Source: Mobula hypostoma (Eukaryota). From it: 64,000 nt of DNA. Position 1 is the stretch's first letter. Each line of letters begins with the position of its first letter. The notes under the pieces are model-generated. The model worked only from the letters and a program-made list of their open reading frames with translations. It did no database searches and was not told where the DNA came from. The stretch lies in assembly GCF_963921235.1 (NCBI RefSeq), contig NC_086097.1, positions 8,494,001 to 8,558,000 on the forward strand, in the 5' to 3' direction. The position numbers and the translations under genes are program-made. Below, piece after piece: positions 1-64,000 of the stretch.

Positions 1-124
1 AAGTTTATAAGAGATGTGTGGTGAAAGTTTTATTTAAACATAAAGTGGTGTGTACTAGGGTGAGTGGTGGAAGCAGTAATTTTTCAGAGGCTTTTAGACA
101 TACATATGAATTGCAGGTATTCAG

Positions 125-420
125 GGAGTGACATGGTAGTCTTGCAGTTAGCATAGCCTGTTTACAGTGTACAGCACCAGGCCTAAGAAAAGGGTCTAAT
201 TCCCACTACTGTCTGTAACAAACTTATGTGTTCTCCCTGTGATCGCGCGTTTTCCTCCGGGTCGTCCACTTTTCCTCCACATTCTAAAGACACACTGTTA
301 TGGTTAGTGAGTTGTGGGTGGTTATGCTATGCTGGTACCAGAAATGTGTCAACACTTGCAGGCTGCCCAGCACAATCCTTGCTGATTTGTATTTGATGTA
401 AATACATTTCACAATGTTTC
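125..420 (+). mobile_element. tRNA-derived V-SINE-like element, decayed
   Basis: Degenerate A/B-box head followed by V-domain-like tgtgttctccctgtgatcgcgcgttttcctccgggtcgtccacttttcctccacattctaaagac. Related copies near 3500-3780(-), 13845-14030, 15015-15290, 46035-46310, 52080-52375(-), 56590-56865(-), 61990-62260(-). Confidence 0.65.
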
Positions 421-930
421 CATAAGACCATAAGACATAGGAGCAGAATTAGGCTAACTGACCCATCGATTCTGCTCCGCGATTCAATCATGGCTGATCT
501 CTTTTTTCCTCCTCCTCAACCCCAGTTCCCAGCCTTCTCCTTGTAACCTTTGATGCCATGTCCAATCAAGAACCTATCAATCTCTGCCTTAAATGCACCC
601 AACGACCTGGCCTCCACAGCTGCATGTGGCAACAAATTTCACAAATTAACTACCCTTTGGCTAAAGAAATTACTCAACATCTCTGTTTTGAAAGCGCATC
701 CCTCTATCCTGAAGCTGTGCCCTCTTGTCCTAAACTCAGCCACCATGGGAAACATTCTTTCCACATCTACTCTGTCTCGGCCTTTCAACGTTCAAAAGGT
801 TTCAATGAGATCGCCCCTCATCCTTCTGAATTCCAGTGAGTTCAGACCCAGACCCATCAAATGTTCCTTGTATTATAACCCTTTCATTTCTGGCATCATT
901 CTTGTGAACCTCCTCTGGACCCTCACCAGG
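421..930 (-). mobile_element. CR1 LINE 3' fragment
   Basis: Octamer tail cataagac x2 at 421; minus strand resembles the CR1 ORF2 C-terminus (FFSQRVVNLWNLLP). Confidence 0.85.
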
Positions 931-1310
931 CCATAAGATATAAGAGAAGAATTAACCCATAAGATATAGGAGAAGAATTAACCCATAAGATATAGGAGAA
1001 GAATTTGTCCACTTTGGCCCATCGTGTCTGCTCCACTCATGGTTGATCCATATTCCCTCTGAGCACCAATCTGCTTCCTTCTTCCCATAACCCTTCATGC
1101 CCTGACCATTCAAAAATCTGCCAACCTCTGCCTTCAATATACCCAACGATTTAGCCCCCACAGCCACCTGTGGCAAACGAATTCCACAGATTCACCACTC
1201 TCTGGCTAAAGAAATTCCTCCTCATTTCAATTGGAAAGATCCTCCCCACATCCACTGTATCTAGGCCTTTCACCATTCGATAGGTGTTAATGAGATCATC
1301 CCACATTCTT
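931..1310 (-). mobile_element. CR1 LINE 3' fragment with triplicated 26-bp terminus
   Basis: ccataagatataggagaagaattaac about x3 at 931-1005; VVNLWNSLPQVAV-like C-terminus. Confidence 0.8.
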
Positions 1311-1658
1311 CTCTCGACGTACCTGTGAGAAATAAAGCTAATCTTTGATATGGGTCCTGTACAGGCAGAAGAGATATAGTTTAAGTCGTCAATGTGTTAG
1401 TGCAGACATTGTGGGCCGAAGGGTGTGTTCCTGTGTTGCACTCTTCTATGTTCTGTGTGTGTGGTACATAATACTTATCTCTCCACAAGCACTGCCTGGC
1501 CTGCTGAGGATTGTCCATTATTATTGTTTTGATTCCAATGGGTAAAAGGAACCTCTTCTAACATGTACAATAGTTTTTCAAAGTTCAAAGTAAATTTATT
1601 ATCAAAGTACATAGGTCACCATGTATAACCCTGAGATTCCATTTCTTGTTGGCACCCT

Positions 1659-2946
1659 TAGAAACATAGAAACATAGAAAACCTACGGCCCTTCAGCCCA
1701 CAAAGCTGTGCTGAACATGTCCTTACCTTAAAACTACCTAGGGTTACCCATAGCCCCCTATTTTTCTAAGCTCCATGTACCTATCCAGGAGTCTCTTAAA
1801 AGACCCTATTGTTTCTGCCTCCAACACTGTTGCTGGCAGCCCATTCCACGTACTCACCACCCTCTGCGTAAAAAACTTACCCCTGACATCTCCTCTATAC
1901 CTACTTTCAAGCAACTTAAAAGTATGCCCTCTTGTGCTAGCCATTTCAGCCCTGGGGAAAAGCCTCTGACTATCCACACGATCAATGCCTCTCATCATCT
2001 TATACACCTCTATCAGCTCACCTTTCATCCTCTGTCGCTCCAAGGAGAAAAGGCCGAGTTCACTCAACCTATTCTCATAAGGCATGCTCCCCAATCCATG
2101 CAACATCCTCGTAAATCTCCTCTGCATCCTTTCTATGGTTTCCACATCCTTCCTATAGTGAGGCAACCAGAAATGAGTACAGTACTCCAAGTGGGGTCTG
2201 ACCAGGGTCTTATATAGCTGCAACGTTACCTCCTGGCTCTTAAACTCAATACCACGGTTGATGAAGGCCAATGCACCGTATGCCTTCTTAACCACAGAGT
2301 CAACCTATGTAGCAGCTTTGAGTGTCATATGAACTTGGACCCCAAGATCCTTCTGATCCTCCACACTGCCAGGAGTCTTACCATTAATGCTATATTCTGC
2401 CATCATATTTGACCTACCAAAATGAACCACCTCACACTTATCTGGGTTGAACCCCATCTGCCACTTCTCAGCCCAGTTTTGCATCCTATCAATGTCCCGC
2501 TGTAACCTTTGACGGCCCTCCGCACTATCCACAACACCTCAACCTTTGTGTCATCAGCAAATTTACTAACCCATCCCTCCACTTCCTTATCCAGGTCATT
2601 TATAAAAATCATGGAGTAGGGGTCAAAGAACAGATCCCTGAAGCACGCCACTGGTCACCAACCTCCATGCAGATTATGACCCGTCTACAACCACTCTTTG
2701 CCTTCTGTGGACAAGCCAGTTCTGGATCCACAAAGGAACGTCCCCTTCGATCCCATGCCTCCTTACTTTCTCAATAAGCCTTGCATGGGGTACCTTATCA
2801 AATGCCTTGCTGAAATCCATATACACTACATCTACTGCTCTTCCTTCATCAGTGTGTTTAGTCACATCCTCATAAAATTCAATCAGGATCATAAGGCACG
2901 ACCTGCCTTTGACAAAGCCATGCTGACTATTCTTTATCATATTATG
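1659..2946 (-). mobile_element. CR1 LINE, 5'-truncated, frameshifted RT
   Basis: tagaaaca tail; ORFs 2674-3018, 2403-2651, 2305-2532 and 1744-2295 contain SQHGF, DFSKAFDKV, FADD and LYKTLVRPHLEY. Confidence 0.95.
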
Positions 2947-4144
2947 CCTTAGTAGTAGAATAAAAGAAATACTCCACCCAACAGGACAGAGAACAACAGA
3001 TGTGCAAAAAAAAAACACGAACTGCTCAAATAAAAAAGAAAGAGAGAAAAATAAGCAATAAATATTGAGAATATGAGATGAAGAGTCACTGAAAGTGAAT
3101 CTACAGGCTGTGGGAACAATTCAGTGATGGGATGAGTGATGTTGAGTGAAGTTATCCACTTTGGTTCAAGAGCCTGATGGTTCAGTGGTAAGAATTAGAA
3201 ACATAGAAACATAGAAAATCTTCGGCCTGTTTCTGAACCTGTCGGTGTGTGTCATGAGGTTCCTGCAGTAGTGGAAAGAGAGCATAGCCTGGGTGGTAGG
3301 GGTCTCTGATGATGGAGGCTGCTTTCCAGTGACAGTGCTCCATATAGATGTGCTCAATGGTAAGGGGAACTTTGAGGATGGATTCTCACAATTTGCCTCT
3401 GAATCCCTAACATGGAATTGAACAATCATCTGGCTCTCACTCCTGCTTGACATTGCAGGAAATAGATGGTAAGGATGGGCTTTTATTTTATTTTATTTTA
3501 TTTAGAGATACAGCACACAGAACAGGCCCTTCCAGCCCACTGAGCTGCACCACCCAGCAACTCACTGGTTCAGTCCTAGCCTAACCACAAACAATGAACA
3601 ACTAAACTACCAACCGGTACATCTTTAGACTGTTAGAGGAAACCAGAGCAGTTGGAGGAAACACATGCGGTCACAGATAGAACATACAAATTCCTTACAT
3701 ACAGCACCAGAAATGAACTCCAAACTCTGACGCCCTGAGCTGTAATAACTTCTTGCTAGCCGCTCCGCTACTGTGGAGCTCTAGGTTTAGACATGACATA
3801 CATTTGATAAGGCAGGTAATGAGTGTTTTAACAGAGAGACAACATCTTTACGACAAGAGAAAGAGGCACCTGAGGCTGGTTTGAGAGGTAGACATTGGAA
3901 ATTGTTTTGTGATCATGACATCTAGGTGCTGTTTGGGGATGGAGGGTTAGGAGAAAACAGAGAATAATGTGGATGGTGTTGTTAGACAGTTACAGCAGAT
4001 AATCAGGGTATTGGGACACATTGGTCTTTGAGCTTGTGTCTATTGCCCTCAGCCGAAGGGAAATCATTGGTGTTGTCTTGATTTTCTCAGTGTCCAAAGC
4101 CTTCCCAGTGCCTCTGGATCTTCAGTGCATCAAAACCAGATTGA

Positions 4145-4292
4145 AACAAGGGAGAACTCCTTTACACATGAAATTCTGCAGATGCTGGAAATTCAGAGTA
4201 ACACGTACAAAATACTGGAGGAACTCAGCAGATCGGGTAGCACCTATGGAAAGGACTAGGCAGATGACATTTCAGGCTGAGACCCTTCACTC
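4145..4292 (-). mobile_element. Penelope pseudo-LTR fragment with degenerate hammerhead
   Basis: ttctgcagatgctggaaattc...atttcaggctgagacccttca matches the 17500-17650 repeat. Confidence 0.7.
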
Positions 4293-5520
4293 GGTTTCAA
4301 ATGCCACTGAGATGGTCAGAGAGTGAGAAATCCAGAACTTTCTAACTAGTTTCTTAGTAATTTCATCCAGATGTGCAGGTTTATCAGTCATTTAGTACAT
4401 CTTTGTACTTAGCGTCTGTTGAAAACAAAAGCAAATGGATATCTGAAAACACACATATAAAAGAGATTCCATGCCAGATACAAAGAAGCATTGCAGAGCT
4501 GTCCTGCCATTTTATAGTCTACTTACTAGTGATGAGAAATTGATGCAATTTATTGGTAATTCTGCATTGTCAAATGGGTAGTTTTGAAAAGTGAATTATG
4601 AGTTACTTGAAGCCTTGTCGTCAATCCACTCCAATCTTTGAATGTGGCTGTTCACTCAATCATTGAAGCTCGTGAACCTTGGATGAACTTCATCCTTCAT
4701 AGCATGGTGTTCATTAGGGAAACCTGAAAATATTCACGACTAAGCTGCCCTTCTGTTCTTCTTATGTGGAGCCGTGCCTGTAACAGTTTTGAGTTAACCT
4801 GTGCTTCAGGCAAATAATAGAAATGGAAAGTTACCTCAACAGTGAAATATTACCATTGATCTTCTGGATCTCAGTCTTATTTTTCACCCTATAATCAAAA
4901 TATTTGTGGTTATGTGAAGGATTAGGCTGAACTGAAGCACAGAATTTCTCAGTCTCGAGCCATCTCAGAGGCATTACAGATTTGTAGCATCCAGCAGTAG
5001 ATGCACGTGAATGTCTGCAGAAGCAAAGTTCAAAGTGCACTGTCCGGAGATATACTGACTGGTAGGTTAATTGGGCATTGGAGATTGTCCTGATTAAATT
5101 GGAGGATTGCGGGGTGGTGTGCTTGAAAGGGTCGAAAGGCCACAAGGGCCCATTCTGTGCTGTATCTCGATAAACAGATAAATGTATTATTTATTGAGAT
5201 AGAACACAGATTAGGTCCTTCTGGCCCTTTGAGCCATGCTGCCCAGCAACCCCTAACTTAACCCTCACTATAGATAATGACCGATTAGCCTACTAACTAC
5301 TCTGGACTGTGGGAGCAAACACATGCGATCACAAGGAGAATGTACAGACTCCTTACGGATGACAAATGAACTGAACTTTGAACTCTGACACCCCGAGCTG
5401 CAATAGGGTCGCAATAACTGCTCTGATACTGCGCAGCCCACTTATTATGAAAAGTATGTATACCAAATACAACCTTGAGATTCATCTTCTGGAAGGCAGC
5501 CACAAAACAAAGAAACATAA

Positions 5521-8500
5521 TAGAATGTTTCAGAAAGGACAGGGAGGGAGGCAAAAGAGGTGGGGGCGTGGCACCGTTGATCAGAGATAGTGTCATGTCT
5601 GCAGAAAAGGTGGACGCCATGGAGGGATTGTCTACGGAGTCTCTGTGGTTGGAGGTTAGGACCAGGAAGGGCTTAATAACTTTACTGGGTGTTTTTTATA
5701 GGCTGTCCAATAGTAACAGGGATATCGAGGAGCAGACAGGGAAACAGATCCTGGAAAGGTGTAATAATAAGTGCGACGTCAGCGCGCGGCCACTTTGGTG
5801 GTGAATATCTGTTATCTGTCAAGTAGGGGACCGTGCACAGTTCTGATTTGATGGAGACGGATGTGAGAGTATGGAGGAACATCTGGAAAACTTCTGAAAT
5901 GCCTGCTTCGCTGCCGCTGCTACTGTGTGGTAACCGGAATCTCCGGAGCAGAAGGCCCCAAAATCCTCGGCTTTGCATGTTTCAGCGGCCGGGGTGAGGT
6001 CGAAGGCACTCGGCAGAGGATGGCGCTCGGGAAGCTGTATCGGAGAGGCTGGTCGGAAGCTCGAAGTTTTCAGACGGATGGACTCAGTGTCGGCTGAGGG
6101 CAGCTGCTTCCGAGGTATCGGCAAGTTGACGGTGCCTGGAGGTTAATAGCAGGGAGTTTCTCCCTTTTGCCGCCTGTTATTGGGGACTCAGGAGTCAATC
6201 AACTCGGGACTTTGAGACTGTTTTTTACTGTGCCCATGGTCTGTTCTTTATCAAATTATGGTATTGCTTTGCACTGCTGTAACTATATGTTATAATTATG
6301 TGGTTCTGTCAGTGTTAGTCTTTGGTCTGTCCTGTTTTCTGTGATATCTCTCTGGAGAAACATTGTATCATTTCTTAATGCATGTATGCATTTCTAAATG
6401 ACAATAAAAGAGGACTGTGTGTTCTCATAATCTAATCTAAAAATATAACAGAGTTGTCGTGATGTGAGATTTTAATTTCCCAAATATCGATTGGCAACTC
6501 CCTAGAGCAAAGGGTTTACATGCGGTGAAGTTTGTTAGGTGTGTTCAAGAAGGTTTCTTGACACATTATGTAGATCTGCCTACAAGAGGAGAGGCTGTAC
6601 TTGATTTGGTATTGGAAAATGAACCTGGCCAGGTGTCAGAGATTTCAGTAGGAGAGCATTTTGGAGATAGTGGTCATAATTCTATCCCCTTTACAATAGC
6701 ATTGGAGAGAGATAGGAACAGACCAGTAAGAAAAACGTTTAATTGGAGTAAGGGGAATTATGAGGCTATCAGGTGGGAGATTGGAAGCTTAAATTGGAAA
6801 CAGATGTTCTCAGGGAAAAGTATGGAAGAAATGTGGCAATTGTTCAGGGAGGAATAAGGGGATATTTGTGTGGAGTTCTGCATAGGTACGTTCCACTGAG
6901 ACAGGGAAGTTATGGTAGGGTACAGGAACCGTGGTGTACAAAGGCTGTAATAAATCTAGTCAAGAAGAAAAGAAAAGCTTACAAAAGGTTCAGAGAACTA
7001 GGTAATGTTCGAGATCTAGAAGATTATAAGGCTAATAGGAAGGAGCTTAAGAAGGAAATTAGGAAAGCCAGAAGGGGCCATGAGAAGGCCTTGGCGGACA
7101 GGATTAAGGAAAACCCCAAGGCATTCTACAAGTATGTGAAGAGCAAGAGGATAAGACGTGAAAGAATAGAACCTATCAAGTGTGACAGTGGGAAAGTATG
7201 TATGGAACCAAAGGAAATAGCAAAGGTACTTAATGAATACTTTACTTCAGTATTCACTATGGAAAAGGATCTTGGTGATTGTAGTGATGACTTGCAGCAG
7301 ACTGAAAAGCTTGAGCATGTAGATATTAAGAAAGAGGAAGTGCTGGAGCTTTTGGAAAGCATCAAGTTGGATAAGTCACTGGGACTGGATAAAATGTACC
7401 CCAGTCTACTGTGGGAGGTGAGGGAGGAGATTGCTATGCCTCTGGCGATGATCTTTGCTTCATCAATGGGGACGGGAGAGGTTCGGGAGGATTGGAGGGT
7501 TACGGATATTGTTCCTTTATTCAAGAAAGGGAGTAGAGATAGCCCAGGAAATTATAGAACAGTGAGTCTTACCTCAGTGGTTGGCAAGTTGATGGAGGAA
7601 ATCCTGAGAGGCAGGATTTATGAACATTTGAAGAGGTATAATATGATTAGGAGTAGTCAGTATGGCTTTGTCAAGGGCAGGTCGTGCCTTACGAGCCTGA
7701 TTGAATTTTTTGAGGATGTGACTAAACACACTGATGAAGGAAGAGCAGTAAATGTAGTGTTCATGGATTTCAGCAAGGCATTTGATAAGGTACCCCACAT
7801 AAGGCTTATTGAGAAAGTAGGGAGGCATAGGATCCAAGGGTATATTGCTTTGTGGATTACTTTTCATGATTTTTATAAATGACCTGGATGAGGAAGTGGA
7901 GGGATGGGTTAGTAAGTTTTGTTGATGACACAAAGGTTGGAGGTGTTGTGGATAGTGTGGAGGGCTGTCAGAGGTTACAGCGGGACACAGATAGCATACA
8001 AAACTGGGCTGAGAAGTGGCAGATGGAGTTCATCCCAGATAAGTGTGAAGTGGTTCATTTTGGTAGGTCAAATATGATTTCAGAATATAGTATTAATAGT
8101 AAAACTCTTGACAGTGTGCAGGATCAAAGGGATCTTGGGGTCTGAGTCCATAGGATGCTCAAAGCAGCTGTGCAGGTTGACTCTGTTGCAGCTATATAGG
8201 ACCCTGGTCAGACCCCACTTGGAGTACTGTGCTCAGTTCTGGTCACCTCACTACAGGAAGGATGCGGAAACCATAGAAAGGGTGCAGAGGAGATTTAGAA
8301 GGATGTTGCCTGGATTGGGGAGCATGCCTTATGAGAATAGGTTGAGTGAACTAGGCTTTTTCTCATTGGAGCGACGGAGGATGAGAGGTGATCTGTTAGA
8401 GGTGTATAAGATGATGAGAGGCATTGATTGTGTGGATAGTCAGAGGCTTTTCCCCAGGGCTGAAATGGCTAGCACGAAAGCATACTTTTAAATTGCTTGG

Positions 8501-8755
8501 AAGTAGGTACAGAGGAGATGTCAGGGGTAATTTTTTTGTTCAGAGATTGGTGAGTGCTTGGAATGGGCTGCCGGCAGTGGTGGTGGAGGCGGAAATGATA
8601 AGGTCTTTTAAAAGACTCCTGGATAGGTACATGGAGCTTAGAAAAATAGAGGGCTATAGGTAAGCCTAGTAATTTCTAAGGTAGGGACATGTTCAGCACA
8701 GCTTTGTGGGCCAAAGAGCCTGTAATGTGCTGTAGGTTTTCTATTTTTCTATGTT
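5521..8755 (+). mobile_element. CR1 LINE (APE+RT), decayed, with internal deletions and an insertion
   Basis: FRKDREGGKRGGGVA (APE), PTRGEAVLDLVL, PGNYRTVSLTS, DFSKAFDKV, FVDD; ttttctat tail at about 8737-8755. Confidence 0.95.
5771..6440 (+). mobile_element. Non-autonomous retroposon inserted in the CR1 APE region
   Basis: Interrupts CR1 between ILERCNN and RVVVM; AATAAA plus (aatct)n tail; homologous to 44970-45603(-) and 49960-50035(-). Confidence 0.8.
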
Positions 8756-9713
8756 AATCCACTAAAATTCTCCACACAAGACAGTAAAACATCCAATGTG
8801 AAAATAAGAAACAAAAAAATCATACAGACAATTAAAAAAATAGACAGAACATGAACTGCAGAGTCTCCAAAATTGAGTCCACAGCCATGTAGCCAGTTCA
8901 ATGCTGCAGCCAGTCCAGGAGACTGATGGCTACAGGCCTCAGCCATGGAGCCAGTTTAACGTTGAGGTGAGTGTCAATACCTGAAGGTCACAGCTACAGA
9001 CTCAGTTCAGTGCTGAGGCAAGTAAAGCTTCACAGAGCGCTAAGCTGATCTCCAGTTCGTCCTTTACCCTCGGCCTTGAAACCTTGATCTTTTTAATCTG
9101 GCTCGGTGCTTAAATCGGCCAAACATTGGTTAATTTTTCTCCCTCGATGGTCGGCCTCGCTGCTTCAATCCAAGTTAGAAAATAATCATGTTTATAAAAG
9201 ATTAAGAGGAGGGTTTGAAAGGGAAGAATGGAAAGAGAGAAACAAAGTGAAGGAAAACAAGCCACTGGCTTGGGGCCTCACAGTAAATTGGCCAAATTTC
9301 TTTTAAATCAGTGAAATATTTGATGCAGTGACAGATGTCATCATCAAACATAATTTGAAGGAATGTGGATTGTACTGAAACATACTGACGGCACGCCAAT
9401 GTTTTAGTTAATATTAAAGAAGTCTGCAAGAGGATCATCTTATTCCCCGGTTACATTGCCTAGTAAATAGGAAAGCAACCCTGAAGAGATTTGACTGATG
9501 TCAGGAATCAAATCTACATAGAAGATGGTTGTTTGATATTAACTGTGTTCAAATGTGCTGTTAAAATTGCCTTTTAGGCTGAAACCAATAAAAACATGTC
9601 TGAATTGATCCAGCCAGCCATAATTTAAAAAGATACGCTCATCATCCTTTTTTTTTTCTTTTGAACATTCCCTCATAATTGAGTTGATTAACCACATGCT
9701 GATGAAATCTTTG

Positions 9714-10001
9714 GTGTTGACGCGTGGCCAAGTGGTTAAGACGTTCGTCTGGTGATCTGAAGGTCGTTAGTTTGAGCCTTGGCTGAGGCAACGTGTTGTG
9801 TCCTTGAGCAAGGCACTTAACCACATATTGCTTTGCAATGACACCGGTGCCCTCCTCTTGGACAACATGGGTGGCGTGGAGAGGAGAGTCTTGCAGCATG
9901 GGCATCTGCCGGTCTTCCATTCAACCTTGCCCAGGCCTGCGTCCCGGAAACCTTCTAAGGCGCAAATCCATGGTCTCATGAGACTAATGGATGCCTAAGA
10001 A
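9714..10001 (+). mobile_element. tRNA-derived SINE with CORE-like segment, 13-bp TSD
   Basis: A box tggccaagtgg; degenerate B box agtttgagcc; CORE-like gtgtccttgagcaaggcacttaacc; exact TSD gatgaaatctttg at 9701-9713 and 10002-10014. Confidence 0.9.
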
Positions 10002-10177
10002 GATGAAATCTTTGACCATTGCATTTCTGTGGATGGTGTTTCATGAAGTGTTCTGATGTTCATCTGTTGCCAAATATGTATATTGTACCATGAATTGCAG
10101 AAACTTCTTTTGCTACAAATAGTCATTTACTTTTTCCTAAGAAACTCATATTCTTATGAGGGTTATAGATAGGGCAA

Positions 10178-10754
10178 TTAAGGCTGTTCTGGCTGAGGGT
10201 GGTAGTGGGGCTGAGCTCCCACTACCTATTAAATGCTCCCAGTAACATGTACCTCAAATAGCCTCTAACAACCAAGTCCAGTTCCTGGCCTTCATGTGTA
10301 GCTTAGCTACTAAGCCTGTCGGAACCATTTCTACTGACAGGAAAAGGGGATAAGATGGGTTACTGGCCCCTTAAAACCAGTTGCTTTAGGCAAATAGGAC
10401 CTATCAGCCATTGTTGGCGGCTCATCTACAATAAAGAAGACTGTGAGTTCAAACCTCCACTGCCTTGCGGCTATTCCCACTCATGAGGAAGGTTTTGTGA
10501 GTAAATGGCAAGAGAAAAACTCAAAGCTGAAGTCCCAAAGTGGTTTTACACTGAGTTCAACGCTGACTGGCACCTCCTGCAATGCTGCTGCTGCCAAACT
10601 GTATTAGACTCTGCAGTTCCTTTGGGTTCGTGGAGAGGGGGAGCTTGCTACATGGGCAACAGCTTGCTCTCCATATTGTTCTGTCCAGGCTTATGTACTT
10701 AGACAGCTAGGACACAACAGACATGGTCGATCCTGACTGACAGAGGCTTCACTC
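10178..10754 (+). mobile_element. ~575-bp non-coding retroposon, 11-bp TSD
   Basis: TSD agatagggcaa at 10167-10177 and 10755-10765; inserted in a CR1 3' end; related copies at 25690-25990, 33620-33995, 55320-55875(-), 63040-63620. Confidence 0.85.
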
Positions 10755-11020
10755 AGATAGGGCAAACGCAAACAGGCTTTTTCCATTGAGGTTGGGTGAA
10801 GCTGGTACTAGAGGTCCTGGGTTAAGGGTGAAAGGTGAAATATTTAAGGGGAACATGAGGGGGATCTTCTTCACTCAGAGGGTGGTGAGAGTATGGAACA
10901 AGCTGCCAGCGGTAGTGGTGGATGCAGGTTTGATGGCCACAATTAAGAGAAATTTGGATAAGTGCATGGATGGGAGGGGTGCAGAGGGCTATGGTCTGGG
11001 TGCAATGCAATGGGAGTAGG
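10755..11020 (+). mobile_element. CR1 3' fragment, host of the 10178 insertion
   Basis: TRGPGLRVKGEIFKGNMRGIFFTQRVVRVWNKLP. Confidence 0.85.
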
Positions 11021-12604
11021 CAGTATAATAGTCTTTGTTTTAGTCTCTGGTGCCCTGGCTGAACTTGTGAGATAGAATCAATACACTTGCTTTGGTGTTG
11101 TAAGAAGAATTTGAGGTACATTGTGTGTGGTTAGAAATTGGCCATTCAGATGAACATTTTGAAGAAATAAAGATAAGAAGAGACAAAATGTTTATGCCAT
11201 TTCCCCAAGTCAATATCACACACTTTTCAGAAGCATTCAGCTTATGAGTCAGAATTCCTTCCATGTAAACACGATCCAAAGTTATTTTACTAGGCTGAGG
11301 TCAGTTATGCAAGTCTCCCATCATTTCCAGAGTAACAATCTTCTTTCTTTGACATTTTTCAAAGATAAAACTTCATGGAAATGACAAAGCATCTTTGAAA
11401 ATGTGACAACTGACAATTTATACAATCAGCCACAAAATCAAAGGCCAACACCATGCAAAGTGCTTAAAAGAAAAAATGTTCAGATTGAACAACTGCAGCA
11501 CTTCAAAGGAGAAGGGGACAATGGTCTTTTATGTTCTCATGATATTACTACAAACTAAGATAGACCCATTCCATGCCTGAAAACAAGCTGCTGCACTTAA
11601 AGAACCCTTCTCATAATTAAATCTTGAAGCAATATCACGTTCAAAGCTAAGAGGCCAGTTAGTCAAGAAAAAATACTCATAAGCTGATACGTTGTGATTT
11701 CAGAGACTCAGATTTTGATTCCTGCAACATTCACACTTTGAAAGGAAATGGAACACAAGCAGATTTCTTCCATTAATAAACCTCAGTTTTCATTGGACTA
11801 AAGCAAGTACATTCCTGTGGTATAAATATCATTTAATTATGTTCAACAATAACAAAGAGCCCATGGGTTTTTCATTTCTCGGTATGCTGAATTAGAGCAA
11901 GAATTTCTCGGTTTAAGTCGATGAAGAATCCCTCATTTTCCTCCCTCATTTCCTTTGCTTCTGCTTGCTCTGACTTTGATCAGGGTTGGTGCCAGGTTTT
12001 TCTCAAAGCAAGTCACAGAGGGCACAGGATCTGATGAATTGAATAGTTGCTCCTAAGTCTCCACTCGTGATGTGCGTTTAATTCCACAAAGCAAAGTTAC
12101 TTTGTGTGAAAATGGATTGCAGACCACATCAAAGGTTTTTAAACCCCGCAAGGATTATTTCAGGATTCCTATTACAGTTTCAGCAGAGTATCACTGGATC
12201 TCACGCAGAAAAACGGTGTAAGTATGCCTACTTATGCCATTTCCCAAAAGCAATACACTGGACTAACAACCGGAGACCAGGAGCATCAGTTCCCCAGACT
12301 GTGGATTTTAATGCCTTTATGTCACCAAATATAAATACTTGGAAGCCAAGTTGATAATAATTTTCAGCAAAGCAATAAAATAAAACAAGGCTAACCATAA
12401 ATCCAATAGGTTTACACCAACTTGTGATGACAGGCATTACTGAAGGCAAAACTGAAAGAAAGGAGTCTTTGCTCATGAAATGATGTTTACCATTGCTGTT
12501 GGTGAGCCTGAAAACACACACTCAGTGTTTTAAGAACAGCTACTTTCTTATGGTCTTCACCTCCACCGTGAGATTTCTGAATGGACAATTAACCCATGCA
12601 CATA

Positions 12605-13070
12605 CGAGGGGTGATTGATAAGTTTGTGGCCTAAGGTGGACGGTCAATTTTAGAAAACCTAGCATATTTATTTTTCAACATTGTCCCCTCCTACATTTAC
12701 ACGCTTAGTCCAGCGGTCGTGGAGCATACGGATCTTGGACCTCCAGAAAGTGTTCACAGATGGGTGATTGATAAGTTTGGGGCCTAAGATGGAAGGAGAT
12801 GAGTTATACAGCTCTCTTTACATGCTCATGCAGGTCAACTCTTTGAGTGATTATGCAGAAAGTTTGAAGTTGATAGCTCAACTCCTTCTACTTTCGGCCA
12901 TGAACTTATCAATCACCCCTGCTGTGGACACTTTCTGGAGGTCCAAGATCCGTATGCTCCACGACCGCTGGACTAAGTGTGTAAATGTAGGAGGGACTAT
13001 GTTGAAAAATAAATGTGCTAGGCTTTTGACGCCTTCTACCTTAGGCCACAAACTTATCAGTCACCTCTCA
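12605..13070. mobile_element. mariner-derived MITE
   Basis: TIR cgaggggtgattgataagtttgtggcctaaggt and its inverse at 13038-13070; TA on both sides; ~200-bp inverted arms encoding a mariner transposase C-terminus. Confidence 0.9.
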
Positions 13071-14194
13071 TATATTTAGCTAGGATGTCTAAAACTTTTA
13101 CACAGTTCTGTAGTAATGATATGGGTCTCTGTTGTGAAATGAGTGAGGGAAAGAGGAACTATGGTTCAGGAAAGGGGAAGGGAGAGGGGAAGGAGTGGGA
13201 AATACCAGAGAAGCATTCTGTATTGATCAATAAACTAATTTTTTGGAATCAAGTGCCCTTGCCTGGTGTCTCAGGGTTGGGTGTGTCTCCATCAGTGCCA
13301 TCCCGTCTGCCCCTGGCATTCTTTCTCTGCCAGCTGACCCAAACCTCTCATGCAGCATTCCACCCTTACCAGTCCAAGCCTCCTTTGCTCCCGTTGGATT
13401 TATAAACTCGCTCTCTGCACCATGTTGACAAATACAGAAAAGCACAAAAGTCTTAGACACCATCGCTATATACACAGTACATGCCCCTATGACCTTTGTA
13501 CAGTATTGTATCTATAAAAGTCTAAAATGTAGGTGCTAGACTTTGGCTACTTGCGTGTCTTAGTAACAGGTCACAGCAGAAATCCACAATCACTGGGTTC
13601 ACATCACTAGTACACAAAAGGAGACAGTCAGTTTTCATGTGTAGGTGTTTTGACACATTCTATCCTCATCCACTGTTCCAGCTCTTGACAAATATTTCAG
13701 CTTAGTATGTTTCTAACTGTAATTTTTGGTTGTTTTTATTATAATATTCCAATGTACTGCTGCTGCAAAACAACAAATTTCACAACATATGCCAGTGATA
13801 TTAAACCAGATTCTGATTCTGAACTAAATGCATTTTTGGGGGTGAGACTGTGATGTAGTAGTTAGTACTCCTATGTGCCAGCTTCAGGGATTTGGAGTCT
13901 ATCCTGACCTTGGTACATCCATACGTAGTTTGCAGGTTCTCCCTGTGGCCACACAGCTTGCTGACAGGTACTTTGCTTTTTCATCCCATCTCAGAAGCAT
14001 TCTCAAAGGTTCATTAGCCATTGTGATTTGTCCTTAAGAGTTTTTCTAAGAGTCAAAATGATCAAAGAAGAAGTCGAGGAGCACATGAGTTGGAGAGTTA
14101 CGGAAAAATAAGGAGAGGAAACATGGGAATGAAGGCTTTGCTTTGCTGCAAACCTCCATAGACTTGATGGGCTGAATGGCTTCATTCTGTAAGC

Positions 14195-14570
14195 TTCATC
14201 ATTATCATTAAGTGCTATGTTTTATGACGTGGGTGATCATGGTTTTTCCCTGACTATGATTGTTCTTGGTAAATTTTTCTTCAGAAATGGTTTGTCATTG
14301 TCTTCTTCTTTAGAAGACAGGTGACCCCAGCCATTATCAACACACTTCAGAAATTGACTGCCTGGCATCAGTGGTTGCATAACCAGGACTTGTGATATTC
14401 ACCAAATGCTCACACGATCATCCACCAACTGCTCCCATGGCTTCACATGTCCCTGATCAGAGGGTCTAAGCAGGTGCTACGCCTTGCCCAAGGGTGACCT
14501 GCGGACTAGCGGAGGGAAGAAATGTCTTACACCTCCGTCAGTAGAGATGCATCGCCACCCTGCTATCCAT
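14195..14570 (-). mobile_element. Non-autonomous RTE-related retroposon
   Basis: Homologous to 61468-61840(+); RTE-type gaagacaatgacaaacca segment and short (atg)-like tail. Confidence 0.6.
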
Positions 14571-14619
14571 CTGTAAACTAATTGGCCCAATATTTGGGCT
14601 ACATTCTTGCATTTGCAAA

Positions 14620-14965
14620 GGAACTTTGGATAATTCCAAGATAATTTATAAGCAGTGGAATAATCTTGAAATGCAGCAATTGTAATCAAAGTAACAGAAC
14701 AGCCAGAATTTTACACAATAAACACAGCTGTAGTGAATTTGAAGGATACACATTGACTTAAACAGTGGTACTATCTCTTCTGCTCTTCTTCAGACTCATG
14801 CCAGGGGATCTTAACCTCTCCTTTGAGGCTTTAATTTAAAGTTTCACCCAAAAGCTATCACCTGTGACAATGGAACTGTTCAATCAGAATGTAACGCTTA
14901 AGACTTTGTAATGGAATACTGAATCACTATCTGCTGACACAGAGGTGAAAGATCTACTCGCCCAC
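14620..14965 (-). mobile_element. Ancient Deu-domain-like SINE remnant
   Basis: tttaaagtttcacccaaaagctatcacctgtgacaatg...ctgacacagaggtgaaag resembles the reverse strand of AmnSINE/SacSINE-type SINEs; highly diverged. Confidence 0.4.
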
Positions 14966-15344
14966 TGCAGCTTACTTGAAGTGACACCAGACGCAACTGG
15001 AAGCCTTTCCAATTGGTTGCCACAGAAGTGTAGATGTTAGTGTGACGCTATTACAGCTCGAGAGGTTACAGAGTTTGGAGTTCAATTCCGGCATCGTCTG
15101 TAAGGATTTGTAAATTCTCTCCATGAGCGAGTGGGTTTTATCTGGGTGCTCTAGTTTGCTCCCACAGTCCAAAGACGTACCGGTTAGTAGGTTAATTGGT
15201 CATTGTAAATTACGAGGTAAGTTTCTGCGTGGTGCAGCTTGTTGGGTCAGAAGGGCTTGCTCTATGCTGTATCTCTAAGTAAATAACTAGAAATTTAATG
15301 CAGAACAAGAGAACTTTGGTATTTGGAGGGAACTCCTCTCCACC

Positions 15345-15632
15345 CCCCCCCCCCCCGGTTCTCTGTACCTTTTATCACCTGCCTTTCAACTCCCCATGGA
15401 CCCCCTCCTCCTTCCTCTTCTCCTATGGTCCACTCTCCCATCAGATTCTTTCCTCTCCAGTCCTTCACCTTTCCCACCCACCTGCCTTCACCCATCACCT
15501 CCCCCACATTTTTTATTCTGGCGTCTTCACAGTCCTGAATAAGAGTGTTGGCCTGAAATGACAACTGTTTATTCATTTCCATAGATGCTGCCTGGCCTCC
15601 TGAGTTCCTCCAGCATTTTGTGTGTGTTGCTT
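15345..15632 (+). mobile_element. Penelope pseudo-LTR, decayed
   Basis: Pyrimidine-rich body, degenerate hammerhead at about 15530-15567, then catagatgctgcctggcc. Confidence 0.7.
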
Positions 15633-16000
15633 TCGTATAAACTGGTAGAGCTCTGACTTATATAATTGTCAAATTGTTAAGATGCAGAATAAGGCTGATA
15701 GGTGCCGTGTTAGCACCTTGAAGATCAGTCCCATTAACCCCTTTCCTCTTCTGCCTCTCGAGAGCCCTGCAGAATTTACAGCCACAAAATGATTCTGTTT
15801 TTGCAGTCTCTGCAAGCAGTGATCCCATATCAGAATACTTCTAATTAAGAAAGCTTTTTCTCAATTCCCCTTTGCTTCTTTTTCACAACGTTTTAATTTT
15901 GTTGTTGGTAAATGGAATAGCTACACTATATTTCTACTTCCGCACACTTTGGACCAATGCCGTGGAATGCTTTTACACACAGCTGAATGCCAGGATGATA

Positions 16001-17075
16001 TCCGATGTAAGATGGCAGCACATTCGATTGCAGTGCCTTCTGTGGGGTCAACCAAAGGTGTTATTGTCTTTTTTTAAAAGTGTTTTTTATGATCACAAGA
16101 TCCTGATGGATATTAAGAACTTAAAGTACTGCAGGTCTACCCCCACCCCCATCAGCAAGTTGATCATTGCTGGTGGAAGAGAAAGGAGCTGGACTTGATG
16201 TGAATTGTGCTGCTGCTTGTGTCGGAGAGGCACCGGAGGAGTCAGGGCACAAAGAAGGTGTGCCGTTTAACAGTGAGTGATTGTCTTTGTCTCTGTAGCC
16301 CCCCTGGCCCACTTCAGGGTCACTCGGCTCGCTGTCGTGTAGGGAAGCAGCCCTTGGCCCCGCCAAACTAGGTAATAAGTTTGTGTGGATGCTGTGTGAT
16401 GTACCCCACCCCGCCCAAATAACAGACAATACACCAGATACGATTAAATGATTTACAGTTTATAGATATTACTGGAACTATATAATTAATAGAGAATAAA
16501 ATATAAAAGGAAAATAAAAGACGCCACACTTATCAAAATTCAATCTCTTCGTGCGCTAACAACTGGAGCTCAGGACCCTTCTTTTTCACCCTGCGATCCC
16601 TCGGACCACTGCGACCGGTCGCCTGGGACCAACAACGGTGGTCACCCAGACGCTCCACACGAGTCCGTCTCCGTCTCCTCTCCTCGCTGAATGCCCTGCT
16701 TGGAGTCCGACCCCATTAGCGGACCTCACAGCATCTGGCCCATCCTCTGTCTCTCTCTCCCGCCTTCTCCCCCCAAAAACCCCGCGCATACAATATCTTA
16801 CAGATACACCAAAAACATAACAACTATCCCAATTGGTTCATAACATCTTCTCATCAGTAACGTGATTCAACAAACTGCTAGCGGGAGGACTTTCTCAGCA
16901 TTTAACATAACAAAGAAGCATTCCAAAGTATAACATAACAAAAAAGCCATTTTAATTAGCCTACACAGTAACATAAGAGACAAAACCTCCTTACATCTCT
17001 TTTCCTGGGATCCTAAGACTTGTTGGACATTGTTAATGTGGAATGCTGCAAGTTCAATTCATTTATTTATTGGCA
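16001..17075 (+). mobile_element. Putative non-autonomous retroposon with AAGATGGC head, split by a solo LTR
   Basis: tccgatgtaagatggc 5' end like 50529; 3' boundary approximate. Confidence 0.4.
16294..16995 (-). mobile_element. Solo LTR, 4-bp TSD
   Basis: TGTA...TACA termini, TSD tctc; shares gcatccacacaa...gtttggcggggcca with the 21114-25046 and 36513-37083 LTRs. Confidence 0.85.
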
Positions 17076-17596
17076 GCTGCAGTGTCAACTGCTTACCCAC
17101 CAAAAAGAGATAACCTTTTCTCCATTTAGGTAATGGACTATTGTTCCTTATGTCAAAATGCATTATCATATAATAACCAACACTGTCATTTTTTTGCCCA
17201 TTCTCCCAATCTGTTTAAGTCCTGCTGCAATCACATCGCTTCCACAGCTCTACCCACCCCTCCACCTATCTTCATATCATCCACAAACTTTGCCACAAAA
17301 CTATCAGTTCCAATATCTAAATCACTGACAAACAACATGAAAAGAAGTGGTCCCAATAATGACCCTTGAGGAACATCACTAATCACAGGCAGTCAACCAG
17401 AAAAGCCCTCCTTTTTTCCCACTTACTGTCTCCTGCCTGTCAGCCATTCTGCTATCCCTGCCAGTATATTTCTTGTAAAGCCATGGGATTTTATCTTTAA
17501 ACAACAGGAATTCTGCAGATGCTGGAAATTCAAGCAACACACATCAAAGTTGCTGGTGAACGCAGCAGGCCAGGCAGCATCTCTAGGAAGAGGTAC

Positions 17597-17632
17597 AGTC
17601 GACGTTTCAGGCCGAGACCCTTCGTCAGGACT
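17597..17632 (-). ncRNA. Minimal type I hammerhead ribozyme (mirror copy)
   Basis: Exact reverse complement of 17678-17713. Confidence 0.8.
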
Positions 17633-17677
17633 AACTGAAGGAAGAGTTAGTAACTCTTATTAACTCTTCCTTCAGTT

Positions 17678-17713
17678 AGTCCTGACGAAGGGTCTCGGCC
17701 TGAAACGTCGACT
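17678..17713 (+). ncRNA. Minimal type I hammerhead ribozyme
   Basis: agtc-CTGACGA-agg(gtctcgg)cct-GAAA-cGTC-gact: stem I agtc/gact, intact core, near-absent palindromic stem III as known for Penelope hammerheads. Confidence 0.8.
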
Positions 17714-18364
17714 GTACCTCTTCCTAGAGATGCTGCCTGGCCTGCTGCGTTCACCAGCAACTTTGATGTGGATTTTATCTTTACCTCGTTCAGCAGCCGC
17801 TTGAGTGGCACCTTATCAAATGCCTTCTGAAAATCCAAGTAAGCGGATTTTATCCAAGTAAAAGAAGATGCACCTTATCACTGCCTCTCCTTTGTCCACC
17901 CTGCTTGTTACGTCCTCGAAGAACTTTAACAGATTTGTCAGGTAAGATTTCCCTTAACAGGGACTGTTAAGAATGCTGACTTTGAATTTTTATCATTAGT
18001 CTCCAAGTACTTCAAAACCTCATCCTTAACATTCCTTCATCTCTGTCTGCCCATACAATTGTACACAGGTAACGAAGGATTCTTCATTGCTGTTTCTCTA
18101 ACAATTTATTTTGACCAGTCAGGGTTGGTAGCCCTGAGCTCAATCCCAAACCTGGAGGACCAGTGGACCACTCAGTCTGTCCTCTGCCCTTTGACCTGTT
18201 TGGCATGGGTGACCCTACCAGGAGTCAAAGCACAAGGCCCTTACACCAGCCAGCCTAGCTCTCAATGTCAATGAGGTACTTAAGCCTCCAAACCCTACGA
18301 CAAGATTGTGGTCCTCTTGTTTGAATGTTAAGAAAACTTAAACTTGAATGTGTGATCCTTTTGC

Positions 18365-19751
18365 AACTAGCCAGTTAGTTTAACATCTGTAGTTGGGAAG
18401 ACGCTTGAAGCTATCATAAAAGAAGAAATAGCAGCTGGAAAGATATCAATCTATCAGGCAGATGCAGCAAGGATTCAGCAAGGGTAGGTCCTGTTTGACA
18501 AACTTCCTGGAGTTCTTTGAGGATATAACGAGCGCAGTGGGTAGAGGGGAACAGATGGATGTTACTTGGATTTCCAGAAGGTGTTCAATAAGGTGCCACA
18601 CAAAAGAGTTACCCATCAGATAAGGATGCATCGAGTTGGGGGTGATTTGTATTAACATGGTTAGAGGATTGGTTAACCAATAAAAAGCAGAGAATTGGGT
18701 TACATGGGTGTTACTCTGGTTGGCAATCAGTGGTGTGCCCCAGGGGTTAGTGCTGGGTCCACAACTGTTCATGATATGCATTATCAATCTGGAAGAGGGG
18801 TCTGAGTGTAGTGTATCTAGGTTTGCTGCTGACACTAAATAGAGTGGAAAAGCAAATTGTGCAGAGTATGCAGAGAGTCTGCAGAGAGGTATAAACAGGG
18901 TAAGTGAGTGGGCAAGGGTCTGGCAGATAGAGTACAATGTTGATAAATGTGAGGTCATCCATTTTGGAAGGGAAAATAGAAGACCAGGTTATGATTTAAA
19001 TGGTAAAAGATTACAACATGCCACTGAGAAGAAGGACTAGGGAGTGTTTGTGCATGAGTTGCAAAAAGTTGGTTTGCAGGTACAGCAGGCTATCATGAAG
19101 GCAAATGGAATGTTAGTCTTTATTGCTAGAGGGATTGCGTTTAAGAGTAGGGAGGTTATGCTGCAACTGTATAGGGTACTGCTGAGGCCACATCTGGAGT
19201 ACTACATGCATTTCTGGTCTCCTTACTTGAGGAAGGATATACTGGCTGTCGAGGCACTGCAGAGGATGTTCACCAGGTTGATTCCATAGATGAGAGGGTT
19301 AGACTATGAGGAGAGATTGAGTCACCTGCGATTGTACTCACCGGAATTCCAAAGAATGAGAGAGATCTTATAGAAACATAAAATTATAAAAGGGATAGAT
19401 AAGATAAAGGCAGCAAAGTTGTTTTCACTGGTAGGTGAGACTAGAAATAGGGGACATAGCTCAAGATTCAGTGAAGTAGATTTGGGATGGAGATGAGGAG
19501 GAGCTGCTTTTCCCAGAGAATGGTGAATCTGTGGAATTTTCTGCCTAATAAAGCAGTGCAGGCTACCTCAGTAAGTATAATTAAGACAAGGTTGGTTAAA
19601 TTTTTGCATAGTAGGAGAATTCAGGATTATGGGGAAAAGGCAGGTAGGTGGAGATGAGTCCATGGCCAGATCAACCATGATCTTATTGGATGGCAGAGCA
19701 GGCTCGATGGGCCGGATGGTCTACTCCTGCTCTCGTTTCTTATGTTCTTAT
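18365..19751 (+). mobile_element. CR1 LINE, 5'-truncated, decayed
   Basis: QGFSKGRSCLTNFLEFFED, LQLYRVLLRPHLEY; ttcttatg tail. Confidence 0.9.
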
Positions 19752-19965
19752 AACCACTCATTGAATGATGCAATAGTGAGGTCTGAGGATTCTCTGTGAA
19801 ACAGGAAAACTTGGATTTCCAATCCAGATATTAAAAAAAGAAAAAGAATTGCTGGAAATACTCAACACTTCAAGGAGTATCTGTGGGAAAATGAACCAGA
19901 ATTAAGATTTAGGATGGATACCTGGAAAAGTGAGAACATAAATTAGTTTCATGTTGCAGAGAGGT

Positions 19966-20116
19966 GAGGCCAGAATGGAGAGAAATATCTTTCATACATT
20001 GAGGCTAGGATGAAGAGGAATATCTCGCATACATTGAGGCCAGGACGGAGAGGAATATCTCTCATTGATTGAGTCCAGGATGGAATGGAATATCTCTCAT
20101 ACATTGAAGCTAGGGT
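19966..20116. repeat. 35-bp minisatellite, about 4.3 copies
   Basis: Units gaggccaggatggagaggaatatctctcatacatt starting at 19966, 20001, 20036 and 20071. Confidence 0.9.
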
Positions 20117-21526
20117 TGCCAAAGTGATCTGGTTGTGTACTGGGCACCTAACTGCTAGATTAATGACAAAATTTAACGAGAACAAGGTAAGGGACATTAA
20201 AGCTGTGAAACATGGGTCATAGCTCACAGTCTGTGGATTTCTCTAACAGATGTTTGTGTGAGGTTAACATTGTACTTTCAAAGAAAATATCCCTAATTTC
20301 AAAACAGTGTGTCTTGAACTGAATACTCATGTCATGCAGAATAAAGGAATGGAATGAAGAAAAAAGTTACAATGAAAATGCTCAGATTTCTTGAAAGCAA
20401 ATCCACGTATTTCCTTCAATATAATGAGCATACCTCATGAAATCTGATGATCTAAGACTTCTGCTTTTCTTAAACTCAGCATTTGATTTGTTTTTTTTTT
20501 GCTTTCTTTGGATTCAAACTATACATTTTGCAACACAGCCATAACTAACATCCTTTATCCTCTGTGTGCGGGTGTATGTTAAAACAGATTTCTGTTTTTA
20601 GTACTCCAACATCAATACTACTTTTACTGCCACTGTCTATTTAGCCTTTTCAGATCAGTAAAAAAAAGTTCAACTTATAAAATCTCAATATCCTCTTGGG
20701 CTTAGAGTGGAGGATGAAGGTTTTATGAACGTATAAATTGGCTGGACTCTGTTTTATTGAATTGGGGTCCTTCAGGTACTCTTGTTTAACTTGTGGAAAA
20801 TAATCAATAATTAGATATCAAGTTAAAATTCAGGCTAGAAGCTATACTCATGCATATTCTTCCAGTCACCTACTGGAAGGAATTTTCTAGTGAACAATTT
20901 TTCTTCAATCACACATCCCCACCCCTTATAACTTCTTTCAGTTAATCTCTGAAAGACTGATGGGGCTTGTCAGCCATGGTAAGCAGCTCATCTAGGAGAA
21001 GGAAAAGTTCCTGGGAGTTCACATCATGGATGACGTCACCTGGTCCCTTAATATCACCTCCCTGAACAAGAAGACTCAACAGCACCTGCACTTCCCAAGA
21101 AGATTGTAGCGAGTGTAACACGTTGTAAAGTTCACCGCTAAGGATAATGTAATGGTTTCTATGTAAAGTTCCACTGTTAAGGTAATGGTTTCTCTGGAGC
21201 AGCAATGTTTGGGTTATGACTAGAGATAACGGGACTTTGGAATAGAAACATAGTAAATAGGTACAGGAGTAGGCCATTCGGCCCTTCGAGCCTGCACCGC
21301 CATTTATTATGATCATGGCTGATCATCCAACTCAGAACCCTGCACCAGCCTTCCCTCCATACCCCCTGATCCCCGTAGCCACAAGGGCCATATCTAACTC
21401 CCTCTTAAATATAGCCAAATGAACTGGCCTCAACTGTTTCCTGTGGCAGAGAATTCCACAGAATCACCAATCTCTGTGTGAAGAAGTTTTTCCTAATCTC
21501 AGTCCTAAAAGGCTTCCGCTTTATCC

Positions 21527-24364
21527 TCAAACTGTGACCCTCGTTCTGGACTTCCCCAACATCGGGAACAATCTTCCTGTATTTAACCCGTCCAATCCCT
21601 TTAGGATTTTATACGTTTCAATCAGATCCCCCCTCAATCTTCTAAATTCCAACGAGTACAAGCCTAGTTCATCCAGTCTTTCTTCATAGGAAAGTCCTGC
21701 CATCCCAGGAATCAATCTGGTGAACCTTCTTTGTACTCCCTCTATGGCAAGGATGTCTTTCCTCAGATTAGGGGACCAAAACTGCACACAATACTCCAGG
21801 TGTGGTCTCACCAAGGCCTTGTACAACTGCAGTAGTACCTCCCTGCTCCTGTACTCAAATCCTCTCGCTATAAATGCCAGCATACCATTCACCTTTTTCA
21901 TCGCCTGCTATACCTGCATGCCCACTTTCAATGACTGGTGTATAATGACACCCAGGTCTCGTTGCACCTCCTCTTTTCTTAATCGGCCACCATTCAGATA
22001 ATAATCTGTTTTCCTATTTTTGCCACCAAAGTGGATAACTTCACATTTATCCACATTAAATTGCATCTGCCATGAATTTGCCCACTCACCCAACCTATCC
22101 AAGTCACCCTGCATCCTCTTAGCATCCTCCTCACAGCTAACACTGTCGCCCAGCTTCGTGTCATCCGCAAACTTGGAGATGCTGCATTTAATTCCCTCAT
22201 CCAAGTCATTAATATATATTGTAAACAACTGGGGTCCCAGCACTGAGACTTGCGGTACCCCACTAGTCACTGCCTGCCATTCTGAAAAGATCCCGTTTAT
22301 TCCCACTCTTTGCTTCCTGTTTGCTAACCAATTCTCTATCCACATCAATACCTTACCCCCAATACAGTGTGCTTTAAGTTTGCACACTAATCTCCTGTGT
22401 GGGACCTTGACAAAAGCCTTTTGAAAATCCAAATATACCACATCCACTGGTTCTCCCCTATCCACCCTACTAGTTACATCCTCAAAAAATTCTATGAGAT
22501 TCATCAGACATTGTTTTCCTTTCACAAATCCATGCTGACTTTGTCCGATGATTTCACCGCTTTCCAAATGTGCTGTTATCATATCTTTGATAACTGACTC
22601 CAGCAGTTTCCCCACCACCGACGTTAGGCTAACCGGTCTATAATTCCCCAGTTTCTCTCTTCCTCCTTTTTTAAAAAGTGGAGTTACATTAGCCACCCTC
22701 CAATCCTCAGGAACTAGTCCAGAATCTAACGAGTTTTGAAAAATTATCACTAATGCATCCACTATTTCTTGGGCTACTTCCTTAAGCACTCTAGGATGCA
22801 GACCATCTGGCCCTGGGGATTTATCTGCCTTTAATCCCTTCAATTTACCTAACACCACTTCCCTACTAACATGTATTTCGCTCAGTTCCTCCATTTCACT
22901 GGACCCTCTGTCCCTTACTATTTCTGGAAGATTATTTATGTCCTCCTTAGTGAAGACAGAACCAAAGTAATTATTCAATTGGTCTGCCATGTCCTTGCTC
23001 CCCATAATCAATTCACCTGTTTCTGTCTGTAGGGGACCTACATTTGTCTTTACCAGTCTTTTCCTTTTTACATATCTATAAAAGCTTTTACAGTCAGTTT
23101 TTATGTTCCCTGCCAGTTTTCTCTCATAATCTTTTTTCCCCTTCCTAATTAAGCCCTTTGTCCTCCTCTGCTGAACTCTGAATTTCTCCCAGTCCTCAGG
23201 TGAGCCACTTTTTCTGGCTAATTTGTATGCTTCTTCTTTGGAATTGATACTATCCCTAATTTCTCTTGTCAGCCACGGGTGCACTACCTTCCTTGATTTA
23301 TTCTTTTGCCAAACTGGGATGAACAATTGTTGTAGTTCATCCATGCAACCTTTAAATGCCTGCCATTGCATATCCACCGTCAATCCTTTAAGTGTCATTT
23401 GCCAGTCTATCTTAGCTAATTCACGTCTCATACCTTCAAAGTTACCCCTCTTTAAGTTCAGAACCTTTGTTTCTGAATTAACTATGTCACTCTCCATCTT
23501 AATGAAGAATTCCACCATATTATGGTCACTCTTACCCAAGGGGCCTCTCACCACAAGATTGCTAATTAACCCTTCCTCATTGCTCAAAACCCAGTCTAGA
23601 ATAGCCTGCTGTCTAGTTGGTTCCTCGACATGTTGGTTCAAAAAACCATCCCACATACATTCCAAGAAATCCTCTCCCTCAGCACCTTTACCAATTTGGT
23701 TCACCCAGTCTACATGTAGATTGAAGTCACCCATTATAACTGCTGTTCCTTTATTGCACACATTTCTAATCTCCTGTTTAATACCATCGCCGACCTCACT
23801 ACTACTGTTAGGTGGCCTGTACACAACTCCCAACAGCGTCTTCTGCCCCTTAGTGCTATGCAGCTCTACCCATATCGATTCCACATCTTCCCGGCTTATG
23901 TCCTTCCTTTCTATTGCGTTAATCTCATCTTTAACCAGCAACGCCACCCCACCTCCCCTTCCTTCATGTCTATCCCTCCTGAATATTGAATATCCCTGAA
24001 CGTTGAGCTCCCATCCTTGGTCACCCTGGAGCCATGTCTCTGTGATCCCAACTATATCATAATCATTAATAATAATCTGCACTTTCAATTCATCCACCTT
24101 GTTACGAATGCTCCTTGCATTGACACACAAAGCCTTCAGGCGCTCTTTTACAACTCTCTTAGCCCTTATACAATTATGTTGAAAAGTGGCCCTTTTTGAT
24201 GCTTGCCCTGGATTTGTCAGCCTGCCACTTTTACTTTTCTCCTTACTACTTTTTGCTTCTACCCTCACTTTACACCCCTCTGTCTCTCTGCACTGGTTCC
24301 CATCCCCCTGTTGTGAACTAACCTCCTCTCGCCTAGCCTCTTTAATTTGATTCCCACCCCTCAA
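21527..24364 (-). pseudogene. CR1 ORF2: APE endonuclease + reverse transcriptase, near intact
   Basis: 818-aa open frame (NARSIRNK, GITETW, MGDFN, SDH, NYRPVSLTS, FADD), one in-frame stop at about 21908, a further 124 aa, then a frameshift near 21540. Confidence 0.95.
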
Positions 24365-24369
24365 CCATT

Positions 24370-24480
24370 CTAGTTTAAAGTCACCTCAGTAGCCCTCGCT
24401 AATCTCCCTGCCAGGATATTGGTCCCCCTAGGATTCAAGTGTAACCCGTCCTTTTTGTACAGGTCACGCCTGCGCCAAAA
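24370..24480 (-). pseudogene. CR1 ORF1 C-terminus (SGNH esterase-like)
   Basis: Hand translation FWRRRDLYKKDGLHLNPRGTNILAGRLARATEVTLN*, containing the DGLH motif. Confidence 0.85.
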
Positions 24481-26721
24481 GATTTAATAAGATCCCCCCT
24501 CAATCTTCTAAATTCCAACGAGTATAAGCCTAGTCGATCCAGTCTTTCATCATATGACAGTCCTGCCATCCCAGGAATCCAATGGGATTATCCAATGGGA
24601 GAAATGTTGTTCTTTCTTGCGTGTCTGGGAGCCGGGTTTCTCGCGGTCTTTCATCGGGGAGCGACAGAGAGAGAGGACGCGAATGAAGAGAGTCGGAAAA
24701 CCACCGGAGTGGACTGGGAGCGAGGGTCCGAGGGCCGGCGACACTTGGAGGAGGTCAATGGTTGATGAATAGCCGTATCAGCGAGCTCCAACATGCACTT
24801 TTGATTTTTTTCCTTAAAATAGGCCTTTTTTCTTTTTATTTTCTTCACTAACCCCATATCCAGATTAAGATTTATAAAATTCAATCATTTAATCACCTAT
24901 GGTGTACTGTCGGATATTTTGCAGTGCGGATTTGTAACTGGACAACACGTCATGCAGCATCCACACAAGCGAGATTTCTCAGTTTGGCGGGGCCAGGAGT
25001 TGTTTTCCCCTGGATGAACACGTGCTGGCCGAGCCTGAGGGTTACACAAGCAAGGCTCCCCAACCCCGCCACCCCCCCCCATCTTAACTGTATTTTACAG
25101 GAGCACTGTTGAGAGCGTCCAGACAAGTTACATCTCTGACTGGTATGGGAGCAGTCGAGCATTGGACCAGAAGTACCAACAAAGGACTGCGAGAACAGCA
25201 GAAAGGATCATAGGGTCTCCTTACCATCCATCGGGGACATTTATCAGATGCGCTGAGTACACTAGGCCCTTAGTATTATTATGGATTCCACCCATCATTC
25301 CAGCATCCTCAGACTTTCTACTGTCAGGCAGGAAACTACCATGCATAAAAACAAGAAACAGTTCCCCCCCCGCCCCCCGAGGCTGTCAAGTTTCTGAACT
25401 CCCCGCTGCATTGTATTCAAAGTGTCACTGGATAATTTGTTCCATTTCTTCCAATTTTTAATACCAATGCACTTTAGTTTGTTATTTATGTTTGTTGTTT
25501 CATCTGTAGATTTTATCCTTACCTTTATAGGTTATCATGTGTTATGTGTGTTATGTGTCCTACTGTGTTTTACACCCTGGTTCAAAGAAATGCCTCGTTT
25601 CTATATATATTATATGTTTATGTATGTTATATACATCTATATAGTTAAATGACAATAAACTTGACTTAACATGAAAATTCTGATTACAAACCTCCGCAGC
25701 CTTGTGGCTATACACTCTCTTGGGGAAGACTTTGGGGGTAAGCCCCAAAGAGAGATCTAAATCTGGAGTCCCTATTTTGAGTTCAGTTCCAACTGTCAAC
25801 TCCTGTGATGCTGCTGGTGCCAAACTGTTTTGGTCTCTGCTGTTACCTTGGATTCATCAGATGCGTGAGGAAGGGGAGCCGGCTATATGGACAACAGCTT
25901 GCTCCTCTATTGTACTGCCCAGGTTTACATATCTAGACAGCTAGGACACAACATCCATGGTTGACTCTGACCCAAGGAGGCTGCCTCCTCCTCAGTTAAA
26001 TACTTATTTGCTCAACTATTTGTTAAATGTTATCAATTATTATCTTGAATATGCACCTTGCAATAAGAATGGTATCACTGACATAATAGATAAAAACAAC
26101 CAAACTGATTTTATTTACAAATACAATTAATTTAAAATGCATGTCAGAAGTGAGCCAACCTGAATGCCTAGCACATGGGTTGTGCAGACAGCAACCAGTG
26201 GAGACCTCTGACCTAGGCTAGTCTTTCAATTTGTCCCCAAGTGTAGCCTATCTTCTAAAATCCTTCCTTTCCCAAGGATAAGGTCTTTGGAGCTTCTGCT
26301 GTTGTGTCTGTAGCTCTGGATTTTTACAAGATGGGTTTGGTAACCTCGTACCCAGCCCTCTTCTAATTCCAGCCAGGCTTGGACCATCCTTGGTAGAGTT
26401 ATTGATGGAGTGAGGTAACATGATGATTAGTGAAGTGTCCCTGTGTCCAGGTGATAAGAAAGGAAAGGTTAATTTGTGTTGCACTGATATTCATTGTAGA
26501 AGTGTTGCAAGACACTCAGATCTAGAAATTTATAGTCCTATGGCAGAGAAACAGGCCAATAAACTCGTAAAAGCCATTTACCTGAATCGTATACTAATCC
26601 CAAATCCCATTCTATTCTTCCCATGTTCCCACTAATCCCCTTAGATTCAGGCCAGTCATTTACAAACTTGGGACAACTTCCAACCTGCATGACTTTGAAA
26701 TGAGGGTGGAAACCAAAGTAC

Positions 26722-27200
26722 CACAAGCAATGCCTCATATTTTGTCTGGGCAGCATCAAACCTAATGGCAAGAATATTGATTTCTCTAACATCAGTAATT
26801 TCACCCCCCCCCCTTCTTCCCTGTTCCCTCTTTTTCAATTCCCCACTCTAGCCCCTTCTTACCTCTTCCCTTTTTCTCACCTGCCTATCACATCAACCTA
26901 ATGCTCCTCCACCTTCCCCTTCTCCCATGGTCCACTCACCTCTCCCATCAGATTCCTTCCTCTTCAGCTTTTTATCTCTTCCACCGATCACATCTCAGCA
27001 TCTTACCTCTCTCCCCACCCCCCACCCTGCTGGCTTCACCTATCACCTTCTAGCTTGTACTCCCTCTCCTCTCCCCACCTTCTTATTCTGGTAACTTCCC
27101 CCTTCCTTTCCAGTCATGCAGAAGGGTCTCGGCCTGAAACATCCATTTCCAAAGATGCTGTCTGCCCTGCCGAGTTCCCTCAGCATTTTGCATATGTTCC
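26722..27200 (+). mobile_element. Penelope 3' end plus pseudo-LTR, decayed
   Basis: KQCLIFCLGSIKPNGKNIDFSN (GIY-YIG C-terminus); degenerate hammerhead at about 27110-27143. Confidence 0.75.
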
Positions 27201-27409
27201 ATGGACAATCCAAGGTATACACCTAACCAAACACAGAAGTGGAGCAGCCATGTAAATATGTGGCTATGAAAACAACCTGGAGACTGTGTATGCCGTGCTG
27301 AGTTACACCCTGAAGCTTCACACATCAGAACATTGAGAGAATGACACAGTATTCTCCACTTGTCTTGGAAAGTGCAGCTCTTATATTATATATAATTTGT
27401 GATCTGGAA

Positions 27410-29212
27410 GTCACGTCAAGTCAAGTCACTTTTTATTGTTATTTCGACCATAACTGCTGGGACAGTACACAGTAAAAATGAGACAATGTTTTTCAGGACC
27501 ATGGTGCTACATGAAACAATACAAAAACTACACTGAACTACGTAAAACAACACAAAACTACACTAGCCTACAGACCTACCCAGGACTGCATAAGGTGCAC
27601 AAAACAGTTCAGGCATTACAATAAATAATAAACAAGACAATAGGCACAGTAGAGGGCAGTAGGTTGGTGTCAGTCCAGGCTCTGGGTATTGAGGAGTCTG
27701 ATGGCTTGGGGGAAGAAACTGTTACATAGTCTGGTCGTGAGAGCCCGAATGCTTCGGTGCCTTTTGCCAGATGGCAGGAGGGAGAAGAGTTTGTATGAGG
27801 GGTGCGTGTGGTCCTTCATAATGCTGTTCGCTTTACAGATGCAGTGTGTGGTGTAAATGTCTGTAATGGCGGGAAGAGAGACCCTGATGATCTTCTCAGC
27901 TGACCTCACTATCCACTGCAGGGTCTTGCGATCCGAGATGGTGCAATTTCCGAACCAGGCAGTGATGCAGCTGCTCAGGATGCTCTCAATACAACCTCTG
28001 TAGAATGTGGTGAGGATGGGGGGAGGGAGATGGACTTTTCTCAGCCTTCACAGAAAGTAGAGATGTGGCTGGGCTTTCTTTGCTATGGAGCTGGTGTTGA
28101 GGGACCAGGTGAGATTCTCCACCAGGTGAACAACAAGAAATTTGGTGCTCTTAATGATCTCTATGGAGGAGTCATCGATGTTCAGCAGAGAGTGGTCGCT
28201 CTGTGTCGTCCTGAAGTCAACAACCATCTCTATTGTTTTTTTCACATTCAGAGACAGGCTGTTGGTTCTGCACCAGTCCATTAGCTGCTGCACCTCCTCT
28301 CTGTATGCTGACTCATAGTTCTTGCTGATGAGACCCACCACAGTCCTGTCATCGGCGAACTCGATGATGTGGTTCAAGCTGTGTGTTGCAGCACAGTCGT
28401 GGGTCAGCAGAGTGAACAGCAGTGGACTGAGCACACAGCCCTGGGGGGCCCCCATGCTCAGTGTGATGGTGTTGGAGATGCTGCTTCCAATCCAGACTGA
28501 CTGAGGTCTCCCAGTCAGGAAGTCTAGGATCCATTTGCAGGGGGAGGTGTTCAGGCCCAGTAGGCTCAGCTTACCAATCAGTTTCTGAGGAGTGATTATG
28601 TTGAATGCTGAACTGAAGTCTATGAACAGCATTTTAATGGATGCGTCTTTTTTGTCCAGGTGGGTTAGGGCCAGGTGGAGGGTAATAGCAATGGCGTCGT
28701 CTGTTGAACGGTTGGGACGGTACGCGAACTGCAGGGGATCCAGTGAAGGGGACAGCAGGGCCTTGATGTGCCTCATGACGAGCCTCTTGAAACACTTCAT
28801 GATGATGGATGTGAGTGCGACGGGACGGTAGTCGTTGAGGCAGGACACTGAAGACTTCTTCGGCACGGGGACGATGGTGGCGGACTTGAAGCACGTTGGA
28901 ACGACGGCGCTGCTCAGGGAGATGTTGAAGAAGTCAGTGAGAATTTCAGCTAGCTGGTCTGCACATCCTCTAAGCACTCTGCCAGGAATATTGTCTGGTC
29001 CAGCAGCCTTCCATGGGTTGACCCTGCACAGGGTTCTCCTCATATCGGCCACGGTAAGACACAGCACCTGGTCATTTGGAGGAGGGGTGGTCTTCCTCGC
29101 CGGCACGTCATTTTCAGCCTCAAAACAAGTGTAGAAATTGCACAACGCATCTGGGAGGGAGGCATCACCAGCACAGGCAGGTGGTGCTGTCTTGTAATTG
29201 GTGATGTCCCTG
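27410..29212 (-). mobile_element. Rex1/Babar LINE, 5'-truncated RT
   Basis: ORF 28048-29295 ([46 protein letters not shown]); ORF 27670-27909 (NSFFPQAIRLLN); (cttga)n tail. Confidence 0.93.
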
Positions 29213-29214
29213 AC

Positions 29215-29450
29215 AAGGTCAGTATAACTACTCATCCTTAATTGCCCTTGAGAAACTATAGGTGAATCACATGTTGGGTGGACCTGAAGTAACACTAAAG
29301 CCTAACTGGGTAAAGATGGCAAGTGTGTTTTCCGTTAGAATATTATTGAGCCAGACAAGCTCTTACAACTATCCAGTAATTTTATAGTCACAAGCTGCTG
29401 AAGTAAGGTTTGAATTTGTATCTCTGGATCAATAGCCCAGCTCTCTGACA
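29215..29450 (-). mobile_element. Old SINE-like remnant
   Basis: catccttaattgcccttgagaa...actgggtaaagatggca, ending in a reversed tRNA-like head; recognised only loosely. Confidence 0.35.
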
Positions 29451-30489
29451 CTAGTCGAATAAATTGTGTCCTTTTATGATCTCAACTCAAGGAATGTGAT
29501 AAAATTCACCATGCAGGAAAAGACATTTAGGCCAACCAGCTGACATCATTATTTATACTTCGAAAGAGACTAATTCCAATGACTTTACATCTATTTTTCT
29601 ATTCCTGTCTTTTAATGTTTATCCAGTTTCTCCTTAAAAATATTTATACTAATCGCTGCCTGCTCTTCATAAGTTAGCAAGTTCTATACCCCAAAATGTT
29701 ATGTCTTAATTGATAATTAATTAATAATTTATAATGATCATGTGTTCTCCGAAGGGATAAAATCTCATTGGAAATGTTGTCAGCCTCGGCTAACACAAGT
29801 TAGTTGCATTAATAATTGATCCAGAGAAGATTTATCACACATACATCAAAGCATACAGTGAAATGCATCATTAGCATCAAATCAGACCAGTGAGGATCGA
29901 AGAGTACAGTCAAATGCATCGTTTGCATCAAACTAAGTCCATAAGGATTGCGCTGGGAAGTCTGCAAGTGCACCATCATAGCAGCCCACAAGTCAGGAAG
30001 CCCAACCATACGTCTTTGAAATGTGCAAGGAAACCAGAGGAACCACATAGTCACGGCGAGAATGTACTAATTCCTTGCAGAAAGAGGCAGGAATGGATCC
30101 CCATCATCAGCGACATGGTAACATAGCAGTAGTGCTTTTACAATACCAGTCAATCACTTCATTTCCTGCTGCTAACTATAAGGAGTTTGTTCATTCTCTC
30201 CATGTCTGTATAGTCTCCTCCAGGTGCCCCGGTTGCTCCCACATTCCAAAGATGTCTTGATTAGTTGGTTAATTAATCACATGGGTGTAAATAGGCTGTG
30301 TGTCTTGCTGGGCCAGAAGGGCTTGTTATCATACTAAATCTCTAAATAAATCAAAATATTAAGGGCTGTGTTAACCGCTACACTACCATGGCTTACAATA
30401 TTACTTTAATTAAAGTAAACTTAAGAACATAAGTAAAATTAAATTTGATAAATTATATTCAAGAAATGGAAGAACAGAGAAGGAGGCAA

Positions 30490-30775
30490 CATATAAAAAC
30501 AGACGTAGGTTGTATGAAAGATGAGATTATTAAAAGTTAATGTGGGTTCCTTACGTGCGGAGACAACAAAAATTACAATTGGGAATATGGAAGTGGTAGA
30601 GGCATTAAACAAACAATTAGAATCTGTCTTCACAGCAGAAAACAGAACAAACATTCTAGCAACAGTGGGAAACCAACGGTCTAGGGAGAATGAAGAAAAG
30701 AGAAATTATTATTAATAAAGACATCACATTAAAAAAATTCATATGGCTATAAGCTGATAAATCCCTGAATGTCTT
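30490..30775 (+). mobile_element. CR1 ORF2 internal fragment
   Basis: KVNVGSLRAETTKITIGNMEVVEALNKQLESVFT, similar to the 21908 ORF. Confidence 0.75.
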
Positions 30776-30788
30776 CAGTTGGAGAGAG

Positions 30789-31189
30789 TGTATTGGAACA
30801 GGGAAAAAAATAAAACAGATTAATTTTAAGTTGCAGAGAATGTGGGAGAGGAATGGATCAGGCAAACGGACACTTCGCTAATAGGCGAGACCAAAGTTGC
30901 CAAGGATATAACCTGCTGATGTTTTCTGTCAATAACCCTGAGGGTCCATGAACCTGTATTTGTAAATTATTGTTTATCTAGAGTTGTTAATCCCTTGTGC
31001 TTTCTGTTTAATCTTGTCACGTTTATTTTGACTGGCATGGGTTTTCTGTATACTTACTTAAAGCGAACTCCCGATTCGAGCTTATCACGGGGTTATTGTG
31101 TGTTTCAAGAATTATTCATCTTGTGGTCTCACTCAGCTACTGATGTTCTTTTGGAATTCCTATGAATAAAATCCTGTTCCCGTCTCTAC
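30789..31189 (+). mobile_element. Possible LTR remnant
   Basis: TG..CA ends and AATAAA just before the end, but no TSD found. Confidence 0.3.
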
Positions 31190-31194
31190 ATGGG

Positions 31195-31885
31195 ATCTGT
31201 TGTTCCTCCACACCAGACAGCTCAGCGCATCTGTAGATGTGAACTTACCACTATTCAGGACATTTGCAGAGACAGGTGCGTAAAAAGGGCCCGAAGGATC
31301 ATTAGGGACCTGAGTCCCTAACGTCTCCCATCCACTACATAAGGTACTGGTTGGGCACAGGAGTACATTCAGCCAGAGACTCATTCCACCAAGATGCAAC
31401 ACAGAGCGTCATAGGAAGTCATTCCTGCCTGTGGCCATCAAACTTTACATCTCCTCCCTTGGAGGGTCAGACACCCTGAGCCAATAGGCTGGTCCTGGAC
31501 TTATTTCCTGGCATAATTTACATATTACTATTTAATTATTTATGGTGCAACTGTAACAAAAACCGATTTCCCACGGGATCAATAAAGTATGACTATGAGT
31601 CACCCCAACCACAAACTGTTCTGGCTGCTACCATCCGGGAAACGGTACCACAGCATAAAAGCTAGGACCAACAGGCTCCAGGACAGTTTCTCCAACCAGG
31701 CCATCAGACTGATTAATTCACGCTGATACAATTGTATTTCTATGCTGTATTGAGTGTCCTGTTGTACATACTATTTATTACAAATTTGTAAATAGCACAT
31801 TGCACATTTAGACAGAGACATAACGTAAAGATTTTTACTCCTCATATATGTGAAGGATGTAAGAAACAAAGTCAATTCAATTCAA
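31195..31885 (+). mobile_element. Two nested Rex1-type 3' ends
   Basis: SFLPVAIKL with (tgacta) tail at 31323-31598 inside a copy with an (aattc)n tail; the tgacta type recurs at 42483-42664(-). Confidence 0.7.
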
Positions 31886-32230
31886 CCTGGGTTCAGTTGT
31901 TTGGATTCATCAGGGCAGTTAGAAAGGAAGCACAAGTAAAGCAATGTAAAAGATGTGAATTGCAGAGTTGTAATGCATCCGGAGCAGGTCAGGCTATAGC
32001 AGTAAGGTGGGAGGAGAAGTTAGGGTTGGAATCTGGGCCCATTATCACAGAAGGGTGAGTACAACAGATCCAGATCTATTTATAACAGAATGGACTGCTT
32101 ACTTTGTGCTCTCACACTCTCTTTGTGCTTTCAGCTCTCACTCACCTCTGCATTAGCACAGACTGACATCATTCAGGACATACTCTCTTCTCTTTGCAGC
32201 AAGGAGGAGGTATAGGAGCCTGAAGATACA

Positions 32231-33364
32231 GAATTGAAAATACACGTGGACTAAGATGTTAACTGTCCTGTGCTATCACCAGTGGGATTATCAGTTGATC
32301 TGCCACCTGTCTTCAGGAGTTTCGGCCCGCTTATGATCAGGACTCCCTCGAGGTGGTGGGCCAGCACCACCTCCCACTGGTGAGCTTAAAAACTTGACAT
32401 CTGCCTCTATCAGAGTTGATGGTCACTTCCATCTAATAGATAGTCTACTCTTCAGGTGTCTATGCAACTACTGAAGGGTTTGCAAAAGATAGATACACTG
32501 TCTGACTATCTGGACATACTTGGTCCACACCCATGCTGATCCTGTCTCTGCTGTCTCAGCTACAGCCCTGCTGGTTGACTTGATCTCTCTTCTAGTGAAG
32601 CCAAGGTCACGCAGCCACTTCTGGAAAGTGAACGCAATAAAGCCACAGCAACCTACTTCTAATGGTAGCATGAGACCTTCCACCATCTGTCTCTGCACTC
32701 TGATCTTAAATCTGCATACTTGGTTGACCTGCGCTCATGGGCTTCATCGATGTTGTCTTCCCAGGGGACCGTGTGTTCACCAATAACCACTTCTCTACTG
32801 GTGTCAGACCATACGATTATATCTGGACGCAATGTGGTGAAAGCTATTTGCTCCGGGAAACTGCCTTTCCCATCCAGATCAGTCTTGACACACCGATCAT
32901 TGGCTGAAGAAAGTATGCTTGATCGTGAACCTGCACTGTATGCCCTTGACTTGGAGCCTTCTTTCACAAATGATTTGCAATGTTCTGTGCAGCATGGGGC
33001 ATGAGATAAGTTGTGCTGCAATACTCTCTGCTCAACCGCTTCTGTTACAACTTTGAGAACGTTGTTATGTCTCCAAGTGTACATGCTGCTGGAAAGATTG
33101 ACTCTGCATGCACTCAAAATATATTGAGGTGTTCCCTTCTTGCCGCAAGCAGCACATCTGTCTGTCTTATCCTCATACCAGGTGCTCAGGTTGGCAGGTG
33201 TTGGGAGCAGGTCTTACACTGTTCTGCATAGAAAAGAAATGCGGAGTGGTTCCATCTGCCACAGAACATTCCAAGATAGATGGCGTTGTTCAACGCTTTC
33301 CCACCAGGTCCAAGCCCCTTGTTTGGCCAGGCCAGCTGTTTTAGCTAACCACTTCTCCTCTTCT
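32231..33364 (-). mobile_element. HERO/R2-group non-LTR retrotransposon 3' part (zinc knuckle + RLE)
   Basis: CAACGKKGTPQYILSAC, YTWRHNNVL, RPDIIVWS..GEHTVPWE..AHERR..KY, EVGCCGF: restriction-like PD-(D/E)xK endonuclease layout. Confidence 0.88.
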
Positions 33365-33586
33365 ACCTCTCCATTAGCACAGACTGACTTCATTCAGGAC
33401 ATAACCTCTTCTCATTGCAGCAAGGAGGAGATACAGGAGCCTGAGGATACATACTCAGAATCTTAGGATTAACATTTTCCCCCTCCATCATCTGATTTCT
33501 GAATGGATAACGTACCCATGTACACTACCTCACTATTTTCCCTCCCTTTTTGCTCTACTCATTTAATTTAATTATGTTTTACACGC

Positions 33587-33611
33587 GCACACACACACAC
33601 ACACACACACA
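33587..33611. repeat. (CA)n microsatellite
   Basis: Read directly from the sequence. Confidence 0.95.
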
Positions 33612-34259
33612 GCATATATATAGGGCAGATGGGGCAACACATCAGCCGTGGTTGGCAGCTCACTAGGAGAAGGAAAACTCTGATCTGAAACCTCCACTGC
33701 CTCACAGCTACACCCAGACATAGGGAAGGCTTTGGGAGTAAAGCCAGAGTGAAAAATCTGAAGCTGGAGTCCCTCAGGCAGTCCTACACAGAGTTCTGAT
33801 GCAGACTGGCAACTCTTGCGATGCTGCTGGTGCCAACTTGTAACGGTCTTCTGCTGCTCCTTGGATTCATCAGATGCATGGAGAGGGGGAGCTTGCTACA
33901 CGGGCAACAGCTCACTCTTCGTATTGTACTGCCCAGGCTTGCATATCTAGACAGCTAGGCCACAGCTTCCATAGTTGACCCAGACCAATGGAGACTTATT
34001 AGTATATATTTTTTAAATTGTACAGTAACTTATAGTGTTTTATTCTATATTGCAATGTACTGCTGCCACAAAATAGCAAATTACACAACATATGTCAGTG
34101 ATATGAAACCAGATTCTGATTCTCACATGCTTTGTATTCTTTACAGCCCTGAATTTCACTACTTTGACTTTTCTTTGTATTTTCTTTCAAACATTAATCT
34201 ACCAACCAGAAACTTCAGCAGCGTCTTATCTCCACCTTAATCCTTGTCTCACATTAAAA

Positions 34260-34327
34260 CAGGGGTTCCCAATCTTTGTTATACCATGAAGCGAGGGTTT
34301 AGTTGTCCCCCAGGTTGTCAACCCCTG
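34260..34327. mobile_element. Possible minimal hAT-type MITE
   Basis: caggggttcccaa...ttgtcaacccctg imperfect TIRs; no clear 8-bp TSD. Confidence 0.45.
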
Positions 34328-34859
34328 CCCAAAGAGATATTATCTCTCTCCTATTAATTCATTTGCACCCTATAGGCAATTTAAAATTACCTAGCTATCT
34401 CTCTTTCCCCAATTCTGATGAAGAGTCATGGACATGAAATGTTAACTCTGCTTCTCCTCCCACATGTTCTGCCTGAGACAGACCCATGCTTGGCTCCATT
34501 ACTCTGTGCTGATAAAATCACCGAGAGCTGATGAACAGATGTTCAGTGCCGTCTACCAGCATTTGACCTGTCTCCCTCTCTGTTCATTACAACCATTGGA
34601 CAGGAGGTGCAGGAGTCTTGGGTCCCATGTCACCAGGTTCAGGATCAGTTGTTTCCCTGCAGCTATTGGGATCAGCACTGAAAGGGCTTCAGAACTGTAA
34701 ACTCACATTTGGGGACTTTGCAATTCATGTTCCAAGTGTTATTTGTTTATATCTTTTACTATTTACATGAGCTGTCCTCTTTTGCACATTGGATATGTGG
34801 TGGTCTTTGTGGGGCCTTTTGTAGATTCTATTGTTTTACTTTGTGTATAAGATCTCAAT

Positions 34860-35400
34860 TCATGCAACAGCAAATCAAATACCTGCAATGTTGTTCATGA
34901 GAATGAATCTGAGATCTCACATAGACCTCCTGAAACTTGATTTCTGGAGGGAAGTACAGAATGAACAGTTCAGCCAGTTGTCGAGTGAAGCAGCAAAGAG
35001 CTTGGAGATTGGACAGGAAGTCCTACATAACTGAAAGGACAAGTGGACACCTGGCAGGATAGCTATAAGAACGGGACCACTGACGTATACAGTAGATGTT
35101 GGAGATCAGACATGGAGACATCATGTGGACCAGATACTGGATGCTCAACAGAAGAACATACCTGAGTCAATTGCATCCAACAAGACGGACACATTACAGT
35201 CACCTAACAGCAACATGACACTGGAAACTGAAAACTTTGTCTTAAAGAAGACACCTACCAAACCAGGTATTGTAGAGGTGTGACGAGAACGTTATGTTTG
35301 ACAAGATACCTGTCAAACCTGATACTACTCCAGTTCCAGAGGTGTTATCCTGGAAGAAACAGAGCACCACCTGAACCTTTAGAACTGTAAAGTTGGTTGT
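34860..35400 (+). mobile_element. Gypsy integrase C-terminal remnant
   Basis: PAMLFMRMNLRSHIDLLK; KWTPGRIAIRTGPLTYTVDVGDQTWRHHVDQIL; RCYPGRNRAPP. Confidence 0.75.
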
Positions 35401-35527
35401 GGACTGTTGTTGTGAAATTATGTGAACCTTCTTTTTACCGGCATCTCTAGAAACATGGCTGATAAGTCTTCCGCTAATAAGCCAGTGAACTCAGCAGTGA
35501 GAAAACAACTTTTTCTCAGACTCTGTA

Positions 35528-36381
35528 TGGAAGGACTGTCTGGGGCCCTGAATGGTAGTCAGGGAGGAAGTGTAAGGACATGTGTCGCCTCACCTGGAAG
35601 GACAGTCCTTCCAGGTGAGGCGACGCTTCACCTGTGAGTCGGCTGGGCTGATATACTGCGTCCAGTGCTCCCGATGTGGCCTTCTATATATTGGCGAGAC
35701 CCGACACAGACCAGAAGATGGTTTCGCTGAACATCTACGCTCTGTCCGCCAGAGAAAACAGGATCTCCCAGTGGCCATACATTTTAATTCCACATCCCAT
35801 TCCAATTCTGATATGTCTCTCCACGGCCTCCTCTACTGTAAAGATGAAGCCACACTCAGGTTGGAGGAACAACACCTTATATTCCGTCTGGGTAGCCTCC
35901 AACCAGATGGCATGAACATTGACTTCTCAAACTTCCGTTAATGCCCTATCTCCCTCTCGTACCCCATCCGTTATTTATTTATATACACACATTCTTTTTC
36001 TTTTTCTCTCTCTCCTTTTTCTCCCTCTGTCCCTCTCACTATACCCCTTGCCCATCCTCTGGGTTTTTCCCCCCCTCCGCCTTTTCTTTCTCCCTAGGCC
36101 TCCTGTCCTATGATCCTCTCATATCCCTTTTGCCAATCAACTGTCCAGCTCTTGGCTCCATCCCTCCCCCTCCTGTCTTCTCCTATCATTTTGGATCTCC
36201 CCTTCCCCCTCCCACTTTCAAATCTCTTACTAGCTCTTCTATCAGTTAGTCCTGATGAAGGGTCTCGGCCCGAGACGTCGACTGTACCTCTTCCCAGAGA
36301 TGCTGCCTGGCCTGCTGCATTCACCAGCAACTTTGATTTGTGTTGCTTGAATTTCCAGCATCTGCAGATTTCCTCGTGTTT
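35528..36381 (+). mobile_element. Penelope-like element 3' end: GIY-YIG endonuclease + pseudo-LTR
   Basis: ORF 35582-35941 (LIYCVQCSRCGLLYIGET...EEQHLIFRLGSLQPDGMNIDF); hammerhead 36248-36283 with GAAA changed to GAGA. Confidence 0.93.
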
Positions 36382-36512
36382 GCAATGTTTCAGGAGCAGC
36401 TTCTTCCCCACCACCATCAGATTTCTGAATGGACAATGAACCCATGTGCATTACCTCACTATTTCAATTTATTTGTGCTACATATTTAAATTTATATACA
36501 GTACTGTGCAAA

Positions 36513-37083
36513 TGTAACACCCTGGGAAAGGTTTCACTGCTGATGTAATGGTCTTTCTGCAGAAGCAGTGTCTGAGTTATAGTTAGAGATAATGGGTGCT
36601 TTGGAATGTGATTTGTCCAATGAAGGGAGGGTGTTCTTATGTCGTGTACCAGGCACTGGTGTGAGTAGGGTCTTTTGTTCAGCGAGAGATGAAGGGAGAA
36701 GACACCGTAGAGAAGAAGTTGTAGGACTGAACCCCGAGCGGGGCCACGATCCGACGAACCCTGGGGAGATCGAAGGAGGATGGGCGAAGGGGAAACCGTG
36801 AGCTCCAACTTGTGCACGTTAGACTGTTTCATTAAAATGGACCCTTTTCCTTTTTTGCTTTTCTTTTACTAACCCTTTAATCAAATTAAGATTTATAAAG
36901 CTAAATTGTTTAATTGTATGCAGTGTACTGTCCATTATTTTGTGGTACTTACTTGTAACAGGGTAACAAATCACATAGCATCCACACAAATAGAAGGTTT
37001 TGAGGTGGGTTTACACCTCAATCTCACACGTTTGGCAGGGCCAGAGATTGTCTTCCCTAGACTCATGGAACCAGAGTGTTTCA
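36513..37083 (+). mobile_element. Solo LTR, 4-bp TSD
   Basis: TGTAAC...GTTTCA, TSD caaa; homologous to 21114-25046. Confidence 0.85.
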
Positions 37084-38048
37084 CAAATATAGAGCTCTGG
37101 TGCCAGACATAGTTACCCAGTACTGAAACTTCAATTAGCTGCTTGTAATCTACAATTTACAGTGAAAACTAAAGCCTGGTTCCTGTTTAAATTAATATCA
37201 GCTATATTCACATTACTCCAGAATACTCCCTAACAGCAAGCATAAAAGTCATTGTGCTCATTAGGGAACAAATCCCGTTGCCATTTACAACACTGTGCAG
37301 AGTCTGAGGCACACTAGCTCTATAGATGTGCCTAAGAATTTTGCACAGTAATGTACGTTTCTTATGCAATTTATAGTTTATTATATTATTGTGTATTGCA
37401 ATGTACTGCTGTCACAAAATGACAAATTTCATGACATATTCCAGTGATATTAAACCTGATTCTCATTCTTCTGAGTGAATGAATGAATGAAATTTATCTG
37501 TCAGTACAAACATAACAAAAAGCATCATTTACAACAAAAAAAAATCATAGATATTCTTTAAAACAGACCGAAAGGGTGTAGGCTGAAGCTACAGCTTATT
37601 ACGCCTACCCCTCTTACTTATACAACAACATATCTGGCATCACTCATCACATCAAAACAAAAAAATTCATAATCTTTTAACACAAAATCCAATTCCAAGT
37701 ATCATTTATTTACAAATGTACATTACTCCCATTCATTTTAAGTCATGCATTTAATATTTGTTCATTCAATTATTTTTAAATAATTTTTTAAACTTAAGTG
37801 TGGTGCATGTTTTTAAATTCTCACTACAACTGTTCCATAGATTCACCCCTCTGACTGAAATGCAATGATTTTTTTTACATTTGTTCTTATCCTTTGTTTC
37901 TGAAATATACATGTTCCTCTCAAATCATGTTGACTTTCACTCATTTTAAACAACCTTTGGATACTTTGTGGTAGCTATCCATTTTTTATTTTATACAAAA
38001 TTTGTATTATTTTAAAATCTACAAAATCTCTGAATTTTAAGGTGTTTA

Positions 38049-41000
38049 TGTTGTAATGTGAGCATTATTAAAAGTAAGTTAATATTAATTAGGATAATGG
38101 GGGGTGGGTGGGTTTACTTCCGTTTCTTTTTACTTCCGGTGTGTTGTGTTTATAGCATTCCTGGGTTGTGAAAGCCTCTGTATATACATATTGGTTTTGA
38201 CGTTCAAGATAAAGTTGCTTCTTTGGGTATGAAGTTGTCGAGTGTGCCTTTTCAAAGTAGAAGTTACCAGATATTTTTGGCGATGAGGTGAACTGGTTTT
38301 GTGAACGTGTTGGCGCATTTCGAACTGGAGCTGTGCGGGGACAAGGACCTTCACATTTTGGATTGCTACGTTTGGAACTATCGGTGAATTTGTGGAGGAA
38401 AAGAAGGAATGGATGGATTATGAGGAAAGGTGGGGACACTTTTTCTGTGCTAATGGAATTACTGGGGAGGCTAAGATGTGCTCTATTCTCCTGAGTGTGT
38501 GTGGGGCAAAGACTTACAAGTTAATAAGGAATTTAGTCACACCGCAGAAACCGAGGAACATTCCATATGACGAACTGGTCAAGCTCGTGGAGAACCACTG
38601 CAATCCGAAACCTTCTGTGATAGTCCAACGGTGTAAGTTTCACAACCGTTTCACAAAGCCAGGTCAGTCTGTGGCCAATTTTGTGGCCGAGCTTTCGCAG
38701 CTGTCGGAGCATTGTGATTTCGGAGCGGTGTTGGAAGACATGCTCCGTGACAGATTGATATACAGCATTAATAATGACAGCATAAAACACCGCCTGTTAG
38801 GGGAAACCCCACCGTTGACTTTCAAGAAAGCCTTAGAGTTTGCCCAAGGCATGGAGATGACTGCTAATAATGTCAAGGATATCCAGAAAGGACATGGGGG
38901 ATCACAGTCAGCGGCAGTACACCAAGTCAGGAGGGAGACTGGTAAACAGGCAGAGCGGGTGGAATATTTCTGGTGTGGAGGGACGCACTATGCAAATGAT
39001 TGCAAATTCAAAGACACTGTCTGCCATGTTTGTAGCAAAAAGGGACATTTAGCTAAAGAGTGCAGAAGTTCAAAGGGTAAGATTAAGCCTGGGCAGGGGA
39101 AAGCTCGACAGGCTCAGGCAGCCACACACCATCTAGAAGAGGCAGCGTGTGCCTACAACATGTTTGCAGTGGAAACAGATGAGGAACCACCTGAACCATA
39201 TTATGCCACAGTCACTGCCAGGGAAAGGACATTAAGTTTGAGATTGATTCAGGGGCTACTGCATCAGTCATTAGTGAGGAGACCTACAGGAGGACATGGG
39301 GGACCAACCTGCCTCTCATCAGACCGTCAAAGCTCAAACTTAGGACCTATACGAGGCAGCTCATACCTCACTTAGGGGTGTTACATGTGGACATTTCAGC
39401 CGGGGGTCAGAAGGCTGAAGCCAGGCTGGTGATAGCTAAGGGCAGTGGACCCAATCTTTTGGGTCGCAATTGGTTTCGCAAAATCTGGCTAAACTGGCAT
39501 GAAATTAAGTATGCGCACACGACGGAGGACATTCTGCAGCGGTACAGTGACGTTTTCAGCGACGAGCTGGGAACACTGAAGGGTGTGACAGTGAAACTCC
39601 ATGTCGACCCTGAGGCTACACCACGTTTTTTAAGCCCAGGTCGGTGCCCTGTGCCATGAAAGGCAAAGTCGAGGAGGAGCTGGAACGTTTACAGAGGCTG
39701 GGCATTATTGAGCTCGTCCAGTTTTCAAGCTGGGCGGCTCCCATTGTTCCAGTTTTGAAGGCAGACAAAACGGTGAGGATATGTGGGAATTATAAACTTA
39801 CGGTGAATCAGGTCTCTAAGCTGGAGGAGTACCCAATTGCCACGGGTGGATGACCTGTTTGCGACCCTGTCAGGGGGTAAGCTGTTCACAAAGCTGGACA
39901 TGAGTCACGCCTACTAACAGCTGCTGCTCGACGAGGATTCAAAGGAGTACGTCACAATTAATATGCACAAGGGATTATTCAAGTACAATCACCTGGTGTT
40001 TGGAGTGGCGCCCAGCCCTGCCATTTTCCAAAGGACAATGAACACTTTGCTGCAGGGGACTCCACACGTAGCAGTGTACCTTGATGATATTTTGATCACG
40101 GAGGCTACCGAGGTTGAGCATCTGGCTAATTTAGAACGGGTGCTGAAGAGGCTCTCAGACGCAGGGTTGCGGTTGAAATGTGGAAAATGTGTGTTCCTGG
40201 CATCGAGTGTGACTTACCTGGGACACACGATCACAGCTGAGGGGCTTTGCCCTGTGGAGGACAAAGTGAGAGCTATTAAGGAGGCCCCAAACTCTAAGAC
40301 CATCACAGAACTCAGATCATCTTCGGGCATGGTAAATTATTATGGCAAGTTTCTTTCTGACCTCTCAAGGGTTTTGACCCCACTGTATAAGCTGCTTCAC
40401 AATGACACTAAGTGACAGTGGGGTGAAGACCAGGAGAAAGCTTTCAAGGAAGTGAAAGAACTCCTCCACTCAGCGAAGCTGCTTGTTCACTATGACCCAG
40501 ACAAGGAGATCACCCTGGCATGCGATGCCTCGCCCTATGGAGTCGGGGCACTTCTCTCACATGTAATGGAGGAGCGATCAGAGAAGCCTATTGGTTTTGC
40601 TTCACATACCCTTACAGATGCTGAGAAGGGATATTCACAGCTAGACAAAGAAGGTCTGACCATTGTTTTTACAGTCAAACGCTTTCATCAATACCTTTAT
40701 GGACACGTATTTACAATTTATATAGACCATAAACCACTGATGAGCCTGTTCAATGAGACTAGATGCATCCCACCGCTAGCCTCAGCCAGGATACAGCGTT
40801 GGGCTCTTACACTGTCAGCCTACCAGTATACTATAGTGTACACAGCGGGTGGGGATAATGCAAACGCCGATGCACTGAGTCGACTACCTTTACCTGAGAC
40901 ACCTGTTACTACATATCTGCCTCCAGAGACTGTGTTTTCATTGGAGAGACTGTCAGAGACACCTGTAAAGGAAAACCAGATCAAGCAGTGGACAGAGGGG

Positions 41001-42329
41001 GACCCAGTCCTGTCCCAAGTCAAGACTTCTCTTTTACAAGGTTGGCCCAGAGTCGTGGAAGGAGAGGAACTGAGGCCTTATGCCAAACGCAAGACAGAAC
41101 TCAGTCTGCAGGATGGCTGCATTTTCTGGAGGGTGAGGGTCATTGTGCCTCCCCTGGCCGTTCACAGATTGTGGAGGAAATTCATGAGACTCATCCAGAG
41201 GTGCCTCGAATGAAAAGCCTTGCAAGATCCTACGTTTGGTGGCCAAGACTGGATCAGGATCTGGAGAACAAGGTAAAATCATGCACACAATGTCAGACTA
41301 ATCAGAATATGCCAACACCAGCTCCTTTGCACCCACGGGAGTGGCCAGACCACCCCTGGTCTAGGCTACATTTGGACTTTGCTGGCCCTTTTATGGGGCA
41401 GATGTTTCTTGTAATGGTAGATGCGCATTCTAAATGGATTGAAGCTCACATCATGAGCAACATCACAGCCCCCTCAACCACAGACAAACTCAGGCAAGTG
41501 TTTGCAGTCCACGGGTTGCCTGACACTCTGGTCACTGATAATGGCCCGACGTTTGCCTGTTTAAATACCGCCTCACGCCATAGACTACGACTGCCTGCAC
41601 TCCAGCAGAGATGCTGATGGGGTGTAGACCCAAGTCAAGATTGGACCTGCTACACCTGGACATGAAGGCAAAAGTGAGACAGACTACTTTGGAAGCATGT
41701 CCACCAGTGACTTTGCCAGAGGGAGAGACGCTGGCAGAGGGGTCGGGGTCCCCTGAGGAGGATGGACATTCTCACGCAGACACACAGACTCCTCTCATGC
41801 CCCCAACACCAGACCCACCCAAAACACCCTCACCAGCAGTATCTGCTGGGTCACCGGGGGTAGTGCGCAGATCACAGTGCACTCGTAAACCTCCTGACAG
41901 ACTGAATCTTTGATGGGACGTTTATCTTGTGTTGTTAGATTGAATGTTGAATCTGTCACATTTTCCAGATGTTTTGTATTGGTAAACTGTTGTTGAGATA
42001 CCAGTATATGTTTCCAGGGGTACGCAAGTTAATAGCACCACTGTTTTTATTTCCTAGTTTTTACATTTGGGGAATGTTGGATTTTAAAAGGGGAGAAGTG
42101 TTGTAATGTGAGCATTATTAAAAGTAAGTTAATACTACTTAGGATAATGGGGGGGGGGGCTTACTCCGTTTCTTTTCACTTCCGGTGTGCTCTGTATATA
42201 GCGCTCCTGCCGTGCTATATGGGTTGTGAAAGCCTCTGTATATACATATCAGTTTTGATGTTTGAGATAAAGTTGTTTCTTTGGGCATGAAGTTGACGAG
42301 TGTGCCTTTTCAAAATAGAAGTTACCACA
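38049..42329 (+). mobile_element. Gypsy (Mag-type) LTR retrotransposon, full-length but decayed
   Basis: LTRs 38049-38271 and 42099-42329; TSD gttta; PBS-like tggcgatgagg at 38278; PPT aaaaggggagaag at 42086-42098. Confidence 0.96.
38362..41913 (+). pseudogene. Gypsy gag-pol with frameshifts, stops and integrase deletions
   Basis: Gag with CCHC (CHVCSKKGHLAKEC), protease IDSGA at about 39245, RT YLDD, RNase H (ACDASPYGVGA, DHKPL), integrase HHCC, LDFAGPF and VTDNG; order PR-RT-RH-INT. Confidence 0.93.
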
Positions 42330-42849
42330 GTTTAGTTGAATAAATAGTGGATTGGTTGGCTCTTAATAGCTTGTCTTATTTACAATTCATATGACCAATG
42401 GTGAGCAGAAATTTGTGGCAAGACAACTGTATCAAAAAGACTACAGAATTTCAAATACTAAGAGACACCGAGAAACTGGAGATTAGTCATAGTCATACTT
42501 CATTGATCCCGGGGGAAATTGGTTTTCGTTACAGTTGCACCATAAATAATTAAATAGTAATAAAACAATAAATAGTTAAATAGTGATATGTAAATTATGC
42601 CAGGAGATAAGTCCAGGACCAGCCTATTGGCTCAGGGTGTCTGACCCTCCAAGGAAGGAGTTGTATCTGAGAAGGATGAACTGGGTAGAAGACAGGCCAT
42701 GATTTTATTGAGCAGCATAGTCAACTCTTGTTTCTATTTAGCACACTTGTATCTTTGTTCTGAATTCTGGATTGGATTTACAAGTGACTATCATATATTT
42801 ATGAACAATAATTTTGGCTTCAGACTCAAGCTGAAATATCTTATCTATA

Positions 42850-43410
42850 TTTACCTAATCAAACCTGTAGCTTGGTTATCAATCATATCGGACGATGACA
42901 GATTTGTGCAGTTTCTGTTGTGTGCTTGCAGGTGGCTCCTGGGTCCAATTTGCAAGCGACGCAGACGTTGACAATAAGGACATGAAAACTCTGCTGGATC
43001 TGGAAGTGGAACCACAACTATCGCTTTCCTTTTTTGTCCATCAGTGGTTAGTACTGCTTGGCATCTCTCCTCCAGGTTGCTGTGAGCAGTCCTAACCAAG
43101 GCTCACCAGTCGCTCCGGTCTTGTGCACTTTGTTCCAGCCATTTTGGTACAAGCCCAGCGTGTGCAATGTTAGCTTTCACACAGTCTTTGAATGTCTTAC
43201 AGGGCCTGCCTCCATTCGTCTTGCCCAGCCAAAGCTCACCACATAATTGCTGCTTGGGGATTAGAGAATCCTTCATGCACAAGACATGCCCTGTCTACTG
43301 AAGTTGTGCTTTTAAAATCATGGCCTCAACACTCATGGTCCCTGCCCTGTTGTGGACCTCTGTATTGTGACTTAGTCCTGCCAACAGATGCTAAAGATCG
43401 TATTCAGTCT
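42850..43410 (-). mobile_element. RTE LINE 3' fragment
   Basis: GRPCKTFKDCVK..AQDRSDW; FSCPYCQRLRRLQIGPRSHLQAH terminal zinc finger. Confidence 0.8.
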
Positions 43411-44969
43411 TAAAAACCTCTTAGGCCACCTCAAAACATTCTGTTTCAGAGTGCATAAGGAGGCCCCAATCTTTTCAACATTTCCTGACAGGGTAACCAC
43501 CCAGTGTCATTAACCATACATCTCTCTTTACTTTAACGTGGTTGGGAATCAACTTGCAAACATATTGAATGTGTTTCCACATTCAACTAAATGAGCTAAA
43601 TATCTAATGCACAGAATCTTTCAGGCGATGTCGCCGAGTCAGACTGAACATGACAAGCTACAAATTTAAAAGTAATCTTTGACCAGTAATGGATTTCTGA
43701 CCTTGGTTGTCCCCTGGGTGATTTGGCTTACGTCTTATCATTTCACACAGTCTGGCTTCAGCAGTAAATTATGATATTGGTCAATATTCTTGCTCTTTCG
43801 AGCTCAGTGATTCAAATACGGCAGCCGGCTGAGACAACAGTGCAAAGGAGCTTCAGGGAGAAAAGGGGCATAACAATTTTTAAAATCATGACCACAGCAC
43901 ATTTTAATAAATCAGTAAGGCACTCTGAACACTTCAATCCGTTATTCATCCATTATCTGACCATCTTACCTGTCCATCAAGGTACCAGAAAGGGGCCAGT
44001 AACATCATGAAGGGTCCCACGCAACCTGCTCAGGTTGCTTTCAAGTTATTTGTCCCGGTCAATAAGCTTAGTCAGCTCCATCATGGGCACAAACCTCCAC
44101 AGTACCCAAGACAGCTTCAACAAACAGTGTCTCAACAAGGAGGCATCTGTCATTAAGGACCCCACCAGCGAGGACATACCCTGTTCTTATTTCACCATCA
44201 GAGAGGAGGTACAAGAACCTGAAGGCACACACTCAACAATTTCAGGACCAGCTTCACCATCCAATTTCTGGATAGACATTAAACCCATGAACACTATGTC
44301 ACCATTTTATTTTTATTTTTATTTTTGTACTAAAGTAAAGTTAACAATTGCAAATATGTACTTAACATAACTCAGTTTTTTTCTCTCTATTATTTTATGT
44401 ATTGCGGCAAGGACAATGAATTTCACCATGTATGCCTGTGATATTAAACCTGCTTCTGATTCTGATTCTGATATCAAGGAGGAGGCGATATAACATCCAA
44501 GCTAGGACCACGGATTAATTTTCCCGAGGTAGTAGGGCTGATCGACACCTCCGCCCACTAGCCTACCCCTCCACACCTCCAACCACCACCACTTTAACAC
44601 TTCCCGTCAGAGTCACCTAATGCACAGACATCCTGTGCCCATGTCACTTTATAGATATATAATCAATATATGTTTATAAACTATCTTACGTACGCATATT
44701 TATTGCATTTTTATTATAATTATTATTATGCTCTTTATCTTACTGTGTTTTGCTTGTGCTTTATCAGATCAGGAGTATTAATTATTTTCTCCTTCTTTAC
44801 ACTTTTGTATTGGAAATGACATTAAACAGTCTTGAATCTTGAAGCCTGGTTACTGTCTAAGTTAATAAAGTTTGCACTGTATGTTTAGGGGAGTTTCCTT
44901 CTGACTCAGTTCATCTGTTCAGTTGATTTGGTGGAACATTAATTGCACAATGGAACTGTCCAAAGAAGA

Positions 44970-45603
44970 ATATGATATAATATGATTATGAAGACACGTA
45001 GTCCTCTTTTATTGTCATTTAGTGATGCATGCATTAAGAAATGATACAATATTCCTCCGGTGTGATATCACAGAAACACAGGACAAACCAAGACTGAAAA
45101 AACTGACAAAACCACATAATTATAACACATAGTTACAAACAGTGTAACAATACCATAACTTGATGAAGAAGTCCGTGAGCACAGTAAAGTTCAAAGTTTC
45201 TCAAATGTCCCACATCTCATGCAGACGGGAGAAGGAAGAAAAACTCTCCCTGCCATGCCGACCACAATCTGACTCTGAGTCATCCGAAAACTTCGAGCTC
45301 TGATCAGCTGTCCGACACCGAGTACTGAGCGCCATCTCTGTCTGAATGATTCGACCTCCTTCTCGGTTGCCAAAAGCAGGCAAGGCCGGGGATTTTGAGG
45401 CCTACCATCCGAAAGATTCCCAACCACACAGTAACGACAGCAGCGAACGGGCGTTTCAGAAATTTTTCCAGATGTTCCTCTGTGCTTTCACGTCCATTCT
45501 CCATCAAATCAGAATTGTCCACGGCCCCTATTTAACAGATACGATATCATTTTTCACCGGAGGGCTGCGCACACACGGCGCGCCGCCATCTTCTCCTCCC
45601 ACC
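44970..45603 (-). mobile_element. Full-length non-autonomous retroposon with YY1-motif head
   Basis: Minus strand begins ggtgggaggagAAGATGGCGGC; homologous throughout to 5771-6440. Confidence 0.8.
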
Positions 45604-46497
45604 TAGCAAGTTCTGCTGGTAAGCTGCTAAATATTTCATGTTCCGGAGGATGGGCCTGGTGGCAAATTGACTCGTTATGTGTGGGAGGTTGTCAGAGTAG
45701 AAGGAAGGACAGGTTTTCACAGATGGTTGACACTCTGTATCACTGAAGCAAGTTGTCACATGTCGCATGAAGGACTGGAAAGGAAGGGGGAAGATGCCAG
45801 AATAAAAAGGCAGGAGGTGGTAGGGGAAGGAGGATAGCTAGAAGCTGAAAGGTGAAGCCAGGTGAATAGGAAAGATTAAAGGCTGGGAATCGTGGAATGA
45901 AAGATTGGCCAGGATGTCCAGACCTCTGGGAACTGCTTAGGTCTTGATGTAGTGTACTTCCTCACAGTGGTTGAGGTTCAGCCACTCAAAGCAAGATGAA
46001 CAGCTTGTGTATAGTTCACCTGAGAATATACTGTAGGTGCCATAGTAGTGTAGCAGTTAGAGCAAAACTATTAGAGCCCAGAGCATCGAAGTTCAGAGTT
46101 CAATCCCAACATCGTCTGTAACAAGTCACTGTACTCCCTCCCCTTGGAATATGTGGGTTTTCTCCAGGAGCTCCAGTTTCCTCCCACAGTTCAACTATGT
46201 ACTGGGTAGGTTAACTGGTCACTGTAAATTGTGTCCTGATTAGGTTAGGATTAAATCAAGATTGCTAGGGGTTGTGAATTAAAGGGCTGCAAAGGCCTAC
46301 TCCGCACTATATAAAACTTAGCCAGACCATATATAGATACAAGCATGTGTAACTGTTAGTCAATAGGTAGGTTGAGTTAATTTCCAAAATTTATTTTCCT
46401 AATAACATTGAAGGCGACCTTTCAACCCACTGGATCAAGGCTTGCTCAAGAGCAATCCTATTCTCCACCACAACGCACCCCCGCCTCCGACTAACGT

Positions 46498-46805
46498 AGA
46501 CCATAAGACCATAAGACATTGGAGCAGAGCAGAATTAGGCCATTTGTCCCATCGTGTCTGCTCTGCCATTTCATCATGGCTAATCCATTTTCCCTTTCAG
46601 TACCAATCTCCTGCCTTCTCCCTGTAACCTTTCATACCCTCAATAAACCAGAATATATTGACCTCCGTCTTAAATATATTCAATGACTTGGCCTTCACAG
46701 CCACCTGTGGCAATGAATTCCACAGATTCACCACCCTCTAGTGAAAGAAATTCCTCCTCATCTCCATTCTAAATAGATGTCCCCTAATTCTGAGGCTGTG
46801 CCCTA
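46498..46805 (-). mobile_element. CR1 3' end
   Basis: agaccata x2-3 tail; same family as 421-930. Confidence 0.85.
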
Positions 46806-48559
46806 CGTAAACTTCTGTAATCTGTTCTTACCACATAGTTTGTCCCCTGTTAGAGGCCTGCTAAACAAAGAACATGTTTCCCTGTCTACGGAGCACAAGC
46901 TACTGGTATATAGCAAGTGACCACTCACAGATTTGCCTTGCAAACTGTCATGAGACATTGTCATATGCATCAGCTTATCAGAAGACTGGCATATGGCACT
47001 ATGCTTATTGGCTTACATCAAACCAATCATCAAATAGCTGAAGTAATTTGCATAATTGTGAAGAGATCAAAGTTAGTTCCAGACCAGACTTGTTTTTTTA
47101 ACACTTCAAACATACGCATATTTGCTCTATCTGTCAATAATTGGGATATCTGTATATCCCAAGACTCAGTTTCACAACACTAATTTTGAATACATGTGAT
47201 CTCCTTCCTCAGCACATTTAGACCTTCGTATTTTTGTTGGCTGAAAAAAAAATACAATCTACAAATCAGTGAATTCAAGTGAATCAAGGACACTGAAAGT
47301 AGACAGACATATTGTCTTTGTCCTTGCCATGAGGCTGCAGGAATGGAGGCTGCCATTTTGTGAAGCTGCTCTGCATCCACCATTTTGTGAACTGGTTTCC
47401 TCAGCTGAATCAGCATTTTACAGTACAGACAATGATGATCCAGGTAATCAGCTGGACTAGAGATAATTTCCAAATACAGTAAGAAGCTATTTATGAGGTG
47501 TTCTTTGGTATGATATGACATGCAGGTTTGTGAATAATTGGATCTGTATCTGCCCTGAGTGATTCAAGCTGAATACTAGTTTGGTAGCTGGATAGAACAA
47601 TGAGCCATAAATTACCAGTTGTCACTTGTGGAAGAGGGTAATAAAAGGATGATGGCTTGGACTGGACCCTAAAAGAATATAACACTGGTCAGTCAGATGA
47701 GACTGAAACACAACATTTGAACTAATAGGAAGTGTTTAATAGTGAGGAGCTTAGAAAGCAAAGCAACAAAAACTTTTGGGAGACCAACCATTGTGGACTT
47801 GGAGGACCACCACATCACAGCATAGACTATTTTTTCAGCCATTTCTCAGCTATTCTCTGACTTGTTTATGAAGGGTCAGGCAAACTTAGTGGGTATGCAC
47901 ATAGGTACCTGGTTGTGTAAATTCATGTGCATTTTAGTTGAGACAATAAAGGTACTTTTCAGTAAATATAGATTCTCTCTGTGCCTAACTGATTATTATT
48001 ACTAAGAGTGGATCCTTGCAACAATTTGTATATTCAGAGACTCAGCCTCACAACACTAATGTTGAGTGTCTGGGTTCTCTGTTCTCAGTGTATTTAGGCC
48101 ATCCAAGTGAATTACTTTGTTCCATTTGAAATTTTATGAACATTCGGTTCTGTCTTGCCAGTCACAGTAAGCTCACAATGTAAATAATTACAGTAATTCA
48201 ATGGAACCATTTGTTGGACTTAAAATATTGAAGAAAACAGTATTATTGTAGCTAATAAAATTGCATTGAATGATCAGTTAGTGTTCTTAAGGGTATAAAT
48301 ACTCAATTACAGTACATTGAGTTTGGAGAAATTCAACTGGGAATGTCTCTGAGACAATGGCTGCTTGACATGATGAATAAAGACTTTTTGTATGTGCCAG
48401 TTTCAAGCTCAGTGTGTTTTAGTCACCATCACAGCAGTGACACTAGACTCTACCATTCACAAAGATTCTATCACACACTAGGGGCACTTCACAGTGATCA
48501 GTTAACCATCCTTCCTTGGAGATCAGGAGGAAATCTACATTAAATGTAGCTCAGAAGAA

Positions 48560-49212
48560 GGAGGGAGTATCTCGCTGAAACCTATAATACATTGAAAGGA
48601 CTAGATAGATGTAGAGAGGATGTTTCCTCTCATGGAGAGCAAACATCCCCATGGGGACCAGAAAGCACAACTGAGAATAGAGGGACATTCATTTAGAATG
48701 GAGATGAGGAGGAACTTCTTTAGCCAGAGAGTACTGAATCTGTGGAATTCATTGCCACAGACAGCTGTGGAGGCCAAGTCATTGGATACAGGAGCCTGGA
48801 GGCACACCACACTCAGTGATTTGGGAACAGCTTCTTCCTCTCTGCCATCATATTTCTGAATGGACATTGAAACTCTGAACCCTACTTCTTTTTATTTTGC
48901 ACTACTTATTGAATTTAACTTTATATATATTTCTCACTGTAATTCACAATTTTTATTATTATGTATTACAATGTACTGCTGCATAACATCAAATTTCATG
49001 ACATATGCCGGTGATGTTAAACCTGATTCTGATTCTGATTTTGATTCTGATATTTAAAGTGGAGATTGATAGGTTCTTGATTAGTCAGGGCATTAACGGT
49101 TACGGGGAGAGTGACAGGTTTAATAGGAGTAATAAATCAGTCATGATGGAATGATGGAGCAGACTCAATGGGCTGAATGGACTGATTCTGCTTCTATGTT
49201 TTATGGTCTAAA
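48560..49212 (+). mobile_element. CR1 3' end interrupted by a (ttctga)n-tailed element at 48790-49051
   Basis: MEMRRNFFSQRVLNLWNSLPQTAVEAKSL; gata at both junctions. Confidence 0.8.
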
Positions 49213-50528
49213 CAGAAAACCAACATTATATAGGGAGAATGCACAAATTCCATAGTGAAATCAGCAGGGGTCAGGGTTGGATCTGTGTTATTAAAATGTA
49301 AAACTGCCGCTCTAATAGCTGCATCACTGTGTCAAAAACGTGGCTGAGGGGATGGCCAGAAGGAATTTTGGAACAGCAGGCATCTTGCAGGGAGAGTTGA
49401 AGCAGATCAGAACCGTGAAACAAATTGGAGACTTGATAAATAGGAAATTCATGACAGATTTGCAATGATAAATGAAGAAGGAAGGTGTATACCCTGCCCA
49501 TGGACTGTTTGTCCCACTCCCATCAGGAAGGACGCTACGTAGCAACCAGGGCAGGACCAGCAGACTCAAAAACAGTGACTATCCCCAAACAGTAAGGCTG
49601 ATCAACACCTCCATCCACTAACCCACCCCCTCCACACCCCACCTCCCAACACCTCGACTTTATCATTTCCTGCCAGTTACCCTTTGTACAGACTCTCCTG
49701 TGCCTAGCTTCACTTTATGGACAAACAATCAATCTATGTATATAAGCTATCTTATGTATTTATAATCATTGTTTGTTTTATTATTAGTATTGCTGTGCTT
49801 TTTTTATTTTATTGTTTTTTTTGTGCTGCATCATATCTGGAGAAACAATTGTTTCTTTCTCCTTTATACTTATGCATAGAAAATTACATTAAACAATCTT
49901 GAATCTCTTAATTTCTGTATTAATACTCAGGAAAGCAATAGTCAAAGGAATGTTGGGGAATAGATTAGATTATGAGGACACGTAGTCCTCATTTTATTGT
50001 CATTTAGTAATGCATGTATTAAGAAATGATACAATAAAAGCAGAGTCTTAGAACAGATTGTTGTGGGAAATCAGGTTTGTGGGTTCTGTAAGTCAGGGAA
50101 GAAGACACTACAGAAATTAGGCTACTTATTTATTTACAAGACAAAATAGACACAAAATATATACACTGTGGTACATATTTGACTAAAGTGTGCACCCTAG
50201 CCCTCTTTACTGCAGCACACCTTCACCGTGTTCCGTTTCAATGTCAACTGCATCTACTTGGTCTACAGTATCATGTACCATTACGTTAGGTCTTCCTATA
50301 TCAAGTAAAAAACTACAGCAAATTGACAGTGGATCAAATTATCTAATTGCTGAGAAACCTGTCTGTAAATTGACAAGCACCTGTAAATCCTTAAGTTCTC
50401 CTCCTCTTATTATCCCCATCTTGGGTTGGCAAAATGAATCATGGAATTATTGCTTCCTCCTCATGCCTCTATTTACATGTGACACCTAAAATTAGTGGAT
50501 GAATCTCATAACTCTTGCATTTAGATAT

Positions 50529-51287
50529 TCCAGTTTAAGATGGCGCTGGTGAATCTCAGTGACTTCTGGCTGGTGGCCAATGAAACAAAGAAAGAAATTA
50601 AATACATTGTTAATCACTTTTTCTGGTAAACAATCATCACAAACAATAGACAGTAAATTCCCTTTGTACTTGGAGGCAATTCAAAGTGTCAGAACCATGG
50701 CGAGGCGAGGCAGTGAGCTCATCGCCAAGAGTGAGGAAGGCCCAATGATTTAAGTGCCGGGCTGATATGAGAACATTGGATACAAACTGAATCAAGGAGG
50801 TGGAGTCCAGGTCTCAGAGCGTACTGAAGTGACTGAACCCAATGTTTGGACAACAATTTAAGCGCTGGGCCGAAACAGAAAGGTCAGGTACAAGCCAAAC
50901 TAAGGTGACAGGGTCCAGGCTCCAGAGTTTAGCAATGAAACTGAACCCAATGTCTGGAGGGCGATTTTGGCACTAGGCCAGATTGAAAAGGTCAGAGTGT
51001 TAGGGCCTGAGGCAAGGGACAAGATAGTTCAGCTCACTGCTCCCTGACAGTTAATTGGCTCTGTGCTGAACTAGGAGCCTCTCTTTGTGGACTTCAGTTC
51101 AAAATGCTATTTGCTTGCAATTATTGTTTGCATGATACGTCTTTTTTTCTCTGCACATTGGGCGCGTGACAGTCTACTTTCAATCAGTTCTTTTGGTTTC
51201 TTTGTTCTGTGGCTGCCTGTTAGAAAACAAATCTCAAGGTTGTATAATGTATACCTACTTTGATAATAGATGTACTTTGAACTTTGA
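50529..51287 (+). mobile_element. Non-autonomous retroposon with AAGATGGCG head, internal ~108-bp repeats and (tttgaac)n tail
   Basis: tccagtttaagatggcg; repeated gtccagg...actgaacccaatgt...aaaggtcag at about 50804 and 50912; tail actttgaactttgaa. Confidence 0.65.
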
Positions 51288-53642
51288 AATTAGCATCATC
51301 AATAAAATTCTAATGCCGATACACATCTCGTAGCACTCTCCAGTCTTTGCGTCAAATGTACATGATTGCTGAGTAAAAGAATAATATTCAATTAACCCTC
51401 AGTGTAGCTATAATGACATCACTCAATTGACAGCTAATAGGTTGCTTGGGTCTGACCATGTTTTTTTTATATTTCTGTTTCCTTATCTAACTGAAAAATG
51501 TCTAAATTCTGTCAACATCTACCCATGCTGGAAGAGATCTGAGGGACAATTGCTCAAATAGGGCAGTATTCAGTTACCAAATCAGAATCAAAATCAGCTT
51601 TAATATCACTGACATATGAAATTCTTTGTTCTGGGGCTGCAGTACATACAGAAGTGCAAATTAATTAATAGTTTAACACAAAGGAGTAATGAGGTTGTGC
51701 TCATGGGTGTGTGTACTGTTCAGGAATCTGATGATGGAAGGGAAGAAGCTCTTCCTAAATTATTGAGTGTGTGCCTTCAGGCTCCTGTACCTTCTGCTTG
51801 ATGATAATAACATGAAGAGGACATGTCTCAGATGGTGAAGGTCCTTAATGATGAATGCTGCTGTCTTGAGGCACCGTTTGAAGATGGTGAGGAGGATGGA
51901 GCTGGCTGAGTATATAATACTCTGACTGACTAACCAACTTGCCACTAGTTTGAGTGAAGAACCATTCCCCCTTCTCCTTGCACTTCTACTGTAGTTAAAC
52001 TCCTCCCCCAACACTGCATATAAAACCATTCTCCTCTGCCGTTTGAAGCCCATTAACTCCTTATAAGACTTTGATATTTTTATTTATTTAGAGTCACAAC
52101 ATGAAACAGCCCGTTCCAACCTAATGAGCTGCTGGACACAGCAACCCACCTATTTACCCTTAGTATGATCAGGGGACAATATACAATGACCAATTAACCT
52201 ACTCACCGATACGTCTTTGGACTGTGGGTTGAAATTGGAGCACCTGGAGGAAGCCCATGGGCTCACGGGAAGGACCTACAAGCTGCTTACAGATGGTGTC
52301 AGGATTGAACTCCAACCTCTGACATTCCGAGCTGTAATAGCATGGTGCTAATGGCTCTGCTACCGTGGTGCTCCGTGTGCATCAGGTTGCTTGTTGAGGG
52401 ATTAATCTTCATAGCATTGAGCGGAATCAATGCTTACTTCACAATGGTATGAAAAACCTCTTTTTGACACATTGGTATGGAAACACCAATGCCCTTGAAT
52501 GGAAAATCCTACAAAAATTAGAGGATACGGACCAGACCATTACAGGAAATCCCTCCCCACCACTGAACACATCTGCACAGAATGTTGTCACAAGAAACCA
52601 GAATCCATTACCAAGACCTCCACCACCCAAGCCATGCTCTCTTCTCATTTTGCCATCAGGAAGAAGCTACAGGAAACCTAGGACTCACACCACTAGGTTC
52701 AGTTACATTTATTAACCCTCAGTCATCTGGCTTTTGAACTAGAGGGGATAACTTCACTCAACTTCACTTGCCCATTCATTGAAATGTTCCCATAACCTCT
52801 GGACTGATTTTCGAGCACTCTTCATTTCACATTCTCGATGTTTATTGCATATTTATTTATTATTATAAGTATTTATTTCTTTTTGTATTTACACAATCTG
52901 TTGTATTTTTGTGCACTGGTTGAATGTCCATTTGTTCCGGTTTTTCATTGGTTCTATTATGGTTACTGGATTTATTGAGTATGCCCACAAGAAAATGAAT
53001 CTCATGAATCTCAGGACTGTATATGGTGACATGCATGTACCTTGATAATAAATTGCCTTTGAACTTTGAACTGATTTTTCTTTATCCAAAGGTGTGTAGG
53101 GGGTCACTTCAGTTAACACCTATTGTGAAAGATCCCACCCTTCTACTCAAGTTACCTCCTGGAGAGCTGGAACACTCTCTGCCTAATGGCTGCTTTGTCT
53201 CACTGATATTTGTAACTTACCCTATGCTCTCCCGGTCGTTGGACAAATAAAGAGAACTAAAACAAAGATGTGCTTCTTCAATCTACAAATTGTTCAGTGC
53301 CTGAGGTGAGGAGGAAATGGGATGAAATCCATGCTACTGTCCTGCTTCACAGCAGCAGGAGAGTCTTATTTTCCTGCACATTTTAATTCATTTACCATGC
53401 TACTTGAAGATTATACCTGCAGGTACACGAGCACTGACTCTCTGGGTGATTACCATGGACACCAATGATATGGGTGGAAATTGGAGTTCGCCCTTATTTC
53501 CTTTGCCAAACAGAGGCATTTAGATCCAACAGCCATTTGGAACACTCCTGAAAAGTAATCATACACTGGGGAAATGTTACCTTTAAATACAGAGCTTCAA
53601 ACTTCAAAGCAAGTGTATTATCAAAGTATGTATAAGTTACCA

Positions 53643-53940
53643 AGAGTCAAAGACCAGAGGACACAGTTTCAGAATAGAGGGATGAGCATTTAGGATGGAG
53701 AGGGGCAGGCATTTCTTCACCCTGAGAGTGGTGAATCTACGGAATTTGTTGCCTCAGGTAGCTGTGGAAGCCAAGTATTTAGATATATTTAAGGAAGAGG
53801 TTGATTAATTCTTGATTGGTCAGGGAATGAAGGGATATGGAGAGAAGGTAGGAGATTGGGACTGAAAGGGAAAATGGATTAGCCATGATGAAATGGCAGA
53901 GTAGATTCAAAGGGCCAAATGGTCTAATTCTTATGGTCTA
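53643..53940 (+). mobile_element. CR1 3' end
   Basis: SKTRGHSFRIEG...VVNL; a similar copy lies at 54920-55188. Confidence 0.8.
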
Positions 53941-55319
53941 TATACTACCTTGAGAGTCATTTACTTGCAGTATTTGTAGGAAAAAAATACAATAGAATTG
54001 ATCACAAGTTATACATAAAAGATGACTGACAAACAACCAATGGGCAAAAGGAGACAAATTGTGAAAATTAATAATGATACTGAGAACGTGAATTGAAAAG
54101 AGTCTTTGAAAGTGAGTCTGCAGGTGATAGAATTAGTTCAGAGTAGTGTGATTGATGTTATCTATGCCAGTTCAGGAGCCTGCTTGTTGAAGGATAATAA
54201 ATGTTCCTGAACCTGGTGCCTCCTGTACCTCCTGCCAGATGATAGCAGGGAGAAGAGGTCGTGGCCTGGATGATGGATGTCTTTGATGATGAATGCTACT
54301 TTCTTATGGCAGCGCTTCTTATCTATATACTCAGTGGTTGGGAGGATTTTGTCTGTGATGAACTGAGCTATATCCACTATTTTCTGCAGAAATATCCACT
54401 TCTGGGCATTGGTGTTTCCATATCAGGCCATATCGCTACCAGTGAGGATATCTTCCATTGTTCATCTATAGAAGTTTGTCAAAGTTTCTGGTAACATTTC
54501 GAATTTCAGCAGACTTCGAAGAATGCAGAGGCTCTGGTGTGCCTTCTCTGTGATAATTTTTATGCAACATTCCCTCTATTTTTTCCCTTACAGCTGCATG
54601 GACCAACCATTGCTCTGAGCAGGAGATTTTTACATGGCCTGAAATCAGTGTGGCACATCAAACAACACACCACAACTCACAACACAAGTAAATAATATAA
54701 TGCAGTAAAAATAACTGACAGGTGCAATGGCAAAATTGAAATGTATTGACTAGACAGCATGCTGTTCAGTGATCCGGCGACTTATTAACCAATGAGCTAC
54801 CAACTTCCATTCTGTGCTTATTGTTACAATTTGTAACAGTGTTGTAACTGGTGGCACTGACAATGTAAATACATTGATGTTCTAAAATGTTTCAAAATAA
54901 AGGTTATGGCACATTTACAGAGATGGGGTGTAGAGGTTTTGCTGGCTGCTTACTCTGCAGAATCTATGGAATCCTTTACCACGGGTGGCTCTGGAGGCCA
55001 AGTCATTTGGCATTTCCAAGGCAGAGTTTGATAGATTCTTGATTAGTCTGGGCATGAAGGGAAATGGGGAGAAGATAGGAGATTGGGACTGAGATGGAAA
55101 ATGGAACAGCCATGATGAAATGGGAGAGCAGACTTGATGGTCGAAATGGCCTAATTCTGCTCCTATATCTTATGTCTTATAGTCTTATACCTGGAGGTGC
55201 CAGGAACATTGGAATATAGGTGAAAGTGTGTCCATTTTCTAAATTTTGTTTAAAATTCACTGCAGCATTTTTGTTCACCCATAGCTATGAATGAATCTAT
55301 AAGTATATAATTTGAGGCT

Positions 55320-55875
55320 CTCTATTAGTTGGGGACGACCATGGATGTTGTGATCCAGCTGTATATATGATGCGCAAACCAAGGCAACACAATATGAAAA
55401 GCAAGCTTTTGCCCATCCGGTAGACTCCCTTTCTCCACACAGCTCATGAATCCAAAAGGGTCTTTCAATCCTATATTCAACTGGCAGGAGTTGCCAGTCA
55501 GAAATGTAGGACTGTCTTTGGGACTCTATCTACAGAGTTTTCCTAATGGTTTACTCCCAAGCCTTCCTCGTGAGTGCGTATAGCTGCAAGGCGGCAGAGG
55601 TTTAAGATTAGAGTTTTTCTTCTCCTGGATAAGCTAGCAGCCACAGCTATTGAGCCCCATCTGCCCAAAATGATAATTTTTAAGGGCACAGTAACCCACC
55701 TTTGCCACCTCTCCTGTCAGTAGAAATGGTTCCATCGTGATTAGAAGCTAAGCCACACATGAAAGCCAGGAGCTGGATTTGGTCTATTTGAGATGCACAC
55801 CAATGGGAACATTTAATAGGTAGTGGGAGCTTGTCTCCACGATCCGCACCCTTGGCTATAATAACCGTAAGGAAT
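55320..55875 (-). mobile_element. ~575-bp retroposon family copy
   Basis: Reverse-complement homology to 10178-10754. Confidence 0.8.
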
Positions 55876-57304
55876 TATATACCACTTCTGAAATCAATGG
55901 ATTAACATTTATTGTATTAATAAAACATTACTTCAGTTGGGCATTAAAATTACTTATATGTGATATCATAAAAATACATTAAAAATGAAAGGGAAAGAAA
56001 TGCATTTATATAGCTCCTTTTATATAGATTTTAAGAAGTCACCAAGTGCTTGATATCTAACAAACCGGTTGACCTTATTCTGATGCAGCAATCAATCTGA
56101 TTGCCACAAATAAGAGTTTATTTCTTTTCTGGGGTTCATGGGGGGATATACTATATTGAAACTTATCGAGCTTGATCAGGGTCATGACATACATCACTCC
56201 CAGGCATTTCCTGTGATCGTGCTATGTTTTTGCATAGATATGGGACGAATAGGTCTGGAGGCTTGGCTGCATTGCTTATTGTAGACAAAGGCCTTTGAAC
56301 AATTTTTAATTATCTCTGATGATCATAAATATATTTATAAAAAATGTTCAAATGAATTTACATCAATAAAAATCATTACAACTAACAATTTACCTAAAAC
56401 ACTATTAGACATTAATTAAAAATGGTAAAATTAAATTTTCAAAGATCTTGCATTTGACTTTTCAGTGAAGGGTAGCAATTGCATTTAAGGGGCAATTTTT
56501 AGCTGTGCTCTGCCCTGGTTTTCATGCTGAGCGGCAGATCAGGAATATCATGGGTGCTGGAACTCAGCTCCGGATATTTACTGTTTATTATTTTTATTTA
56601 TATAGACTTACAGCACACAACAGGCTCTTCCAGCCCAATGGGTCGCATCACCCAGCAAACCACCTATTTAACCCTGGCCTAATCACAGGACAATTTACAA
56701 TGACCAACTAACTCGCCTACCGTTGCGTCTTTAGAATGTGGAAAGAAACCGGAACACCTAGAGGAAACCCACGCGTTTACAGCAGAATAAACTCTTTCTG
56801 GATGGGGCTGAAATAGGACTTTGAACTCCAATGTCCTGTGTCGTGCTAACCACTACTCTATCGTGACGTGACATCTGTTGCACAAGTCATGAAGATGATC
56901 TGCAATTCCTAATGATGGGTCTTGGCCTGAAACATTGACCGTTGATTCACTTCCAGAGATATTGTCTGACCTACTGAGTTGCTCCAGCAATTTGTATGTG
57001 TTGCTTTGGATTTCTAGCATCTGCAGAATCTCTCATGTTTATGACCTTCGATTTGCCAATGACTCTCCATCTGCTGAAATCAATGTCCACATGTTGGACC
57101 CTTGGGATAATTCTCTGCTTTTCTTTCAAACCATGCTTGTGGTGAACATTCAATGCCTTGATATATCCAGTGTCCCTTCAGTACTGCAATGTTTTTCTTT
57201 GCTTGCTGTAGTGTATTTAATATTTCAGTAATACTTGAGTAATATTGTAAATAGATTATTTGAGCAATGCCTCAAAAAGGCAGCATCCATCATTAAGGAC
57301 CTCC

Positions 57305-58005
57305 TAATCACAAAATACTCTGCAGATGCTGGTATCAAAGCAACATTCACAACACGCTGGAGAAACCCAGCAGGTCGGGCAGCATCCGTGGAAACAATCA
57401 GACAAAGTTTCGGGCCGGAACCCTTCGTCAGGACTGAAAAGGGAAGGGGCAGAGGCCCTATAAAGAAGGTGGGGGGAGAGTGGGAAGGAGAAGGCTGGTA
57501 GGTTCCAGGTGAAAAACCAGTAAGGGGAAAGATAACGGGGTTGGGGAGGGGAAGCAGGGAGGTGATAGGCGGGAAAGGTGAAGAAGGAATAGGGGAAAAC
57601 ACAATGGGTAGTAGAAGGAGGTGGAACCATGAAGGAAGTTACAGGCAGCTGGGGGAGGGGGCAGAGTGAAACAGAGATAGAGGAAGGGAGGGGGAGGGAA
57701 TTACCGGAAGTTGGAGAATTCTATATTCATACCAAGGGGCTGGAGACTACCTGGATGGTATATGAGGTGTTGCTCCTCCAACCTGAGTTTAGCTTCATCA
57801 TGGCAGTAGAGGAGGCCATGTATGGACATACCCAAATGGGAATGGGAAGCAGAGTTGAAGTGGGTGGCTACTGGGAGATCCTGTCTGTGGTGGTGGACGG
57901 AGCGGAGGTGCTCGACAAGGCGGTCCCCCAATCTGCGTCGGGTTTCACCGATGTAAAGGAGGCCTCACCGTGAGCTCCAGATGCAATAGATGACCCCAAC
58001 AGAGT
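57305..58005 (-). mobile_element. Penelope-like 3' end (GIY-YIG + pseudo-LTR)
   Basis: ORF 57701-57931 (LVEHLRSV..LPVATHFN..LEEQHLIY); hammerhead-like sequence at 57399-57436 with an altered cleavage triplet. Confidence 0.92.
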
Positions 58006-58650
58006 CCATCACCCAGGACATACCCTCTTCTCATTGCTACTATCAAAATGGAGGTACAGGAGCCTGAAGGCACACACTCAATGATTCAAGAACAGCTTCT
58101 ATCACTCTGCCATCTGATTTCTGAATGGACATTGAACCCATGAACACCACCTCACTACTTTTTAATGTCTACTTTTGCACTACTTATTTAATTTAACTAT
58201 TTTATATATATATATTTATTGTAATTCAGTTTGTTTTTTTACTCTATTAATATGTATTGCATTGTACTGCTGCTGCAAAGGCAACAAATTTCACGACATA
58301 TGCTGGTGACATTAAACTTAATTCTGATTCTGATTATACACTCTTTCTTTGTTCACATAATTCATTTTGAATATGTGTAAGAGGTACGTGAATAGCATAC
58401 GTCATTACGCCACCACATGATATGTGAGCACCTCACTAAAGAAAAGAAAAACTAGGTAGACCATCATCCCTGCTCCTGTGTTTTCCTTCCAGTTATTTTC
58501 TGGAGTTAGCAAACATAACACTTGCGTCTCTGGATGAAGAACAGGTCCTATAACTTTCTTTGTTTAGTGGATTTTTTGTGTGAAAGCTCATCTCAGTGTT
58601 GTATACTGCATACATGTTGTGATAATAAATGTACTTTGAATCCTTGAAGA

Positions 58651-58888
58651 GAACACACATGAAATGCTGGAAGAACTCAACAGGTCAGGCAGAATCTGTG
58701 GAAAGAAATATTCAGTCGATGTTTCAGGCCAAGACCCACCTGATGATGATGAGTCCTAAAGAGGGGTCTTGGCCCGAAATAATGATTGTTTATTCATTTC
58801 CATAGATGCTACCTGAACTGCTGAGTTCCTCCAGCATTTTGTGTTGGTTATTCTGGATTTCCAGCATCTGCAGATTTTCTTGTGTTTT
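58651..58888. mobile_element. Older inverted pair of Penelope pseudo-LTR ends
   Basis: Imperfect inverted arms at about 58652-58737 and 58762-58844. Confidence 0.75.
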
Positions 58889-59427
58889 TGGATCTTTGAG
58901 TACAAAAATTACGCAACTCTGAGCTACCGAATGAACATTGGCTAAGCATTTGAATGCCCATGATATCACAGTAATTCTACGTTTTTATTTTAAATCACTG
59001 ACCCTTCAAGTTTAGTGTGCCCCACTTAGCTAGATTTTATCATAATGGAAAAGGAAGTTGGATAGAATGTCTTAAACCAGCAACCTTTCTAATCACCAAT
59101 CCATTTTCTCTGCTCATTTAGCATAAAACGACACCAATGTTGACACAACAACATTTGACTCACAGCTAATGTGATGGCCCATGTTGTGAGGCAGCAAATT
59201 ACTCCAGCAATACCCCCTTGCCATAGCAACAGCTGTCATCATGTTGGCTCACTGAACTGTGAAGCTTACTGCTCTATCTTCATGGAAACAAGTATCCATT
59301 CTATTTTTAACTGTGTTTTAATCTAAAATTCATTTGGGAGGATTGGGGTTTATGCATTTATTAATGTGATTTGTTGGCAAAATGTGGAAGATCATTGAAA
59401 ATGAAAATATGCTACATATTTTTAAAA

Positions 59428-59655
59428 TCTCTCTCTTCCCCCTCTTACTCTCCCCCTCTCTCTCTGAATCTTACACATGCTTTCTCTCCATCTCTCTGTT
59501 CATACTGTCTGCCTGTCTCTCTCTGTCTCTGCCTCTCTGTCTGTCTCTCTTTCTCTGTGGCTGTCTTTCTCTTTTTCCCTCTCTTCCCCCCTCATCCATG
59601 CTCTCTTTCTGTCTCTCTGTTCAAGTTGTATGTCTGTCTGTCTGTCTTTCTCTCA
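59428..59655. repeat. CT/CTGT-rich low-complexity tract
   Basis: Read directly from the sequence. Confidence 0.9.
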
Positions 59656-59964
59656 TTGTGCAGTATGTCTATGTTCTTTACAACGGGATGACTATGGGAG
59701 AAACCACTGTCTATGAATCAGAAGGCATTGCCTGAACAGAGTTACAAAGGGGCTTGTAAATACATAATGTGGATTAAAATAATGCTGACCCATACAGAGA
59801 ATCAATTATTTTCATGCCCTTTCTCAAATGGGCTAAGAATGGTGGGGGGGGGGGAGTGTAGGGGGTTTAATGAATAGATAGTCAACAATAGCTGATACAG
59901 TATATTTTAACATTCAACCATTAGTGACCATCACATTTATTCCATTGAAACCAAACTTTAAAAA

Positions 59965-60572
59965 TTTCAGAATTAGGTTTATTGCCACTGACATAAGTCA
60001 TGAAATTTGTTGTTTTGTGGCAGCTCGTACAGTGCAGGAGCATAACAAATCACTTCAAGTTACAATAACTAATAAATAGTGAGGTAGTGTTCATGAGCTT
60101 ATGGACCATTCATAACCTGAGAGTGGATGTGAAGAAACTGTTTCAAAAACGTTGAGTGTGGGTCTTCAGGCTCCTGTACCTCCTCCTTGATGGTGGCAAT
60201 GAGAAGTGGATGTGAGGATTCCTTAGATTGGATGCTGCCTACGTGAGGCACTGCCCTCGATGATGGGGAGGGTTGTGCCCATGATGGAACTGGTTGAGTC
60301 TACAACCCACTAAAGTCACTTGTGATCCTGTGCATCGGAGTCGCCACACCAGATGGTGATGGAACCAGTCAGAATGTTCTCCACGGTACATCTGCAGAAA
60401 TTTGCGTGAGTCTTTGGTGACATACCAAATGTTCTCAAACTCCTAATGAAGTTTAGCCACAGGCAAGCCCTCTTTATCGCTGCATCAGTACGTTGCATCC
60501 AGGATAGATATTCAGAAATGTAGACACCCAGGAATTTTAAACTGCTCACCCTTTTCACAGCTGACCTCTCAG
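59965..60572 (-). mobile_element. Rex1-type 3' fragment with (ttctga)-type tail
   Basis: ORF 60316-60645 (LKFLGVYISEYLSW..FCRCTVENILTGSITIW). Same tail family near 13690-13822, 34020-34122, 44035-44472, 51580-51920(-), 58006-58333, 62690-63035. Confidence 0.8.
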
Positions 60573-61467
60573 TGAGGATTGATGCATGATTTATAGTTGC
60601 CTTGGAGGGTGAGAGGACAAATCTGTCATTGCAATGCCTCACCATATATTATTTTTAATTCCCAGTGTCACCTTATTGAGTCAACATAGCACTGAACAGA
60701 GAACAGTACAGTAACAGGTTCTTTGGCCCATTATGTCAGCATCAACCAGGACAACAATCTAACTAAATCCATCTGTCTGCATATGATTGGAATTTCTCTA
60801 TTCACAGCCTGATCATGTGTCTTTCTAAGTGGCTCTTTCACATTGTTATTGTATCTTCTTCTACCACTTCCCCTGGCAGTACATTCCAGACATGTACCAC
60901 TCTCTTATCTCACACATCTCCCTTAAACTCCCCACCTCTCAATTTAAACCTTTGCTGTCTGGAATTTAATATTTCCACTCTGGGGGTGGGGGAGGGGCAG
61001 AAAGACTGACTATTTACCCTAGTAATGCCTATTGCAACTTTACATTCTTCTCTCAGACCCTCCAGAGAAAGCATTCCAAGCTTGTCTGCTCTAATCTGGA
61101 CAACATCTCAAGAACCATCACCTGTACCCTCTCCAAAGACGCCAACGATATTTTTTCTCTCTGCCTTTGTTTATTCTGTTGAAAATGAAAACTAATACAA
61201 CTTGAGTTCTAACCATAATATACATATATGGTCCACACAACAATAACCTTTAATGTCAAGGTAAGCCACAGGGACACTATCAGTCGCAATGTAGTACAGT
61301 TACAGGACTGCCCTCTAGTGTCCGAGCTGAAAACAACTAATAATTACACAGCCCAAAAGACAGCACTTTACATTTATTTTTACTTTTTTTTAGAGATGCA
61401 GCTCTGCACAGGCCCTTCTGGCCCAATAAGCCACACCACCCATCACCTACTTAACCCTAGCCTAATC

Positions 61468-61840
61468 TCAAGGGTGGCAGGGTGGAGATCTGTCTCTACC
61501 AAAGGAGCTGTAAGGCATTCCTTCCTTCTGCTGGCCCCAGGGTGAAGCACCTGCTTAGACAGCACTCCGAATTAGGGTCGTGTGAAGCCATGGGAGCAGG
61601 TGGTAGATGGTCCATGAGCATCCGGTGCCTATCACAAGTCCTGGCTGTGCAACCAATTACACCAGCAGACAATCTCTTAGACCTTTGTTCTCCTGTATTT
61701 AACATTTCCGCTCTGGTAAACACCTGTTTTGTAAAGACACTGCCCAGAGGAAAGCAATGGCAAACCAATTTTGTAGAAAAAAATTCCAAAAACCATCATG
61801 GTTATGGGAAGACCATGATTGCCTACGCAATCTCAAGACA
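61468..61840 (+). mobile_element. Non-autonomous RTE-related retroposon inserted in a V-SINE
   Basis: Homologous to 14195-14570; flanked by approximate repeat aatctcaagg/aatctcaaga. Confidence 0.65.
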
Positions 61841-62874
61841 ATTTATAATGACCAGTTAACCTTTAAGCCGGTACGTCTTTGGTCCGTGCAAGGAAACCAG
61901 GGCACCCAGAGGAAACCTACATGGTCACGAGAAAGATGTACAAGCTCCTTACAGAGAACTCTGAACTCTGACTCCCCAAGCTGGCATTTATTTATTTATT
62001 GAGATACAGTATGGAATAGGCCCTCTGACTCACGCCACCCAGCAATCCCCGATTTAACCCTACCCTAATCATAGGATCATTTACAATGACCAACTAACCA
62101 ACCAACTGGTACATCTTTTTACTGTGGGAGGAAATCAGAGCATGTGGAGGAAACTCACATGGTCTGGGAGAGAACATACAAACTCCTTAAAGGAGGCGGT
62201 GGGAATTGAAATCGGGTGGCCGGTACAGCATTGTTGTGCTAACCACTACCCTACCGTGCTGTCCTTGAAATGCGATCCAATTTAATTGAAATTAAATTTG
62301 CTTTGCTTACCAGAACTCGGAAAAGAAAAGAGAATAAAGGCTAAAGTAGGCACGAGTGATGATAGTTACTCCTGAAACAGCAATAAGCTTCATAACATAT
62401 TTAGATAGCTAACATTTTTACTGCTTCATCCCACACATGAAGCATGTCATGCCACAAGAGATGGAATAGCTTGTGTGTTATTCATTTAAATCGTGTCATT
62501 GTGCACGTATCATATCCTGCCAGCATGTCTTCTGCTTCAATTCTAGTTTAGATCAATACTCTCGCCTTCCCAATCCATTATTTTTACACACCTTCCATCC
62601 ATCCAGATTGTGTCAATTGTCTGGTAAAATTGCCCCGATTGTTGCCCTAATATTTCTGAGCAGTACAGATTAGATAAAAGCTAACAATTCAGGTCATGCC
62701 TAGTTCTCATTGCTACCATCAAGAGGAGGTACAGAAGCCTGAAGACACACACTCAGCGATTCAGGAACAGCTTCTTCCCCTCTGCCATCTGATTTCTGAA
62801 TGGACATTGAACCCATGAACACTACCACACTACTTTTTAATTTCTATTTTTACACTAGTTACTTAATTTAACTT

Positions 62875-62892
62875 TATATATATTTATATATA

Positions 62893-62928
<36 letters not shown>

Positions 62929-62948
62929 CATACACACACACATATATA
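62875..62948. repeat. Compound TA/TG/CA microsatellite
   Basis: Read directly from the sequence. Confidence 0.9.
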
Positions 62949-63039
62949 CGTATTTACTGTAATTCACTTTTGTTTCTATTATTATGTATTGCCGCAGACA
63001 ACCCATTTCATGATATATGCCAGTGATGTAAACATAACT

Positions 63040-63620
63040 GGTTCCTTCAGGTTGCTATAGCTGGAGGTGGCAATGGGGACAAGCTCCCACTACCTACTAA
63101 ATGCTCCTAACGGCCTACGCTTCAAATAGCTTCTGACAGCCAAGTCCAGATCCTGGCCTTCCCGTGTGGTTTAGCTACTAAGCCCGCGGAACTGTTTCGA
63201 CTGACGGGAGAAGGGGCAAAGGTGGGTTACTGTTGCCTTAAAACCAGTTGCTTTGATCCAGATGGGTCTCATCAGCTGTGGTTGGCAGCTCATCTAGTAG
63301 AAGGAAAACCCTGATCTCAAACATCTGCTGCCTTGTGGCTATAACCACTCAAGGGGAAGGCTTTGGGAGTAAACCTCAAGGGAAAAATCCAGAGATAAGG
63401 CAGTCCTACATTGAGTTCAATGCTGGCAGGTAACTCCTGCAATGCTGCTGGTGCCAAACTGTTTACCACTGCCGTTCCTTTGCGTTCATCAGATGCATAG
63501 AGAGGGGGAGCTTGCTACATAGGCTACAGCTTGCTCTCCATATTGTCCTGCCCAGGCTTGTGTATCTGGACAGTTAAGATACAATATCGCTGGTCAATGC
63601 TGACCGATGGAGGCCCTCAC
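63040..63620 (+). mobile_element. ~575-bp retroposon family copy inserted in a (ttctga)n tail
   Basis: Homologous to 10178-10754; the host tail resumes at about 63627. Confidence 0.85.
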
Positions 63621-64000
63621 CATTAGATCTGATTCTGAGTCTGTGTGTACGTTACGATGTCTACTCGTGTACATGCCAGCAGTCACTGGCCAATGGCTAA
63701 TGGCTAGGTACTTGAGAATGGAACAAGTCGAGATTACTTGCTCTTTACACTGCATCAAAGCTAGTCAGTGGTGTTGTGGCATCCACACTGGACTTTGGGG
63801 TGAGTGGTTCTGGATTCAAAAGCGACAGGCTCCCTGCACGCTTCCCATCCATGCTAGATTGAGTGTCGAGCTAGCAACTCGGACTCACAAAACAGACAAC
63901 TGCTAAAGGAACAGCATGGCTTCTGCCCGATTCGCCAATAGGCATGGATTAAATTCACAGTTACACTGCATCAGGCAGACATTACATCACTGGTAAAAGC

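What the first reader, a model, noticed from the sequence alone, without database searches (positions are those of the whole stretch)
24340..24400. Coronavirus-type U-UUA-AAC slippery site linking CR1 ORF1 to an AUG-less ORF2
Seen: on the minus strand ORF1 ends ACT TTA AAC TAG (heptamer is forward gtttaaa, 24373-24379). A -1 slip reads CTA GAA TGG TTG AGG GGT GGG AAT, the frame of the 818-aa ORF2. That ORF has no AUG until about residue 210 (VIMGDFN), deep inside the endonuclease; the M in the ORF track is a TTG. Established: X-XXY-YYZ heptamers, UUUAAAC in particular, drive programmed -1 frameshifting in coronaviruses. Inference: this CR1 lineage may make an esterase-APE-RT fusion by -1 frameshifting rather than by L1-style reinitiation. 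G-rich blocks follow (ggttgaggggtgggaatc; gggggatgggaacc), but I cannot assign a stimulatory structure. I do not know whether this has been reported.
Basis: partly seen in the sequence, partly recalled or inferred. Interest (0 to 1): 0.72.

Follow-up and report, generated by a model that had tools for sequence, protein, structure and literature searches.

The report
Conserved slippery site joining CR1 genes
A jumping gene (CR1 LINE) abundant in this ray genome keeps a classic ribosome-slipping signal exactly where its first gene ends, so its copying enzyme is probably made as a fusion with the first protein, much as retroviruses make Gag-Pol.

Summary
On the minus strand ORF1 ends ACT TTA AAC TAG (heptamer 24379-24373). 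The APE-RT ORF2 lies in the -1 frame and has no ATG for about 215 codons. The window copy itself is dead: it is 5'-truncated to 37 ORF1 codons and has a nonsense codon in ORF2.

The signal belongs to the whole family and beyond. Six CR1 subfamilies in this 3.5-Gb genome all keep NNT TTA AAC + stop, with ORF2 in -1. The ORF1 proteins used as proxies for two of them are 61% and 40% identical to family A. The nine bases TTTAAACTA are the longest invariant run in a 220-nt junction alignment, while nearby invariant Leu and Asn residues change codons.

A G-rich motif (GGGGGRTGGG) follows 9-10 nt downstream in all six. No stable RNA fold is predicted there. ORF1 homologues from rays, sharks, chimaera, coelacanth, frog, snake and bird end in Leu-Asn. 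An unnamed sister group ends in Gln-Gly-Asn, which fits G_GGA_AAC, but I had no DNA to check this.

Best reading: programmed -1 frameshifting makes an ORF1p-ORF2p fusion (about 0.65). Main rival: termination-reinitiation, since one subfamily has UAAUG. I found no report of this in eight full-text searches; three older papers I tried to open are not held.

The parts
24373..24379 (-). Slippery heptamer U_UUA_AAC in the ORF1 phase
   Evidence: Identical in 30 of 30 near-identical copies. Intact in 36 of 40 copies from six subfamilies and in 20 of 20 further family-D copies.
24370..24372 (-). ORF1 stop codon TAG, directly after the heptamer
   Evidence: A stop (TAA, TAG, once TGA) directly follows the heptamer in 37 of 40 copies of six subfamilies.
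24386..24388 (-). TGA that closes the ORF2 (-1) frame two codons upstream of the heptamer
   Evidence: 30 of 30 family-A copies. Representative copies of families B, C, E and F have TAG 1-8 codons upstream; exceptions are D (L076) and the E copy L097.
24373..24483 (-). 3' remnant of ORF1 (last 37 codons of the SGNH-esterase ORF1); the copy is 5'-truncated near 24483
   Evidence: tblastn of ORF1 residues 274-310, 97% identity; other copies match only from query position 19; full ORF1 matches Pfam Lipase_GDSL_2, E 4.9e-16.
24349..24366 (-). Proximal G-rich motif (GGTTGAGGGGTGGGAATC; family form GGTTGGGGGGTGGGAATC). The GGGGGGTGGG core starts 10 nt after the heptamer.
   Evidence: The same motif class (GGGGGRTGGG) lies 9-10 nt after the heptamer in all six subfamilies.
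24295..24310 (-). Second copy of the motif (CAGGGGGATGGGAACC), about 70 nt after the heptamer
   Evidence: The alignment shows family A carrying about 54 extra columns relative to family D, so the motif occurs twice.
21911..24379 (-). ORF2 reading frame from the slip site (FKLEWLRGGNQ...) to a premature stop; a linker of about 82 codons, then APE and RT
   Evidence: Exo_endo_phos residues 98-286 (nt 24088-23522) and RVT_1 residues 571-790 (nt 22669-22010).
21908..21910 (-). In-frame premature stop that breaks ORF2 in this copy
   Evidence: the ORFs 21908-24364 and 21527-21901 are in the same frame.
21527..21901 (-). C-terminal part of ORF2 (124 codons) and its stop
21241..21526 (-). 3' UTR and tail of the element (ends ...CTATTTACTATGTTTCTATT, no poly-A)
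   Evidence: The end point is inferred from the sequence only.

Best explanation
The heptamer U_UUA_AAC at the last two sense codons of ORF1 is a programmed -1 ribosomal frameshift site of CR1 LINEs with an esterase-type ORF1.

Proposed mechanism (inferred):
- Most ribosomes read Leu-Asn and terminate at the adjacent stop, giving ORF1p.
- A minority slip back one base, with tRNA-Leu moving UUA to UUU and tRNA-Asn moving AAC to AAA.
- These ribosomes read CUA next and continue through a 45-82-residue basic/acidic linker into the APE-RT protein.
- The product is an ORF1p-ORF2p fusion (junction ...TLN-LEWLGGGN... in this family), analogous to Gag-Pol.
- The fusion sets a low ORF2:ORF1 ratio and would tie ORF2p to the ORF1p assembly.

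The conserved G-rich element GGGGGRUGGG, 9-10 nt downstream, and the adjacent stop are probably the stimulators. They would act as a linear element (protein- or ribosome-bound), not as a stem-loop.

Shown here: the anatomy and its conservation.
Inferred: the slippage itself, the fusion product, and the role of the G motif.
For: 1. Anatomy. The heptamer is in the correct phase. ORF2 is in -1 and open from the slip site into APE in all six subfamilies. In representative copies of A, B, C, E and F the -1 frame is closed 1-8 codons upstream of the heptamer; exceptions are listed under evidence against.

2. Nucleotide-level conservation.
- In a six-subfamily alignment the longest invariant run is the 9 columns TTTAAACTA.
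- Mean pairwise identity is 0.95 for heptamer plus stop, 0.60 for the ORF1 end and 0.44 downstream.
- The codon before the heptamer is ACT, GGT, GCT, GAT, GCT, GAT: four different residues, all ending in T.
- The terminal Leu is TTA in 6 of 6 and the terminal Asn is AAC in 6 of 6.
- Two invariant Leu residues 12 and 20 codons upstream use CTG/CTA/CTT and TTG/CTG.
- In family A, TTA is only 17% of Leu codons, AAC is 25-32% of Asn codons, and NNT is 22-32% of the four-fold codons counted.

3. Rarity. It is the only in-phase X_XXY_YYZ in ORF1 (1 of 308 positions).

4. No usable AUG. Family A copies have no ATG before the APE domain in 29 of 30 copies. The E and F representatives have none either.

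5. Breadth.
- 62 of 120 listed ORF1 homologues end in LN. They come from rays, skate, sharks, Callorhinchus, Latimeria, Xenopus and Calypte. The residue before LN is NNU-compatible in 60 of 62, against a 16% background of incompatible residues.
- L309 and N310 are invariant in a 14-sequence alignment that goes down to 29% identity.
- A snake protein ends RRALN.
- Two Hypanus gene models that run from ORF1 into ORF2 read ...G-FKL-..., which together with LN fixes TTTAAAC in a seventh family.

6. Alternative endings. Among 84 cluster representatives with a defined C-terminus, 42 end LN, 9 end GN (8 of them QGN) and 1 ends KN. These are the dipeptides encoded by U_UUA_AAC, G_GGA_AAC and A_AAA_AAC. 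In total 56 of 84 end in Asn.
Against: - No frameshift product, ribosome-profiling or peptide evidence was available.
- No stable structure is predicted downstream. The z-score is +0.27 for 158 nt. Over 60-140 nt in six families the z-scores run from -2.3 to +2.2, and only family F is negative. A two-tier G-quadruplex is predicted in only 3 of 6 families.
- The strict adjacency of the stop is not required by frameshifting and is what a termination-coupled mechanism needs.
- Family D has UAAUG with the AUG in the ORF2 frame in 19 of the 20 further copies fetched and in L076.
- Families B and F have AUU, and E and A have UUG, within three codons of the stop.
- Family B, and Hypanus ORF2 models, have ATGs in the linker.
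- In L076 (family D) and in one family-E copy (L097) the -1 frame stays open for at least 32 and 24 codons upstream of the heptamer, so the tight closure is not universal.
- All DNA evidence comes from one genome. The cross-vertebrate and QGN arguments rest on protein termini only.
- The families are related by descent, so the six are not six independent trials.
Confidence: 0.65

Rival explanations
1. Termination-reinitiation (translational coupling). The ribosome that ends ORF1 at the conserved stop stays on the RNA and restarts in the -1 frame at an AUG or near-cognate codon a few bases away, as described for SART1 (UAAUG) and, independently of AUG, for human L1. The conserved bases around the stop and the G-rich motif (which contains UGGGA) would be retention or positioning signals. 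ORF2p would be a separate protein.
For: - The stop is always directly at the junction (37 of 40 copies).
- Family D has UAAUG in 19 of the 20 further copies fetched and in L076.
- AUU or UUG lies within three codons of the stop in A, B, E and F.
- Reviews read in passages give reinitiation as the known route for SART1 and L1 (PMC3708506, PMC3894237, PMC2881922).
- UGGGA is the core of the calicivirus TURBS motif 1. This is recalled, not taken from a call.
Against: - There is no common start codon. The codon at the position of D's AUG is AUU, AUU, GAU, GAA, AAU in the other five families.
- It does not explain why the conserved bases form a canonical X_XXY_YYZ in the ORF1 phase. About 24 of 16,384 heptamers qualify (my own count).
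- It does not explain why ORF2 is in -1 in all families.
- It does not explain why sister lineages end in QGN or KN, which fit other slippery heptamers.
- The UGGGA-containing motif lies downstream of the stop, whereas TURBS lies upstream (recalled).
Confidence: 0.2
2. ORF2 is translated from a spliced subgenomic RNA. A donor near the start of the element joins to the YAG|G that sits at the G-rich motif, removing ORF1. In family A, ATG AGT|GTGAGG would join in frame to CAG|GGG GAT GGG, giving M-S-G-D-G-N...
For: -: families B, C and E have GGTAAGT-type donor-like sites 35-60 nt upstream of the ORF1 ATG.
- Family A has GTGAGG right after codon 2, in phase with the distal CAG|GGG.
- The motif is preceded by CAG, AAG or TAG in B, C, D, E and F.
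Against: - The in-frame join works only for A (perhaps F). In B and C the phases do not fit.
- 5'UTR donors would leave ORF2 without an in-frame AUG.
- Splicing does not explain the conservation of TTTAAAC plus stop.
- The polypyrimidine tract is poor.
- The proximal copy in family A has TTG, not AG.
Confidence: 0.04
3. Independent initiation of ORF2 at internal AUG or near-cognate codons, by leaky scanning or internal entry. The LN-stop junction would be conserved for an ORF1p C-terminal function or another RNA role unrelated to decoding.
For: - ATGs exist in the linker of family B and of Hypanus ORF2 models.
- The terminal Asn is invariant at the protein level.
Against: - Families A, E and F have no ATG before APE.
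- Synonymous sites of the last three codons are frozen while neighbouring ones vary.
- Esterase ORF1s of teleost L2-like elements do not end in LN, so the fold does not need it.
Confidence: 0.07

Closest known systems
Coronavirus/arterivirus ORF1a/1b -1 frameshift site (U_UUA_AAC plus pseudoknot). Heptamer identity is recalled; general -1 PRF rules from the review PMC5009743, passages read.
   Same: Identical heptamer, same phase logic, downstream ORF in -1 encoding the polymerase.
   Different: No pseudoknot or stem-loop is predicted. The zero-frame stop is directly adjacent. The downstream element is a linear G-rich motif. The host is a cellular LINE, not an RNA virus.
Gag-Pol -1 frameshifting of retroviruses and LTR retrotransposons (PMC5009743: 28 of 51 animal LTR elements have pol in -1, many with classical heptamers)
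   Same: An upstream structural or accessory protein is fused at low frequency to the RT-containing protein through X_XXY_YYZ.
   Different: This is a non-LTR element. ORF1p is an SGNH esterase with a zinc-knuckle-like motif and a coiled coil, not Gag. The reviews of LINE translation that I searched contain no occurrence of 'frameshift'.
SART1 UAAUG translational coupling and AUG-independent ORF2 translation of human L1 (as described in PMC3708506, PMC3894237, PMC2881922; the primary papers are not held)
   Same: Bicistronic LINE RNA. The ORF1 stop lies at the ORF2 start. Family D even has UAAUG.
   Different: Five of six families lack the AUG. A canonical slippery heptamer is conserved instead. 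The predicted product is a fusion.
Luteovirus/dianthovirus 'shifty stop' sites (heptamer immediately followed by the zero-frame stop) and the arterivirus nsp2TF site with a linear C-rich motif about 11 nt downstream bound by a protein. Both are recalled, not from a call.
   Same: The stop is adjacent to the heptamer. A linear, unstructured 3' element lies at about 10 nt.
   Different: The element here is G-rich and no binding partner is known. No long-range pairing was supported: the best duplex with the element's 3' end is -20.7 kcal/mol, about 3.2 SD from the mean of about 630 windows, which is no better than expected for a minimum.
Other LINEs proposed to need a -1 shift for ORF2 (Dictyostelium TRE5-A/TRE3-A, as named in earlier finding e1-7350016, which reports a G_GAA_AAC-stop junction in another genome)
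   Same: The heptamer ends in A_AAC beside the ORF1 stop, and ORF2 has no usable AUG.
   Different: A different clade, host and heptamer. I did not test that finding.

Membership tests
Canonical eukaryotic -1 programmed ribosomal frameshift site | X_XXY_YYZ heptamer in the phase of the upstream ORF | tested here: met
   T TTA AAC in the ORF1 phase, in all six subfamilies.
Canonical eukaryotic -1 programmed ribosomal frameshift site | Downstream ORF in the -1 frame, open from the slip site | tested here: met
   The -1 frame runs from FKL... into the APE motif LYLNARSIRNK in A-F.
Canonical eukaryotic -1 programmed ribosomal frameshift site | Stable stem-loop or pseudoknot starting 5-9 nt after the heptamer | tested here: not met
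   z-score +0.27. z-scores from -2.3 to +2.2 in six families, with only F negative. Pseudoknots were not modelled.
Canonical eukaryotic -1 programmed ribosomal frameshift site | Heptamer conserved at synonymous sites among diverged relatives | tested here: met
Canonical eukaryotic -1 programmed ribosomal frameshift site | Transframe product observed | not testable with these tools
   No proteomic or ribosome-profiling data. The runs found are contigs of uncertain type.
CR1-clade LINE with type IV (esterase) ORF1 | ORF1 with zinc-finger-like motif, coiled coil and SGNH esterase | tested here: met
   Pfam Lipase_GDSL_2 E 4.9e-16 and OSK. The CxxC...CxxC pattern and heptad-like stretch are seen. 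This matches 'CR1 subgroup 7, IVB' of PMC4120745 (passages).
CR1-clade LINE with type IV (esterase) ORF1 | ORF2 with APE endonuclease and reverse transcriptase | tested here: met
   Exo_endo_phos E 2.8e-12 and RVT_1 E 3.1e-28.
CR1-clade LINE with type IV (esterase) ORF1 | RT phylogeny inside the CR1 clade rather than L2 | not tested
   Indirect only. ORF1 homologues include bird and snake proteins. PMC13343379 (passages) says chondrichthyan L2 elements lack ORF1.
CR1-clade LINE with type IV (esterase) ORF1 | 3' end without poly-A, with short direct repeats | tested here: inconclusive
   The tail is ...CTATTTACTATGTTTCTATT with no poly-A. The comparison with the CR1 octamer repeat is recalled.
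Termination-reinitiation cassette (SART1/calicivirus type) | Start codon overlapping or next to the stop | tested here: not met
   Present only in family D: 19 of the 20 further copies and L076. Absent in A, B, C, E and F.
Termination-reinitiation cassette (SART1/calicivirus type) | Upstream 18S-complementary tethering motif | tested here: inconclusive
   UGGGA occurs only downstream of the stop. Upstream sequence was not searched for rRNA complementarity.

The most novel reading that the evidence does not exclude
CR1, the dominant LINE of most non-mammalian vertebrates, has since before the split of cartilaginous and bony vertebrates expressed its endonuclease-RT as a Gag-Pol-like ORF1p-ORF2p fusion. 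It does so through a 'slip-at-the-stop' cassette: X_XXA_AAC, then a stop, then about 10 nt, then a G-rich linear element. The heptamer varies by lineage: U_UUA_AAC in LN lineages and G_GGA_AAC in QGN lineages. The unstructured G-rich element would be a new kind of 3' stimulator, bound by a host G-run protein, by ORF1p itself or by the ribosome. That would make ORF2 output tunable.
Probability: 0.3. Interest if true: 0.88.

Novelty: new variant of a known kind. Interest (0 to 1): 0.72.

Why it matters
How LINEs translate ORF2 from a bicistronic RNA is an open question. The reviews I read call it unclear and discuss reinitiation, IRES and 2A peptides. The two LINE reviews, PMC3894237 and PMC2881922, contain no occurrence of 'frameshift'.

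A conserved canonical slippery site in CR1 would have four consequences:
- It would give a second, mechanistically simple answer for a whole vertebrate-wide clade.
- It predicts an ORF1p-ORF2p fusion, which bears on cis-preference and RNP assembly.
- It would add a cellular, highly repeated source of -1 frameshift signals in vertebrate transcriptomes.
- It offers a compact cassette (heptamer, stop, G motif) that can be tested directly in a reporter.

It also affects annotation. ORF2 of these elements should not be searched for an AUG.

Tried and rejected
- RNA evidence. The look-up of sequencing runs listed no holder on record as RNA. Read laying on 4 runs gave only short Logan contigs of uncertain kind, mostly 90-95% alike. 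Among the 15 of 49 joints shown, none links the ORF1 start to the junction. No indel at the heptamer is listed. This is no evidence either way.
- DNA of the QGN lineage. The first alignment was too diverse for the search for related loci. A narrower alignment found 0 relatives. The single protein P0248 gave one locus, L127, which on translation is not a homologue. The ray genome has no QGN-type ORF1: the best match is 33-39% identical and belongs to the same CR1 families.
- Closer relatives of Xenopus-type or P0048-type ORF1 in this genome: none. The best matches are 40-43% and 46% identical.
- Secondary structure and G-quadruplex as a universal stimulator: rejected.
- Long-range pairing of the motif with the element's 3' end: the best duplex is -20.7 kcal/mol, about 3.2 SD from the mean of about 630 windows. 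That is what a minimum of that many windows gives, so I did not pursue it.
- A search with window 5300-6100 for an older CR1 family hit an unrelated 330-nt high-copy repeat instead.
- The fused-protein search found only two Hypanus models. No natural in-frame ORF1-ORF2 lineage was found.
- Literature. Eight full-text searches and passages of 11 papers gave no mention of frameshifting at a CR1 ORF1/ORF2 junction. Kapitonov & Jurka 2003, Kojima 2005 and Alisch 2006 are not held. I did not try the 1997 chicken and turtle CR1 papers, which may describe the junction.
- Our own earlier findings: nothing on CR1.
Full report
**1. What is in the window**

On the minus strand the sequence reads ...GGC TAC TGA GGT GAC TTT AAA CTA GAA TGG TTG AGG GGT GGG AAT....

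- In the ORF1 frame this is ...ACT GAG GTG ACT TTA AAC TAG.
- The heptamer T TTA AAC occupies 24379-24373 in the correct X_XXY_YYZ phase.
- The stop TAG is at 24372-24370.
- The -1 frame is the frame of the long APE-RT ORF.
- That frame is closed by TGA at 24388-24386, so it overlaps ORF1 by only about 14 nt.
- It has no ATG until codon 215, inside the endonuclease domain.
- Pfam finds Exo_endo_phos and RVT_1 in it.

This particular copy is dead.

- Only the last 37 codons of ORF1 are present, to about 24483.
- ORF2 carries an in-frame stop at 21910-21908 and resumes in the same frame down to 21527.
- Upstream of the truncation point lies a 94-nt piece (24579-24486). It is 92.6% identical to the element's own ORF2 3' region.

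**2. The family**

The window lies in a 3.48-Gb assembly of 200 contigs.

- The junction DNA has at least 1,220 first-look candidates.
- The 30 best places (the window itself and 29 others) are 99-100% identical. All 30 keep heptamer, stop and upstream TGA.
- Longer copies show a 310-residue ORF1. It starts with a CxxC...CxxC motif, followed by a coiled-coil-like stretch and then an SGNH esterase (Lipase_GDSL_2, E 4.9e-16).
- This is the type IV ORF1 of vertebrate CR1 (PMC4120745, passages; PMC13343379, passages).
- In a protein search, 129 of 130 scored ORF1 places had no stop. Most have the 341-codon open frame of a verified family-A copy, so the family is young. The family assignment of those places is inferred from that number only.
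- The closest named ORF1 homologue is from Mobula hypostoma, at 90% identity.

**3. Diverged subfamilies in the same genome**

I used ORF1 proteins of other species as queries. I then cut 350-400-nt pieces at the ORF1 ends and examined 40 copies. They fall into six families.

| Family | Junction sequence |
|---|---|
| A | GTG ACT TTA AAC TAG AATGGTTGGGGGGTGGGAATC |
| B | GAG GGT TTA AAC TAA TTTGGCAGGGGGATGGGAACC |
| C | AGG GCT TTA AAC TAA ATAGTAGGGGGGTGGGTTC |
| D | GAA GAT TTA AAC TAA TGTGGCAGGGGGATGGGAAC |
| E | GAG GCT TTA AAC TAG ATTTGCAGGGGGATGGGAACC |
| F | GAG GGT/GAT TTA AAC TAA TTTGCAAGGGGGATGGGACCC |

- Copies per family: A 1, B 13, C 10, D 1, E 6, F 9.
- The proxies for B and C are 61% and 40% identical to the family-A ORF1.
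- The heptamer is intact in 36 of 40 copies. The variants are TTTAAAT, TTTGAAC (twice) and TTCAAAC.
- A stop follows directly in 37 of 40.
- In every family the -1 frame leads through a 45-82-residue K/E/S/R-rich linker into the APE motif LYLNARSIRNK.
- The linker is not alignable between families, apart from its first ten residues: FKL-x-(W/L/C/S)-x-G-(D/G/V)-G-(N/T/S).

**4. Is the conservation at the RNA level?**

A six-family alignment of 220 nt gives these results.

- There are 33 invariant columns.
- The longest run is the nine columns TTTAAACTA, followed by GGGG and TGGG.
- Mean pairwise identity by region:

| Region | Mean pairwise identity |
|---|---|
| Last 60 nt of ORF1 | 0.60 |
| Heptamer plus stop | 0.95 |
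| Spacer plus G motif | 0.74 |
| Downstream | 0.44 |

Codon by codon:

- The residue before Leu-Asn is T, G, A, D, A, D, but its codon always ends in T.
- Leu is TTA six times and Asn is AAC six times.
- Two invariant Leu residues 12 and 20 codons upstream use CTG/CTA/CTT and TTG/CTG.
- A conserved Asn upstream alternates between AAT and AAC.

In family A, TTA is 17% of Leu codons and AAC is 25-32% of Asn codons.

Protein-level selection on ORF1p therefore does not explain the frozen bases. ORF2 coding does not explain them either. In the representative copies of A, B, C, E and F, the ORF2 frame is closed just upstream. The exceptions are D (L076) and the E copy L097.

**5. Beyond this genome (protein termini only)**

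- Of 120 listed ORF1 homologues, 62 end in LN. They include proteins of rays, skate, sharks, Callorhinchus, Latimeria, Xenopus and a hummingbird. A snake protein ends RRALN.
- The residue before LN can be encoded by an NNU codon in 60 of 62. In the ten residues upstream, 16% of residues cannot.
- Esterase ORF1s of teleost and bichir L2-like elements do not end in LN.
- Two Hypanus gene models that run on from ORF1 into ORF2 read ...GG-FKL-DVQGAG... and ...EG-FKL-NLQGAG.... F-K-L in the -1 frame together with L-N in the zero frame fixes TTTAAAC in that stingray family too.
- A profile search of 1.84 billion cluster representatives listed 150 proteins. Of these, 84 have the DGxHx block and a C-terminus 20-45 residues behind it.

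| C-terminal dipeptide | Count among the 84 |
|---|---|
| LN | 42 |
| GN (8 of them QGN) | 9 |
| EN | 2 |
| SN | 2 |
| KN | 1 |
| Other endings | 28 |

- LN, (Q)GN and KN are what U_UUA_AAC, (CA)G_GGA_AAC and A_AAA_AAC encode.
- I could not obtain DNA for the QGN group. Its members come from unnamed metagenome contigs. This point is therefore an inference.

**6. The downstream element**

- The 60-160 nt after the heptamer are 66-78% purine.
- They fold no better than shuffles in five of six families.
- A two-tier G-quadruplex is possible only in A, B and D.
- What is conserved is the linear motif GGGGGRUGGG, 9-10 nt after the heptamer.
- Its changes between families (GAT to GGT to GTG) keep the G-run but not the peptide. 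The Gly codons are GGG throughout B, D, E and F. This argues for an RNA-level role.
- Family A carries about 54 extra columns relative to D. It therefore has the motif twice: one diverged copy at the canonical distance and one exact copy about 70 nt away.

**7. Rivals**

- Termination-reinitiation is the documented route in SART1 and L1 (reviews).
  - In its favour: the strictly adjacent stop; UAAUG in family D, in 19 of the 20 further copies fetched and in L076; and near-cognate codons in the other families.
  - Against it: there is no common start codon. It also leaves unexplained the canonical in-phase heptamer, the universal -1 relation and the alternative QGN/KN endings.
- A spliced subgenomic RNA is suggested by donor-like GGTAAGT sites in the 5'UTRs of B, C and E. 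It is also suggested by YAG|G at the motif, and in family A by an in-frame join from codon 2 of ORF1. The phases do not fit in B and C, and splicing does not explain the heptamer.
- Independent initiation at linker ATGs is possible in B. It is not possible in A, E or F.

**8. Literature**

- Eight full-text searches and passages of 11 papers gave no description of a slippery site at the CR1 junction.
- The large recoding review mentions, for non-LTR elements, only HeT-A, TART and mammalian LINE (PMC5009743).
- Two reviews of LINE translation contain no occurrence of 'frameshift'.
- A 2026 survey of vertebrate CR1-group elements does not mention frameshift, overlap or start codon (PMC13343379).
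- Kapitonov & Jurka 2003, Kojima 2005 and Alisch 2006 are not held. I did not try the 1997 chicken and turtle CR1 papers, which may describe the junction.
I did not test it.

**9. Verdict**

- The best explanation is programmed -1 frameshifting that gives an ORF1p-ORF2p fusion (0.65).
- Termination-reinitiation remains a real rival (0.20).
- Nothing was shown at the level of RNA or protein.

Noticed in passing
window 24486-24579 (-): A 94-nt fragment directly upstream of the 5'-truncated copy is 92.6% identical to the copy's own ORF2 3' region (21620-21713), in the same orientation. It may be a remnant of an older insertion or a template-switch chimera at the 5' junction.
   Followed up: partly
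L101/L106 (family B), L105 (family C), L102 (family E); L026:681-700 (family A): The 5'UTRs of three CR1 subfamilies carry consensus-like splice donors (GGTAAGT) 35-60 nt before the ORF1 ATG. Family B follows its donor with a pyrimidine tract and TAG about 45 nt later. Family A has GTGAGG after codon 2 of ORF1.
   Followed up: partly
window 5773-6100 (+): A repeat of about 330 nt with 11,376 first-look candidates in the genome (92-94% identity in the 40 scored) sits inside an older CR1-like ORF2 remnant. It is probably a SINE-like element.
   Followed up: no
window 2311-2940 (-), 5529-8178 (+), 17195-19082 (both strands), 28186-29010 (-), 30524-30697 (+): Older, diverged CR1/L2-like ORF2 remnants (27-72% amino-acid identity to the young copy). 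None includes an ORF1/ORF2 junction.
   Followed up: partly
proteins P0121, P0026, P0070/P0071, P0020, P0080: CR1 ORF1 pieces are built into gene models named hydroxyacid oxidase 2 (Hypanus), 40S ribosomal protein S24 (Pristis) and transmembrane protein 204 (Mobula birostris). One near-identical ORF1 is filed under Pseudomonas aeruginosa and one under a frog parasite. These are likely annotation or contamination artefacts.
   Followed up: no
proteins P0180, P0187, P0192, P0199, P0205, P0208, P0236, P0248: A sister group of esterase ORF1 proteins from unnamed metagenome contigs ends in Gln-Gly-Asn. Others end in SKN, QEN or LEN. The terminal Asn is invariant in a 16-sequence alignment.
   Followed up: partly
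L079 versus L076 (alignment A1, columns 108-161): Family A differs from family D by about 54 extra nucleotides just after the junction. These duplicate the G-rich motif. Downstream of this the two ORF2s are closely similar, although their ORF1 ends differ. This suggests ORF1 exchange or junction remodelling.
   Followed up: no
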